64,000 nucleotides of DNA from Mantamonas sphyraenae STR306 (lineage: Eukaryota; Protista; CRuMs): the NCBI GenBank assembly GCA_026936335.1, contig JAPMXV010000046.1, positions 248,001 to 312,000 of the forward strand, given 5' to 3'. The notes beneath the pieces were generated by a model. That model saw nothing but the letters and a program-made list of their open reading frames with translations, had not been told where the DNA came from and did not search any database. Both the position numbers and the translations under genes were made by a program. Positions 1 through 64,000 of this stretch are shown here, piece after piece; within the stretch, counting starts at the first letter, position 1; each line of letters opens with the position of its first letter.

Positions 1-1456
1 TTCGGTGCTGTCGCTGTTTGAGGAGCTGTTGCGCACGGGCGACAGCAGTGTGAGCTTCGATGCGCTACTGGCTATGGTGTTGGACCTGTCCAAGCAGGCG
101 CGCAACGGCAAGACGAGCGTGGCTGCGGCATCGTCGTCCGCCAACACTTCGGGTTACTCGCGCCAGAGCTTGTCTTCGATCGCCAAGTGCATCGCCGTGC
201 TGTGCAAGAACGCCAGCCAGTCGCAGGTGCAAGGCACCATGTCCTCGTTTGTGGCCGACCTCAGCGCAGACGACGAAGCCACGCAACTCATGGCCATGCT
301 GTCCATCGGCGAGACGGGTCTGCTGGTCGACCTTTCCGATGTCGACGGCGTGTTTGCCACCGTGTTGGCTGCCTTTGACTCGCAGTCGGAGGAGGTCAAG
401 ACGGCTGCGTCGTTCGCTCTGGGTGGCCTCACGGTGGGTTCCCTCAAGGGTTTCCTGCCCCTGCTGCTGGAAGAGATCCAAGCCTCGCCCAAGCGCCAGT
501 ACCTGCTGCTGCACTCGCTGAAGGAGATCATTTCGCGTCAGGCCGCCGATCTGTCTGCCATCGAGAACTACTTTGACTCGCTGCTGGACATGCTGTATGC
601 TCACTGCGAGTCCAAGGAAGAGGGCACGCGCAATGTGGTGGCCGAGTGCCTTGGCCGCGTGGCGCTGCTCAACCCCTCCAAGATGGTCGATTCGCTGGAA
701 GGCAGGCTGGCCGACTCGAGCGCCAACACGCGCGCAACCGTGGTCACCTCCATCCGCTTCCTGGTGACCGAGGACGGCGCCGACGACGAGGTGATCATGC
801 CGCTGCTGACGGCGTCGATGAAGCTGATTGGCGACAGCGACCTCAACGTGCGCCGCGCCACGCTGATGACGCTCAACTTTGTGATCCACAACAAGGTGAC
901 GCTGATCCACGACGAGCTGCCGGGTGTGCTGCCGCAGGTGTATGCCGAAACCGAAGTGAAGGAAGAGCTGAAGCGCAAGGTGGTAGTGGGTCCGTTTACA
1001 CGCACGGTGGACGACGGTCTGGACTTGCGCAAGGCCGCTTTCTCTGTGATGAACACGCTGCTGGCACGCAGTGTGGATGTCCTGGACATGCCCGAATTCC
1101 TGCAGCATGTGACCGACGGCCTGGGTGACGAGTACGACATCAAGACACTGTCGCATTCGATGGTGCAGAAGCTGTGCTCGGCCGCACCCGTGGCGGTGTT
1201 GGAGTCGCTCTCGGCCATGGTCCCGCCTCTCAAGGAGACTGTGAACCAGAAGATGAAGAAGAACGCCATCCAGCAGGAGATTGAGAAGAACGAGGAGACC
1301 ATCAAGAGCGCTCTGCGATGCACCGCTGCGCTGCGTTCTCTCGAGGACGCAGACTCCAACGAGGAGTTTGTGGCCTTTGTCAACGAGATCGAGGCCGACG
1401 AGAAGCTGAGTGCCACCCTGGCTGAGGTCAGCGCAAGCAACCAAGCCGACATGTGA
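1..1456 (+). CDS. CAND1: Cullin-associated NEDD8-dissociated protein 1 (CAND1/TIP120), 5'-truncated by window edge
   Basis: HEAT-repeat protein with CAND1 hallmark segments QYLLLHSLKEII, EEGTRNVVAECLG and VVVGPFTRTVDDGLDLRKAAF; stop TGA at 1454-1456. Confidence 0.95.
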   Translation, partial: SVLSLFEELLRTGDSSVSFDALLAMVLDLSKQARNGKTSVAAASSSANTSGYSRQSLSSIAKCIAVLCKNASQSQVQGTMSSFVADLSADDEATQLMAMLSIGETGLLVDLSDVDGVFATVLAAFDSQSEEVKTAASFALGGLTVGSLKGFLPLLLEEIQASPKRQYLLLHSLKEIISRQAADLSAIENYFDSLLDMLYAHCESKEEGTRNVVAECLGRVALLNPSKMVDSLEGRLADSSANTRATVVTSIRFLVTEDGADDEVIMPLLTASMKLIGDSDLNVRRATLMTLNFVIHNKVTLIHDELPGVLPQVYAETEVKEELKRKVVVGPFTRTVDDGLDLRKAAFSVMNTLLARSVDVLDMPEFLQHVTDGLGDEYDIKTLSHSMVQKLCSAAPVAVLESLSAMVPPLKETVNQKMKKNAIQQEIEKNEETIKSALRCTAALRSLEDADSNEEFVAFVNEIEADEKLSATLAEVSASNQADM

Positions 1457-1522
1457 GCGGGAGGAAATGGAAATGGAAAACGAGGATTTTGTTTGAGTGC
1501 AACGTGGATGTTCTGTTCCGTC

Positions 1523-4042
1523 TCAGCAAAAGCCGATGGCGTTGCCAACGGCGTTGAGGACGTGGCCAACGGGCGATGTGCCGTGGAGGACAATGGCCGC
1601 GCTGATGAGCTTGATCATCTGGTTTTCCAGATTGGCACGCTGATAGGCGTTGTTAAACTTGCAACTGGGAAGCACATCCAGGACGCTGGTGCTACCTGCG
1701 GTGCAAACGGGTTGGTTGCCGAGCATTCCGCCTGCAATGGCCAACAGGATGACACTCAGGAGCGTGGAGCAGCACATGCATCCGTAGCTGAACATGGTTG
1801 GCTCTTTGCCTCCCAGCGAGCAATGGGCGGCTGTCTGGACGCAGAATATGATCGAAGCAAACACAATGTGTGCGTACATGACGCCCTCGAGCAGATTGAC
1901 AACGGAGCCGTAGTGATCGGCGCACTTGCCAAACTGAGCTTGGATTTCGGGCCGCGCTTCGTTGGTCAGAGATGCCTTTGTGCCCTTGCAAGTGCCATCG
2001 TTGCCGTACTTGCAATCGCAGCTGGTCTTGTAGAAGGAGGCGGCGCAGGAGCACATGCGTGTGGCCACGGTGGAGCACGTCTCGGGTTGCGAGACACCGC
2101 ACGCAGCCGTTTTGCACGCAGACGAGTCGGAGTTGGACGCATTGCGCAAACACAGGCACATGTCTGTCATGGGAGGCGGACTGTGCACAGTGCTGGAGTT
2201 GCACACGTCAACCAGATAATCCTTCTGGAAAGCCGGCAAATCGCTGAACTTCTGCTGAAAGGTTTTCAGGTTGTTTTGGGCAGTCATCTGGCCGTCGACA
2301 GCCAAGGCCAGAACTACGCCACTGCACACGAGGTTGACAAGCACAACACAGACAATCAGAGGCATGGTGCTGCCCGAAGGCCCATCCATGAGCTGGTAGT
2401 CGCCGTACGAGCTCTTCCCTTCCTTTGCCTTGGCAATCTTGATGCACAGAGCACCTACGGCGGCGTTGACCACCATGAGAACGAGGGAAAGAACCATCTG
2501 CCAGGTCCAATCGATGGCGGCACCCTCCTTGCACTGCATGCGTTCGACCTCGCCCAATCCATCCACGAGCGTGAGCACGGAGCCGTCGCTGGCCAGAATT
2601 GCCGAGGCGATGTTGGGAGTGATGGATGGGGTTGGGTAAATGCCGCCTGAGTTGGGTGTGGGTGACGCAGAGGAGGACGGTTTGGGTGTGGGTGCCTCCA
2701 GGGTGTAGAGCAAGGAACCCGTGAGGAGATTGACCACATACAGCCGACTCGCATCGTCTTGGTTGCTGTTGATGCCCGAGCTCGAAGGGGTGGTCACCAT
2801 GTAGGCCTGGGTTTTGTCGACAAAGTCAAAGCCGCGGAAGTTGATGTCCGTGCTGGCGCTGAAAACCCCCGAGGAAAATGTGAGCTTGAGCGACTGGATC
2901 GACTTGCCCGTGTCCAGGGCAAAGACGTGCATCCAGGATTCGGTGCTGGTGGAGTAGGTGGAGTCGGAGGATGTCTTGACGTTCTTGGTCAGGGTGACGA
3001 CCACGGTGTTGTTGGCGTCGAGCACGTGCACAGAGTTCGGCAACGCATCCAGAGGAGCACGCCAGACAATTGACCCATCGTCGAGGCTGAGAGCCACGAG
3101 TTCGGGATCGTCGGCACTGTTGAGGTGCATGGGCACATAGGCCTGGTTGCGCTTCTCGACAACAACACCGCCAAACACGCCGGCGCCGCTAAAGGTGACG
3201 TTCCACAGACGGGTGCGCGTGTGCAAGTTGATGAGGTTGACTTCGTGCATGTCGGCATAGTTGGTTCCGCAGGAAACCACGCCGAAGGAGCGGGAGCAGG
3301 ATTTTGTGCTGACTGGCTGCAGTGCAAAGAGGGTGCCATTGCGACGGAAGAGCGAGGTGCGGGCCATGCCACGTACATCGATGTTGTTGGACGGGTGGTC
3401 AAACGCGATCGAGGGCTTGGTGGAGTTGTGGCGAGGCACACGAATGAGCATCCAGCTCGCGTGGTTTGTGTCGGCACGCCACGCGGAAATGTAGCTGTCG
3501 CCCAGCTCGGGGTCCATCACCACGTGTTCACTGTGCAGGTAGTTGGAGAAGGAGGGGAAAGCCTTCCGGGTCTTGTACGTCCAGGCTGCGGCGTTTGTTT
3601 GCGTGTCAAACGCAAGCAGCCAGTCGAGGTTCCCTGAGCCGGTGTCGGCGACAATGCCCAGCTTTGCATGCGGTGCTATCTGCATTTGGTATTCGTGTTG
3701 GAAGCTGCCGTGCCAGTACCGGATGTCCGAGTCGTCGGTGGGGAAAAGCTGGAAGCCAGCCTTGAAGAGAAGCTCCCCATTGGGGGTCAGAGAGTGACCC
3801 ACAATGCGGCCCTTCATGCCCAGCGACCACAAAGTCTCGTCTTCGTCCATCACCATGGTGACCATGTCCTTGGCAGCGCCCGGAGCAAACCATGAGTTGG
3901 GGCCGTCACATTTGTTTTTGGGACCCACGCTCGGTGTGAAATAGGACCATAAGGAATCGACACCGGGGCCAAGCCACTCTGCACGTGTGCCATGACACAA
4001 CAGGAGGGCGGCGATGAGGACAAAAACGACTGGGCGCGCCAT
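1523..4042 (-). CDS. Secreted-domain membrane protein: signal peptide, PQQ-like beta-propeller, S/T/P linker, about 4 TM helices with Cys-rich loop
   Basis: Intronless ORF. MARPVVFVLIAALLLCHG signal peptide; propeller-type motifs (LVALSLDDGSIVW, VFALDTGK, YVVNLLTGSLLY); hydrophobic helices flank a Cys-rich segment. Alternative upstream ATG at 4099. Confidence 0.7.
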   Translation of the reverse strand: MARPVVFVLIAALLLCHGTRAEWLGPGVDSLWSYFTPSVGPKNKCDGPNSWFAPGAAKDMVTMVMDEDETLWSLGMKGRIVGHSLTPNGELLFKAGFQLFPTDDSDIRYWHGSFQHEYQMQIAPHAKLGIVADTGSGNLDWLLAFDTQTNAAAWTYKTRKAFPSFSNYLHSEHVVMDPELGDSYISAWRADTNHASWMLIRVPRHNSTKPSIAFDHPSNNIDVRGMARTSLFRRNGTLFALQPVSTKSCSRSFGVVSCGTNYADMHEVNLINLHTRTRLWNVTFSGAGVFGGVVVEKRNQAYVPMHLNSADDPELVALSLDDGSIVWRAPLDALPNSVHVLDANNTVVVTLTKNVKTSSDSTYSTSTESWMHVFALDTGKSIQSLKLTFSSGVFSASTDINFRGFDFVDKTQAYMVTTPSSSGINSNQDDASRLYVVNLLTGSLLYTLEAPTPKPSSSASPTPNSGGIYPTPSITPNIASAILASDGSVLTLVDGLGEVERMQCKEGAAIDWTWQMVLSLVLMVVNAAVGALCIKIAKAKEGKSSYGDYQLMDGPSGSTMPLIVCVVLVNLVCSGVVLALAVDGQMTAQNNLKTFQQKFSDLPAFQKDYLVDVCNSSTVHSPPPMTDMCLCLRNASNSDSSACKTAACGVSQPETCSTVATRMCSCAASFYKTSCDCKYGNDGTCKGTKASLTNEARPEIQAQFGKCADHYGSVVNLLEGVMYAHIVFASIIFCVQTAAHCSLGGKEPTMFSYGCMCCSTLLSVILLAIAGGMLGNQPVCTAGSTSVLDVLPSCKFNNAYQRANLENQMIKLISAAIVLHGTSPVGHVLNAVGNAIGFC

Positions 4043-4080
4043 GGACCTGGAGAGGGCTTTTTGGCAGCGCGAGCGCCAGC

Positions 4081-4093
4081 GTGACCAAGCAAC
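4081..4093 (+). promoter_or_regulatory. Candidate X-box (RFX-binding motif) GTGACCAAGCAAC
   Basis: Exact match to GTNRCC(N0-3)RGYAAC, 31 nt upstream of ATG 4125. Confidence 0.4.
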
Positions 4094-4124
4094 CAGCATC
4101 AGTTCGGATCAGGCGACACGCACA

Positions 4125-6711
4125 ATGGACAAGGAGAGTCGCACGAGGCGCTTGATGCGCAAGGAGGACACGGTGGCCAAGTTTGTGCGGCAACCGCGAC
4201 CGCGGCTTCAGGGGACGTACAACCAGGTGAAGTGGCGCACTGTGGAGGACAACCAGCTGGAAACCAAGACGCGACAGCAACAGATCGACACGATGCGCAA
4301 CAAAAACAAGCGCAAGACAGGTCTGCGCAAGAAGATAAAGGCGCGAGAGCGCGAGGATGTGCTGGACCCACGCAGCGGCTCTGTGGAGAGCATCGAGAGC
4401 AGCGGACGAAGCGGTGTCGGGCAAGGACAGGTGAAAATGACCATTGTCGATGACGTGCGCGACGAAGCAGACGACGACGAGTGGCTGCCGAGCGAGTACA
4501 GGCAGCGGAGCGTACGCAGCAGCGCCGGCGACCAGGAACGCTTCATGCAGATGTTCTACGGATATGTGACACCGGAGCCCAACTCGGTATACTCCCAACC
4601 TGGCCGTAGGCCAGATACAGCCAGTAGTGGGCGTTCGTCGAGGTCGTTGATGAGGTAAGTGGCGGATGCAAAGCGGGGTGGTGACCGTTGCGCCAACGTT
4701 GCCCTTGCGGCCAGCCAGTGTGGCGTTGTGTGGACATGGAGAGGTGGTATGGGAATGCTGACACGTGGATTCTACCCATCTACACCCGTGTGTGTGAACC
4801 ACGTTGCACAGTCGAGAGAGCACGCGCAGCCGAGCATCGAGCAGACAAAGCGTGTTGTGGGAACGGGAAGCGTTGCAGGCGGCCGCAGAACAGCGATTGG
4901 CCTCGCTGCAAGACGACTTTTCGTTCATGGAGCCCGAAGAGCAGGACGAGTTGTTTGAAGCCATGTTTGGAGACCTGCTGCCGCAGCATCAGCGCAAGGT
5001 GAACGACGAGTTTTCGGTGCTTCAAAAGGTGGGCGGCAGTGGCAAGCGCAGGGGACGACCACGCTCGCGTCATCGTCCAACTCAGCAGCAGGAAGACCAA
5101 GAGCAGCTGCAACAGCAGCGTGAACAGCAGGAAGGAGGATCTGGGAGCAGCAGCCCGCCTGAGGAGCAAGCGGGCACTGGAAGGCCGTCTTCGTCGCGTC
5201 GCAGCAATCGAGCCACATCTGCACATCGCGTGCGCTTTGCAGACGCGACAACGGGGAACGCAGACGACGTGGTTGCGAGTAAGCAAGTCGGAGAGGCCGA
5301 GGGGACGGGAGCAGGCGGTGAGGACGGACCGAGCACGAACAGCACAGCAGCGACTGAAGAAAAGGAAGATGAGAGTCAGAAAGGGACGGGGGACAAGGGG
5401 ACAGAGGAAAGGGAGGAGCAGGCGGAGGAAGCGGAAGCGGGAGCGGAAGAGGAAGAAGAAGAGGAAGACGACACGGGAAGTGTGTTGGAGGTGGATGTGG
5501 GTGCAGCAGAAACCACAGACACATTCGGAAACAAGGAACACACACCACCAAAGAGCCCTCCGCGACGAAAGAACAGGTACGGTGCGACAGCTCGGTTTTA
5601 CAAACGGCGGAGCGAGATGGAGTTGCAGATCCCGGAGCGACTGCAGCAGGAGAGCCGGGAGCTTGGGGCTCAGTTTGAACAGATCCTGGCGGATGAGGGA
5701 CAGCGCCAGGGCGAATCGTCATCACTGGAGATGCACAAGCGTCTGATGAACCCGATCATTGTACGAGAGGCAAAGGACGTGCCGGAGGAGCTGCTGAGCG
5801 ATTCGGACTGGTCGTGGAGCGGAAGTGAAGAGGAGGAGGACATGGTCAACGGAGATTCAGAGGAAGCGCGTGCAAACAACAACGTGAGGCGCATCAGCCA
5901 GAGTATTGGACAGAGCATTGGGAAGCGGCAGGAGTTTTTCCGGACACGGATTACAGACAGCAACGCACAGGAGGTGGAGGTGGACCTGAGCGCAGCGTAC
6001 AGCCGAAGCTCGATGATGTACACAAAGCCGCCAGACAGGCGAGGGCAAAAGGTGCATCTGCAGGAGAAGCTGTTGCGCAAGGGGGATTCGCTGAACAGTT
6101 CGTTCCTGCAAGCCACAGCTCCTCGTTCGCCCAAGAAGCGCATGGAGTACGGGCGATGGTATGTGCCCGTGAAGTATTGGCGCCCTATGGAGCAGGGGGA
6201 GCCTGTGATCACACAACACACGCTGGAGGAGCTGCGACACAAGCGGGAGGAACGTGTGCAGCAGCTGCACGCGAAGCAGATGGCCCAGGCCGAGGCTGCA
6301 CGCGTGAAGAACCTGAACAAAGTGGATGGTATGGGTGGGCGGGGACGTACATCGTCCAGAGTGCGCACGGCCGGATCGTCGGGCAGGCTACCGTCAGCCG
6401 CGACCAGTGCGAGCAGCGACTTTTTCGAGGACGACGGACCGCAGATGGAGCTATCGCAGACGGAAAGGGAGCACATTCTGTCTACAGGCACGGATCCGAC
6501 ACAGGGCATGCTGGACGAGGACTCGGCAAGGCCGTTGGACCCAGAAACAACGTACGAACCCAACATGAGCGTCGTCAAGCGCGAACGCATCCAGAAGAAG
6601 TTTCAAGAGACGTATCGAACTCTGTATGCTGCCAAGGCGTTCATGAAGCACTTGGAAAAGGGGCACGAGCGCAAGCCGTATTTCTTGGACGAGTTGAAGA
6701 ACAATCAATGA
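4125..6711 (+). CDS. Low-complexity protein with FAM47-like C-terminal motifs; 2 exons, intron 4655-4811; start 4125 or 4041
   Basis: GTAAGT...CACAG intron joins ORFs 4014..4658 and 4804..6711 in frame (AG|T = Ser). C-terminal KRMEYGRWYVPVKYW and LYAAKAFMKHLEKGHERKPYFL resemble FAM47 YGAWYL..KLW and L.G..AFKDFI...G.R.P.FL. Confidence 0.6.
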
Positions 6712-9038
6712 GTGTCGCCCCCATCCCCATCTTTCCTCCTCCTCGCGCTCGCACGCTTCTTGCTCTCTTCAACGCTTTCAGCAATGTGGCGGGAGCGGAC
6801 GTGGCGATCAAGGGTTTCCTGCAGAGCAAACGGGGCGTGGTCGCAGAGGACACACTGGAAGCGGTCGTGCTTGTCGTGAACGTGGTCTGCGAGCTGCTTG
6901 CGCGATGGCCACGGACCCGCACGACACAAGGAGCAGGGGAACTTGGGCCTGCGCGTGATGGAAGAGCCACTGGACACAAAGTCTTCGTAGAGACTGGTGG
7001 ATGAGCTTCGTGTGGATGGCCTGGAGAGCTTCACGACGTCATCGTCGTCGTCGTCGTCAGAGTCGACGTTGTCGTCTCCCTCGCTGTCTGATTCCAGGTG
7101 GCGTCGGAGCACAGAGCGCTCTTGGATGTGAGTGTGCACGCGCTTGACGTGCTGTTGGTACAGTTCCTGGAAGCGAAAGGGAGCACGGTCGCATTGGAGG
7201 CACAACCACATGTCGTGTTTGCGGCGGTAGTGGGATTCCAGCGCATCCTTGCTGCTCGACGTGCTATACTGGCACTCGTTGCACGTCCACGATTGCTCGC
7301 GCGAGTCTCGGCTGTTGATGCTGCTGCGTTCGCTCTGCTGAGAATGACGCAGTCCGATATGTTGCGTCAGCGACTCGGCCAACAGAAATGGCGCACGGTC
7401 ACAGTGGGGACACTGGTGCATGCCATGCTTGCTCAGCACGTGCCTACTGTACGCATCCTTGTCCATGAACGAGCGCTCGCCACGGCAATGGTTGCACACA
7501 TATGCGGGAGCCCGGCCTGGCGACGTCGTCGACGAATGCGACGAGGGCGATGTCCCCGGGTCCGACTCCACAGCAGATACAGACACAGCGTCGGAGGATC
7601 GCCTTTGACTTTCGGGCGTGCGGTCGCGTGCATAGATGCGGGATAGCTCGCGACGAACGGTGGAGTGCACGTGTGCCTGATGCTCCTCCAGCGCATCCAT
7701 GGAGGTGAACCAGGCCTGGCACTCTGGACAGGGCATCATACGTGCGGCTGTGGCCATGCCGTCCCCTGCATTCATGGGCAGTGGGCTCATGGGCTCCATC
7801 ACACGAGTCGAGCTCATCGCCTGCATGGGTGACTGCGGCGACGCACCGCCATCCATGAAGCTAAACATTGGCGTCATGGGTGTCCCTGAGGGTGTGGACG
7901 AGCCTACGGTGCCGGCACTGTAAGCGCTGTTTGTGCTGCCTGCGCTACTCCTCCGTTCCAGCTCCAGCTTCTGCTCGCGGTTCTCGTCCACCAGCGACGC
8001 AAGCTTGTCCTCCAGCGCCATCTGGCGTTCCAACAGCCGCAACAGCAATGGACTGATCTGATCCTGCGAGGTACGCGCGTCTGCAGACGCCAGCGACGAA
8101 AGCGACGGGGACGGGGACAGTCCCCCTCCAAGTAGCTGCGCAGGCCCGTCCGAATCGGCGGGGGACGGTTGTGAGCCCATGCTGGCTGTGCTCGGTGACG
8201 AGGCACGCATGGAGGATGCCATCGTGTCAAAGTGTTGCGTGAGCATGGGGCTGAGGGGCGACAAGGGTGTCGAGGCCCTGTGATCAGCTGGCACAGGCGA
8301 CGTTGTGCTTGGGTCTACACCCGTGGTGAAGGTCGACGATAGCACTCCAGAGAGAGAAGACACGGAGGGCAGGGAGGCCGCCAAGCTGACGTCGACGCCA
8401 GCTGAGCTAAGGGTGGCGTTTGTGCGAGAGTGTCGCAGCTCGACGTGTGTTTCCAGAGCGGATTGTGAGGGCAGGCCCGAGAGGCCACACTGGGTGCAGT
8501 CAAACACAGAATGGACATTCTGTTTGTGGAGGCGCATGCTTTCCTCGTTGTCGGCGGCAAAGAGGCAGTCGACGTCGGGGCAACCGAGAAGCGCATGAAC
8601 ACGCAGATGGGCCACCAACTGCGACTTGACGTAGAAGGAGACGTCGCATTCGCTGCACCCAAACTTGTGATGATCTCGCAACAGATGCTCGGCCAGGTCA
8701 GCACGCGTGTTGCACAGCACTTCGTCGTCCTGACATTGAACCTGTGGACACACAAACTGCCCGTGTTCCTTGCGTGTGTGCTCGCGAAGACTTCCTTGCG
8801 TCTCACACAGCACGCCTGTGCATCGAGCACACATCCAAAGGCCGTGGTGCTGCCGCATGTGGCGTCGGAGCAGGCGAGCCGTGCCAAACGTCTCGTGGAC
8901 ACACAGCGAACACACGTGATCAGCCCTCGCCACGCCGTCCTCGTTGCCTTGTTGAACCCACACGTGGTTCTCCCCCCCACTGTCAATGGGATGTGGCGAT
9001 GATCCACCCTGCTGCGCGGGTGCAGCCAAGGTGGTCAT
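6705..9038 (-). CDS. Multi-C2H2 zinc finger protein
   Basis: More than a dozen CxxC...HxxxH units (e.g. CSECDVSFYVKSQLVAHLRVH) around a Ser/Pro-rich spacer with a coiled coil; first in-frame ATG at 9038. Confidence 0.85.
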   Translation of the reverse strand: MTTLAAPAQQGGSSPHPIDSGGENHVWVQQGNEDGVARADHVCSLCVHETFGTARLLRRHMRQHHGLWMCARCTGVLCETQGSLREHTRKEHGQFVCPQVQCQDDEVLCNTRADLAEHLLRDHHKFGCSECDVSFYVKSQLVAHLRVHALLGCPDVDCLFAADNEESMRLHKQNVHSVFDCTQCGLSGLPSQSALETHVELRHSRTNATLSSAGVDVSLAASLPSVSSLSGVLSSTFTTGVDPSTTSPVPADHRASTPLSPLSPMLTQHFDTMASSMRASSPSTASMGSQPSPADSDGPAQLLGGGLSPSPSLSSLASADARTSQDQISPLLLRLLERQMALEDKLASLVDENREQKLELERRSSAGSTNSAYSAGTVGSSTPSGTPMTPMFSFMDGGASPQSPMQAMSSTRVMEPMSPLPMNAGDGMATAARMMPCPECQAWFTSMDALEEHQAHVHSTVRRELSRIYARDRTPESQRRSSDAVSVSAVESDPGTSPSSHSSTTSPGRAPAYVCNHCRGERSFMDKDAYSRHVLSKHGMHQCPHCDRAPFLLAESLTQHIGLRHSQQSERSSINSRDSREQSWTCNECQYSTSSSKDALESHYRRKHDMWLCLQCDRAPFRFQELYQQHVKRVHTHIQERSVLRRHLESDSEGDDNVDSDDDDDDDVVKLSRPSTRSSSTSLYEDFVSSGSSITRRPKFPCSLCRAGPWPSRKQLADHVHDKHDRFQCVLCDHAPFALQETLDRHVRSRHIAESVEESKKRASARRRKDGDGGDTH

Positions 9039-12000
9039 GGTGGGTCTCGACACGGAAAAACGGGGAGTTGGGTTGGCCTCGCCGCAATGGTCCTGCTCAC
9101 ACGCTCACACACACACGCACGCACACACGACACACTCCCGTGCTTTCCCACAACAGTCGCTTTTCGACGCGTTTGAAGAATACGACGACAGCCCGTTTGA
9201 GTACGACACGTACGACATGGCCCCCGTGGAGGACATGGTACGACTCTGCGTTGGGCCTCCCCTCTGCCTGCTCGTTCCCGTTTTCAAGCACCTTTTGCAC
9301 CCACACACCACCCGCTGACCCCCACGGCCGTCCCTCTTACGTTGTGCATCGAATTACCCACCATCCCGTGTGCGCACACAGGTGGACACGGGGTATGTCA
9401 ACCTGTCCACGAGCGAGGAGCGGCAGCCGATCGTCAGCATGGAACTGGTCGACTACAACTTCCGCGACTGCAGACAGTGTGTCGTCTGCAACGACATCCT
9501 CCTTGTGGTCATCGGGTCCAACCGGCTGGGTCGCTCCGACATGAAAAAGAGCAACAAGATAACAGGTGCGTGCACGCAACCGGCAGCCGCCTCGTCCCCC
9601 CTCTGCTTCCCTCTTGCGTTCAGGGCCCAACCTCTTGTCCCACACACATACTGCGTGCACCTTGCCATTCCCATCAAGTGCACACACAACCGACCACTCG
9701 ACTGACACACGTCCCACTGTTTGCATATGTCTGTGTGTCCAGATATCCCGCTGGGCAAGCAGCAGGGCACCATTCACCGCATCTTTATGGACCCGACGGG
9801 CAACCACGCACTCGTCTCCTTCACCACGGGCGACAACTACTACCTTCACTCGGGCACAGACAAGCTCAAGGGCCTCTCCAAGCTGCGCGGCCATGTCATC
9901 GACAGCGTGGCGTGGGACCTGGACAACAACTCGGAGCTAACCACACGCAACATCCTCGTCGGCACCGTGCACGGTCAGCTGCTCGAGGTTCTCATCGAGA
10001 GCAAGGACAAGCACGTCAGCCATGTGTACAGCTTTGATGGCGAGTGTGCCATCACAGGCCTCTTTGTCGAACGCTTCCCGTCCGAGAACGACAAGTTCTT
10101 TTGTGTGTGCCACCACCGCCACTCGCATCTACGAATTCATCGGTGGCCCCTCCTTTGAGGCTCTGTTTTCCAGGTATCAGACAAACCCGCGCTTCCGCGA
10201 GCTTCCGGGGAGTGTCGAGCACCATGACCTCCACTTTTACCAAAAGTACGGCGGTCTCAGCAAGTCCTTTGCCTGGCTCACCGAACCGGGCATCTACAAC
10301 GGTGGAATGGTCTTTGGTTCCCAGGGTCCAGGCGACCTCGTCATGACCGACACCTCTCTGACCCCGTTTCACAAGCCCGTCGTCACGGACGACTCGTTTG
10401 GAGGCAGCAGCTCGGCCTCCTCTTCCCAGCACAACCGGCGTCGAAGCAGCAACAAGGGACGCGGCGACGTACGCAACGGTGCAGACGGAGACGACGAGGA
10501 CGACGACACGGCTCCCATCTCCATGGTGCTCCTGGAGTTTCACTACCTGGTGATGTTTGAGAACCGGCTGCAGGTGATCTCGCGCCTCAGCGAGCAGGTG
10601 GTGGAGGAGGAACGCTTCACATACGACCAACGCCTGGCCATGGGCCTGCCGTGCGCTTTGTGCTACGACCGCGTCAACAACACCTACTGGATGGCCACCC
10701 AAAAGATGCTCTTTGCACTGGTCATCACTGACGAGGACCGCAACGCATGGCAGCTCTTTCTGGACCAGGGACAATACGAAACCGCCTTGTCGTACACCAA
10801 GGATCCCATCCAACGCGACAAAGTCCTGTCTGTGCAGGCGGAAAAGTTCTTTGAGCAAGGCTCGTACGAATTGGCTGCCACCATCTATGCCAAGACGCAA
10901 AAGAGCTTCGAAGAGGTCACCCTCAAGTTTGTAGAGCGCAACGAGGTGGAGGCGCTCAAAACGTTCCTCCTCAACAAGCTGGACAACATCAAGCCCAACG
11001 AGAAGACTCAGCTCACCATTGTGTCCACCTGGCTCACAGAGATCTACCTGGACAAGATCAACTATTACATCGAAGAGACGTACGCCACAGAGGGAGACGA
11101 CACAGACACATCGTCATCCGCTTCATACGCCTCCAACAGCGTGGGCGGGGGCGCAACAGGAAACAACCGCACGGCGGTGGCGCAGCTCAAAGCCACGCGC
11201 GAAGAGTTTCGCCAGTTTCTGCTGGATGCAAAGCCCAACCTCAATCCCAAGACGACATACAACCTGATCTCCAGCCACGGCCAGGTGGAGGAGCTGCTGT
11301 ACTTTGCCCGGCTCACGGAAGACTACGACCGCGTCATCAACTACCACATGCTGCGTGGCGAGTACGACGACGTCCTGGATGTGCTCAACAAGCAGGAGTT
11401 TCCTGAGCGTTTCTACAAGTATTCGCCGGCGCTGATGAAGGTGGCGCCGTACAAAACGGTCAACGCGTTTATGCAAAAGGGAACGGCATTGGATCCGCGG
11501 CGGTTGATCCCTGCCCTCATGCACTACAAGGGCACAGACACGCTTGCGGAAGGGCCTGCGGAGAAAGCAAAACCAGGCCATCCGGTACCTGAAGCACCTG
11601 GTGCGCAACGGCAACGAAGACCCAGCCATCCACAACTACCTGCTGTCGCTGTATGTGCAGCACGACGACGAGCGTGCACTGCTTCTCTTTCTCAATGAAG
11701 CGGAGAAGAATGTGTGCTACGACGTCAAGTACGCGCTGCGGCTGTGCACGCGACACGGGCGGAGGCACGCGTGTGTGCTGATCTACGGCACGCTGGAAAT
11801 GTACCACGAGGCGGTGGAGATGGCCCTAGAGTTTGACGTGGATCTGGCCAAAGTGTATGCAGACAAGCCGCTGGAGTGGGAGGAACGCAAGGTGCTGTGG
11901 CTGCTCATTGCGAAGAAGGTGGTCACTGAGGACGAGCAGGACGGCCAGGAGGGCGACAACGACAGCGCACGTGCACACAGGACACATCAAAGCGTGCCAT

Positions 12001-12691
12001 CGACTTTCTGTCCGAGACCACCCTGTTGACCATCGAGGATGTGTTGCCTTTCTTCCCCAAGTTTGACCTCATCGACGATTTTCGCAACGTCATCTGCAAG
12101 TCCCTGGAGGACTACAACCGCCACATTCTGGACCTGACCGACGAGATGAAGCAGTCGACAGAGAGCGCAGACCTGATCCGCCAGGACATCCGCGAAACGC
12201 GAAAGCGCTACGGTTATGTGGAGGCAACGCAGCGGTGCAACGTGTGCGAGTACCCGCTGGCCGTGCGCTCTTTCTACGTGTTTCCCTGCCAGCACATGTT
12301 CCATGAGGACTGTCTGTTGCAGGAGCTCAAGGCCAACCAGACGCCGTCGCAGCGTGAACGCATCGAAATGCTGCAAAACAGGATCCACGCCCACGAAACA
12401 GGCGCTATCCAGCAGGAGGCACACCGTGAAAACGCTCTCGAGGGAGCTGTCGATGTGCTGGCGAGTGCCTTTGAAGGACTGCACATGCACGCCGGAGCAG
12501 CGTCCAAGACGGCGACGGCAAACGAGGCCAAGGCGACACAGCTAAGCGAGCTGGCACGCCTGCGTGCCGAGTTGGATGAGGCAGTGGCCTCCAAGTGTCT
12601 ATATTGCAGCGAGCTGATGGTACGTAGCATCGACCAGCCTCTGGTGGACATTTTCTCCGACGAGAACGGCTCGTGGCAACTGGACGCGTGA
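9037..12691 (+). CDS. VPS18: Vacuolar protein sorting 18 (HOPS/CORVET subunit); spliced, with three frame breaks
   Basis: ATG|intron|SLFDAFEEY...TGYVN resembles animal MASILDEY...SGYVN. Also IFMDPTGNHALVS, SFEEVTLKF, EDPAIHNYLLSLY, IEDVLPFFP and a C-terminal RING (CNVC...FYVFPCQHMFHEDC...CLYC). Introns about 9040-9156, 9238-9381, 9566-9743. Frame breaks near 10100, 11565, 11980. Confidence 0.92.
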
Positions 12692-12740
12692 GCAGACGCG
12701 GATTGAAGAGAACAGCTGTCTGGGCTTCCCATCCCTGCCT

Positions 12741-15700
12741 TCATCCCAATTCCTCTTGTCGAAACATTTCCGTGATTGTGTTGAGCTTGAAGAATGCAGC
12801 CTCTTGGTTGCGTATGCGCTTCTCGACCTTTTCGTCGCGCAGGCGTCGCAGCTCCTGTTCTTTGTCCACTGTGGTGCGCAGGTCCTTGAGTGCATTCTCG
12901 TGTGTGGCACGCAGCTGTTCATATGCCGCACGCAGTTCGCTCAGACTGTGGTTTGTGTCCTGATTGTTGGACTTGGCCTCGTTGCGCGCGTTTGCAAGGT
13001 CGAGCTCCAGGCGCCCGTGCGCCTCCTTGCGTTGCTCAAATCCACTGCGAGTGCTTGTCTCCAACAACTTGTGTTGCTCTCCAAGCTCGCGTAGGGCTGC
13101 GTTGACCCGTGCCAGTTCTGTGTCCAACTGTTTGGCCATGTTTTCCTCCAACTTTGCGGCCGCGGCGTCTTGCTTCTCCGCACGTGCATTGCTCGACTGA
13201 TCGAGCTTCTCCAGCTGTTTCTGCGTGTCACGGATACCGTCTTTCAGCTGTTCCAGTGCTGCCTGCGAGTTTGCATGCCGCTCCGAAGCCTGATCATCCA
13301 TCGCCGCAAGCGCCTCGCCGCGCTCCTTGCTCTCCTTCTCCATCTGCGCTTGCAGGTCGTCCATCCGTGCCTTTGCTGCAGCATCCTTGCTCTCCATACT
13401 CTCGCCCTGTTTCGTCAAGTCCTCCAAGATCTTGGTGGCCATGTCATCCAACGCAAGGCGCGATCCTTCCGCAAAGGCTGCCTGCTGCTCCGTGTTGCGT
13501 TCGACTTGCTCCTGCAGCTTCTCCACAGCATGCTTCCACGCCTCGCTCTGTGCCTCCAGGCGAGCGTCCAGCTTGTCCAGGGCGCCGTCGTGCTTGAGCA
13601 GTCGGTTTTCGTTGTTGCTGTTGAACACCTCCTGCTGGCGCTCCACACGCTCCAAATCGTCCAACATGGCCGTCTTTGCGGCGTCAAGCAGCTCGAGTTG
13701 CGTTTGTGTGTGTTGGTGTTCCTCAGCCAGGCGTTGGGTAAGCTGAGCCAGCTGGTTGTCCAGAGAGTGTTGCATCCCTTGCAACTCGGCGTTTGTGTGT
13801 GCACTGAGCACCTCGTGGTCGGACTCGTGCTTGGTTTTGAGTAGCTCCTGTGCAGAAATGACCATTTCCACGCGTGCATACAGGGTGTCCATCTGCTTGG
13901 ACAGATCCGACATGGTGGCAAAGCGCCCGCCGCTACGCGACCGTTCCGCATCCTCCAAGTCCAGTCGCTTGCGAAACGTATCCATTTCCGTCTGCATGCC
14001 CTGTTTGTCCTTGGTCAACCGGGCCACCTGTTGTCGTAGCTGGTCCACATCCACTCCGAGACGCTTGTTTTCGTTCCGCAACGCCTCGCACTCGTTGATG
14101 ATCTTGTGGTACGACGCACGCATATTGCTTGCACCCAACATGGTAGAGTCGCCACCACCTCCTCCTGTGCCACTGCTGCGCAACTCCAGGATTTCCTCGT
14201 TGAAGCGTGCTTCGATGGTGCGCACGAGGCTGTGCAGCGAATCAAAGTCATGCACAGCTCCAGCCCCACTGCCACCCACCTTGCGTCGCATGCCACTGTC
14301 AGTATGCAACGACAGCTGCGAGCGAGACGAGGAGAGGCCCGCGGCTGCCGCGAATCCGCTCTCGCTCGGCGTCCACAGGTCGCTGCTCATGCTGCGGTTG
14401 TCACCCGAGGCAGATGCTGCTGAAGAAGAGGAGGAAGAGGAGGAAGAGGTGCCACTGGAGCTGGTGGAGCTGGTGGACGTGTTGCCAAAGGTGTCTGCAA
14501 AGGGATCGATGGAGGGGTCGTCGAGCCAGCTGAACTGATCGCGCAGTGTCTCGGGTTCCTTTGTGTCAAAGGCACTGGCGGGCAATTCCCTGCACAGAGC
14601 TTCAATGGGCGTCCATCGGTTGAGACTCTTGCCGCTGCCGTGGCCCAATTGGCCCAGGACTCCGTTGCCGCAACTGTACACGTTCTTGGCCGAGGTGGCC
14701 ACCAGCGAATGGTTCCCTCCACAGGCCACGGCCACCACATTCTCATTTTCCAATGCTTTGACGAGGGAAAACTCAGAGACTCGCTTCGAGTGGCCCAGGC
14801 CCAGTTCGCCCTTGACATTCTGGCCCGTGCCAAACACCTTGTCCTTGTTGGTCAACACACACGTGTGGTTGTACGCAGACAGGTTGACCACGGTCACATC
14901 CTTGAGTGCCTCCACCACCGTTGGAGTCAACACACTCTTGCTACTGCCTCCACCCAACTGGCCGTTGACGCCGTCGCCAAACACGTACACCCGTCCCGAC
15001 GCTACATTCCACCACGAGGAGGGCGTGTGTCAGCTTTTGCACCTCTGCAATCCCATCCAGAAACAAGGGGCCCAAGCACAGTTGTTTTCGGTCCCGTCGG
15101 CACAACTTACCATCAAGGGCGACGGTGTGCGAGGCGCCGCACTCGACACGAACAATGGAGGCGTCCACAGCCACCTGCTGGGGTTCAAACTTGTTGATGT
15201 TGTTGCCCAGCCCCAACTGGCCATAAAAGTTGTTGCCACACGTGTACAGCTTGTGATCATCTGCGTGCAAAAAGGGCGCGTGGGGGCGCCGTAAAAGGGA
15301 TGTCAGCGTTGAAGCGTTGACCGTTTTGCTCGCAACGCGCGCAGCGCAGTTGGACGACACAGGGCGGAACGATGGCACCCGTCGCACAAAGGGCGCCACG
15401 GGGACCCTTTCATGGAAGGGCTTACCTGTGACAAAGGCGGTGTGTTGGTGGCCTGCGCTGGCCCAGACGACGGGGCGAGTGGTTTCGACAAGGGTGGGCG
15501 TGTGTCGATTCTTGGTGTCGCCGTGGCCGAGCTGCCCGTACGTGCCGTGGCCAAACGTGTACAGTTCGCCGGACGATGTGACGACCAACGAATGGCTGCT
15601 GCCCGCGCTGACCATGGCTATGCGCTTGTTGCCCAGACTCTGCACAATCTCGGGCAGGCTCAGGTTGTTGTTGTTCCCGTGGCCGAGTTGGCCGTGTCCG

Positions 15701-16041
15701 CCGCCGCCGAAACTCAACACGTGGCCCTCGTCCGTCAACACCAGCGAGTGCGACTCGCCTGCCGCAAGCTGCTTAACACGTGTGCCTTGGATCGACTCCA
15801 CCACCGTCGGCTTCATGGCATCCTTTGTATGACCCAAGCCCAGTTGACCGAAGCGACCAAAGCCAAACGCGTACAGCTTTGTGTCGACTGTGGGTTCGTT
15901 GTGTCAGTGTGTGTGTGTGTACGCCGTGGTGCTTCCCAGGGCCACTCATCCATCACACTCACAATACACGAGCGAATGCCTGTATCCAGCCGCCAACACG
16001 GGCGCGCCGGCCATGGCCCCCGCTGCGTAGCCGCTGGTCAT
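12741..16041 (-). CDS. RCC1-repeat protein with long C-terminal coiled coil; spliced
   Basis: Repeated GxxHS/T...YxFGxGxxGQLGxG motifs over four exons (introns about 15890-15954, 15263-15426, 15002-15110), then a Ser-rich linker and heptad-rich tail. Confidence 0.85.
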
Positions 16042-16139
16042 TGCTTTGGCATGGAGAGGGCACCAACAACTGGGCACCAACAAAGAGACAAGCAAAGAGT
16101 TAATGAAAGCAATGTGTGTGTGTGTGTGTGTTGATTCAA

Positions 16140-18971
16140 TCACGCTGCAAGCATGACTTCGTATCCCCAAGTGACGTTGAGGGCACACCTGTATGGCAAG
16201 TGTGTGGATGCACCACGTGCATCGAGCACGGCCGTGTCCAGGGGCGTCCACTCGGGTCCGACAAAGATCCAATCGTGGCGCTGCGTGGGCTCGTTGGTGG
16301 CATCCGGACTCGGCGGAACGTACGTGAGACCCTTGTTGTTCCGCTGCCACGCTGTTTGGTTGCCCTGAGGATTGCCTGTGATAAAGGTGTCCTGCAAGCG
16401 GGGCGCAAAGAAGCGCTGATCGAGCATGCGTGTGTGTTCGTCGGAATTGGGAGCGGGCGCGCCGAAATCACCGGCAAACAGGGCAAACGCGTGGCCCTTC
16501 CACTGGGCCAGCAGGGCGTCGATTTGGGCCACGCGTTCGGTGGCATTGACGTCGAGCACACGCGCGTCCTCTGCATACAGGGCGGTGGTGATGAGCTTGA
16601 CCACATCCTCGGTGGTGCCAAACGTGACGTTGTAGTCGGGATAGGCCGTGTCTTGTGTGCGAGCCGCAGCCTCGGTCACGTTGCACGTCACGGGACTCAC
16701 GGTGTCGTTGTGGCAGGTGACGACGGTTCGATTGCGCAGGCCGATCTCGGCAGCGACCAGCGAATGGTGCGGCACCACCCCCTGGATGCCACTGGGCAGG
16801 TCTTGGAACTGTACATTGCGCAGTGGGTAGCGCGAGTACACCACGTGCACATGCTGACTGTTGGCCACCTGCACCGCCGCCGCATGCGGATACCGTCGGT
16901 GCAACTGCTGATGGGCCACCATCAGCTGGTCCACGCCGCCGTCCATCAGCCAACCGCGAGACACGCCCTGCAGCGCCAACACATCCGCTTGCACCTGAAG
17001 CGCAGCCACACTGGCCAGGCTCTGGTCCAACACGCTGCGCCCGCGTGCGTCGCGCCCGTGATTGATGTTGTATGTGGCCACTGTCATGGGCAACGACGGT
17101 GTGCTCGGTCCGCTGGGCACCACAGACAGCGAGGCGCCCAACGCAAGCATGACCACAAGCACGACAAGGAGAAGGAGGAGGATGAGCAGCAACGGCTGCC
17201 AGGCAACCCACGATCGCTTCTCATCCTGCACACGCGTCGCCTGTTCCGCCTCGTTGCGTTGCATCAGCTCGTCCGTGTGCTCGGTGGTCGGTTCCGGCAG
17301 CAAGTTGCACGTGTATGTGGACCACAGGGAGCAGGCGGTGAGGAGGAGGGCGGCGAGGGCCAAGAGGGTGCCCACCAACTCGCCCGAACGCATGTGCAGG
17401 TACACAAAAACACTGCCCAGTGCACATCCAACGGTCCACATGAGCATGGAAAGCACCATGCCAAGCCGACGATACTGCTGCGTGCCACTAAAGTGGATCA
17501 GGCGCGCTTCGTCGCCCACCACCCGCGAATAAATACCAAAGTCAATCTCCATGTCCGCCAAGGAGGAAGAGGACGAGTCGCCAGCCCCGCCTGCTTCAGC
17601 TTCCTCCTGCGTCTGTTTCCTCTTGCCCTTTTTGTCCTTGGGCATCTGGCTGACCCTTCGCTTGCCTCCCCTGCCCTTGGCGGCCACAGACGAGCTCTTG
17701 CGTTGCCTCCACTTGGGCAGCGAGTCCAACTTCATGACATAGCGGCCCTCGCTATCACCGGGGCGTGGGGAGCGTGGCCAGGACTCTCGGGAGCCACACA
17801 GAGCCACCACCAGCATGAAACTGCTCATCACATTGGCCAGGGGCAGGGACACAAGCGCCACCACGGGACTGGTGTTGTTGAACAGCACAGTAAGGAGGAA
17901 CAGGAGGCCAGGCAGAACGGGCCACCAGCAGGTGAGCGAAAAGAACTGCGGCTGCGGGATGGACGACGTGTTCAGGATGGCATACGAACTATCCGTCACA
18001 TAGTCGGGCTGGAGAAACTCGATGGCCTTGATGGCCACGGGCATGGCCAGGATGGCCAGGATGTTGGAGCCGATCATCAGCGCCTGCAGCTGGTACGAGT
18101 CGAGAATCGCCACAATGGTGGACACCTGACCGCTGTTCTGGAAGTACGCCAGTTGGATGTACAAATAGAAGCCCACGGCGAGGCTCTGGGCGGTGGACCA
18201 CACGTTGAGCTCGTGGGTGTCTGTGGAGGAGGGCGGCTCGGGCGCAAGCGAAACGGCCGGCCAGCGAATGCGCCACAGGGCCCATGTGTGGGCCAGGAGA
18301 AGCACCACAAGCAAGGTGTTGGCTGCCGTGAGGTAGGCGCTGCCCGGTTGGAACAAATCGTGCGAGTCGAGGAGGCCACGCAGCAGGGAGTCGAGGACAA
18401 CGCCGATGGCCAGCCCAAAGGTGAACCGTTGAATCATCAGGGCGCGTTTCTTCTTTGCTATCTCCAGCAGGAGGGGCAGGAGGAGGGTGGAGGCAAACAT
18501 GCCCATGAGACAGGCGACGAGTTCGACCACCACGTCGCCTGCAATCTGTTGGACGAGTCGCATGACGAGCTGGGTGGCGCCGAAGAAAGCAACGGCGCGA
18601 CGCGAGGAGACGCGGTACCGAGTCATGAGGACGGGTACGGGAAGCGCCAGGATAAACGGAAGGAGGACGAGAAAGAGGAGGGTGGACGCAGTGGCCTCGC
18701 GTGTGTTGCTCTCCTGTATCATGAGTCGCACGCCAAAGTGAAGGGCGGGCAAGAGGCCGCGAACAAAGTGGGCCAGCAGCATCACGCTGACGGCAGCACA
18801 CAGGCTCATGGCGCCCGGGTGCCTCCATCCGTGGAATAGCGTGCGCAGCATCCTGTCTTTGTGGCGGGGTTTGCGACTACTTTGTCGTGCGGTGTTGGAT
18901 TTGGGCGAGCTGCGCAGCGCAGCGCGCTGCGCCTGCCAAGCTTGCATATCCTGCAGTTCTCTTGCCACCAT
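16140..18971 (-). CDS. Polytopic membrane protein with C-terminal endonuclease/exonuclease/phosphatase (EEP)-like domain; CWH43/PGAP2IP-like architecture; catalytically degenerate
   Basis: Many hydrophobic helices, then MTVATYNINHG, ADVLALQGVSRGW, YSRYP, AGDFG, RHDWIF, ASTHLP; intronless. Start uncertain (18971, 18947 or 18851). Confidence 0.75.
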   Translation of the reverse strand: MVARELQDMQAWQAQRAALRSSPKSNTARQSSRKPRHKDRMLRTLFHGWRHPGAMSLCAAVSVMLLAHFVRGLLPALHFGVRLMIQESNTREATASTLLFLVLLPFILALPVPVLMTRYRVSSRRAVAFFGATQLVMRLVQQIAGDVVVELVACLMGMFASTLLLPLLLEIAKKKRALMIQRFTFGLAIGVVLDSLLRGLLDSHDLFQPGSAYLTAANTLLVVLLLAHTWALWRIRWPAVSLAPEPPSSTDTHELNVWSTAQSLAVGFYLYIQLAYFQNSGQVSTIVAILDSYQLQALMIGSNILAILAMPVAIKAIEFLQPDYVTDSSYAILNTSSIPQPQFFSLTCWWPVLPGLLFLLTVLFNNTSPVVALVSLPLANVMSSFMLVVALCGSRESWPRSPRPGDSEGRYVMKLDSLPKWRQRKSSSVAAKGRGGKRRVSQMPKDKKGKRKQTQEEAEAGGAGDSSSSSLADMEIDFGIYSRVVGDEARLIHFSGTQQYRRLGMVLSMLMWTVGCALGSVFVYLHMRSGELVGTLLALAALLLTACSLWSTYTCNLLPEPTTEHTDELMQRNEAEQATRVQDEKRSWVAWQPLLLILLLLLVVLVVMLALGASLSVVPSGPSTPSLPMTVATYNINHGRDARGRSVLDQSLASVAALQVQADVLALQGVSRGWLMDGGVDQLMVAHQQLHRRYPHAAAVQVANSQHVHVVYSRYPLRNVQFQDLPSGIQGVVPHHSLVAAEIGLRNRTVVTCHNDTVSPVTCNVTEAAARTQDTAYPDYNVTFGTTEDVVKLITTALYAEDARVLDVNATERVAQIDALLAQWKGHAFALFAGDFGAPAPNSDEHTRMLDQRFFAPRLQDTFITGNPQGNQTAWQRNNKGLTYVPPSPDATNEPTQRHDWIFVGPEWTPLDTAVLDARGASTHLPYRCALNVTWGYEVMLAA

Positions 18972-18987
18972 GAGTGCTTCGGCCACA

Positions 18988-19989
18988 ATGGGCAAGATCA
19001 ACTGGGAGGCGTACAACTATCCGCCTCGCCTCAAGGTACGTGGGAAGGGGAATGGGAAAGGAAGAGAGAGAGAGCTGAGAAGCCCGTGCAGACGGCGGAG
19101 ATGATGCGTAGGCGACAACTCACACTGTAGACACACGGGATGGACACATGAACACAGCTGGTGCACTATGACCTGGCCGAGCTGCCAGAGAACCTGCGTG
19201 TACCCGTGCGCTGGTCCAACCGCACGATGAAGCTGCTGTTTTTCAACCTTTTCTTCAACTGTGGGTTGGGAGGGACGCGGAGAGAACACGCCTCCAGCGC
19301 CTGCCGCCGCAGGGACATGGGGCGGCGGACGCGGGCATGGCGTGAGGAATGCGAGCGGTGGCACGCGGGAGAGACACAAAAGCAATGATGCTGACAATGT
19401 ACGGGCGTGCGCCTGTGTTTCGGGTGCGTGGGGGCTGCTGTGTGCGCAGTTGTGAGCATGATCATTGCCGCAAGCGGAGGAACACCCAACGCAGGCTTCT
19501 TCATTGCGTTTTCGCTGTTTAGTGAGTGAACATGTGGCACAGAGGCGGAAGGAGGGATCTCACGAAATGAGTTTGGGTTGCACGCAGTGGCTGACACGAG
19601 GGAGTGCGCTGAACGCAGACGCGGTGCTGATCTCGGTGCTTGGTTTCTGGGGCTTCTACGCTGGCTACAAGTACGTGGCGACGGGCAGCCGAAGGAATTT
19701 CACCAAGTATGCATTCTCGCAGCTGTGCTTGTTTGTGTTTGGCATGGTGGCCAGCATTGCAGGCGGACTGAACATGAACGGCTGGGCGAACATCTCGCGC
19801 GCCGCATCTGCCGCCAGCACCACTGCGGACGCATGGGCAGCCACCGCTGTGATGGAGGGCATCCTGTGGACCATCTTTTACCTCCTCACGGGTTACCATT
19901 GCTACCTGCACAAGCAGGTGGACTCGCTCGCAGGCAAGCTCACAGGCGCGGTTGCCAAGGCTGCCGTCAAAGCCGGCGGGGCTGTGTGA
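18988..19989 (+). CDS. SCAMP-like four-TM protein; 4 exons; start 18988 or 18970
   Basis: NYPP...LVHYDL..LP motif (SCAMP NWPP...FYQDI..EIP) followed by TM helices. Introns about 19036-19157, 19261-19449, 19522-19618. Confidence 0.65.
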
Positions 19990-20176
19990 GCATTCAGCAC
20001 AAATCAACGTATTTCATGTGACACAAAACAGAAAGGGGAAAGGGAAGGGGGGGGGAACGGGGTGATGGCAAAGAGAAGAAAGGCGAGTTGAAACCATCCG
20101 CCGTAGCAGGCAACTGCATCCAGCAACCTCTTGCCACAGGAAAACAAGAACATCCCACATTGCGAAAGAACACCTC

Positions 20177-20909
20177 ATGTCCAAGACTGTGATTTCGACT
20201 GACAAGGCACCCGGAGCGGTGGCAGCGTACTCGCAGGCCATCAAGTCCGGCAGCAAGCTCTACGTGTCGGGCTGCATCGGCCTCAGCGTCGACGACGACG
20301 TGAAGAAGGTGTATGTTACGCAAAAGGGGCTGCACGCGAGACGATGGGCGAGAGGTGTGCGTGAGGCACGAACGGGCGTGAAAAGAGAGAAATTGCGCTG
20401 ACCCTATACCTTTTGCTCCACGCCACAGCGACCTGAGCAATGTTGATATCAAGGAGCAGACGACCCAGGTGAGTGTGCATAGCGTGTTTCCATACACCAA
20501 ACATGGTGTGAAGTGCCCAACTGACACCCTTCACCCGTCCACGCAGGCACTGAGCAACATGAAGGCCATCCTGGAGGCCGGCGGAGCGTCGTGGAGCAAC
20601 GTGGTGCAGGTGACAATCATGCTGACGAGCATGGAGGACTACGGTGCAGTGAACGAGGTGTACCAGAACATGCTGAAGGAGCTGAAGGGCAAATTCCCGG
20701 CGCGTGCTGCGTTTGCCGTCAAAGGTCTCCCGCTGAACGCCAAGGTGGAGATCCAGTGCGTGGCTGCGCTCTCTGACGGCTCTGTGGCTGGTGGCAAGAG
20801 CAACAGCGACAGTTGGTACAACTCCCCGTGGGCTATTGGCTCGCTGGTGGCCGTGGGCGCAATCGCCCTGTCCATCGTCTTTGACAACCCGGACGACGAC
20901 TTTTACTGA
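20177..20909 (+). CDS. RIDA: RidA/YjgF/UK114 enamine-imine deaminase with hydrophobic C-terminal extension; 3 exons
   Basis: STDKAPGAVAAYSQAIK, LYVSGCIG, VNEVY, FPARAAFAVKGLPLNAKVEIQCVA; introns about 20311-20428 and 20469-20546. Confidence 0.9.
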
Positions 20910-20942
20910 CATTCTGCCGGGCATATGATTGTCGTCCACAGT

Positions 20943-22371
20943 GGTCGTCGCATCAGCCGTGGCCGTCGCTGAGGCGCCGAGACACACACAAAGACAAGAA
21001 AAACGCCGAAGCACCAATTCAACCCAAACGTCGCCCACCCACGACGCAAACGTGCCATCCAAATTGTCCACAGTCTTCCATTTGTTTGTTTGTTTTCCTT
21101 TGCAAAGCTCCACGCGCAGCAGCACAGACAGCTGGTGGTTGTGAGGCAAAAGGGGCAACAAAGTGCCCGCGTGCAACACACACCACCGCACACTGCCACA
21201 CGTCACTGCATACGTGCACACTCTGCTCCAGATCCCACCACACAGGGATGTCGAGTGATTTAGAAGTAGGTGTTGGGGCGGGCAGCCAGGAAGCGGTTGC
21301 GGCGGCTGCGGTCGGTCGAGCGCAGCACACGGTGGGGCAGAGGGAAGCGCAGCTTGCTGTTGAACAGCTTGGCATCCACACGGCTGGCCTCCAGCGGCTT
21401 CAGCTTGCGCGACGTGTTCAGCTTGTCCACGCGCAGGATCACAATGCTGTGCTTGCGAGCACGGTGGCGGCCAGCCAGCTCAGAGTACATCTGCTCAATG
21501 GCGCCGTTCACCGTGTTGTCGCGGTACTCCTTGTACATGTTGTGCGTGCCGCTGCGGCTGTTGTACTTGATCCACACGCCGTACGTGTGCACCTGGTCCG
21601 GTCGCTTCTCAAACAGCTCCTGCACAGCTGTGTGACCCCAAAAGAAACCCCGCTCGCTGTGTCAGCCGCATGCGCGTCCTCTCTCTCTCCCACACACCTT
21701 GCCTCCCCCTTCCCTCTATCCTCCCTCTCCTCCTTTCCCATCCTCGCCACACCCATCTCTATCCACCTGTCCAGCCCATCGACCCCCTGCGCGTCTCACT
21801 GCGCCCGTCTCTTGTCCCATGCCACCCGCTCCGCCTCGCCTGGGTTTTGCATGCGACCCGAAAATCACTCGCTCCCGCACGCCCGTTCACCTCCTTTTCG
21901 ACATCCCACCCCTCCCTCCCATCTGCACAGCCTTCCCTCATAGGCCACTTACCCAGGATCTCCGACGACGTCGACTTCATCTTGATCAGCTGGCGAGCAA
22001 TGTAGCGGAAGCGCGACTTGGCCTCCGTCTTGCTCTTGGCAAAGATCTTCATCCTGTACACCTCGGGGTACGGGTGCTTCTCATCCGGACGGCGGCGTCC
22101 AACCACAGAATATTGATGAACCTGCAGGTGTGGCGACGTGTGGTGAGCCCAATGTCAGCTTCAGTGCGTGTGTAGGGCGTGCCAAAGTGGCCCGGGCGGC
22201 CGAGAGGTGAATTTGCGCCTCCCTTTGCCCCGTCCGTGTGCACGACAGGTGGGTGGTGGGTGCACACGCAACGGAGCAAACGGCAGGTGGGCATGTGGGC
22301 ATTCGGTGGGTACGCCTCTGTGTGCATGTGCACCTACCATTGTTGAGTGTTTGAGTTGTTTGGCTGGCGGC
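20943..22371 (-). repeat. Copy A of 1.43-kb inverted duplication (partner 29951-31379)
   Basis: Reverse complement aligns nearly base for base with 29951-31379, including both introns and the 3' flank. Confidence 0.95.
21260..22340 (-). CDS. RPL18A: 60S ribosomal protein L18a (eL20), copy A; exon 1 coding part is ATG only
   Basis: M|VHQYSVVGRRRP...YRMKIFA...AKSRF...YGVWIKYNSRSGTHNMYKEYRD...RHRAR...RPNTYF. Confidence 0.95.
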
Positions 22372-22445
22372 GTCGGCGCGGTGTTCCTGCCAACAGAAAC
22401 CGACCGACCAGACCGACAAGGAGAGCTGGTTCCCACACATTCCAC

Positions 22446-25400
22446 ATGCGACGAACGCGCGAGTATGGTGGTGGTCGCCGAAGCAATCACCAGTTTGGGT
22501 ATGTTGTTCCGGACGCAACGCACACGTCTCGTTTTGCCCGTTTCTGGCATGGAAAAGGGGAGCAGATCCGACACCGCGGTATGCTGACATGTCACTTTGC
22601 CTATCAATGGGCTATCGCAGTGCGGAAACGGCCATGCAGAGCAAACTGAACAGTGTGAGCAAGAAAGTGGACCAGGTCGACCCGGAGTTCCTAGCTGCAA
22701 ACTTTTCGGCCGTACGCCGCGTCATCGACATGATCCGCGAGGCTGACGGCATGCTTGACGAAAGCTCGCCTGTGTACATTAAGCTGTACCAAAATCTGCA
22801 GCTGATGGAAGAAGCCATGGACGAGATTGTGGACCGTTCGTTGTCGCCCTCCCTACCCCGCCCCTCCAAGTCCGACCAGCGCTGACAACCCACCCGCGTG
22901 CCCTCTGCAGAGTCCTATCCCGGCTTCAACAAGAGCATCCACGCCTTTTCCAGTGTCTATGACCAGATGCAGGAGTCGTCAGAACGCATCACAGAGATCA
23001 AGGCAGATCTGCTCAAGGTTGGTTCATTGTCTCCGCGCGCCCAGCTGCGCGACGTCCTCCGCCTCCACACACATGCGCTCACACTTCCCCGTCACGTTGA
23101 CGTAAATCTGTGTAGAGCAAGCGTTTGCTGGCGACCAAGACGGCGGGACTGCGGACGCTGTACCTGGAGTCGGTGCAGTACAAAGAGGTGATTCGCATCC
23201 TGGACAAAATGTACGTGCGCAGCGCACCAGAGAGAAGGGCCGAGTGTGCGATATCCCCCTGGTTGCTGACAAGATACAAACGGCATGTCGCTGCTTGCCC
23301 ACCATAGTGCGTCGATCAAGCAGGTACCCGAGCAGCTGGAGCAGTTTGTGACGAACAAGCACTACCTGCACGCGTCGCAGCTGCTGGTCAAGTCGGTCAA
23401 CGTGCTGCAGGCTGAGGATGTACAGAATGTGGGTGCGCTGCGTCCCCTGCGCATCGACATCACAGAGAAGAGGGACCTCTTCCATGTCGTGCTGGTGGAG
23501 GAGCTGCACAACCACATCTACTTGAAGAGCAAGCACGCACAGCTCGACCGCACCTACAGCGCCAACCAAGACTCGCTACTCTCTGCCGTCCAGCAGGCCA
23601 CGTCGTCTGCGGCCTCCACATCGAGCGGGGGCAGCGGAGGCGGTTCTGGAGACCAGTCCTCACGCAATCGAACGCAGTCGCGACCGCGCACAAACACGCA
23701 GCAGCTGCTGGCAAACACCAACAGTATGCAGGCACGTGGGCGTCGCGGTTCGGTGGTGCGCACGGGCACAGGCAGCGCAGGCAGTGCGGGAGGGTCGAAC
23801 CACAGTGGCAACAACGACAACAGCGACAACGCCTCGCAGTCCTCCGACGGTTCGAATCGACACACGACCAACAGTGGCGCGGAACCACACAGCATCGAAT
23901 CGCTGTTCAGCCCGCTGCGACGCAAGTATGATAGCAACGAGCCGCTGCAGGAGGATCTGGAAACCAACCCCGAAGAAAACTCGCACCACTACGTGCGCCT
24001 GCTCGTCGAATCGCTCTGGGTGCTGCAGCGGTCCCAGACTGCGCTTATTTTGATCAAGCAGCGCATGCGCAGCGAGCTGAAAAAGATCATTGAAAAGACT
24101 GTGGCCGAAGTGCGCCAGCAGATCCTAGCCATCGAGGCCGAGGACGCAAGCGTGTACCGCTACTCCAGCGTGTCGTTTGCAGACCGCAGCCACAAGCACC
24201 TGGATGGGACCGGAAGTAGTAGTAGCAGCAGCAGCAGCAGCAGTAGCAGCAGTAGCAATGGAAGCCGCAGTCGCAGCACCAGCGGCAAGAAGAAGCGAAA
24301 CGAGAACCATGACGGTTCCGCGGGAGGTGGCACGGTGTCGCGTGGCAATACCGTGTTGGCAGTGTCCAACTTGCTGGGAGGCATTTCGTCGACGTCGTCC
24401 AAGGTGGAGGAAAAGAGGCAGCGGCTGGTGACGCTGCTGCAGCGCATCTTTTCGATGTTCATGGGTGTGCTGCGCAACCACATGCACGTCATCCAGTGCT
24501 TTGGCGAACACGACATCAGCAAACAGAACGACTCCCACGCAGCCAAGCTGCGCAAGCAGATGAACAAGCAACCGATGGCCGAGGCAAAACGCAAGCGGCG
24601 GACATGGAAGGTGCACAAGGGCAGCGGCCCACGACCCACCATGTCCTCTATCTTTGATGGACGGCGCACCAGCGCAATGTTTGGAAAGGAAATAAGGACG
24701 GTGGAGACGGCGCAGGCGCGAGCGGCCACGAGGACGAATCCTTTGAATCGCTGCAGGCCCAACTGGAAGCTATGGAAGGTGAACAGGAGGATGACGTCTA
24801 CGCCATTGATGAGGTGTGGAGCTGCATGCAGATCGAGCTGCAGCACTTTCTGTGCACACACCTGAATCTGGATCCCGAGGACGCAGCGCAGATGATGGCA
24901 CAGGCTGTCGACGCATCCTTCAAGTCGACGTCGTCGTCATCTTCATCTTCTTCGTCGTCCTCAGGCCAGCAGGGATCGACATCGACGTCCTCATCTGCCT
25001 CCTCGTCCTCGTCGTCGCGGACGACCTCCAAGGGCCAGGCGCAGTTCCAGGGCGACATGGAGTTGATGGCAGGCCTGGGCGGCAAGAAATTGTTTTCCTT
25101 CAGCGAGAGCAATCTGGCCAAAAAGAGTCAGGAGAGGAGCGGCGGAGGACCGCAACCGGAGACGCTGCAGGTGTTTTCGTCGAGCATGTTCAACATCACG
25201 GTGCTGTACCGGCCTGTGATGCTGTTTGTGGAACAGGTACATAGTGGAGTGCCGCTGAGCCAAGATCACGACATTGTGGGTGGGTTGCGCGGCTTCCTGG
25301 ACGACTTTATCACCAACCACTACTTCCCAATGGCGCGTACGCACTACACAAACGCCACGCGCACCATGATCGAGTCACCCGAAGCGTTCAAACCGCCCAG

Positions 25401-26841
25401 CGACAGGCAGTCAATCGGGGCACGAAAAGACAACCAAGTGCCGCTGCTGAATGGCACGGTGGCAATGTTTGAGTTGATCGAAGCGGTGTTCAAGGACGCG
25501 CAGTGCATGCCCGAGTATGCGAATGACTTTGTGAGCGTGATTGAGAACAACCTGCTGGCACGGTACTACGACAAGTGCTACAACAAGTTTGTGGAGTGCA
25601 CAGACGGCACCCTTAGCGGCATGCAGCTGAAGAACGAACTCGTCGTGGGTGCACTCAATTCCGATCCGCTTTGGAAGCAGATCATTGTGCGCAGCGGCAA
25701 GGGTCATATGCGACGCCTGTCCAGCGACAGTGGCTCGTCAATCATGTCGTCGTCGACGATCCACACGAGCGTGAAGAAGCTGATGGATCCGGCAACGGAA
25801 AAGTTTGTCGGGCTGATGGCCGAGGCAGAGGGCGACCTGTACCGGGGTTCGGGGTCGGGTGGAGGCGTGCAGCGGCAGCAGTTGATGTTGGAGTCGTATG
25901 TGGGCGTGGTGACAGCGCTGCACACATCGTTGGACTGGCTGTACGAACGGATCAGAACCTTGGGCACCGAGGACCGTCCAGGGGCAAAGGGTGGAAACAG
26001 CGGCAGCAGTAGCAGCGGCAGCAACAGCTCGGGCATAGGCAGCAGCTCAGGCGTGGGTGGCAGTAGCACCATGGGCATCTCCATTGGTGGCACGAGCACG
26101 CCGCGCAGCACAAGCGGGGGCGGATCAACCAAGAAGCGACGCACACACAGGCGCAACCGGTCGCGGGACAAGAGGTCGCTTAACGCATCGCTCATGGGCA
26201 CAATGCTGTCGGAGGGAGAAGAAATCCAGTGGCAGACCACCGAGTCGATGCGCGAGTCACTGGAGAAAGTGGCTGCGCGGTTCAAGGATCTGAGCGAAAA
26301 GTGCTTGATGGTGTTGAAGCTGGAGTTCCGCATGCGATGTTTCTACCATCTGCAGCAGCACCGCACACGCAACTACGTGTTGGACGAGGAGAGCAGCGAG
26401 CCGGACGACTTTATCGCCGATCTGAACAGGGACATTGCCACGCTGGAGGAGAGTGTATCCCAATTCCTGGTTGCACACAAGTCGAGGTACTTGTTTGGAG
26501 GCGTTGCCCACCTCATTTCCACCATCCTGATCCGGGAGCTGGCCAACGTGAAGCGAGTCAACGCAAACGGAGTGGCCAAGCTGTGCCGCAACGTGTTTGC
26601 GTTGCAGCAAAACCTGACCAACATCATTGTGTCGCAGGAAGGATTCTTTGACCATGCGCGCCACTACTACCTGCTTCTGAACCAGTCGCGAGACGGAGTG
26701 CTGGAGACCATCCTGGAGAACGGCCAGTTGTACTCGTACGCAGAGTACTTGGTGGTGTTGGACCTGGTGTCCACCGCTAACAAACACCAAGAGAACAGGG
26801 AAAAGCTGCAAACGCTGTTGTCTGGCCTGAAGAAGCGATAG
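22446..26841 (+). CDS. EXOC4: Exocyst subunit Sec8/EXOC4; spliced, with one frame break near 24687
   Basis: YPGFNKSIHAFS, VPEQLEQFVTNKHYLHASQLL, LVEELHNHIYLK, NPEENS, CLMVLKLEFRMRCFYHL, KLCRNVFALQQNLTNI. Introns about 22499-22620, 22836-22910, 23018-23116, 23211-23308. Confidence 0.92.
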
Positions 26842-26882
26842 GCGGGGCGGCAAGGAATGGAATGGAATTGAGGTCGTTCATT

Positions 26883-29007
26883 TCATCCAACACGTTGTTT
26901 CTTCACATCCACACCGCCTTGCTGGCCGGCTCCATTTGTATGGTCGCCATGGGTGTCAGTGTCTTGATCCAACTTGCGCTTGCGCGATGCGTCGTCTGCC
27001 GTGGCAGCCGCCTGTTGCTCGTCCAGCTGCATGGCGTTTTGCTGGAGCTTCTGCTTGAGAGATTGCAAGAGAGAGGCATTGGAACGTGTGCTGTCATCCT
27101 TGTTGGCTGCACTGTTTGTATGGGACGCCCAGCAGGCGACGTGGTAGATCTTGCCGTTGGGTTGCGGGCGAAGGGCATCTTTGTACATCCACTCCTCTTC
27201 GTCATCGTCATAAAACTCCTCAAACTTTTCGCCACAAACGGGACATGTGGTCTGGGTCTTGTCTGCGGGCACGCTGGAAGGAGGGAGTTCCTCGGGTTGC
27301 TCGTCGCCGGCAAGCGAATCCTGGAACGGGTGGAAGGTGGCAAAGGCAACCTGGGCTGAAGCACGGTCGCTAAGCCACTCTTCCTTGCGCGAAAACCAGC
27401 TGCGTGAAAGGCTGTTTTGCGTGGCTTCGCGCTTTGCCTTGTTGCGCACAAAATGCCAGTCCATGTGCGCTTGCAGGTCTGTCTTTGTGTGGAAGCGCTG
27501 GGAGCAGGTGGAACAACGCTCCTCGTAGCGGTCGTAGACAGAGTAGACGTACTCTTCCACGGAGTTCTCGTTGTCAATGTTGTCAAAAGACAGGTCCATT
27601 GGGTCGGAGCCCTGCTGTGGGCGAGCGTTGCCGTGCAAAGACATGTTTGTGTTGTGCTGCTGTTGTTGGGCACCTTGTTGTTGCGAGTGCTGCTTGCTGA
27701 AGAAGGAAAGGGAAGAGAGGAGTTGGTCAGCGAGCTGAATCTGGCCTCGCAAGGCGCCGACGCCTTCCTGTGTCAAATGAGGCAGAGTGGCCACCTCGGC
27801 CAGACGTGCACGAAGGGATGAGACGGCGCCAGCGAGTTGTGCTGGGTTCCCGAGCTGAGCCAGAGCATGCGGGTTGTTGAGCATGGCCTTCCACTGCTGC
27901 AAGTTGCGCTGGGCCTCGTTGTACACAGCCGAGGCGCGCTGGTTGTTGAGTGCGGCCTGCTGCTGCTGGTACTGTTGTTGTTGTTGCTGCTGATGGTGTT
28001 GCTGCTGCTGGTACTGCTGCGGCTGTTGCTGCTGTTGTGGTTGGGGCAACTGTTGGCCGAGGGCACCACTCTGCAGGAGTTGATTCAACTGGGCCAGCTT
28101 CTGCAGATCGAGCTGCGGAGTCTGCTGCTGCTGTTCCATCTTCTGGTGCACCTGTTGTCCATTGGCTGGAGCTGGAACTGGAGCTGGAGTAGGACGGTTT
28201 CACGTCTTGGGCGCCGTAGAGCTCGCGAGCTCGGCGTGATGGCTTGCGGTGCTTCGGAACGCCGCCAACAGGCATAATGGGGCGGGAAAGGTCAACGGTG
28301 AGGTTGAGGTTCTTGACGATGGCCTGCAGGACCTCTGGGTACTCCTGCATGAACGGTGGCCAGGTTTTCAGAAGGCGCACAAGCTTACCCCTGGGAGTGT
28401 GGACGATTGGTGGGGTGAAATGATGGTAAAGACGGCAGGGCGCAAACGGCCGTGGGGTCAGCACTGGGTTGCACAGCTGGGAAAGGCTGGGTAGGGGGGT
28501 TGGAAAAGGCGGATGGCGGAAAGCGCGCGTGACGCTGGAAACGCACCTGGCCTCCTGGCCGGACACAGAATATACATTGGCAAAGATGCGAGACAAATCG
28601 GCGGCTAAAAGATCGATGTAGTCGCCTCCCACATTCTTGAGGATGGAGTCGGCCACATAGAGGTAGGAGAGCTTGGAAGACGGCTTGACCTGAGACGAGG
28701 AGTGTGTGGAGGCAGTGTGAGTGGACAAGAGCGCATGGTAGACCCGTGAAAGGCGGATACATACTGCAGTGAGGGTCTCTGCAATGAGACTGACGACAAC
28801 GTCTGCATACTGGCTATGTTCGGCGGCGAGGTCGGTGAGCATGTTGATGACGGGCTTGCTGTTAAACGAAAGGTGATCCAGAGCTCGTGTGTACAGGTGG
28901 CGCATCTCAGAGGGACTGCGCACGGGTTCGAGCATGAGAGCGGCCTGTTGGTCCGTCAGACCCTGCTCACGGAGGCGGTCGAGGATCGCCTGTTGTTTGG
29001 TTGACAT
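26883..29007 (-). CDS. PCF11: PCF11 cleavage/polyadenylation factor; spliced, with a +1 frame break near 28199
   Basis: CID domain (LSFNSKPVINMLTDLA, KLSYLYVADSILKNVG), Q-rich middle, zinc fingers CSTC...HMDWHF and CPVCGEKFEEFYDDDEEEWMYKDA. Confidence 0.92.
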
Positions 29008-29950
29008 GAGGTGCATGGGCAGGCGCACGTCATCACATGTTTGGTCTATGGGTCTCTGGTGCGGTTGGTGGGGCCCATGGAGCCATGTGCGAGCGTTGGG
29101 GGAGGGCCGAGTGGAGCGGCCGCGTTTGCTGCGAGTTTGCGATTTCGGCGGATTCGCGTTTGACGTCATTGTCCTTCTCAGAATTGTTGCGATCCCGATG
29201 TGGTGTCGAGGTGGACTTTGGGTATATGATGCGAGAGTGACCCCCATAACAATGTGAGCACGTGAGGCAAGGAAGCTGAGGTATTATACCTACTTCGAGG
29301 CATTTGTACTACTAGCAGGCATGGCTGGTGGGGCGCACGGCTGCGACGCAGACTGTCGCAGGCCAGCCGACATCAGTCCATCGCCAATGCAGTCATCAAC
29401 AACTAAACGAGTGTTTTGTCACAGGATAAACCTCCGCATCCGTACTTGCGTGCTCACACCATGAACAACAACAACAAAAAAACATCAAAAACGAGGGGCT
29501 CCAATGCCGTTCGATCGAGGATTTCCATTAAGTGTCTTTCAGACGTAACATACTTGAACATCTCCAATGTTAGTTACGGCAGAATGAACCCCGGCAACTG
29601 ACCATCACCATGACAGAGGTATGACATGCTGTGTGCACGGTCAGTATCGGGTTCCATCTACTACAACAGCGCGGGTTTGCACCTTCAATCGTATTTGCAG
29701 TGCAAACCTCAACCAGAACGTACAGTCGGGCGTGCACAGCTGCACTCCCGGCGTCATCCTACCGGTGAACAGCAGAACAGCAGACCGCTGGTCACCACAA
29801 CCATCAATCCTCTCCGGCTCAATCCCCTATCTACTACACCGAGAAGGACCAACGTTCCTTCTTTTTGCCCCCAACTATGGTTGCCCATGCGTGCTCCCAT
29901 CGTGAGAGCGTGTGGGTGCGTGCGCTGCTGCAGCGTCTCGCAGCGCAACT

Positions 29951-31379
29951 GCCGCCAGCCAAACAACTCAAACACTCAACAATGGTAGGTGCACATGCAC
30001 GCAGAGGCGTACCCACCGAATGCCCACATGCCCACCTGCCGTTTGCTCCGTTGCGCGTGCACCCACCACCCACCTGTCGTGCACACGGACGGGGCAAAGG
30101 GAGGCACAAATTCACCTCCCAGCCGCCCGGGCCACCTTGGCACGCCCTACACACGCACTGAAGCTGACATTGGGCTCACCACACGTCGCCACACCTGCAG
30201 GTTCATCAATATTCTGTGGTTGGACGCCGCCGTCCGGATGAGAAGCACCCGTACCCCGAGGTGTACAGGATGAAGATCTTTGCCAAGAGCAAGACGGAGG
30301 CCAAGTCGCGCTTCCGCTACATTGCTCGCCAGCTGATCAAGATGAAGTCGACGTCGTCGGAGATCCTGGGTAAGTGGCCTATGAGGGAAGGCTGTGCAGA
30401 TGGGAGGGAGGGGTGGGATGTCGAAAAGGAGGTGAACGGGCGTGCGGGAGCGTGATTTTCGGGTCGCATGCAAAACCCAGGCGAGGCGGAGCGGGTGGCA
30501 GGGGACAAGAGACGGGCGCAGTGAGACGCGCAGGGGGTCGATGGGCTGGACAGGTGGATAGAGATGGGTGTGGCGAGGATGGGGAGGGGAGGAGAGGGAG
30601 GATAGAGGGAAGGGGGAGGCAAGGTGTGTGGGAGAGAGAGAGGACGCGCATGCGGCTGACACAGCGAGCGGGGTTTCTTTTGGGGTCACACAGCTGTGCA
30701 GGAGCTGTTTGAGAAGCGACCGGACCAGGTGCACACGTACGGCGTGTGGATCAAGTACAACAGCCGCAGCGGCACGCACAACATGTACAAGGAGTACCGC
30801 GACAACACGGTGAACGGCGCCATTGAGCAGATGTACTCTGAGCTGGCTGGCCGCCACCGTGCTCGCAAGCACAGCATTGTGATCCTGCGCGTGGACAAGC
30901 TGAACACGTCGCGCAAGCTGAAGCCGCTGGAGGCCAGCCGTGTGGATGCCAAGCTGTTCAACAGCAAGCTGCGCTTCCCTCTGCCCCACCGTGTGCTGCG
31001 CTCGACCGACCGCAGCCGCCGCAACCGCTTCCTGGCTGCCCGCCCCAACACCTACTTCTAAATCACTCGACATCCCTGTGTGGTGGGATCTGGAGCAGAG
31101 TGTGCACGTATGCAGTGACGTGTGGCAGTGTGCGGTGGGGTGTGTTGCACGCGGGCACTTTGTTGCCCCTTTTGCATCACAACCACCAGCTGTCTGTGCT
31201 GCTGCGCGTGGAGCTTTGCAAAGGAAAACAAACAAACAAATGGAAGACTGTGGACAATTTGGATGGCACGTTTGCGTCGTGGGTGGGCGACGTTCGGATT
31301 GAATTGTTGCCTCGGCGTTTTTCTTGTCTTTGTGTGTGTCTCCGGCGCCTCAGCGACGGCTACGGCTGATGCGACGACC
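29951..31379 (+). repeat. Copy B of 1.43-kb inverted duplication (partner 20943-22371)
   Basis: Near-identical to the reverse complement of 20943-22371; includes the last about 30 nt of THO2. Confidence 0.95.
29982..31061 (+). CDS. RPL18A: 60S ribosomal protein L18a (eL20), copy B; exons 29982-29984, 30201-30369, 30694-31061
   Basis: Same protein as copy A; GT-AG introns join the exons in frame. Confidence 0.95.
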
Positions 31380-34300
31380 TCCACCCCTGTCACCACGGTC
31401 TCCGCCACGGTCACCTCGGTCACCACGGTCTCCGCTGCCCTTGCGGTCGTCCACCTTTTGCCGTTTCGAGTCTTGCGACCGGTCTCGCTCCCGATCACGG
31501 TCGCGTCCTCCCCTATCCCTGTCCCTGTCCCTGTCCCTGTCTCCACGGTCGTGATCTCCACGTTCGCTCTTGCGCGAATCCCGGTTATCCCGAACGTCCC
31601 GGGTGTCCCGTCGCTCACCGCGTCCTCCGTCACGCATATCCCGCACGTCTCGCCCATCTCGTCGATCTCGTCCTCCTCCACCGCCTCCACCACCACGCGG
31701 CCCTGGCGGTGGCGGCCCTCCACGCCCTCCATCCCTGCCACCACCACCACCACATCCATCACGTCCATCACGCCCATCACGTCCATCACGTCCATCACGT
31801 CCGCGTGCATCTCTCCTATCCATAGGAGGAGGTGGTCCTCCCCCACCACCACGTGGTCCGTTTCGCTCCCGGTCTCGTTCACGATCCCGCATGTCACGTT
31901 CCCGGTGCTCTCGCTCCCGGTCGTGGTCTCGGCTTCGATCGCGCGGTCCGCCACGGTCCCGTGAGCTCTCCACGTCCATGCTGCTCGATGACTCCTTACG
32001 CGGGCCTCCATTCTGTGTGGAGCCCACCTTGGCCGCAGCACCTCCCTTTTTGCCATCGTCTGCGTTGCTATTCTTGTTACCTCCGCTGCTGCTGCTGCTG
32101 CTGCTGCTGCTCGCTGCTGCCTCCGCTGTGTTGCTCGCCGGTGCAGATTTTGCTTCTCCCGTAAACACAGCCATGCTGACCATTTTGTCCTCGACGCTGT
32201 TCAGCAGCGCGTGGTAGCGGTTGGCCAGCAGCCGCAGGTCCTCGCGCTCCTCATTGGCCGAGCGCAGTTTGCTCACCACCTCCATCAGCGAGGTGTAGTG
32301 CGGACGCGTGCGCGGCAAGGAAGAGACGATCTGCGAGAGAATCAGCAACGCGTTGCGCACTTCCATGTACTCCTTCGAGTGCAGGCACTTGAGAAAGGCC
32401 CCCACCATCTTGGTGTGCCACTTTGCCACCACCGATCGGTACTGGTTGTACGTTACGCTATGCATCACCCGCTTGCCCTCCTTGTCTGTCGTCACGTTTT
32501 GCCACCCGTGCTTGCCCTTGCACTCCTTGTGGAAGCGCGTGGCGTCGTCCCGCACGCGCATCATCTCCTCCATCGTCGTGCTCAGAAAGAGGCCGTAGCG
32601 TTTGGCCTCGTTTTCGGTCAGCGAAAAGATGATGCAGTTGGTCATTACCTTGTCGTAGTAGTGGATCGTCGACAGGTTCGGCACCTGCAGCGTCAACAGC
32701 ATGCGCATCACCTTGGCGCAGTAGTACGCGTCCTGCAGCGTGTACATGCAGCGACGCAGCACGCACGACTGTAGCAGAGACATGATCACTTCGCCGTAGC
32801 CCTGCGTGCCCTCAAACCACTCCTTGCACTCTGCACGCAGCGCACGCTTCACAGATGCGTAGTGCTCCTGGTGTGCCGTCATCTCTGCGCTCAAGGCCTG
32901 TGCCTTGTTGCGTGCCTCTGCCTTTTCCTGCCTCGTTTGTTCCTCTTGCTCAGCCGTGTAGTGGCCCTGCTTCTCCTTGGATGCAATCGCTCGATACTTG
33001 CGGATCTCGGCCGTGTACCGCTCCTCCGGAAAGTAGATGTCGTACAGGCTCAGCGACCAGAAGCGACGAAAGAACGCAGGGCTCATGCGCTCCCAAAGCT
33101 GTGCTTCAGGCAACATGCGCATCGTTGCCCAACCGTCCTCGCCGTCGTCTTTGCTCGAGGCCGCCACCTCGTCTTCCTCCATGGCGTCTGCCTTTTCCTT
33201 GGCCGCACCGTTGCCGTTGTTGCTGGGCACAGGAATGACCTGGTCCAGCGCAGGCTGCACCAGCTGGATGACTGTGTCAAAGTCCAGCTTGTAGTCGAGG
33301 CGCAGCTCCCGCACACTGGGCAGGGCCTTGACCACCTCGGCAGGCTCGCCCACTGTGTACAGGAACTTGGTAAACAGCACCAGAGTGTCCTGACACTTGT
33401 CTACCAGGTCGCCGATCAGCTTGATGTGCGACGTGCTGTTGTCGTGCACAATGCGATCCTTTGCCTGCGCAATGTACAGCAGCAGGAGGCCAATCAGGTC
33501 CTGCTTGCGCAGCGCATTCCACAAAGCAGTGGAACTGCGCTTGGTCGACCGCCCAGAGTCGTCTGCACTCACAATAGTGGCCTCCTTGATCAGCGCCGGT
33601 CCTCCCGCGCTGTTCTGCAGCTTCTCAAGAGACACGTCCTCTTCAAACTCCAGCCCAGACATCTTTTGCACCATTTCCGAGAGGAGCACCAACTCGAGGT
33701 AGCGTTCGCGGTGCAGCTGGTTCACCAGATACGTAAACACGGCGGTGATGTCCGTCTTGGGGTACTTGCGGTACAGGGAACCGGCAAACGCACACAAGCC
33801 CGAGTACCAGGCGGCAATGTTGGTGCCGTCGTCCTTGAGCTTGCTCTTGGACGTGGTAGCCAGCCTGTTGATGATCACAAACACAAGCGTGTCCGAGCCC
33901 AACAGATCGATGTAGCGCAGCGCCTCCACTGCAGGGTCGACCAGGTTCGGATACGACTCGACCTGGCCCAGCATGATGTCAAACGCAATCAAAGGATTCG
34001 CGTGGCTGACCTTGCCCAACATGCGAGCCATCTGCCTGCTCTTCTCCTTGGAGAGGCGTCGCAGCACCTTTTTCATCTCGCTGATGCACCAAGCCTTGGT
34101 GAACGACAACATGGCGTTGCCCGCATACTTCTTACGCATGTCTTCGTACATGGCAAAGCGTGCAGGGACGTCGTAGATGCGTAGCAGGTCCCACAGCTCG
34201 ACGCTGCTCGCGGTGTTGCCGTGCATCTGACTCAGCGCAGGCAGCAGGTTTTGCGTCACCACTGTGCGCGCAAACTCGCCCATCCACGAATCTACGCCCA

Positions 34301-36143
34301 ACTTGGCCAGGTTGAACTTGAGCACGCGGCACAGCTTGGCAAACAGCGAGACGTCGTGACACACATGGATGCCAAGCAGTTTCAGCAACGGCCCAGCACG
34401 CTCCTGCATCTCATCGACACTCGTGACCACACTCTTCTCGTTCCCTTCCAGTTTTGGCTTGCGCTTTTTGTGCCGCCAGACGCTGTGTGCGGCCTGCCAC
34501 GGGTCCCGAAGCACCGCCCATGCGCAGCGGGCTGGTTTCCACATACAACGGCTCCAGCATGTCACGCACAATGCGGCACACCTCCCGCGACACAGCCACA
34601 TGATACATGGGCTCCAGACTCTGCATCTGATCCATGAGGTTCAAGGCATGGTCCAGCTGGTTGGCCTGCAGCATACTCACAAGGATGCCCAGGTGTTGCG
34701 AGGCAAGCGTCACCGACGTGTCACGCACCACCAGTTCCGGCAACCGCTTCTTCAGATGTGCCGTCTTTGGGTTTGCGCTGTTGCTGCTGCTGCTTGACGA
34801 CGAAGAGGAGAGACTCACGGTGAAGAAGCTGCGCGAGGCCTTGCGAAACTCGGCCTGCTTGCTTTTCCACGCCTCTTCCACATCGGGTTCGGCCGGCCCC
34901 AGATGCGGATACAGCTGTTCGTACGACAACAGCTTTTCCTGGATCAGCCGCGCAGCCAGTTCGTACAGCGTGGCCGGTGTCGTTGCCACCTTGCTCCACG
35001 GCGCGTTGAAGAAGTTGCTCTCGTCCGTGTCCGAGGAGGAGGAGGAGGAAGAGGAAGAGGAAGACAACGTCGTGCGCTGACCCTCTTCCATGTCCTCGTC
35101 CTGTGCCGTCGTGTCAGCACCTGCCGGCGAGAGCAGCGCCTGCATGGCCTCGTGCTGTGCGCCTGCGTACTGTTGGAACTTGAAGCCCAGGATGTGGGGC
35201 AGCGAGTCCAGGCGGAAGAGTTGGAAGAGGTACAGGTAGGCGTTACAGTCCTGGTGTTGCTCAAAGATGTCCAGGAGGAGGTCAAACACGCGGTTGGGGT
35301 CGAGCTCAAAGAAGCCGATCAGCGAGCGCAGACGGTCGCACAGTTGGTCCAGCTGGTCGTCGGAGACGTTGGGCACGTTTGTCAACTCGTCCACCATCTT
35401 GGCCCAACCTTCGCTTTCTTCCCACAGCAGGTTGAATTTCGTCTGTGTGTAGTTCATGCGCGTGTTCAACTGGATCTCTTTGCGCTTGCTCAGCTTGGCG
35501 TTTTTCACAAGCCCCACAGCCTGCAACATGTCGTGTTCCAAGATACTCAACAGTGTGTTTTTGTCCACCTGCTCGTCTTCCTGCTCGTTTGTGTACCCCC
35601 AGGTACGCCGTCAGTCAGTGTGCCACGCAAGGGGTCACTCGATTTCCGGACGCTTCGCAACAACTCACCACCAGCGTCTTCAGCAGCTCCACCAGCGGTT
35701 CCCGAGACACTTCGCTGGATGCGCCTGCGTCTGTGGAGCGTGTGTGTGTGCATGCATTGTGCATATTCCACGAGGCGGATGTGAGTGTGTGTCCAGTGTC
35801 GGGACAGCCGCAACTCGTGCGACGTCCCCCTCTCGCATTTCGCATCACCCACCTGCCGTCCACACGGCGTCAGCAAGCAGCGACGACATTGCTTCCATGC
35901 CAATGTCCTGTATGAATGTGCGCAAAGGCCGTGCGACACCGTGTCGGAGTGGGGGGTCGTGTGAGCAAGCGCTGAGGGCCGATTGTGTGTGGTGTCGCTG
36001 TTCGTCGAGCCGAGCTCCCGTGTGCAACCCACCTCTGCCGTCTTGACAAGCACATTACTCGCCTCCTGCTGGTCCAACGAGCCGTGCAGGAGCTGGTCCA
36101 CGGCTTGCACCACGGCGTCGGTCTGCTGCTCGTCAATGTCCAT
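31350..36143 (-). CDS. THOC2: THO complex subunit 2; spliced, with a +1 frame break near 34467
   Basis: NYTQTKFNLLWEESEGWAK, LIGFFELDPNRVFDLLL, KLKDDGTNIAAW, FWSLSLYDIYFP, LTENEAKRYGLFL, EYMEVRNALLIL, and an RD/RG-rich tail; three 5' introns. Confidence 0.93.
31756..31802. repeat. 9-bp tandem repeat (ccatcacgt-like, about 5 units) encoding (GRD)n in the THO2 tail
   Basis: Directly visible; translates to GRDGRDGRDGRDGRDG on the minus strand. Confidence 0.85.
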
Positions 36144-36253
36144 GGCAAGCCAACAAAATTTTGGAATGGGTCGGCAGGCGAACTGTCCTCTTCATGTGTG
36201 TTGTGCACTCACCCACACGCCCAACCCATACACACTCGCACACACGCAGGCAC

Positions 36254-38179
36254 TTATCCAAGACCACGGTTGCGGATGGCGCGGTCGACACGCTGGACGG
36301 CCTTGACAAAGGTGCCCGTGCGCAGCGAGACGTTACGCTGCTTGGATTCGTGGCGAATCTGCTTAAAGGCCTCCACCATGGTTTCCTCAAGGCGCTGGTT
36401 GACCTGCTCCTCGCTCCAGCGGAAGAACTGGAGGTCCTGCACCCACTCAAAGAAGGAAACAGTGACACCGCCGGCGTTTGCGTAGATGTCCGGCAGCACG
36501 GTGATGCCGCGCTCATGCAGCATGCGGTCGGCCTCCGGGGTCAGCGGGCCGTTGGCAGCCTCGACCACGTACTTGCACTTGATCTCCGCAGCGTTGCCGC
36601 CATGCACGACCTCACCCACGGCAGCGGGCACCAGCACGTCGCACGGCTTCAGCAGGATCTCCTCGTTGTCGATGTGGCCATCGATGTCCTCAAAGTCGAT
36701 CAACTTCTTGCCCTCGGCCATGTGGGCGTTGAGGGCAGGGATGTCCAGGCCGGCGTCCTTGTAGATGCCGCCAAAGGCGTCGCTGACGGCGGTGACCTTG
36801 CCTCCGGCCTCGTGGTAGAACTGGGCTGCAAAGGAGCCCACGTTTCCGTAGCCCTGGATGACGTAGGTGTTGCCGCCCAGCTGCGAGCCGTCGGCCTCCA
36901 GCATCTCTCGCGTGCCAAAGACAACGCCACGGCCGGTGGCCTCGTTGCGGCCCAACGAGCCGTGCATAAACACAGGCTTGCCGGTGACCACGGCGGGCGA
37001 GTGGCCGTGGAACTTGGAGTACTCGTCAAAGATCCAGCTCATGTGCTGCGGTCCCGAGCCCATGTCCGGCGCAGGGATGTCGTGCAGCGGGCCAATGATG
37101 TCGTGGATGGCCTGCACAAACTTGCGCGTCAGCTGCTCGCTCTCGCGCTCCGACAGCGAAAAGGTGTCCACGGCAATGCCGCCCTTGCCTCCGCCAAAGG
37201 GAATGTCCACGGCGGCCGTCTTCCACGTCATCAGCGACGCCAGCGAGCGGCAGTGATCCAAGTCCGCGGTCGGATGGAAGCGCAGGCCGCCCTTGAATGG
37301 TCCACGTGCGTTGTTGTGCTGCACACTGCCATTGTCACGTACGATTCCATGTGTCAGTGCCTCCGCTCGACCCCTCACGCCGCCCTGTGCGCCGCGGCAG
37401 AGTTTGCACGAAAAAAAAAAGCAGGGTGGTTGTGTCACGCGAAAATTCCACGCACCGATGTCCGATCAACGTTTCGATCTCGCCGTTGTCCATGACCATG
37501 TTGATCTCGACGCTCATCTCGCGGGCAGGCGTCAACATCACCTTGCGCATGGCATCGGAGGTGTTGAGCTCGTTGAAGGCGTCCGTGAGCATTGCGTTGG
37601 TGTCCTCAAAAGCGCTGTGGGCTGCGATTTTGCAGACGCGCGGGCCGGCCGTTTGTGTCAGCCCGCTGTGGGCGAAAAAAAGGGAAGCGGATGGGGCATC
37701 TGCACAACGCCTGCGTCACGCGCATGGACTTGAAAGCACACTCACCATAGGCCTTGGAGCCATCGACAGCAGAGCTGGAGTATGGAGACATGGGGGACGA
37801 GCGTGGCGGTGCGGGTGAGCAAGGACGGGAACCGACAAAAGGATTTTCTGGGCGTTTTCCCTCTGCTGAAGCGGTAGAGTACGCCATGGCCAGAGGAGAC
37901 ACGCATGGACATGGGACACGGGACACACGGGACAGGTGTCGCGACACGCGGGACGGGACGGGAGCGTGCTGTGGGGGAACACGTACGAGACAGTGCGTGC
38001 CACAGCAGCAGTGCTGCGCACAGAGTGCTTGTTACCAATTCGAGCTACACAGGACAGGGCAGACACACATCGCAGAGTGGACGCCCGCAGCGCAGACACA
38101 GTCAACACACATACGCACGTAAACGGGGTCAGTACACAGGCAGGCATGTGGAGATCGCAAAAGAGCACGCACAGAACAT
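36254..38179 (-). CDS. GDH: NAD(P)-dependent glutamate dehydrogenase (about 50-kDa type) with probable mitochondrial presequence; 5 exons
   Basis: VQHNNARGPFKGGLRFHP, MTWKTAAVDIPFGGGKGG, DIPAPDMG, GGNTYVIQGYGNVG, PDIYANAGGVTVSFFEWVQ; reconstructed N-terminus MFSRIGNKHSVRSTAAVARTVSS. Confidence 0.93.
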
Positions 38180-38235
38180 TTGCGGTGGCGTGCCAGGCGC
38201 CGAGGCGCCTGCCCCGACAACCATTTTCCTCGACG

Positions 38236-39441
38236 ATGCCGCTCATTTACAGCCTTGTGGCACGTGGCAACTGTGTGCTGGCGGGTACGTGACAGCGAGG
38301 GGAGAGAGGAGTAGAGAGCAGCAGATTGTTGTTGTGTCGTGCACCTGGCTGGTGGTGACGCAGAGCGAGCGCGACACGGGAGGGCAGAATGTGCCGTCCA
38401 CCGTGCACGGTCTACCGGCTGCCACAATGGCACAGAGACACAAGCTTGGGTGGGACAAGGGAGCAACCACTCACATGGATGTTCTCGCGTGCAACCACGG
38501 CGCTTGGATGAACATACACACACAGAGTACACGACGACAAGCGGCAACTTTACAACCATCACTCGCCGCATCCTGGACAAAATCCCCTCGCAGGACAACA
38601 AGATGTCCTACGTGTACGACAAGTAGGTTGCTATGCATACGCTGAAGTGTGTGTGTCTGCGCTGCGCACTCTTCCTGCGCCACTGTGTGTCCGTGTACAC
38701 GCCAACGTGGCTGAAGGGAAACCGAGCGCCAGAGCTGAATTCTCCTCGGCATGGCGCAAACCCAAAGCCTGTACACAGCAGGGACGCACACGACGCTGAC
38801 ACCGTGCACCGCCAAACCCATGCGCACCGCTGTGTCCACACAGACACATCTTCCACTACGTGGTCTCGGACGGTCTGGTGTACCTGTGCATGGCCGACCA
38901 AGAGTTTGGCCGGCGCATTCCGTTTGCCTTTCTGGAGGACATCAAGAACCGGTTCAAGAGCCAGTATGGCAACCGTGGCAAGACGGCGCTGGCGTACGCC
39001 ATGAACGAGGAGTTCTCCAAGGTGCTGCAGAAGCAGATGGACTACTACAGCAACAACCCAAGCGCAGACAAGATCATGCAGGTGCGTGGAGAGATCGACG
39101 AGGTGAAGAACGTGATGGTGCAGAACATCGAAAAGGTGCTGGAGCGTGGCGAGCGCATCGAGCTGCTGGTGGACAAAACAGAGAACCTCAGCACACAAGC
39201 GTTCAAGTTCAAGAAGAGCAGCGGCCAGCTCAAGCGCCAGATGTGGTGGCAGAACGCCAAGCTCATGATCATCCTCGTCCTCGTCGTCCTGGCCATCATC
39301 TACTTTATCGTGGCGGCCGCCTGCGGTGGTCCCGCTCTGCCCTCGTGCATTCCCGCGGCCAGCACCAACGGCACCTCCTCCTTTGCCAGCAACGTTGTTC
39401 AGCACGTCCAACAAGGACTCCACGACGTCGTTGTGGGATGA
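38236..39441 (+). CDS. VAMP7: VAMP7-type longin R-SNARE; 3 exons
   Basis: MPLIYSLVARG..VLAEY, YLCMADQEFGRRIPFAFLEDIK, NIEKVLERGERIELLVDKT, KRQMWWQN plus TM helix. Confidence 0.93.
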
Positions 39442-39639
39442 TGTGCTGAGATGGAGAGACTGCGGTCATGGAGACCTGAGAGAAGGAATTGAAAGGACGT
39501 TTGCCCGGTCGGGTTTGTCTCCTTCTTGACGATGCATGCCTGGATTGCTTCTCAAGCCAACGTCGGTGTGTGCCTGTGCTGCTATGCAGTGTCTCTGATC
39601 CTCGGGGCTGGGGCTGGCTGCGTGTCTTCTCCCGCGCTC

Positions 39640-39651
39640 TTCCCGCCAAAA
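39640..39651 (+). promoter_or_regulatory. E2F-like site TTCCCGCCAAAA upstream of RPA3 copy 1
   Basis: Matches TTTSSCGS-type E2F consensus (TTTTGGCGGGAA on minus), 24 nt upstream of the ATG. Confidence 0.5.
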
Positions 39652-39675
39652 CAACACACGCACCACTCACTCGCC

Positions 39676-40151
39676 ATGGACAGCACTTCTCCTCGCGTCA
39701 CCCAGACACATCTCTCCAAGTACATCGGCAAGCTCGTGCGTGTCGTGGGCGAGGTCGTGGACAACAGCACCGGCCACAGTGTGACGCTGAACACAGGCGA
39801 CGGCCAGGTGACGGTAAACATCACGAGCAGCACGGGGATCAGCTCAAAGTACATCGAGGTGATTGGAATGGTGGGCGAGGACCTGTCTGTGAAGGAGTCG
39901 CGGGTGGTGGACTTTGGCAACGAGTTTGGTGAGTCGAAAAGGGCGGGTTGGCGAGTGAGTGATCATCGTTGTCAGGAACCGTGTGTGTTTTGCAAGCACG
40001 GGAGGGACAGGGAGGGGAGTGGGGGGTACGGAGAGGGCAGGGATGGGTGGAAGGGACATTGGCGCTGACGCAGAGAGGGTGTTGGAACACAGAGCTGGAC
40101 ACATACTGCAAGGCGGTGGAGCTGTCGCAAGACTTCCCCGATCTGTTCTGA
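39676..40151 (+). CDS. RPA3: Replication protein A 14-kDa subunit, copy 1; 2 exons
   Basis: SPRVT...LSKYIGKLVRVVGEV...SKYIEVIGMV...DFGNEF|ELDTYCKAVELSQDFPDLF; OB-fold RPA14 pattern. Confidence 0.9.
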
Positions 40152-40260
40152 AAACACAGGCTCGACCACCACCACCACCACCACCACATCGACATCCATG
40201 TGAGAAACACCCATCCAGAATGCACTTGTATTCTTTCGCCTTTGTTTTCTCTGCACGCTG

Positions 40261-42217
40261 CTAGACAAAGGTGTCCCAGTCCTCGTCGCCACCAAACAAG
40301 AGCAGCATCACGAGCTGCCGGATCCAGTCCCAGAAGTAGTTGTGGTAGAGAAGGTAAAAGGCTGTTCCCACGTTCAGCAGGATGAGAAACACCTCCAGAT
40401 CCAGGTTGCGCATCAGCCACTTCCAGATGCTGCCAAGCATCAACCAAAACCGAGCCACCATGGTTTTGCTGCCCTCCTTCAGCTTCTTCTCCAGTTTCCT
40501 GCCCCTCTCCCTCATTCCCTCTTTGTTCGGCGACGTCTCATCGCCACTTTTGTCGCCGTCTTCGTCGCTGGTGCCGTCCTCCGAGCGACTGCGACTGCGA
40601 TCGCTCGAGCCAAAGCGCGAGCGCAGAGCCTTGTTGCGCATGGATGCCACCCTGTGTTTGAGCACGACCTTTGTGCGAGCCAGGCCCTCAAACGTGCGCC
40701 CCAGGTTCTCCTCGAGCGAGTCCAGCGTTGCCACCGCACCCTGGCCGAGCATCTTGTCGCGTCGTCGCGAGCGTCGTTCCACACGCACCGTTTCGCCGCC
40801 AGACTCGAGCAAATCTGTGGAGGAGCCGTGTCGCAGGCGATGCTCGTGCAGGTCGTCCACCTCCATGTCGACGACGCGATGCAGGCCGTCGTAGTACTGG
40901 TGCAACAGGTCCAATTTCTCCCGATCCACCTGCGTGTCGTCGTGCACACCCATCTCCATACCCATGACCACTTCACCGTACAGAATGTGGTCGGTGCTGG
41001 CCTCGCGCAAGTCGCAGACGAGGTACGAGGAGTTGCCTGGCCAGGAGCAAATGACACCGTCCTCGTCTGCCGTCCACACCTCACATCCAACGGCCAGGAT
41101 GCGTACCACGGGAGCACTGTGTGCCTGAAAGTGCGTCACCAGCTGTTTGCTCTCGGCGTCGACAATGTACACGGAGCCGTTCTCGCTGCCCAGCCACAGC
41201 TCCTTGCGCCCTCGCAGCGGCTCGTCTGCGGGCACGTCCAGAAACACATGGTCGTCGTAAATGGACGACAGTGGCGCATACACCACAGCCAGACACAACG
41301 GATGTGTGCTCACGGGCACAAACGTCTTTACGCCGCAGGCCTTGGCGTCCCACACGCTCACACCGCCCACGTGCGCACACCACACTTCCCCTTGCTCCTC
41401 CAGGTCGGCCATGCACAACACGCTGCCATACGGCGACGCAAACTTGCCCACCTTTTCCACTTGCGACCTCTGTGAGTATGCAAACACGTGCACCATCTCG
41501 TCCTCGTCGCCCGCCAGCCACACCCTGTTGCTGGCCGTTGTCAGCTTGGCCCGCACTTCTCCCTTTTTGCGCCATTTCTTCGCAATGCTCATCTTGGAGC
41601 TGCCCTTTTCCGACCCCTGAGTGTTCATCGGCCATGTACGGTGTGACCATGGTGCAACGGGTGTGTGTGTGTGTGTGTGTGAGTTTGTTGTCAGCGTGCG
41701 TGTCTGCCACCGCGGGGTGGCGCGCCCTCTTCACGCTCCGTGTTGCCACCCTACTCACCGCATAGTTGACCAGTGAAGAGCCGACAATCAACCAGTAGTC
41801 GGCCACGCCCACGCCTCGCAGGATCCCCTGCGATTCCTTGCTGACCATCCACGTGTTGAGAACTTTGGGCCGCATCGCTTGCGCTGTTGAAAACACAGTC
41901 AGCGAACCGTCGCCCAGCGCGTAAACGTGCCCATCATTCATGGCCACCATGTCCAACACGTTGGGTTTCACTGGTTGCAGGTGGTGCACCTTGCTCCCTC
42001 CGAGTATGCCTCTATTGCTCCACAGCGTGACTCCTTTGGCGTTGCTCGTCCACACCGTCTCTTCCCCCACCGCTATCATGCCCGTGATCTTTCCCCCGCT
42101 CACACAGTCCTCGTGCGTGGCAATGGGCTCGAACGAGCACAGTGCCCCGACTCCCTTCTGGTGTGTACGGGTTGAAATGGTGAGCGAAAAGGTTGGCTGT
42201 GTCCGTGCGAGCATCAT
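40261..42217 (-). CDS. WD40-like beta-propeller protein with C-terminal TM region; 2 or more exons; start uncertain
   Basis: ELWLGSENGSVYIVD, FQAHSAPVVRILAVGCEVWTADEDGVICSW; intron about 41617-41758; hydrophobic C-terminus. Confidence 0.65.
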
Positions 42218-42337
42218 CTTGGTGGCAAACGTCAGGTGTGTTGGTTCGATGGAATGGGTCAGATGCGGGAGAGCCTCGCATCAGTGTGTCTCCTGATCCT
42301 CGGGGCTGGGGCTGGCAACGCGTGTTCTCCCGCGCTC

Positions 42338-42349
42338 TTCCCGCCAAAA
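42338..42349 (+). promoter_or_regulatory. E2F-like site TTCCCGCCAAAA upstream of RPA3 copy 2
   Basis: Same motif and spacing as copy 1. Confidence 0.5.
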
Positions 42350-42373
42350 CAACACACGCACCACTCACTCGCC

Positions 42374-42849
42374 ATGGACAGCACTTCTCCTCGCGTCACC
42401 CAGGCACATCTCTCCAAGTACATCGGCAAGCTCGTGCGTGTCGTGGGCGAGGTCGTGGACAACAGCACCGGCCACAGCGTGACGCTGAACACAGGCGACG
42501 GCCAGGTGACGGTAAACATCACGAGCAGCACGGGGATCAACTCAAAGTACATCGAGGTGATTGGGATGGTGGGCGAGGACCTGTCTGTGAAGGAGTCGCG
42601 GGTGGTGGACTTTGGCAACGAGTTTGGTGAGTTGAAAAGGGAGGGTTGGCGAGTGAGTGATCATCGTTGTCAGGAACCGTGTGTGTTTTGCAGGCACGGG
42701 AGGGACAGGGAGGGGAGTGGGGGGTACGGAGAGGGCAGGGATGGGTGGAAGTGACATTGGCGCTGACGCAGAGAGGGTGCTGGAACACAGAGCTGGACAC
42801 ATACTGCAAGGCGGTGGAGCTGTCGCAAGACTTCCCCGATCTGTTCTGA
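42374..42849 (+). CDS. RPA3: Replication protein A 14-kDa subunit, copy 2
   Basis: Same gene structure; two amino-acid differences from copy 1 (QTHL/QAHL, GISS/GINS). Confidence 0.9.
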
Positions 42850-42914
42850 AAACACAGGCTCGACCACCACATCGACATCCATGTGAAAAACACCCATCAA
42901 ATACATTCTTGCTC

Positions 42915-45900
42915 TCAAAAGTAAGCAGGAGGTGCATCGCTCTTGCCCGCGTTCTGCTGAGGAGGAGGCGGGGCGTCGTAGGCAGGAGCTGGATCGCTGC
43001 TGGGCGAATACTGCGGCGCCATGCCCACGACAGGTTGGCCGTACTGCTGCATGGGCGGCTGTCCATATTGAATAGCCGGCTGCCCGTACTGCATGCCTGG
43101 CTGGCCATACTGGATGGGCTGCTGCATGCCTCCCGATGGTTGGTACACAAAGTGCGACGCATCCATGCCACCATACCCATACATGTCCAGGTTAAACTGC
43201 TGTTGCTGCTGCTGTTGTGGCTGTTGTGGCGGGGCGTCCTGCGAGATGGCCTTCATCTCCATAGCCTCGCCTCCGCCGCCGCCGCCGACACTACCGCTTG
43301 CACCGCCTGCCACCATGATGTTGTGGCTGGCCGGCTCGTCCACGCTCCTCACATAGCCTCCAGAGCCACCTGTTCCTCTGTTGTTGTTGTTGCTGTTGTT
43401 GTTGTTGTTGTTGTTGTTGTTGAACATGGAAGCCAGCGGGCCTCGTCCACGCTTGCCGTTCACGATACACATCACGGCAGCAAACATGCCCACGCCAATG
43501 CCCAGGCCAGACACAAGACCGGCTACTTCTCCAGGTGTCAGGTTGCCTGGTTGCACGTTGATGGGTTTGCCTGAGGGTGTGGGGGTTGTGGTGGGTTCGG
43601 TGTTTGGTGTGCCGTAGTACGCACGCATGAGTGTGGCTGACGGCGAATCATCGCCGCTGACACTGCTCGTCAATGCACCCATGTTGACTGTGTACGAGTC
43701 CATGTAGCTTGCCCCGGTTCGAATCGACAGGCTCACGGTGACGTCACCCGTGACGGCGGACTTGTCCGAGGTGAGAAAGGTGCCTGGGTAGACGTTGTAC
43801 GAGGTGAATCCCGGGAAAATCACGTCCTGCACCTGGCTGACGGTTCGCCCAGGCACCGCCGGCGTGGCCACGGTAATGGTGCGCACGCCGCCAACGTTGC
43901 GCGGTGCGTGCGCCAAGTCCAGTGTGGCCACACGGCCACGATGCAGACGGATGTTGGCCACAAAGTTGGACTGCGTCACCGTGGACCACGCCACAGTGAT
44001 GGGCAGGGCCACATCGGGACGGATGCGGAAGCGCAGGAAGCGCGGGGTGCCGTCGGCCGCGGTGTGGTTGTTTGCCATCAGGGTGGCACATGTGACGTCG
44101 TACAGCTGGCTCATGGTCGACGATTCGTTGTCCACCCGCACACTTTGCATCTGCGGCCAGACAAAGGGACCCGTCACGGTGCCGTTGCTCCCTTCCTTGA
44201 CCCAGTACTCCACCAACACGCCGTTGGCCGCGGTGGCAGTGGTGCCCAGGTAGGACGGCGTGTGCCAAAACGCAAGCTGCAACCCTTGGCTGGCAGGCAC
44301 AAAGTCGGACAAGGGCCACACTGTCTCCGAGGCGTACAGCGCCTGGAAGTACGAGGCCGCCCACGACAGGTAGTATCGTGCCAACGAGTACGAGGCATCC
44401 ATCCAGTAGGGCTTCACCGTCTCACGCAAGTCGTGTTCGTAGGCCATGGGCAGGTGCGACCACACCTGGAATGCCTCGCGTGTGTTTGCATACGTGCCCG
44501 CACGTGTGATTTCGTACACGTCCAGCTGCGTGTCCTGCAGAAACACATTCACGTCCCACACTCCCGGCGGCAACGGTTCGGGCAGTTTGCACCGCTCCGT
44601 GTTGCCCGACGAGCTGCACGCCAACGGTCCATACGGACCCACGTACACCAATCGCCCATATCCCGACGACGCCACCAGCGCCAACACGATGTTGTCACGT
44701 GTGCTTGTGCTGGTCCCACCCGTCACGTGGGTGCTCTGCGACGATGCCAACGTGGGCTTGCTGCCATACGCGCTGAATCCCGACCAGGCCGTTGAACCAA
44801 TGCGGATCACCACTTGTGTGCGTGCCACCGCCGCCACCGTCACGCCACCGTCCAGCGACAGCGACACGTTGACGTTGCCTGCGGTGCTACGCGACGGCAG
44901 ACGGAAGGGAGTGGTGCGTGCAAGGGCAGGGTCGTCTGCGTTGAGCAGGGTCACCGGGATGGTGGGTGCCCCGTCGCTCTCCCAGCCCACGCGTGCTTCC
45001 AAGTGCACAGCCTGGCTTGCCACCGGCACAATGGGTTGCGAAAACAGCAGAAACAGCTCCTGCTGGCCGCCTGTGGCCACAAAGGAGGGAAAGGTGCTGC
45101 CCATCGCGTTCAGACCCGCGTTGGGATCCGTGATGGTGCCCTGCAGAGTCAGGTCGTCAAAGGCATAGTGGTCAAATGTGCTTCCCGAGAACGACGTCTG
45201 CTCAATCTCCCAGTAGCCTGGCTGCGACGACGTGTACGAGTGGGTGGCAAACGTAAACGCAGCCGCACGTTGCGAAGTGTAGCCGTACGACGTCGAGTAC
45301 AGCGTGGAGCCCAACTCGGTGCGAAAGCGAACGAAAAACACTTCGCCCGTGTCCGGCCGCTCGCAGGACGACGAGGAACCGCCCGCACGGAACCAGAAGG
45401 AAAACGTATACTGGTCCGCCGCCAGCAACACGGTGCGCAAGCGTCGACTCATCCCTTCAAACTTCCACGCGTACGTGCCCACCTTTGCACCGCAGGTGTT
45501 GGATCGCGTGCCCCGCAGGCTGCTGCTCTGGATCCACGGTTCGTACGTACCGGCCACGGCAAACGTCTCCGGCGTGAAGGGACCCGTCATCGGTGCGCCG
45601 TCCAAGGAGTCCGACGAGCCGCGACGACGCAAGGTCACAGGCAGATGCACCACAAGGGTGTTGTTGCGGCCGCCGTTGACAAACAGCACCAGGGTGCCAT
45701 TGGCCCACAGAATCTCCACCTCGGGCATGTACACCCCAGCTGGCAGATCGCTCGGCAGCGTGCATGTCACCGTGTATGCGTCCACCACAGTGGCATTGGC
45801 ACACTCGCGTCCGTCGTCCATTGCCACGGCCACCAAGGAAGAAGATGCCGAGCCGCCGGCTGCGAGGAAGCGGCCTTGTTCGTCGCGCAGGCGCAACTCG

Positions 45901-48900
45901 GCGCCAGAAGTGCCTTGCACCAACACACGGCTGACACTGGCACCCACACCCACGCTGGTGTGGTTGAGAAAGACATCTGGCACGGGTTTGCTCACGTGCA
46001 CCTTGAAGCGACGGTACGCGGTGGTGGTGGCGTTGGCACTGGCCACTGGCACCACCAACCCCACCCAGGGCACCATGTTGTTGTGTGGCACACGCACCAC
46101 CTGTGCCCCAATTGCTCCGTTGGCACCGGCCTGTACACGCACGCTGTTGGCTCCGTTGACCGCAGGCAACGCTGAGGGCTGAGTGGCAAGCCACATCTCC
46201 ACGTGGCCTTCCACACGCAGCGCTGCCACGCGTGTGACGCCAGCAATGCGCACATACGTGCCCTGGCCCGTGCCCACCACGCGGCCGTCGACGACGCCCT
46301 CCAGCGATTCCGTGTCACCGCGTACAAAGTCGTTGGCGTTCACCGTTTCGGTCAGATCGCGTTGCACCTGCAGAGTGCGCTCCGGTGCGCTGTACTGCAC
46401 GCCGTTGGGTGCATACGACACGGCATACGTCAGTGGCATGTAACGGGTGCCGTCCACACAGGCCACACAGCGCATGGGGAATGCCGACGGCGGCGGCGAC
46501 GACATCGACGCAAGCGTGCGGCTTTCCCACTCGCCTGTGCTGCGACGCATCAGCGTCACCGTGCCTGTCAAAGGCTGTCCGCTTGCCCATGCACTAAAGC
46601 CCAGGTCAGCAGAGGCAGAGGCGTCGATCCATGCCTCTTGGCAGGCGGACGACGGAATCAGTGCTCGGATGGCAGCGTTGACGTCGGCGCCGTCGATGGC
46701 CGCAACCACTTCGCCCGCCGTGGCGTTGCACATCGCTGTGGCGTCGGCCACACTGGTCACGTTGCCTTCAGACACAGCCACACGCAAGCACAGGCCGTCG
46801 TACAGCGTGCCGCCTGCGGGACAGCCGTGCGTGCCGCCAATTGCGCCAAAGATGCGGCTGTTCAGAGAGGACGTGGCTTCGGTGACACTCAACGACGTGC
46901 CGTTGACGCCTGCAGCAAATGGCACTTTGTCCAATGTCGTTGCAGTTTGGTTGGCGGTGTCCGACGCACGCCAGCGCAGGATGGATGCGGTGCCGTACGC
47001 ATTCAGATTCGACCCACGCACGGTCAGCACGCCGGTGGCGTCGGAAAACACCACGCGCGGCTCCACACTGTCCACCACAGGTGCGGTATACACGAGAAAG
47101 GTCGATTGGGCAGCCACGCCGCCACTCTGGCCTCCATTGAGAGACAACACGACCTCGGTGCTGCCCAGGGGCATGCCCGAAGGCGTGCTGACGGCCGCCA
47201 AAGTCAGCGTGGCACTGTTGACGTCGTACGAGAGCACACTCGTGGGCAAGTTGTGTCCGGCGAGCGAGACCACAGGCACAAGGTGGGTCAGGTCGAACGA
47301 GGCGCCCAGGTGCACCACCGCACGCACATGCAGCACCGTGCCACCTGTGCTGGGTCCAGCCAACGCAGCAGAGGCTGTGGCTGCCGAAATGTGAACTGAG
47401 CGCAGGTCGTACACAGTGATGCTGGGGGAGCCCGCTGCCAGGCGCAGGCCAACCACGGATTCGTTCACGTACAGCGAGACGGGAGTGCGACCCAAGGGCA
47501 AAGGCACGGCGGGCATGTCTGCACACTGCACCGCGGTGCCGTTGATGTATGCTGCGTTGGCACAGGACACCTGGTTGTTGAAAAGGATGGTGGCGGGTGT
47601 GGCATCGTTGCTCAGACCCGTGCCAAACAGCGTCAGGGGGCCACCCTTTGTGCTGGGCATGGCCGGAGGCCACACACGCACCACACTGGCCGTGGCACTC
47701 GTCACCGGCTGCACAGACACAGACAGCACACAGGTATCGTATGCAGGCGCCGTGCTCGTCGATCCGGACACGGCAACACTCACGTACGACGACGACAGTG
47801 ACAACGATGGTGCCAGAGTCACGGAAGCACCGTCGCCTGTGAGGGAATACACAGACGCAGAGGCAGCCACGTCGGCGGCAGTTGCGTCGCGCACGCGAGG
47901 CACATGCTCCACGTCGACGACGGATGCGTTGAGCACCGCGCCAATGGATGTGTTTGTGCACTGCAGCGAGATGGAAGTGTTGAAGGCACGCGTGACCAAC
48001 GTGCTTTCCATGGCCAGCACCACAGGCGTGTCACGAACGGCAAACACCAACGGCGTGCCAGGGTTCACCCACAACGGCGCCGTCACGTCCACACTCGTGT
48101 TTGTGTCGGGCACCTTGAACCCTACGCCGTCCAGAGATACACGCGGCACTCCATACACTCTTTGGTCCAACACCACCTGTTGGCACGCGGCACATGCGTC
48201 CGGAAGGGCGGCATCGGCCGTCGCAAAACGCCACTTGCCGTCACTCTGCGACACGTACACATCGCCGTTGGCCGGCGTACTCACTCCTGTGGCAAAGTTG
48301 GTGTACGCCAGAGTGGCGTTGGAGATGTACCACGAGGCGTTGGTCGCCGGGGCACGCACACGCAATCCAATCCACGCGGAGGTGTTGCGGCATTCGGGCA
48401 GGCTGCCAAGTTGCGAGATCAACTCTGTGGTTTGTTGGTCCACGCTGAGGGTGGCCAGGCGGAAGGCGGTGCCCACGGATTGTTGGCATGCGGCGTCCGC
48501 CTGTGCCTGTGATCGTGTTCCTGGGCCCAGCACACGCGTGTCGATACTTCGCATGCTACCGCGTGCCATACCGGGCAGACGCACGATGGCGCTGGTGAAC
48601 GAGTCGACCTGGGCCACAAAGGTGCGTGTGCCGATGCGCACGTAGGTGTTTCCTTGCACAAATCCGCTGCCAGACAGAGCGATCCGCACGTCGTTTGTGT
48701 CCCACACCGACGTGTTCACAGACACGCCCGTGACCTGCGGCGAGGCAGAAATATTCAACGGCGTGCTGCGATCCACCTGCAACCAGGACTGGCCGTTGTC
48801 CAGACTCAGCTCCAGTGTGTAGCTGCCAACTGGCATGGCCGGCGTGTTGGTTTGCACTTCCACCTCGTTGTGCGCGCCGCCTGAGACCAGGCCGGTCACC

Positions 48901-50318
48901 GAAGACGTCACTGGCGTAAAGGTGCCGTCTGCAACCTTTGTGTATCGCATCATCGCCTGTGGCACCACCTGGGTGGCCCACGAAGCGACGTCGCCGCCAG
49001 TCACTTCCAGAGCAAGACGCACACGCAGCTGCGACCCACCCAGCGTTTCGTGAAACACGGGATTCTTCAACACCGCCGCCGCCGCTGGCTCGAAGCGCAT
49101 GTCGTCCACAGCCCAATTGTCAAACGTGGGTCCCGAATAGAACGGCTGTCGGAAGCGAAACTGAAACAGTCCCGAGGCCGGGGCCGTGAATGTAAACGCA
49201 AAGGACGTAAACGCGGCAGGAGACGACGCATAATCCCAGCGTCGCAACACCTGAGGTGCCGTGCTTGATCCGTCCAGGCCCGTGAGCACCTCGAAAACCA
49301 GGTCGTCGCCGAGATCCGGCTGTTCGCACGTACCCAGCCCTCCACCACGAATGACATAGCCTGAGAAGCGGATGGTTGTGTTGAACAGCATGGCGTACGG
49401 CTGCGTGAGCAGCGATCGGTCGTACAGCTGAAATACAAGCGCAGCAGGCGACGACTCGAAGCCGCAAGCGGTGGAGTTTGTGGCCGAGTTGGTGAGATCG
49501 TATTGCCACAAGTCGCTTCGCTGCACGGAAAAGTCGTCCGTCTGCGAGCCTGTGGTTGTGCGTGTGATGGAATAGTGTGCGGGTGTACAAAGGAACACGG
49601 TAGGGTGAACGATGATGTCAGCCTGGGCTTGCTCTGACACTCGTGTGAGCGAGAAACGGTGGTTTACCTGAAGAGGGGCTCAGCACGGGCACGGACGAGA
49701 CATTCAAGAAAGCCAGATGGCTGACGTTGAGCTGGAGCACACGCACAGACACAGTGGTGGGGATGTTGATCACACACGTGTACTGCGTTGCTCCCGTTTT
49801 TGTCAGCTGGTTGCAGGGCATGTTGTCCAGCTTGACCTGCACGAAAATTCGGAGTGCGAAGCGAGTTTGCCAATTTGGTCCGTGAGAAGCACGGAAACAG
49901 GCGTCGCGAACCGGTGTCAGTGCCAGGGCTCCGGCACAGGGGCAACCTGCCCCTACTTGCATACACTCATGGACCCTCTTCAGCAGGCAGACGTCACACA
50001 CAGGCTGTGTGCACGCCAGCAACCGTCGCGACGACTGGCTGGGAGCCGGAACTCACCTCCGAAGCACTCAGAGTGCCTCCTGAGGACACACCATCGATCA
50101 CCAGTGTGTTTGCTGTACATAGTGGGGGGGGGTGTGTGAAAAGCGGGGAGAGGGAGAGTGTGAGTGACACAGGACGTGTGGACACTGTTTAGACGGGACG
50201 TCCGTGGCGCACGTCACGTACCCCTGCCCAGCAACACCACAGACGGTGTCACTGTCACAGCCGCAAGCGTCAGGTGCATGGTGCACGCAAACGCAAACAG
50301 AATCAATGGCAGACGCAT
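42915..50318 (-). CDS. Giant (about 2300 aa) single-pass surface protein with IPT/TIG-like, reelin-repeat-like and C-type-lectin-like domains
   Basis: Signal peptide MRLPLILFAFACTMHLTLA; three 5' introns; IPT-like motifs (GGPLTLFGTGL, GPSTGGTVL, LSLNGG); TM VAGLVSGLGIGVGMFAAVMCIV; cytoplasmic QYGQP repeats and terminal PPAYF. Confidence 0.8.
43379..43422. repeat. (TGT)n microsatellite encoding poly-Asn
   Basis: Directly visible. Confidence 0.9.
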
Positions 50319-50417
50319 GTTGTTGGTCAGCCAGTTGAGGAAACTTTGCCAACGGGAACGCAGGTGGCTCCGCTCCGCGGCAGCCATCCGAATCAAAAAG
50401 AGAGAGGCACACTCGCC

Positions 50418-51091
50418 ATGGGAGCAGACGGAGGAAGCGTACCTAAGCGACATGAAATTGTAAAACGAAAGCAAAGGGGCGAGGAGATGGACGAGGGCGA
50501 GAAGCGGCGCGTGCGCTGGTCGTTCTGCGCGCTTTCCGGCGCACCTCTGGACGTGCAACACATGGTGGCGTGTGCCCATGGCAATCTGTATAACAAACTG
50601 GCACTCCTCGACGCCATTGTCAGCAAAGACCCTGTGCTCCAGGAGGACGGGCTCACACACATTCGCGGCAGCAAGGACGTCTTTGACATTGCTGCCAACG
50701 TCAACACAAACGCCGCAAGCAGCAGCAGCGGATCACACGGTGGCAGCAAGGACACAGACACACAAGGGGATAAAGCACCCGAGTTTGTGTGTCCGGTGAC
50801 GTCGAAACATCTGAACGGAAGCGCCACCGTGGTTGCGCTGCGTTCCTGCGGCTGCTGGTTCCTTGCCTCTGCCCTGAGCATGATCAGTGGCACCCATTGT
50901 CCCGTGTGCAGCCAGGAGTACCGTGAATACGATGTCGTCGTCCTCAATCCCAACGAAACCGAGCTTCAGCAGAACAAAGAGCACGCCGCCGCTTGGAAAG
51001 CCGCTCGCAAGGCTGCCAAGAAGGCCAAAAAGAGCAGCAAGAGCAGTGACACGAACAACAGCAGCAGCAGATCGACGACAGAATCCACCAC

Positions 51092-51129
<38 letters not shown>

Positions 51130-51404
51130 CAACAACTACAACAACCAGCACGGCAGTAAGGAAACGCAAAGGGAGGTCAGACGAGCACACAAGTGCACAG
51201 GCAGGCAAGGAGACAAAACGCAGCCGTGTGGCCACCATCCAAATGGACAGTGTGTCTCGGGCCATTGAGGAAGAGGCCCGAGCCAAGGTGGAGGCCAGCT
51301 CGGCTGCGTTGCAGCGCTTGTTCCGCAAGGACAAGGACAAGGATGGCAAGAGTGGCAGCAGCGGAAGTTCAAACTCCTTCATTGCCACCACCGGCGGTGT
51401 TTGA
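50418..51404 (+). CDS. RTF2: Replication termination factor 2 (Rtf2 RING-like)
   Basis: MGADGGSVPKRHEIVK, WSFCALSG, ACAHGNLYNK, FVCPVT..LNG, LRSCGC, CPVC...DVVVLNP. Confidence 0.9.
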
Positions 51405-51417
51405 CCCAACCGACAGT

Positions 51418-52650
51418 CTACTTCTTCCCTCGCCGCCTTCGTGCTCGCTCTCTCTCCTCCTCTTCCCGGATGCGTTGCAATTCACGAGCATCTGTGCGTT
51501 TGGCAATCACCAAACTGCGCAGTTCCTCACGCTCTGCGTCTGCAAACGACGTCTCCTGGATGTCATCGTCGCCGTCGCCGCCGTCTCCTGCAACCTGCTG
51601 CAGATGCGACCTGTCACCAAACACCCGTGCCATCACACTGCCCACATCCTTCTCCTCGTCTGAATCCGAATCCGAATCTCCAAACTCAAACATGGATGGG
51701 TCCACCTCATCGCTGCTTGTGGGCGTCTGCTCCACACGCTGTCGCTTCGCCTCAGGCTCCACAATACCACTCGCCTTTGTTCCCTGGCTTGTCGTCCCTA
51801 CCTGTCTGTTCGTTGTCATGTCTTGCTTCCTCTCCTGCTTCAGCATCCCTTGCTGTCGTGGTTGTTGTGTGCCCTGGTCCCGATCACGCTTGCCCGCCTG
51901 CTGCTCCCTCTGTTCCTGTTGCTGCTTCTGTTTCTTCCGCTTCACCCTCATTTGCTCCATTCGTGCGTTTTCCACAGCCTGCTTCTTCCTCTCTTCCGCC
52001 TGTGCTGCTTCCCGAGCCTCTCGTTCCTTCTGCCTTGCCTCTTCTCGTTCCTTGACCCTGCGGGCCTTGATCAGCTGCTTCTTGCGCTCCAACTTGTCTG
52101 CCAGACTCTCGCCCTTCTTGGCCACACGCAGCACAGACAGCGCCTTGGCTTGTGGATCCCGAGCCTTCTGACGGCCCTTGGCACGCGCCGCCGCTCGCTT
52201 CTTCTCCAAGGCCTCCTGCAGCGCCTTTTTCTTCTCTTCTGCCGCCGCAATCGACACTTGCGTCAGTGCCACTGCATTGACGTCGATATCAGACCGCTTC
52301 ACCAGCGCCTCCCGTTCCTCCAGGTCCACAAACGCCTTGCGACTTGCACGACGCTGGTCTTGCGCCAATTTTTCACGCATAAACTCTCGGAATGAGCTTC
52401 CCATGCCCCCTCCTGCGGCATTTCCACCTCCAACACCCGTTGTTTGCTTCTTCTCGTCTAAACTCCGCTTCATGGTCGCCTTGAGCTGCCGCAGGTTGCT
52501 CGTCTCCTTCGGCGCTTGCTTCATCGACACCGCCTTGACCAGGTAGGCGTTGTCACGTGCTTTGGGCACCATCGATCCTACCCTGGCAGCCTCTGCCGCC
52601 TTGGCCTTGGCTTCCAACTGCGCTTGACGCCAACGCTGAGTCTGGTCCAT
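51418..52650 (-). CDS. SPT2: SPT2-like chromatin protein
   Basis: Charged coiled-coil protein with C-terminal IQETSFADAEREELRSLVIAKRTDARELQR, resembling SPT2 MEA.F.DI.KEE.RS...A..ED.EE. Confidence 0.65.
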   Translation of the reverse strand: MDQTQRWRQAQLEAKAKAAEAARVGSMVPKARDNAYLVKAVSMKQAPKETSNLRQLKATMKRSLDEKKQTTGVGGGNAAGGGMGSSFREFMREKLAQDQRRASRKAFVDLEEREALVKRSDIDVNAVALTQVSIAAAEEKKKALQEALEKKRAAARAKGRQKARDPQAKALSVLRVAKKGESLADKLERKKQLIKARRVKEREEARQKEREAREAAQAEERKKQAVENARMEQMRVKRKKQKQQQEQREQQAGKRDRDQGTQQPRQQGMLKQERKQDMTTNRQVGTTSQGTKASGIVEPEAKRQRVEQTPTSSDEVDPSMFEFGDSDSDSDEEKDVGSVMARVFGDRSHLQQVAGDGGDGDDDIQETSFADAEREELRSLVIAKRTDARELQRIREEEERERARRRRGKK

Positions 52651-52715
52651 GGAGGTGTTGGGCCGGGGAGGGGAGACACGGCCCGATTGCTCTTCATTGC
52701 ATGACACCCATCCTC

Positions 52716-54746
52716 CTACACCTCCTCCTCGTCCACGGGATCGCTGTCGGTCACTTCATCGGGTTCGTTGTCACTGCTGCTTGCTTGAGATGCGTTTGCG
52801 CTGGATGTGCTCGTGGTGGTGGTGGTTGTGCTTGTGGCGGGTGCAGTCGCTGTGGTTGCTGTCGACGATGTTGGCTGCTCGGCACTCCGGACAGCTGTGT
52901 TCATACGCCCCACCATGGCCATGGCGTCGTTCATGCGCGTGACGACACCACTCCCGGCCTGCCTGCCAATTCGATCCTGTTCCATGATCGCTCGCGCGAG
53001 CCTGCGCCTCTTGGCGGCCTGCATCAAGGTTTCACCCTTGTGTCGTGTGCCATCGCTGCTGCTGCTGTCGTCATCGTCGTTTTCTTCCACCACTTCTGCG
53101 TCCTCCCACTCGCCATCGTCCTCCATCGTCGTGCGGCTGCGCTTGCGCGTGTACAACGACCGCCCGCGATCCTTCAGGTGGTGGTCGTTCAGGTACAAAG
53201 TGCCCAGGTGTTCGATGATGCGCTTGAGAATCATGCGCGGCAGGTCGAACCATCGAAAGTCCATCTCGTCATCCACCTCGTACAACGGTTCGTCGTTCTC
53301 GTCCAGATGCGACAGCATGAGCAGAGTGAACACCTCGTCACGCATCTGCACGGGCCAGCGCATGTGGTTGGCTGCACTCCACTTGAACACAGGCAAGTCA
53401 AGGCGGTGGATGTCGTTCGTCCCCTTCAGATTTCGAGTTGCCGCCTGGCCCCCAAAGTAGTAGATGGCTGCGCCTGCGTGTTCGGTGCCCACCAAGCACG
53501 CCGTGTGGAAACGACGTGCTGGCAACGAGCCCTGGATCTGATCCACCTTGGTCCACACGCGCGTGCGCAGATTGCAACAGTACAGGCCCGACTCGCATCC
53601 ACTCCAGGAGCTGCATCCGCCGTGCACAAACAGCAAATCACCTACCAGGGCACTTGCGTGGCCACTCAGCCTGGGCGGCAACGAACCTGTGCCACGCACG
53701 CTTGCATGCCACCGCTTGGCACGCAGGTCGTACAGATTCAGGTTGCAATCCACGGGCGGCCATCCACCGCCCACCACAAGCAGGTACGGCTTTCCGTTGC
53801 GTGTGTAACCATGAAGTCCCGCGTGGTTCCTCCTCACCGGCCCATACTGCAGCGAGGTGCCAAGCTGCTCCAGCCGCCACTCTCGTTCTCCTGTACGGTC
53901 CATCCGCCACAGTTCCCGCGTGTTGGTCCGTGTGTACCCTCCAAATATATAGATTGATCCCTGAAACTCCACCATCGCCAGTCCTGAGGGGGTGGGGGCT
54001 CTGTGTGTCAGCCAGACTCGTCACGAGCGAAAGAGAGAGAACCAGCGCGCTTTCCGTCGGCCCCTCACCACACACACCGACACACACACACACATGCAAT
54101 CACTCCCAACATGTACACTGTGCTCATTTCTGCCTGGCAAACCCAAAGCAACGAGTGCATGCACCCTCTCACCCTTGCCATCGCCCGCGGACACTCTGTC
54201 GCGCCAAAATCTCGCCCGCGTTCCTGACGTCAACTTACCCCGGCGTTTCTCGAGCATATTGCCGTCCATGAGATGCACTGTGTGCTTCTCCCACTCCATC
54301 TCCTTCAGGTTCAGAAAGCAAAAGTCCTCGCGGCCCAGCGTGCTGGGCTCCGGGAGCGTGAAACGGTGAACGCCGCCAAACAAAACCATGTACTCGTCCA
54401 GAATCGCTGCGCCGTGGTCCGAGCGGCCCTCCGGCGAAAATTGGTCACCGGTCGGGTGGTGTTGCGTCCACTCGTTGCTCACCACGTCGTACACGTCCAA
54501 GTGGTCCAGCTCGTTCTCCGAGTCGCTAAATCCGCCGTAGATCACCAGTTTCGTCCCGCCGTACACACACATCGTCTGGTCGTGTCGCGCATGAGGCTTC
54601 CTGCCCACAGGTTCCCACTGCGCCACATTCATCTTTTGCCAACGTGCGTACGCACGTGACGACGGCGCGTGCACCATTGGCGCATGGTTGAATGTGGCCA
54701 TTCCCGTTCTTTCTGCTGGGTGAGGAAGCGCAAGTGTCGAGTCCAT
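52716..54746 (-). CDS. Kelch-repeat protein; 2 exons, intron about 53985-54239
   Basis: Six kelch-type blades (ARHDQ...YGG, GRSDH...FGG, RRG|LAM...FGG, RRNH...GGG, LSGH...HGG, RRFH...FGG). Confidence 0.85.
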
Positions 54747-54804
54747 TTCTTCCCGTGGAACCCCTCTCTCTCTCCCCCTCTCTCCCTCTGCACACACCAA
54801 TCCA

Positions 54805-57074
54805 TCACAGTTCCTTCTTGTCGTGCTCTGCAGACTCGTCGGCCACGGTGGGCACCTTCGGTGAGGCGTGCGGAACGAGCTCGGCCTCGCAGGACATCCT
54901 CAAGCCATTCCTCGATGGACTCCTCGTCAAAGCGGCCCACAAAGGGCACATACACCTTGCGACGTGCGTTCATGACGACCACGCCCGGGTAGCCCGAGCT
55001 GTAGTGCAGACTCTCGAGGAACTTGTACTGCTTGGCTCCGTCCAGCCACACAAAGCGGAACGGCTTGCCCTTGACGGCGGTGCGCACCTTTTCCATGCGA
55101 GCCAACACACCTGCACGCTCCGTTGCATCCTGGTCGATGGTGTCCATCAGGACCACCACACACAAACCGGTGCGCTTGACACAGCGTGACTCAAACGCCT
55201 CCTGGGTCGTCAACTGCACAATCTCTGCGTCCTCCTGCTCGCTGGCAGAGGCAGCTGCAGTGCCGTCTGTGGTGCCATCGTCACTCGCAGGCGCAATGGC
55301 ACTCAGGAACTGGGCAATGGCTGCGCGCTTGAGCGGGCCCTGGTACGGCGAAAATTGCAGCTGCTGCTCGTCCACGCTGGCCTCCCGCTTGTCCTCGGGC
55401 ACCACCGCCACATACAAGGCGGGCACCTTGCTCACCTGGAACTGCTTCATCATGGCCTCATCCTCGGCGCTGGCCTCGTAGAACACCAGGCGACCCTCAA
55501 ACTCGGCCGCAAGGGACTTGAACATCGGCTTCCCGGGCGTTTTGGTGAACAGAATCACCTTGCTTTGGCCTCCGTCGTCCGTGAAGCGTGCACGCATGTT
55601 GATGCCCGACAGATCCTGGACCAGGTTGGGCATGCTGTTGATGGCAAACTGCGACAGTCCCTGCGACGTGCGCGGACCCTGGTAGTCCTGCGGGTTGCGC
55701 TTCTCCGCCACCCCGTGCGGGAACAACTTGATCGTTGGGTAGCCTTGGACGCCGTGTTGGCTGCACAGCGCCTTGTTTGCATCGCAGTCCACTGCCCCGA
55801 AGCGCACGATCCCTCGCAGCGAGTTTGCTGCACGGGCCCACTCGGGCGCCAGTCGCTTGCAGTGGCCACACCCTGCCGTTGTCGTCGTCCATCGTGTTGA
55901 TTTGCGGCGCAACACAAGTGTGCGTGTGTGTGTGTGTGTGTCAGTGCCTGCTTTGCCGTCTCCCCGCTCTTCAGCTACGCCGAGCTCACACTCCACACAC
56001 TTACAGGGTGCATAGAATTCCACCATGATCATGTCCTTGCGCTGCAACACTTCGGCTGCAAAGTTGTTCTGGTCCAGTTTGATGGATGCAGGCTGTGTGG
56101 CACGCTGGCCGCCGCTTCCGCTTTTCTTGTTGCCTCGTGTTGCTTCTCCCTCCTTGGCCTTGGGTGCTGCGTATCCCGTCAGGAACATGCTCAGAGGAAG
56201 CGCCTTGATCTTGTCCTGTGGAGTGGATGTGTGAGTTGGCGTGTGTGCCGAGTGTGTCCGTGCTGCACATTGCGTGTCGCCCTTTGGTTTTTCCGTCACT
56301 TTCCGCCGCTGACGACGTCATCCGTCTCCCTGTGTTTCCGCCCCTCCCCCCCGTCCCCATCCCAAAACTTACGGTGTATCGGTGCACCTTTGGCTCTCCC
56401 TCGCTCTGAGGCTGGAGCACAAGCAGGGTGGGAGTGGAATCCACGTCGTATTTGGCCATGAGATCCTGTGCTGCTTCGGTGCTCTTGTGCAGCTGGCCAA
56501 ACACCAATCGGCCCTTGAACTCCAGGCTCATGGCTTTGTACAGCGTGGCTGTGCGTGCCTTGTCGGTAAAGAGCACAACACGTGCCAAATCCGCAGGCGA
56601 ACTGCTCATGAACTTGGCAAAGTCGTCGTTGGACGCCAGCTGGTGCACGTATGTCTCCGGCAGCTGGGCGGTGGCAAAGCTGACCATGGAGCGCACGTCG
56701 CGCGCTCCATTGTAATCCAGCGGCGTGCGCGAGTTGCTGGTGAACACTTTGATGGTGGGGAAGCCTTGGATGCCGTACTGGCCAGCCAGGGATCGGTGTG
56801 TGTCTGCGTCGACGGCTGCCACCTTGACAATGCCCTTGAGATTGGTCGCCACCTTTTCGTAGATGGGCGCCAGGTTCTTGCAGTGGCCACACCAGTTGGC
56901 GTAGAACTCAACAATCCACACGTGCTGATCAAACACTTGATCAAAGTTGCTTGGCGTCAGCGTGATGACGTTGGAGCCGTACTCGTACAGCGCCTCGCTC
57001 GGCCGCACACACACCACTGCACACACAAGCAGCAGAAGCGTCGCCTTCATGCTCACTCTCGTGCTCGTCTTCAT
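54805..57074 (-). CDS. PDIA6: Protein disulfide isomerase, PDIA6/P5-like, two WCGHC sites; spliced; +1 frame break near 54857 restores C-terminal KKEL
   Basis: Signal peptide; VEFYANWCGHCKNLAP; second site W|CGHC split by intron about 55873-55994; +1 frame gives ...VPTVADESAEHDKKEL*. Confidence 0.85.
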
Positions 57075-57149
57075 TGTCTCTCTGTTGCTTCAACGGCGAT
57101 GGGATTCGGGTGGGGCTGCCTGCGCGCGGCTCTGCGCCCCCCAAACAAA

Positions 57150-60100
57150 ATGTCCTCCGATCAACACAACGCCCCTGTTGAATTGGACAACCTGGACATG
57201 GAGTTTGATCGTACGTGCCACTTGTCGCACCCGTTTTCCATCATCCTTCTCACCCTCGTTCGTCGTTGCTCACACACACGCCTTTGCCATGTTCCCACCG
57301 CTGCAGCCGAGAGCCTGTCTGCCGCTGTCGACGAGACCACAGGTTCGGTGCGGAGCCACCGCACTGCATCGAGTGCTGCGCCCCCGCCTCCGCCGTCCAA
57401 TGGGCCACCCATGGACAACGAGCGCGTGGGAACGCTGACCAAGAAGAAGGCGGAGCAGGCACGCACATCGGTCGCCCAGTACTATGCTGGCGGTGGCGTG
57501 GGACCTGCGCGAGACTTTCACGAACGCACCCGAAGCCAACAGCGTACGTGTGCTTGTGCAGTGTGTTGAGGGGACCCTTTCGTTGCGCGGCAACTGCCTG
57601 CCAAAACACCACTCGGCCCCTTCGCGCTTTGCGTTGGCGCCTCCTTGGAAACGGCTTCACGTTCCAACGCCCTGGGCGTCCATCGACTCACACTGCCTCT
57701 TCCCCCTTCCGGTCTACTTGCTGCATGTGCGGCACTGAATACATGCGTGGCTGCCCCCGTGCCCACTTGCCACACACACTCTCACAGAGTCGCAACAAGG
57801 CGAAATTTCGGACGGCACAGGGACACAGCGCCTGCGCGCCCACGTGCTCCTCAAACGCCAATGGGAGGAGCGTGTGGGCCCGTCCATCGACGACAAACAA
57901 GTCATTGCGTCTGTGCGCAGGTACGTTGCGTGTCTTTGTGTCTTTTGCCAGGCCGTGGCCGCGTAGTTTCGAGTTGCACCGCCAGTCGTCCAAGATCTCA
58001 CTCACTCACGCTCGCCTTCCCCGCCGCCCCCACGCCTGCACCTGCACAGGTACCGCGACGAAGATCAGCAAGAAGTCAAGAAACAGAGCTATGGCATCGA
58101 AGCCGACGACCTGGATGCCATGATTGTGCGCAAGTACACAAAGAACAACGCGGACATCATCAACAAAGTCAATGTCGAGGGTGGCCGACGCATCCAGGAG
58201 GTCATTGACGAGGAGCAGGCTGCATTGAACGCACAGGAGGAGGCACGCAACGACTCCAAGTTGCGCAGGGCCTCGGAGCTCCTGCGTGGCTCAAAGACCC
58301 TCAGCAGCAAGAAGAAGCGCGAGCTCACTGACATTGAACGCCTCTACCTCGCTCGTGTCTGGCTCGAAGACTCCATCAACGGCCGTGAGCCGAAACTCCA
58401 TCGCATTGGCATCCGTCCCGTCAAGTAAGTGTGCCTGTGCACGTGGCATCGTGCCCATCCCATCCCAAACTTCCCCCACCCCCCCCCGTGCGACCCCCAA
58501 CCTTTGGCTCACCCATCTGTGTTTCCTCTCCCTGCACAGAGCCTACCGCTTGCAGATGTCCATTGAGTACCGCCGCTTCATGAAGCTCGTCATCTTTCTT
58601 CACATGTGCATGTCGTTGTTGGAGGCACCCAACGAGCGCGTGGGCCTTTCGGCGACGGTGGAGGCGTGGTACCCGTTCATGCTGCTTCTTGAGGCGGCGT
58701 TTTCCATCATCTACATTGTCGACGTCCTTTTGCGTCTCTACCACATGGGTTACCGCCGCTACTTTGCCCGCAAGTGGAACTGGACCACCACCCTGGTGGT
58801 GGCGGCCATCACAACCGACATCTACTTTGCTATCACCACCGGCTCCACCTTTCGCTTCTCCCGCGCCTTGCGGCCGGCCCTACTCTTTACGTACAGTATC
58901 ACCATGCGTCGGTTCTTCCTGCTGGTTGTCGAGAGCCTGCCGGCCATCATCGAAGTGTCTGTTCTGCTCGGCTTTGTGCTGCTCATGTACGCAATTACAG
59001 GCGTCGAGCTGTTCAAGGACCTGTACCCGAGCACGTCGGCACGCACGACGGGCACGTTCACAAGCACCTCCGAGGCCATCATGACTCTGTACATCATGCT
59101 GAGCATGGAAAACTACCCGCAGGTCATGTACCCGGCGCTGCAGCGCACCATGTGGAGCTCTGCGTACTTTATGAGCTTCATTGTCCTCTCTGTGTTCATC
59201 ATTCTCAGTGTGCTCACGGCCGTGCTGTTCCAAAAGTACAAGGCGGAGCGCAAGGAGGTGTTTCTGCACCAGCGCATCCGCGAGCGCAAGGCCCTCGTCG
59301 CCGCCTTCTTTTCCCTCTCGCAGACAGGCGAAAGCGACGCCCACGACCTCAGCTTCTGGGACAAGCAGGTGGTCACCCTGCAACAATGGAAGGACCTGCA
59401 CCAGGCTGTGGACCCCAGCACACCCACCGACCAGATTGTCAAGATGTTTGACACCGTCGACACCCACGAGGTGGGCACACTCAACGTGATGCAGTTCTTT
59501 GAGATGTGCGATCTGCTGCGCTTCCGCTCCAGGCCCCTCATGACCTTCCAGCGCGACCAGCTCAGTTCGGAGTGGGCCGAGCGGTACATCGAGAACGCCC
59601 TGTTTGCCAACTCGGTCAAAGCCGTCATCATCCTCAACACGGTGGTGCTGATTGTGGCCGGCGAGTTGCACGACAGCACCTACGCCACCATGCTGGAGAT
59701 CGTCGATCTGGTCCTGCTGGGCTTCTTTTTCGTGGAGATGTGCCTCAAACTTGCAGGTCTGGGCCCGTCGGGCTTCTTCCGCCGCAGCAAGTGGAACACC
59801 TTTGACATGGTCATCCTCATCGCCTCCCTCACAGGCCAGATTTGCTTCTGGAGTGGCGCGCTGTCCGTGCGCCTGGCTTTTATCCGTGCGTTGCGACTGC
59901 TGAAGTATGCAAAGACGGTGCCTCGCTTCGAGCGCTTCGTGGACACATTTACGCGTGTGCTCTCGCCCATTCTTGCGCTGACGGGCATTGTGCTGCTTGT
60001 GTTCTACACGTACGCCATCGTGGGCATGGAGCTGTTTGGCGGCACCGTGTTGATGGTCGCCGACGATCCCGAGCACTACACCAACTTCAACTCGTTTCCG

Positions 60101-60739
60101 TTTGCCATGATGGCGCTGTTCCAACTGCTGACCCAATCGAACTACCACGACATCCTGTTTGCGGCCATGAAGCAGGTGCCGTACTCCTGGGTCTACTTTT
60201 TGTCGTTCAACTTCATCGTGGTTTTGTGCATTGTCAACCTGCTCGTGTCCGTGGTCATTGAGTTTTTCCTCAAGGAGCAAGAACAAGCGGACAAGAGTGC
60301 CCAGATGGAGCAGCTCAAGGCAGGCGTGTCTCGTCCGCGCAGCAAAATCAGCCGCCGCGACCCGGCCTGGATTGAAACACAAAACTCGCGGACGGGATTC
60401 ACCGACGGCCTGGGCATGGACGAAAGCGTGGATTTGGAACGTAGCAGGGAGTTGCCCACCACACCAGTGGCGTCGGATGGCCACCTGCCGCCTGTGGCCG
60501 AGGACGTGACGGAGGAGATTGAAGACGAGGCGTCGCTCGACGGCGACGAGGAGGAGGAAGAGCATGGCCGCTTCACCACCGCCCTGTACAACTATGCGGC
60601 CACAGAGACGAGCCAGTGCGACATCACTGTGGGCGACCAGGTGGAGGAGCTGGTCGTGGAAACCGATTGGTCGTACATCAACAATATCAGCACGGGCAAG
60701 GAGGGATGGGTGCCCAGCAACTACCTGGACGAAGGGTAG
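57150..60739 (+). CDS. TPC: Two-pore channel with EF-hand-like linker and C-terminal SH3 domain; 5 exons
   Basis: Two 6-TM domains with S4 segments FRFSRALRP and IRALRLLK; pore loops LSMENYPQVMYP and FQLLTQSNYHD; EF-like MFDTVDTHEVGTLNVMQF; SH3 ALYNY...DW...GWVPSNYL. Confidence 0.88.
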
Positions 60740-60779
60740 GTCATTCATCAAATGTAGGATGCAGGAACACCACTGCTCT

Positions 60780-63700
60780 CTATTTTTTGTCAGAAGGCAC
60801 GCGCAGGTTTTCGCGCGCCTTGTTGAGGATCTTCGAGTCGATTTGTGGGTAGCGTGGGTAGCGCTTGAGCACCTTGTGGCACACGTCGATCGCTTCGACG
60901 TAGCGCTTGGCCTTGAGCAGGTTGAAGGCCAGGCGGTAGCCCACCTCGGGGTTGTTTTCGTTGGACATTTCCCAGGCGCGATCGTAGTATGCGGCTGCGT
61001 CTGCGTATGCGCCCTCCTTCTCCATGATCAGGCCCAGATACTCTTGGCACTTGACGCTGGACCTGTTGATGCCTTCGATCTTGCGCAGGAAGCCCGCCGC
61101 GAGGTCGTACTTTCCGTTCTGCACGTACACGTCCGACAGCATGAGGTAGAGACGTTCGTACTCGTCGGCGTCCTCGTGGTTGTACGTGTGCTGGTTGTTG
61201 ATGTTGCGCAGCAGGTTCTTGGCCTTTTGCGCGCTGCCCATGCCGATGTACGCCGTGGCCATGGCCAGCGGCACCACCAGGCTGTCGTCCTCGTTGCTGA
61301 GGGGAATCAGCATCTCCAGCGCCTTTTCAAAGTTGTCCTTTGTGCCGTTGCGCATGAGGACGTACGCAGGAAGCACCCTGTACTTCATCACCTCGTCCTT
61401 ACGCGGCAGCTCCTGGATGAGGCGCTGTGCGCTCTTGATGGACTCGGCGGAGGACGAGACGTTTCCGCTTCCGCTTCCGCTGCTGCTGCCTCCGCTGCTG
61501 CTGCCCGACGCGTTTTCAAAGGCGTCGTGCGAGAGCTTGTCCATGCTGAGAAAGATCTTGACCATGTGGTAGATTGCGTCTTCGCCCCAGGTTGCATCGC
61601 GTCGTGCCGCGTTGAGCTCGAGCAGAGCCTCCTGCAGGTTGTTGCAGTGCATGAGATAGAGGCCGTGGGCATAGTGGTAGCCTGCCTCAAACTTGGCCTT
61701 GGGCGAAGAGGCCTCTGCGCCCTCGAGGTACTTGTTGGCGGCCTTGAGGTTGCCTGCGCGTCGCAGGAGGTCGATGAGACGCACGAGGGCTGTGTAGTGT
61801 GTGGGCTTGTTGCTCAGCAGGGTCTCGAAGCTGTGTGTGGCCTCGCTGATCTTGCCCATTTTGAACATGAGATCGGCCATCATCATGAGGGCCTCCTCGT
61901 TGCTGGGCTCCATGCGCAGCAGGTGGACGCAGTGGTCGCGGGACTGGTCAAGCTCGCCGCGACCCAGATGAAGCTGGGCCACAGCCATCATGGCTTTGCT
62001 GTTGGCGCGGTTGTGGCGCAGGGCGTCGTTGTAGTAGGTAAACGCGTTCTCGTACGAGCGCTTGCTGCGGTGGAATTCGGCCAGGTCGAAGCAGATGTCG
62101 CTGAGCACCTCATTCTGGGCAGAGACAAGCTCCTTCTGCTCGCCCTTGATCATGTTGATGACGGTCTGCTGTGTGGAACGGGCGGTGCCGAGGTCCTCGA
62201 TGGCGGCGTCGATGAGCTTCTCGCCCTGGTGGACCTGCGAGAGGAGGCGCAGGAACTTGACGTCCCAAATAAAGGTTTGCACGTCGTCGCCGTCCTTGCT
62301 CTCGTCCTTGAGGGCGGCGTTGAGGACGTAGGTGCTCTTGCTGTACTGCTTGAGGCGTTTGTACAGGACGGCGAGGTCATAGCGCAGGGCAAACTTGCGC
62401 GGGTCGGCCTGGACGGCTGCTTCGTAGTACTCAATGGCCTTGCCATAGTCGTGGGTACTGACGAGGGCGCGTCCGATCTTGCTGGCGAGGGCGGCGTCTT
62501 TGGGATCGAGCTCGAGGGCGGATTCGTATGCGGCGACGGCAGCTTCGGGATCCTGGATGCGCATGTTTGCGTCGCCGAGGAGGATGTACGTGTGTGTGCT
62601 GGGGTTGACCTCGGCCATGTTTTCGTAGCAGCGTACGTAGGCCTTGCGGTTCTTGCGATGCTGCAGGTAGATTTCAGCCATTTCGGTCTTGGCCTTCATG
62701 TAGTGGGGCATCTTGTGGGTGATGGAGTCGAGGGTTTCGAGGGCGCTCTCGATGGCGCCGCGGAGGACGGCAAACTTTGCGTTGGCAATGAGGACGCGCA
62801 CGTGTTCGCTGGTGCCCTGAAACTCGTTGAGGGCATCCTGCAGGGCCTTGGCCGCCTCGTGGTTGCGTCCGCTGCGTGCATAGACCTCACCGAGCTCGAG
62901 GTAGAGGGAGCAGCGGAGATGAAGGGGCACGTCGCCGTAGACGGAGGCCTGGGCACGGGAGCTGCCCGGATCAGTGACGCCCGGGAGCTTCATGCCGGCC
63001 TCGAGCACCTGAAGGGCCTCGTCCATGTTGCCTACTTTCTGGTTGACCTTTGCGGTGATGAGGTGGTACAAGGGCGACTCGCGCACTTCAAAGTTGTGGC
63101 TGAGAGCCATGCTGAGGGCCTCAGAGGCGGCACGGTACTGGTTCTGGTGGAGGAGGATCTGTGTGCGCAGAAGGTGGGCCTCGGAAAAGTCGCTCTTGAG
63201 GCGGAAGCATGTGTTTGCTGCGCTTTCGGCCTCGTCCATGCGGTTGGCGAGATAGTGGGCTTTGGCGAGGAGATGCTGGCCCTGAATGTTGCCCGGCAGG
63301 TGTTTGACAATGAGTTTGAGGAGGGAGGTGGCGCGCTTGAGGACAGGGTGGGGCGGGTCGCTGGGGTCCGCGGGCTCGGAGCCACAGAAGGAGAGGAGCT
63401 GGGTGGCAATGGAGACCATGAAATCGGCATCGAAGCGGTAGTAGTAGTAGTGGTCGTGGGCCATGGTCTTGAGGTCCTTGACATGGAGAGTCATGGCCTC
63501 GATGAGCAACTGCAAACACTTCTTGTTGCTCTTGGTGCCCTTGCGCCTGCGCAAGAGGAGGGCGTTGAGGTAAACGGCCATGGAGGTTTTGCCGACGGTG
63601 GTTTCGATGTCCGAGAGGAACTCGAGCTGCTGCTGGGCGTCCTCAACGTTGCCCTGGAGGATTTGGCAGTGGATGATGCCGTTGAGAGCCTCCATGTTGA

Positions 63701-64000
63701 GCTGGTCGACCTTGAAGGCGGCGCGATACGAGGCCATGGCAGTCTGCAGGTCGTTGAGCATGATGTGGATGAGGCCGTGTTCGGTGGAGAACTGGCTGTT
63801 GTTGGGTTCGAGCTGCAGGGCCTTTTCCACGTACTGAAGGGAGGCGTTGAGAACTCTGCAAGGGCGGGTGTGTCAGTCGAGTGGAAGGGGGGTGGGACCG
63901 GGTGCCGCGGGTTCACGTACTGAGTGGATCGGCCGCTGAGACGGACCACAGGTTGGACAACCTGGAGGTAGAGGGCGCCATTGGCAGGCTCTGAACGCTC
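60780..64000 (-). CDS. TTC21B: Tetratricopeptide repeat protein 21B / IFT139 (IFT-A), 5'-truncated by window edge
   Basis: TPR array with HNFEVRESPLYHLI, EFQGTSEHVRVLIANA, KIGRALVSTHDYGKAIEYYE, GYRLAFNLLKAKRYVEAIDVCHKVL; intron about 63856-63920. Confidence 0.95.

Follow-up and report, generated by a model that had tools for sequence, protein, structure and literature searches.

Two divergent genes of Mantamonas sphyraenae STR306, VPS18 on the plus strand and a C2H2 zinc-finger gene on the minus strand, probably begin on the two strands of a single CATG palindrome at positions 9036-9039 of the window, the 64,000-nucleotide stretch of genomic DNA analysed here (Table 1). The window belongs to an assembly of 25.06 Mb in 78 contigs, window position x lying at C46:248000+x. 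The palindrome described in the earlier note, with an ATG on each strand, is present in the sequence (C9036, A9037, T9038, G9039). On the plus strand the ATG is followed directly by GTGGGT, and on the minus strand the ATG lies in the start context cccaccATGacc. Read on the opposite strand, the GGTGGGT of the proposed VPS18 donor becomes ACCCACC, the start context of the zinc-finger gene. A GT after the antisense ATG is in itself unsurprising, since the reverse complement of an ACC-ATG context always reads CATGGT. Whichever model is adopted, the start codons of the two genes lie at most 48 nt apart in divergent orientation; with opposite orientation and 5' ends within 1 kb, the genes form a head-to-head pair.

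Table 1 Features of the VPS18/zinc-finger locus (window coordinates).
Feature	Position	Strand	Basis
CATG palindrome	9036..9039	both	Direct sequence reading; plus ATG 9037-9039, minus ATG 9038-9036
Proposed VPS18 start codon (entire coding part of exon 1)	9037..9039	+	Orthologue N-termini; ATG+GT site
Proposed VPS18 intron 1, 117 nt	9040..9156	+	Donor GTGGGT; acceptor ACAACAG; CTCAC at 9096-9100 and 9104-9108
Competing VPS18 start codon	9087..9089	+	ATG followed by GTCCTG, giving a 67-nt intron
VPS18 exon 2, residues 2-28, begins SLFDAFEEY	9157..9237	+	Orthologue alignment; codon score +14.6
VPS18 intron 2	9238..9381	+	Donor GTACGA; acceptor CACAG
VPS18 exon 3, start of Pep3/Vps18 beta-propeller	9382..9565	+	Pfam PF05131, profile positions 1-47
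VPS18 intron 3	9566-9742	+	
Remainder of VPS18 to stop	9743..12691	+	PF05131; RING-like matches; homologues
C2H2 zinc-finger gene	6705..9038	-	Single ORF, 777 codons plus stop; ATG 9038-9036, context acccaccATGa

VPS18 and its initiator codon

VPS18 (Pep3) is a core subunit of the HOPS and CORVET complexes, which act in vesicle tethering. Pfam searches, in which exons were taken individually, identified the Pep3/Vps18 beta-propeller (PF05131) in the large exon (E = 2.3e-30; 106 bits against a cut-off of 23.1). The last exon matched zf-RING_Vps41 (28.6 bits; cut-off 30.3) and further RING models, in each case with a score just under the cut-off. Between 9743 and 12691 the reading frame changes three times (near 10100, 11570 and 11980) without intron signals. 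Two of these changes fall at T4 and A4 runs, and they are most simply explained as residual indels of the PacBio assembly. Nearer the 5' end, an in-frame donor at 9226 may be an alternative to the GTACGA donor of intron 2.

Full-length VPS18 orthologues start MSL[LFI][DE][DN][FWY], and among the orthologue N-termini examined MSL[LFI][DE] was conserved across eukaryotes. Exon 2, from 9157 on, aligns with these orthologues from residue 2. Since the exon opens at a conserved second residue, the initiator methionine must come by splicing, as the earlier note had argued. The codon preceding 9157 belongs to the acceptor, and the AG at 9155-9156 is the only one available, there being no other AG between 9068 and 9156. 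Homology and splice signals together predict a phase-0 intron between codons 1 and 2. Across 8300-9156 only the ATGs at 9037 and 9087 are followed by GT or GC, leaving exactly the two rival starts previously considered. The second of these exists with its GTCCTG donor as described, but occupies 9087-9089 rather than starting at 9086, and would be joined to exon 2 as 9089^9157.

The zinc-finger gene

The minus-strand ORF spans 6705..9053 and has ATG 9038-9036 as its first ATG. This is also the sole in-frame ATG ahead of the first finger, in agreement with the earlier reading; the next in-frame methionine already lies within the first C2H2 finger. Several C-x2-C ... H-x3-5-H fingers occur in the translation from residue 44 onward, and Pfam reported a zf-C2H2_4 match of 46.2 bits (cut-off 27). 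Among the six frames this one has the best codon score, yet the score is weak, near zero overall and below zero for the first 250 codons. A search for homologues of the protein found none. Given the weak codon score and the empty homologue search, the start of this gene is placed by open-reading-frame logic alone. Upstream of ATG 9038 the minus strand runs for 176 nt without an ATG (P about 0.07).

Splice signals at the two candidate VPS18 starts

A splice model was self-trained on 264 kb of the genome (78 introns, 51 of high confidence), and a second, independent model was trained on contig C1 alone. The donor consensus of this genome was GT[AG]NGT, with a purine at +3 in 95%, G at +5 in 83% and T at +6 in 90%, and the acceptor consensus was CACAG. 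Donor 9040 scored +2.94 in the main model and +2.77 in the C1-only model; the corresponding scores of donor 9090 were -4.79 and -3.92. The missing +5 G of GTCCTG, already remarked upon, was confirmed, and this donor also lacks the +3 purine and the +6 T.

High-confidence introns ranged from 61 to 424 nt (n = 51), only one being shorter than 83 nt, and 117 nt is a typical length. The enriched branch motifs were CTGAC and CTCAC. A CTNAC motif was found in 44 of the 51 high-confidence introns, always at least 50 nt from the donor, and the only branch-point-like motifs of the candidate intron, two copies of CTCAC, are spaced 60 and 68 nt from donor 9040; measured from donor 9090, the distances are 10 and 18 nt. 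Introns in this genome open with G-rich sequence (G 37%, C 24%), 9046-9089 has the same composition, and the proposed intron 1 has a G-rich 5' half and a C/A-rich 3' half. The G-richness of 9040-9089 had been considered as a sign that this segment is not intronic, which would have spoken for ATG 9087; this argument was dropped, because intron 5' parts are normally G-rich here. By chance, an ATG followed by a donor as good as 9040 arises at 1.1e-4 per nt, which equates to about 0.04 such sites expected between 40 and 400 nt ahead of the acceptor. For ATG+GT of whatever quality, 0.12 occurrences are expected within a 117-nt intron. Donor quality, intron length, composition and branch-point spacing thus all favour the ATG of the palindrome as the VPS18 start, as first proposed, while the reciprocal initiation claimed with it, of VPS18 inside the zinc-finger coding sequence and of the zinc-finger gene inside VPS18 intron 1, is inferred.

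Several observations weigh against a shared start. Donor 9040 stands at about the 10th percentile of training donors, and 11-14% of all sampled GT dinucleotides score as high. The splice model was trained on crude gene segments and probably exaggerates donor strictness; when introns were picked without regard to the donor, a consensus-like in-frame donor was present in only 25 of 41. The acceptor at 9156 reads AACAG in place of CACAG and has a weak score (1.8). A shared CATG also demands a transcription start within the coding sequence of the neighbouring gene.

Alternative readings of the locus

VPS18 could instead start at ATG 9087-9089, with a one-codon exon and a 67-nt intron opened by GTCCTG, the start codons of the two genes then lying 48 nt apart and the CATG being a by-product of the ACC-ATG context of the zinc-finger gene. 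The VPS18 protein is identical from either ATG, and ATG 9087 has a purine at -3 and G at +4 and spares VPS18 a transcription start within the zinc-finger coding sequence. Moreover, an ATG+GT at 9037 arises automatically as the reverse complement of ACCATG, and genuine donors can stray from the consensus. This is illustrated by the GTACGA of VPS18 intron 2, the weakest homology-backed donor (-0.19, C1-only model), and by the 16 of 41 donor-blind introns in which a consensus-like donor was absent. Against this stand the poor quality of donor 9090, which 89-92% of sampled GT dinucleotides equal or exceed, an intron length exceeded by 50 of the 51 high-confidence introns, and CTNAC motifs far closer to the donor than the observed minimum. 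A start at 9087 would also leave to coincidence the good ATG+donor combination at 9037, expected only 0.04 times, and we regard it as fairly unlikely. An arrangement in which VPS18 does use ATG 9037 and the zinc-finger gene does not begin at 9038, either having an upstream coding exon or yielding no expressed protein, would leave the CATG unshared, and appears quite improbable. The absence of homologues and the poor codon score of the zinc-finger ORF are consistent with it, as are the 22 further codons over which the frame stays open upstream of ATG 9038 and the pyrimidine-rich sequence, with an AG after it, that closely precedes this ATG on the minus strand. However, an open frame of 799 codons is much longer than chance would produce at 60% GC, Pfam recognises its C2H2 fingers, and ATG 9038 has a good context (A at -3, CC at -2 and -1). 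TCGAG, the candidate acceptor upstream, is unlike the CACAG consensus, and a minus-strand ATG+GTGGGT at 9364 would join it in the wrong reading frame.

The two remaining readings concern the VPS18 N-terminus. If intron 1 were absent, translation from ATG 9037 (or 8986) would run through 9040-9156 and add about 40 residues before SLFDAFEEY, with the CATG still shared. The segment 9037-9156 is indeed stop-free and in frame with exon 2 (ORF 8986..9318), but its in-frame codon score over 9040-9156 is -11.6, which is intron-like and non-coding. It would also encode an HTHTHAHT run derived from a CA repeat where VPS18 orthologues begin directly at MSL, and 9040-9156 carries a donor, a branch point and an acceptor; retention of this segment is very hard to accept. 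Initiation at the internal ATG 9217 (MAPVEDM), which lies in frame within exon 2, would turn the conserved-looking stretch upstream into 5' UTR. This is scarcely credible, as it discards SLFDAFEEYDDS, which fits the N-terminal motif shared by orthologues and has 53% identity to orthologue P0012 over its N-terminal 45 residues, and the codon score of exon 2 is clearly positive.

Proposed mechanism and implications

Under the shared-CATG model, the first coding exon of VPS18 would consist of the ATG only, directly adjoined by the GTGGGT donor. The 117-nt intron would be removed via a CTCAC branch point and the AG at 9155-9156, joining AUG to Ser2 (UCG at 9157). Transcription of VPS18 would begin to the left of 9037, within the first zinc-finger codons, placing its 5' UTR inside the zinc-finger coding sequence, and transcription of the zinc-finger gene would begin to the right of 9038, within VPS18 intron 1 or exon 2. 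With these start sites, the 5' ends of the primary transcripts would cross, and the start-codon intron may supply non-coding room for the 5' UTR of the partner gene.

If true, the two genes would be a eukaryotic pair with zero intergenic DNA, both promoters lying within transcribed and partly coding sequence, in which seven bases would double as the start context for translation of one gene and the 5' splice site of the other. It would also offer a test case for promoters in compact protist genomes, for the tolerance of crossing divergent transcription and for the reason start-codon introns exist. Gene predictors that bar overlapping genes or ignore one-codon exons would mis-start VPS18. Taken alone the locus is a curiosity, and it becomes important only if the pattern is genome-wide.

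Recurrence in the genome

The earlier note saw a recurring architecture of interlocked genes, with weaker cases at 4040 and 18969, and anticipated an excess of divergent pairs overlapping at CATG. Neither expectation was supported: both sites have ordinary alternative ATGs, and CATG was in frame in both ORFs in 6/25 crude divergent pairs, roughly the estimated chance rate. An independent 200 kb of the genome contained no compelling case of a shared CATG. The palindrome with a donor on both strands occurred five times genome-wide vs once for the control, and the one copy inspected (C1:177230) looks accidental. Searching genome-wide for two one-codon exons in a spaced arrangement gave zero matches. 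Within 264 kb, just one such pair occurs.

The ATG-only first exon attributed to RPL18A was found (29982-29984, ATG followed by GTAGGT). GTGGGT, which the earlier note took to serve twice as a donor in THO2, occurs four times within the long THO2 ORFs, none of these copies being established as a donor. Screening for one-codon exons by ATG, donor and acceptor proved too noisy, an unbiased donor set built from unique candidates was too small, and a start-context matrix had too few entries, with only 10 unambiguous starts. An AP5M1-like gene and its neighbour have a CATG that is in frame on either strand; neither N-terminus of this pair had a match in Pfam or PDB sequence searches, and a TMEM135 family search gave no match.

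A shared CATG is thus not supported as a rule of the M. sphyraenae genome, and at VPS18 and the zinc-finger gene it is plausibly a single-locus curiosity. The broader proposal is that this species routinely interlocks divergent genes, each transcription start lying within the transcribed region of its partner and start-codon introns or N-terminal coding sequence accommodating the promoter and 5' UTR of that partner. Compaction of this kind would have its natural limit in the shared CATG, with a genome-wide spike of divergent ATG-ATG distances at -2; we consider this proposal unlikely.

Comparison with known systems

Start-codon introns interrupt a gene in phase 0 between its first and second codons; as a published class (Nielsen and Wernersson 2006, PMC1626468) they are enriched in genes for conserved proteins that are short and rich in lysine, ribosomal proteins among them. 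The predicted VPS18 intron resembles this class in lying directly after the ATG, and RPL18A, also in the window, is a classical example. It differs in that VPS18 has roughly 1000 residues and is not lysine-rich, and in that its ATG would overlap the start codon of a neighbouring gene.

Head-to-head pairs with bidirectional promoters are defined by opposite-strand transcription starts no more than 1 kb apart (e.g. PMC7817982, PMC1853124). VPS18 and the zinc-finger gene are likewise divergent, their 5' ends separated by no more than a few tens of bases. In typical pairs, however, a promoter region separates back-to-back transcription starts, whereas here the coding starts would overlap by two bases, so that nothing intergenic would be left between the genes and their transcripts would necessarily cross.

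In prokaryotes and viruses, the start and stop codons of adjacent genes on the same strand can overlap within operons (ATGA, TAATG). As in those overlaps, the bases of a boundary codon would be common to two neighbours, at the limit of compaction attainable without double coding. Unlike them, the pair described here is eukaryotic and divergent, and would need two promoters and a spliceosomal intron.

VPS18 requires a spliced-on initiator methionine

The plus-strand gene was identified as VPS18 by a PF05131 match (E 2.3e-30) and RING-like matches in its last exon; searches, run exon by exon, returned 89 homologues with a top identity of 46%. Full-length VPS18 orthologues from many eukaryotic groups share the N-terminus MSL[LFI][DE][DN][FWY], and in an alignment of these orthologues (A1) the exon from 9157 (SLFDAFEEYDDS...) matches from residue 2 on. 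This exon is directly preceded by the acceptor ACAACAG, the sole AG within 9068-9156. An upstream exon ending exactly in ATG is therefore needed to supply the VPS18 initiator methionine, and this bears out the earlier note's claim that an ATG has to be spliced on. Within 8300-9156 only two ATGs are followed by GT or GC (9037 and 9087), and both give an identical protein. Further downstream, the VPS18 frame shifts three times without splice signals (window 10097-10106, 11568-11575 and about 11960-11995). Two of these changes lie at short homopolymers (T4, A4) and the protein is well conserved to either side; they are most simply residual PacBio assembly indels, rather than pseudogenisation.

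Candidate start sites and associated reading frames. Plain positions refer to the window; C1 and C59 are other contigs, and L006 and L025 are sampled stretches.
Feature	Position	Strand	Description
Zinc-finger ORF	6705..9038, including stop	minus	777 codons, opens at the CATG ATG
VPS18 start candidate	ATG 9037-9039	plus	followed by GTGGGT; intron would be 117 nt
VPS18 start candidate	ATG 9087	plus	intron would be 67 nt
CATG	4040-4043	both	in-frame ATG on both strands, divergent ORFs; minus ATG 4042 opens signal-peptide-like MARPVVFVLIAALLLC
CATG	18969-18972	both	in-frame ATG on both strands, divergent ORFs; plus ATG context gccaccATGa
CATG	C1:159127-159130 (L006:9127-9130)	minus	MQIFV start of ubiquitin-like gene
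CATG	L025:551-554 (C59, about 270202-270205)	plus	in frame with AP5M1-like ORF; mu-homology domain downstream

The zinc-finger gene probably opens at CATG 9036-9039

On the minus strand, the palindrome at 9036-9039 (context cccaccATGacc) opens an ORF in which Pfam recognised C2H2 fingers (zf-C2H2_4, 46 bits). The first finger begins near residue 44 and contains the next in-frame Met, making ATG 9038 the only start that retains this finger. No relatives of the protein were detected in the homologue search, and the codon score of its frame was weak, yet the highest among the six frames; we regard a zinc-finger start elsewhere than ATG 9038 as very unlikely. No minus-strand ATG occurs in the 176 nt that precede 9038 on that strand (P about 0.07), weak evidence that fits a zinc-finger 5' UTR crossing VPS18 intron 1. 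At the opposite end of the gene, where the zinc-finger ORF ends at 6705, its stop codon overlaps that of a convergent plus-strand FAM47-like gene whose ORF ends at 6711, so the 7 bases 6705-6711 are common to both coding sequences.

Splice signals and genome context

The assembly comprises 25,061,354 bases in 78 contigs, and the window, which corresponds to C46:248001-312000, has ~60% G+C. The published Mantamonas sphyraenae FALCON assembly has 25.06 Mb, 78 contigs, a GC content of 59.19% and 9,416 predicted genes; introns, UTRs and gene overlap are not treated in that genome paper (PMC10492846). The window and 200 kb of contig C1 (L001-L020, C1:100001-300000) served to train a splice model. 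The donor consensus was GT[AG]NGT (+3 purine 95%, +5 G 83%, +6 T 90%), a strictness that is probably overstated by the self-selected training introns; under donor-blind selection, a consensus-like in-frame donor was found in 25/41 acceptor-anchored introns versus 9 expected by chance. The acceptor consensus was CACAG, and the branch motifs CTGAC and CTCAC were enriched 9.8-fold and 4.5-fold, respectively. CTNAC occurred in 44/51 high-confidence introns, 12-76 nt from the acceptor and always at least 50 nt from the donor. These introns were 61-424 nt long (only one <83), with G-rich 5' parts (G 37%, C 24%) and C-rich (C/A-rich) 3' parts.

Two inverted RPL18A copies are present in the window, at 21263-22085 (minus) and 30237-31058 (plus), with identical exon codon scores and a 324/325-nt intron that matches over the parts sampled, its first 60 and last 45 bases. 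In the plus copy, the first exon is a single codon, ATG 29982-29984; donor GTAGGT follows, and the intron extends to 30200. Elsewhere, a nearly identical exon-intron stretch at 39868-40092 and 42566-42790, with the same 164-nt intron in both, suggests a recent local duplication.

Both genes probably start on the same palindrome

Donor 9040 (GTGGGTCTC), belonging to ATG 9037, scored +2.94 in the splice model, versus -4.79 for donor 9090 (GTCCTGCTC), belonging to ATG 9087. Training on C1 only gave +2.77 and -3.92, the weakest homology-backed donor (VPS18 intron 2, GTACGA) scoring -0.19. CTCAC occurs twice in the candidate intron (9096 and 9104), at distances from the donor of 60 and 68 nt for 9040 but of just 10 and 18 nt for 9090. 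Composition was dropped as an argument for ATG 9087, as bases 9046-9089 are composed exactly like intron 5' parts. By chance, 0.12 ATG+GT of any quality are expected within 117 nt; for those with a donor at least as good as 9040, the expectation is 0.04 over a 40-400 nt stretch preceding the acceptor. ATG 9087 is thus an unremarkable decoy inside an intron, whereas ATG 9037 would be a fairly unlikely one.

Donor 9040 nevertheless lies at about the 10th percentile of training donors, 11-14% of all GT score as high, and the acceptor before 9157 is weak (score 1.8). Moreover, the reverse complement of ACC-ATG is CATGGT, which makes the GT behind the antisense ATG automatic; only +5 G and +6 T come in addition, being C (-6) and A (-7) in the zinc-finger context. 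An unspliced VPS18 N-terminal extension is unlikely given the codon score of the 39 in-frame codons in 9040-9156 (-11.6, versus +14.6 for exon 2). Taken together, we consider it probable that both genes start on CATG 9036-9039 and rather improbable that VPS18 starts at ATG 9087 instead. With ATG 9087 the start codons would still be only 48 nt apart, hence the 5' arrangement is very tight under either model.

With the common CATG start, VPS18 transcription would be initiated some tens of bases left of 9037: the first plus-strand ATG in the upstream direction, at 8999, would place it within zinc-finger codons 1 to about 13. VPS18 exon 1 would end in AUG, which would be joined to UCG upon removal of the 117-nt intron. 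Zinc-finger transcription would start right of 9038, in VPS18 intron 1 or exon 2, and the two pre-mRNAs would cross, the mature RNAs overlapping only in the VPS18 5' UTR and the CATG.

Shared CATG starts are not supported as a recurring architecture

The recurring interlocked architecture proposed in the earlier note was not supported. In a crude survey, at least one CATG was in frame in both open frames in 6/25 divergent pairs, which is roughly chance level by our own estimate (39% of ATG with C at -1, x 1/3 in frame, x open frame, two genes per pair), and no convincing double one-codon-exon pair was found in 264 kb. The two weaker sites that the earlier note had named, 4040 and 18969, do carry a CATG in frame on both strands, but their partner genes have alternative in-frame ATGs: at 4014 and 4126 (plus gene) and 4099 (minus ORF) for the former, and eight codons downstream in the minus ORF for the latter. 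Genome-wide, there are 5 copies of the palindrome flanked by a donor on either side, versus 1 for the control, and the copy inspected looks accidental; the spaced version had 0 matches in the whole genome. At C1:159127, the CATG also provides an upstream ATG in the frame of a divergent CBS-like gene. A more ordinary ATG of the CBS-like gene follows after 58 nt, and this apparent shared start calls for no special explanation. The CATG on C59 is likewise in frame with a divergent minus ORF, beginning MEFGTAQ; Pfam and PDB sequence searches gave no match for the N-terminal part of either member of this pair.

Comparison with known systems

Head-to-head gene pairs are already known, and so are start-codon introns (PMC1626468). 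The novelty here would be their combination: the start codons would overlap on a palindrome, and one sequence would act as both splice donor and start context.
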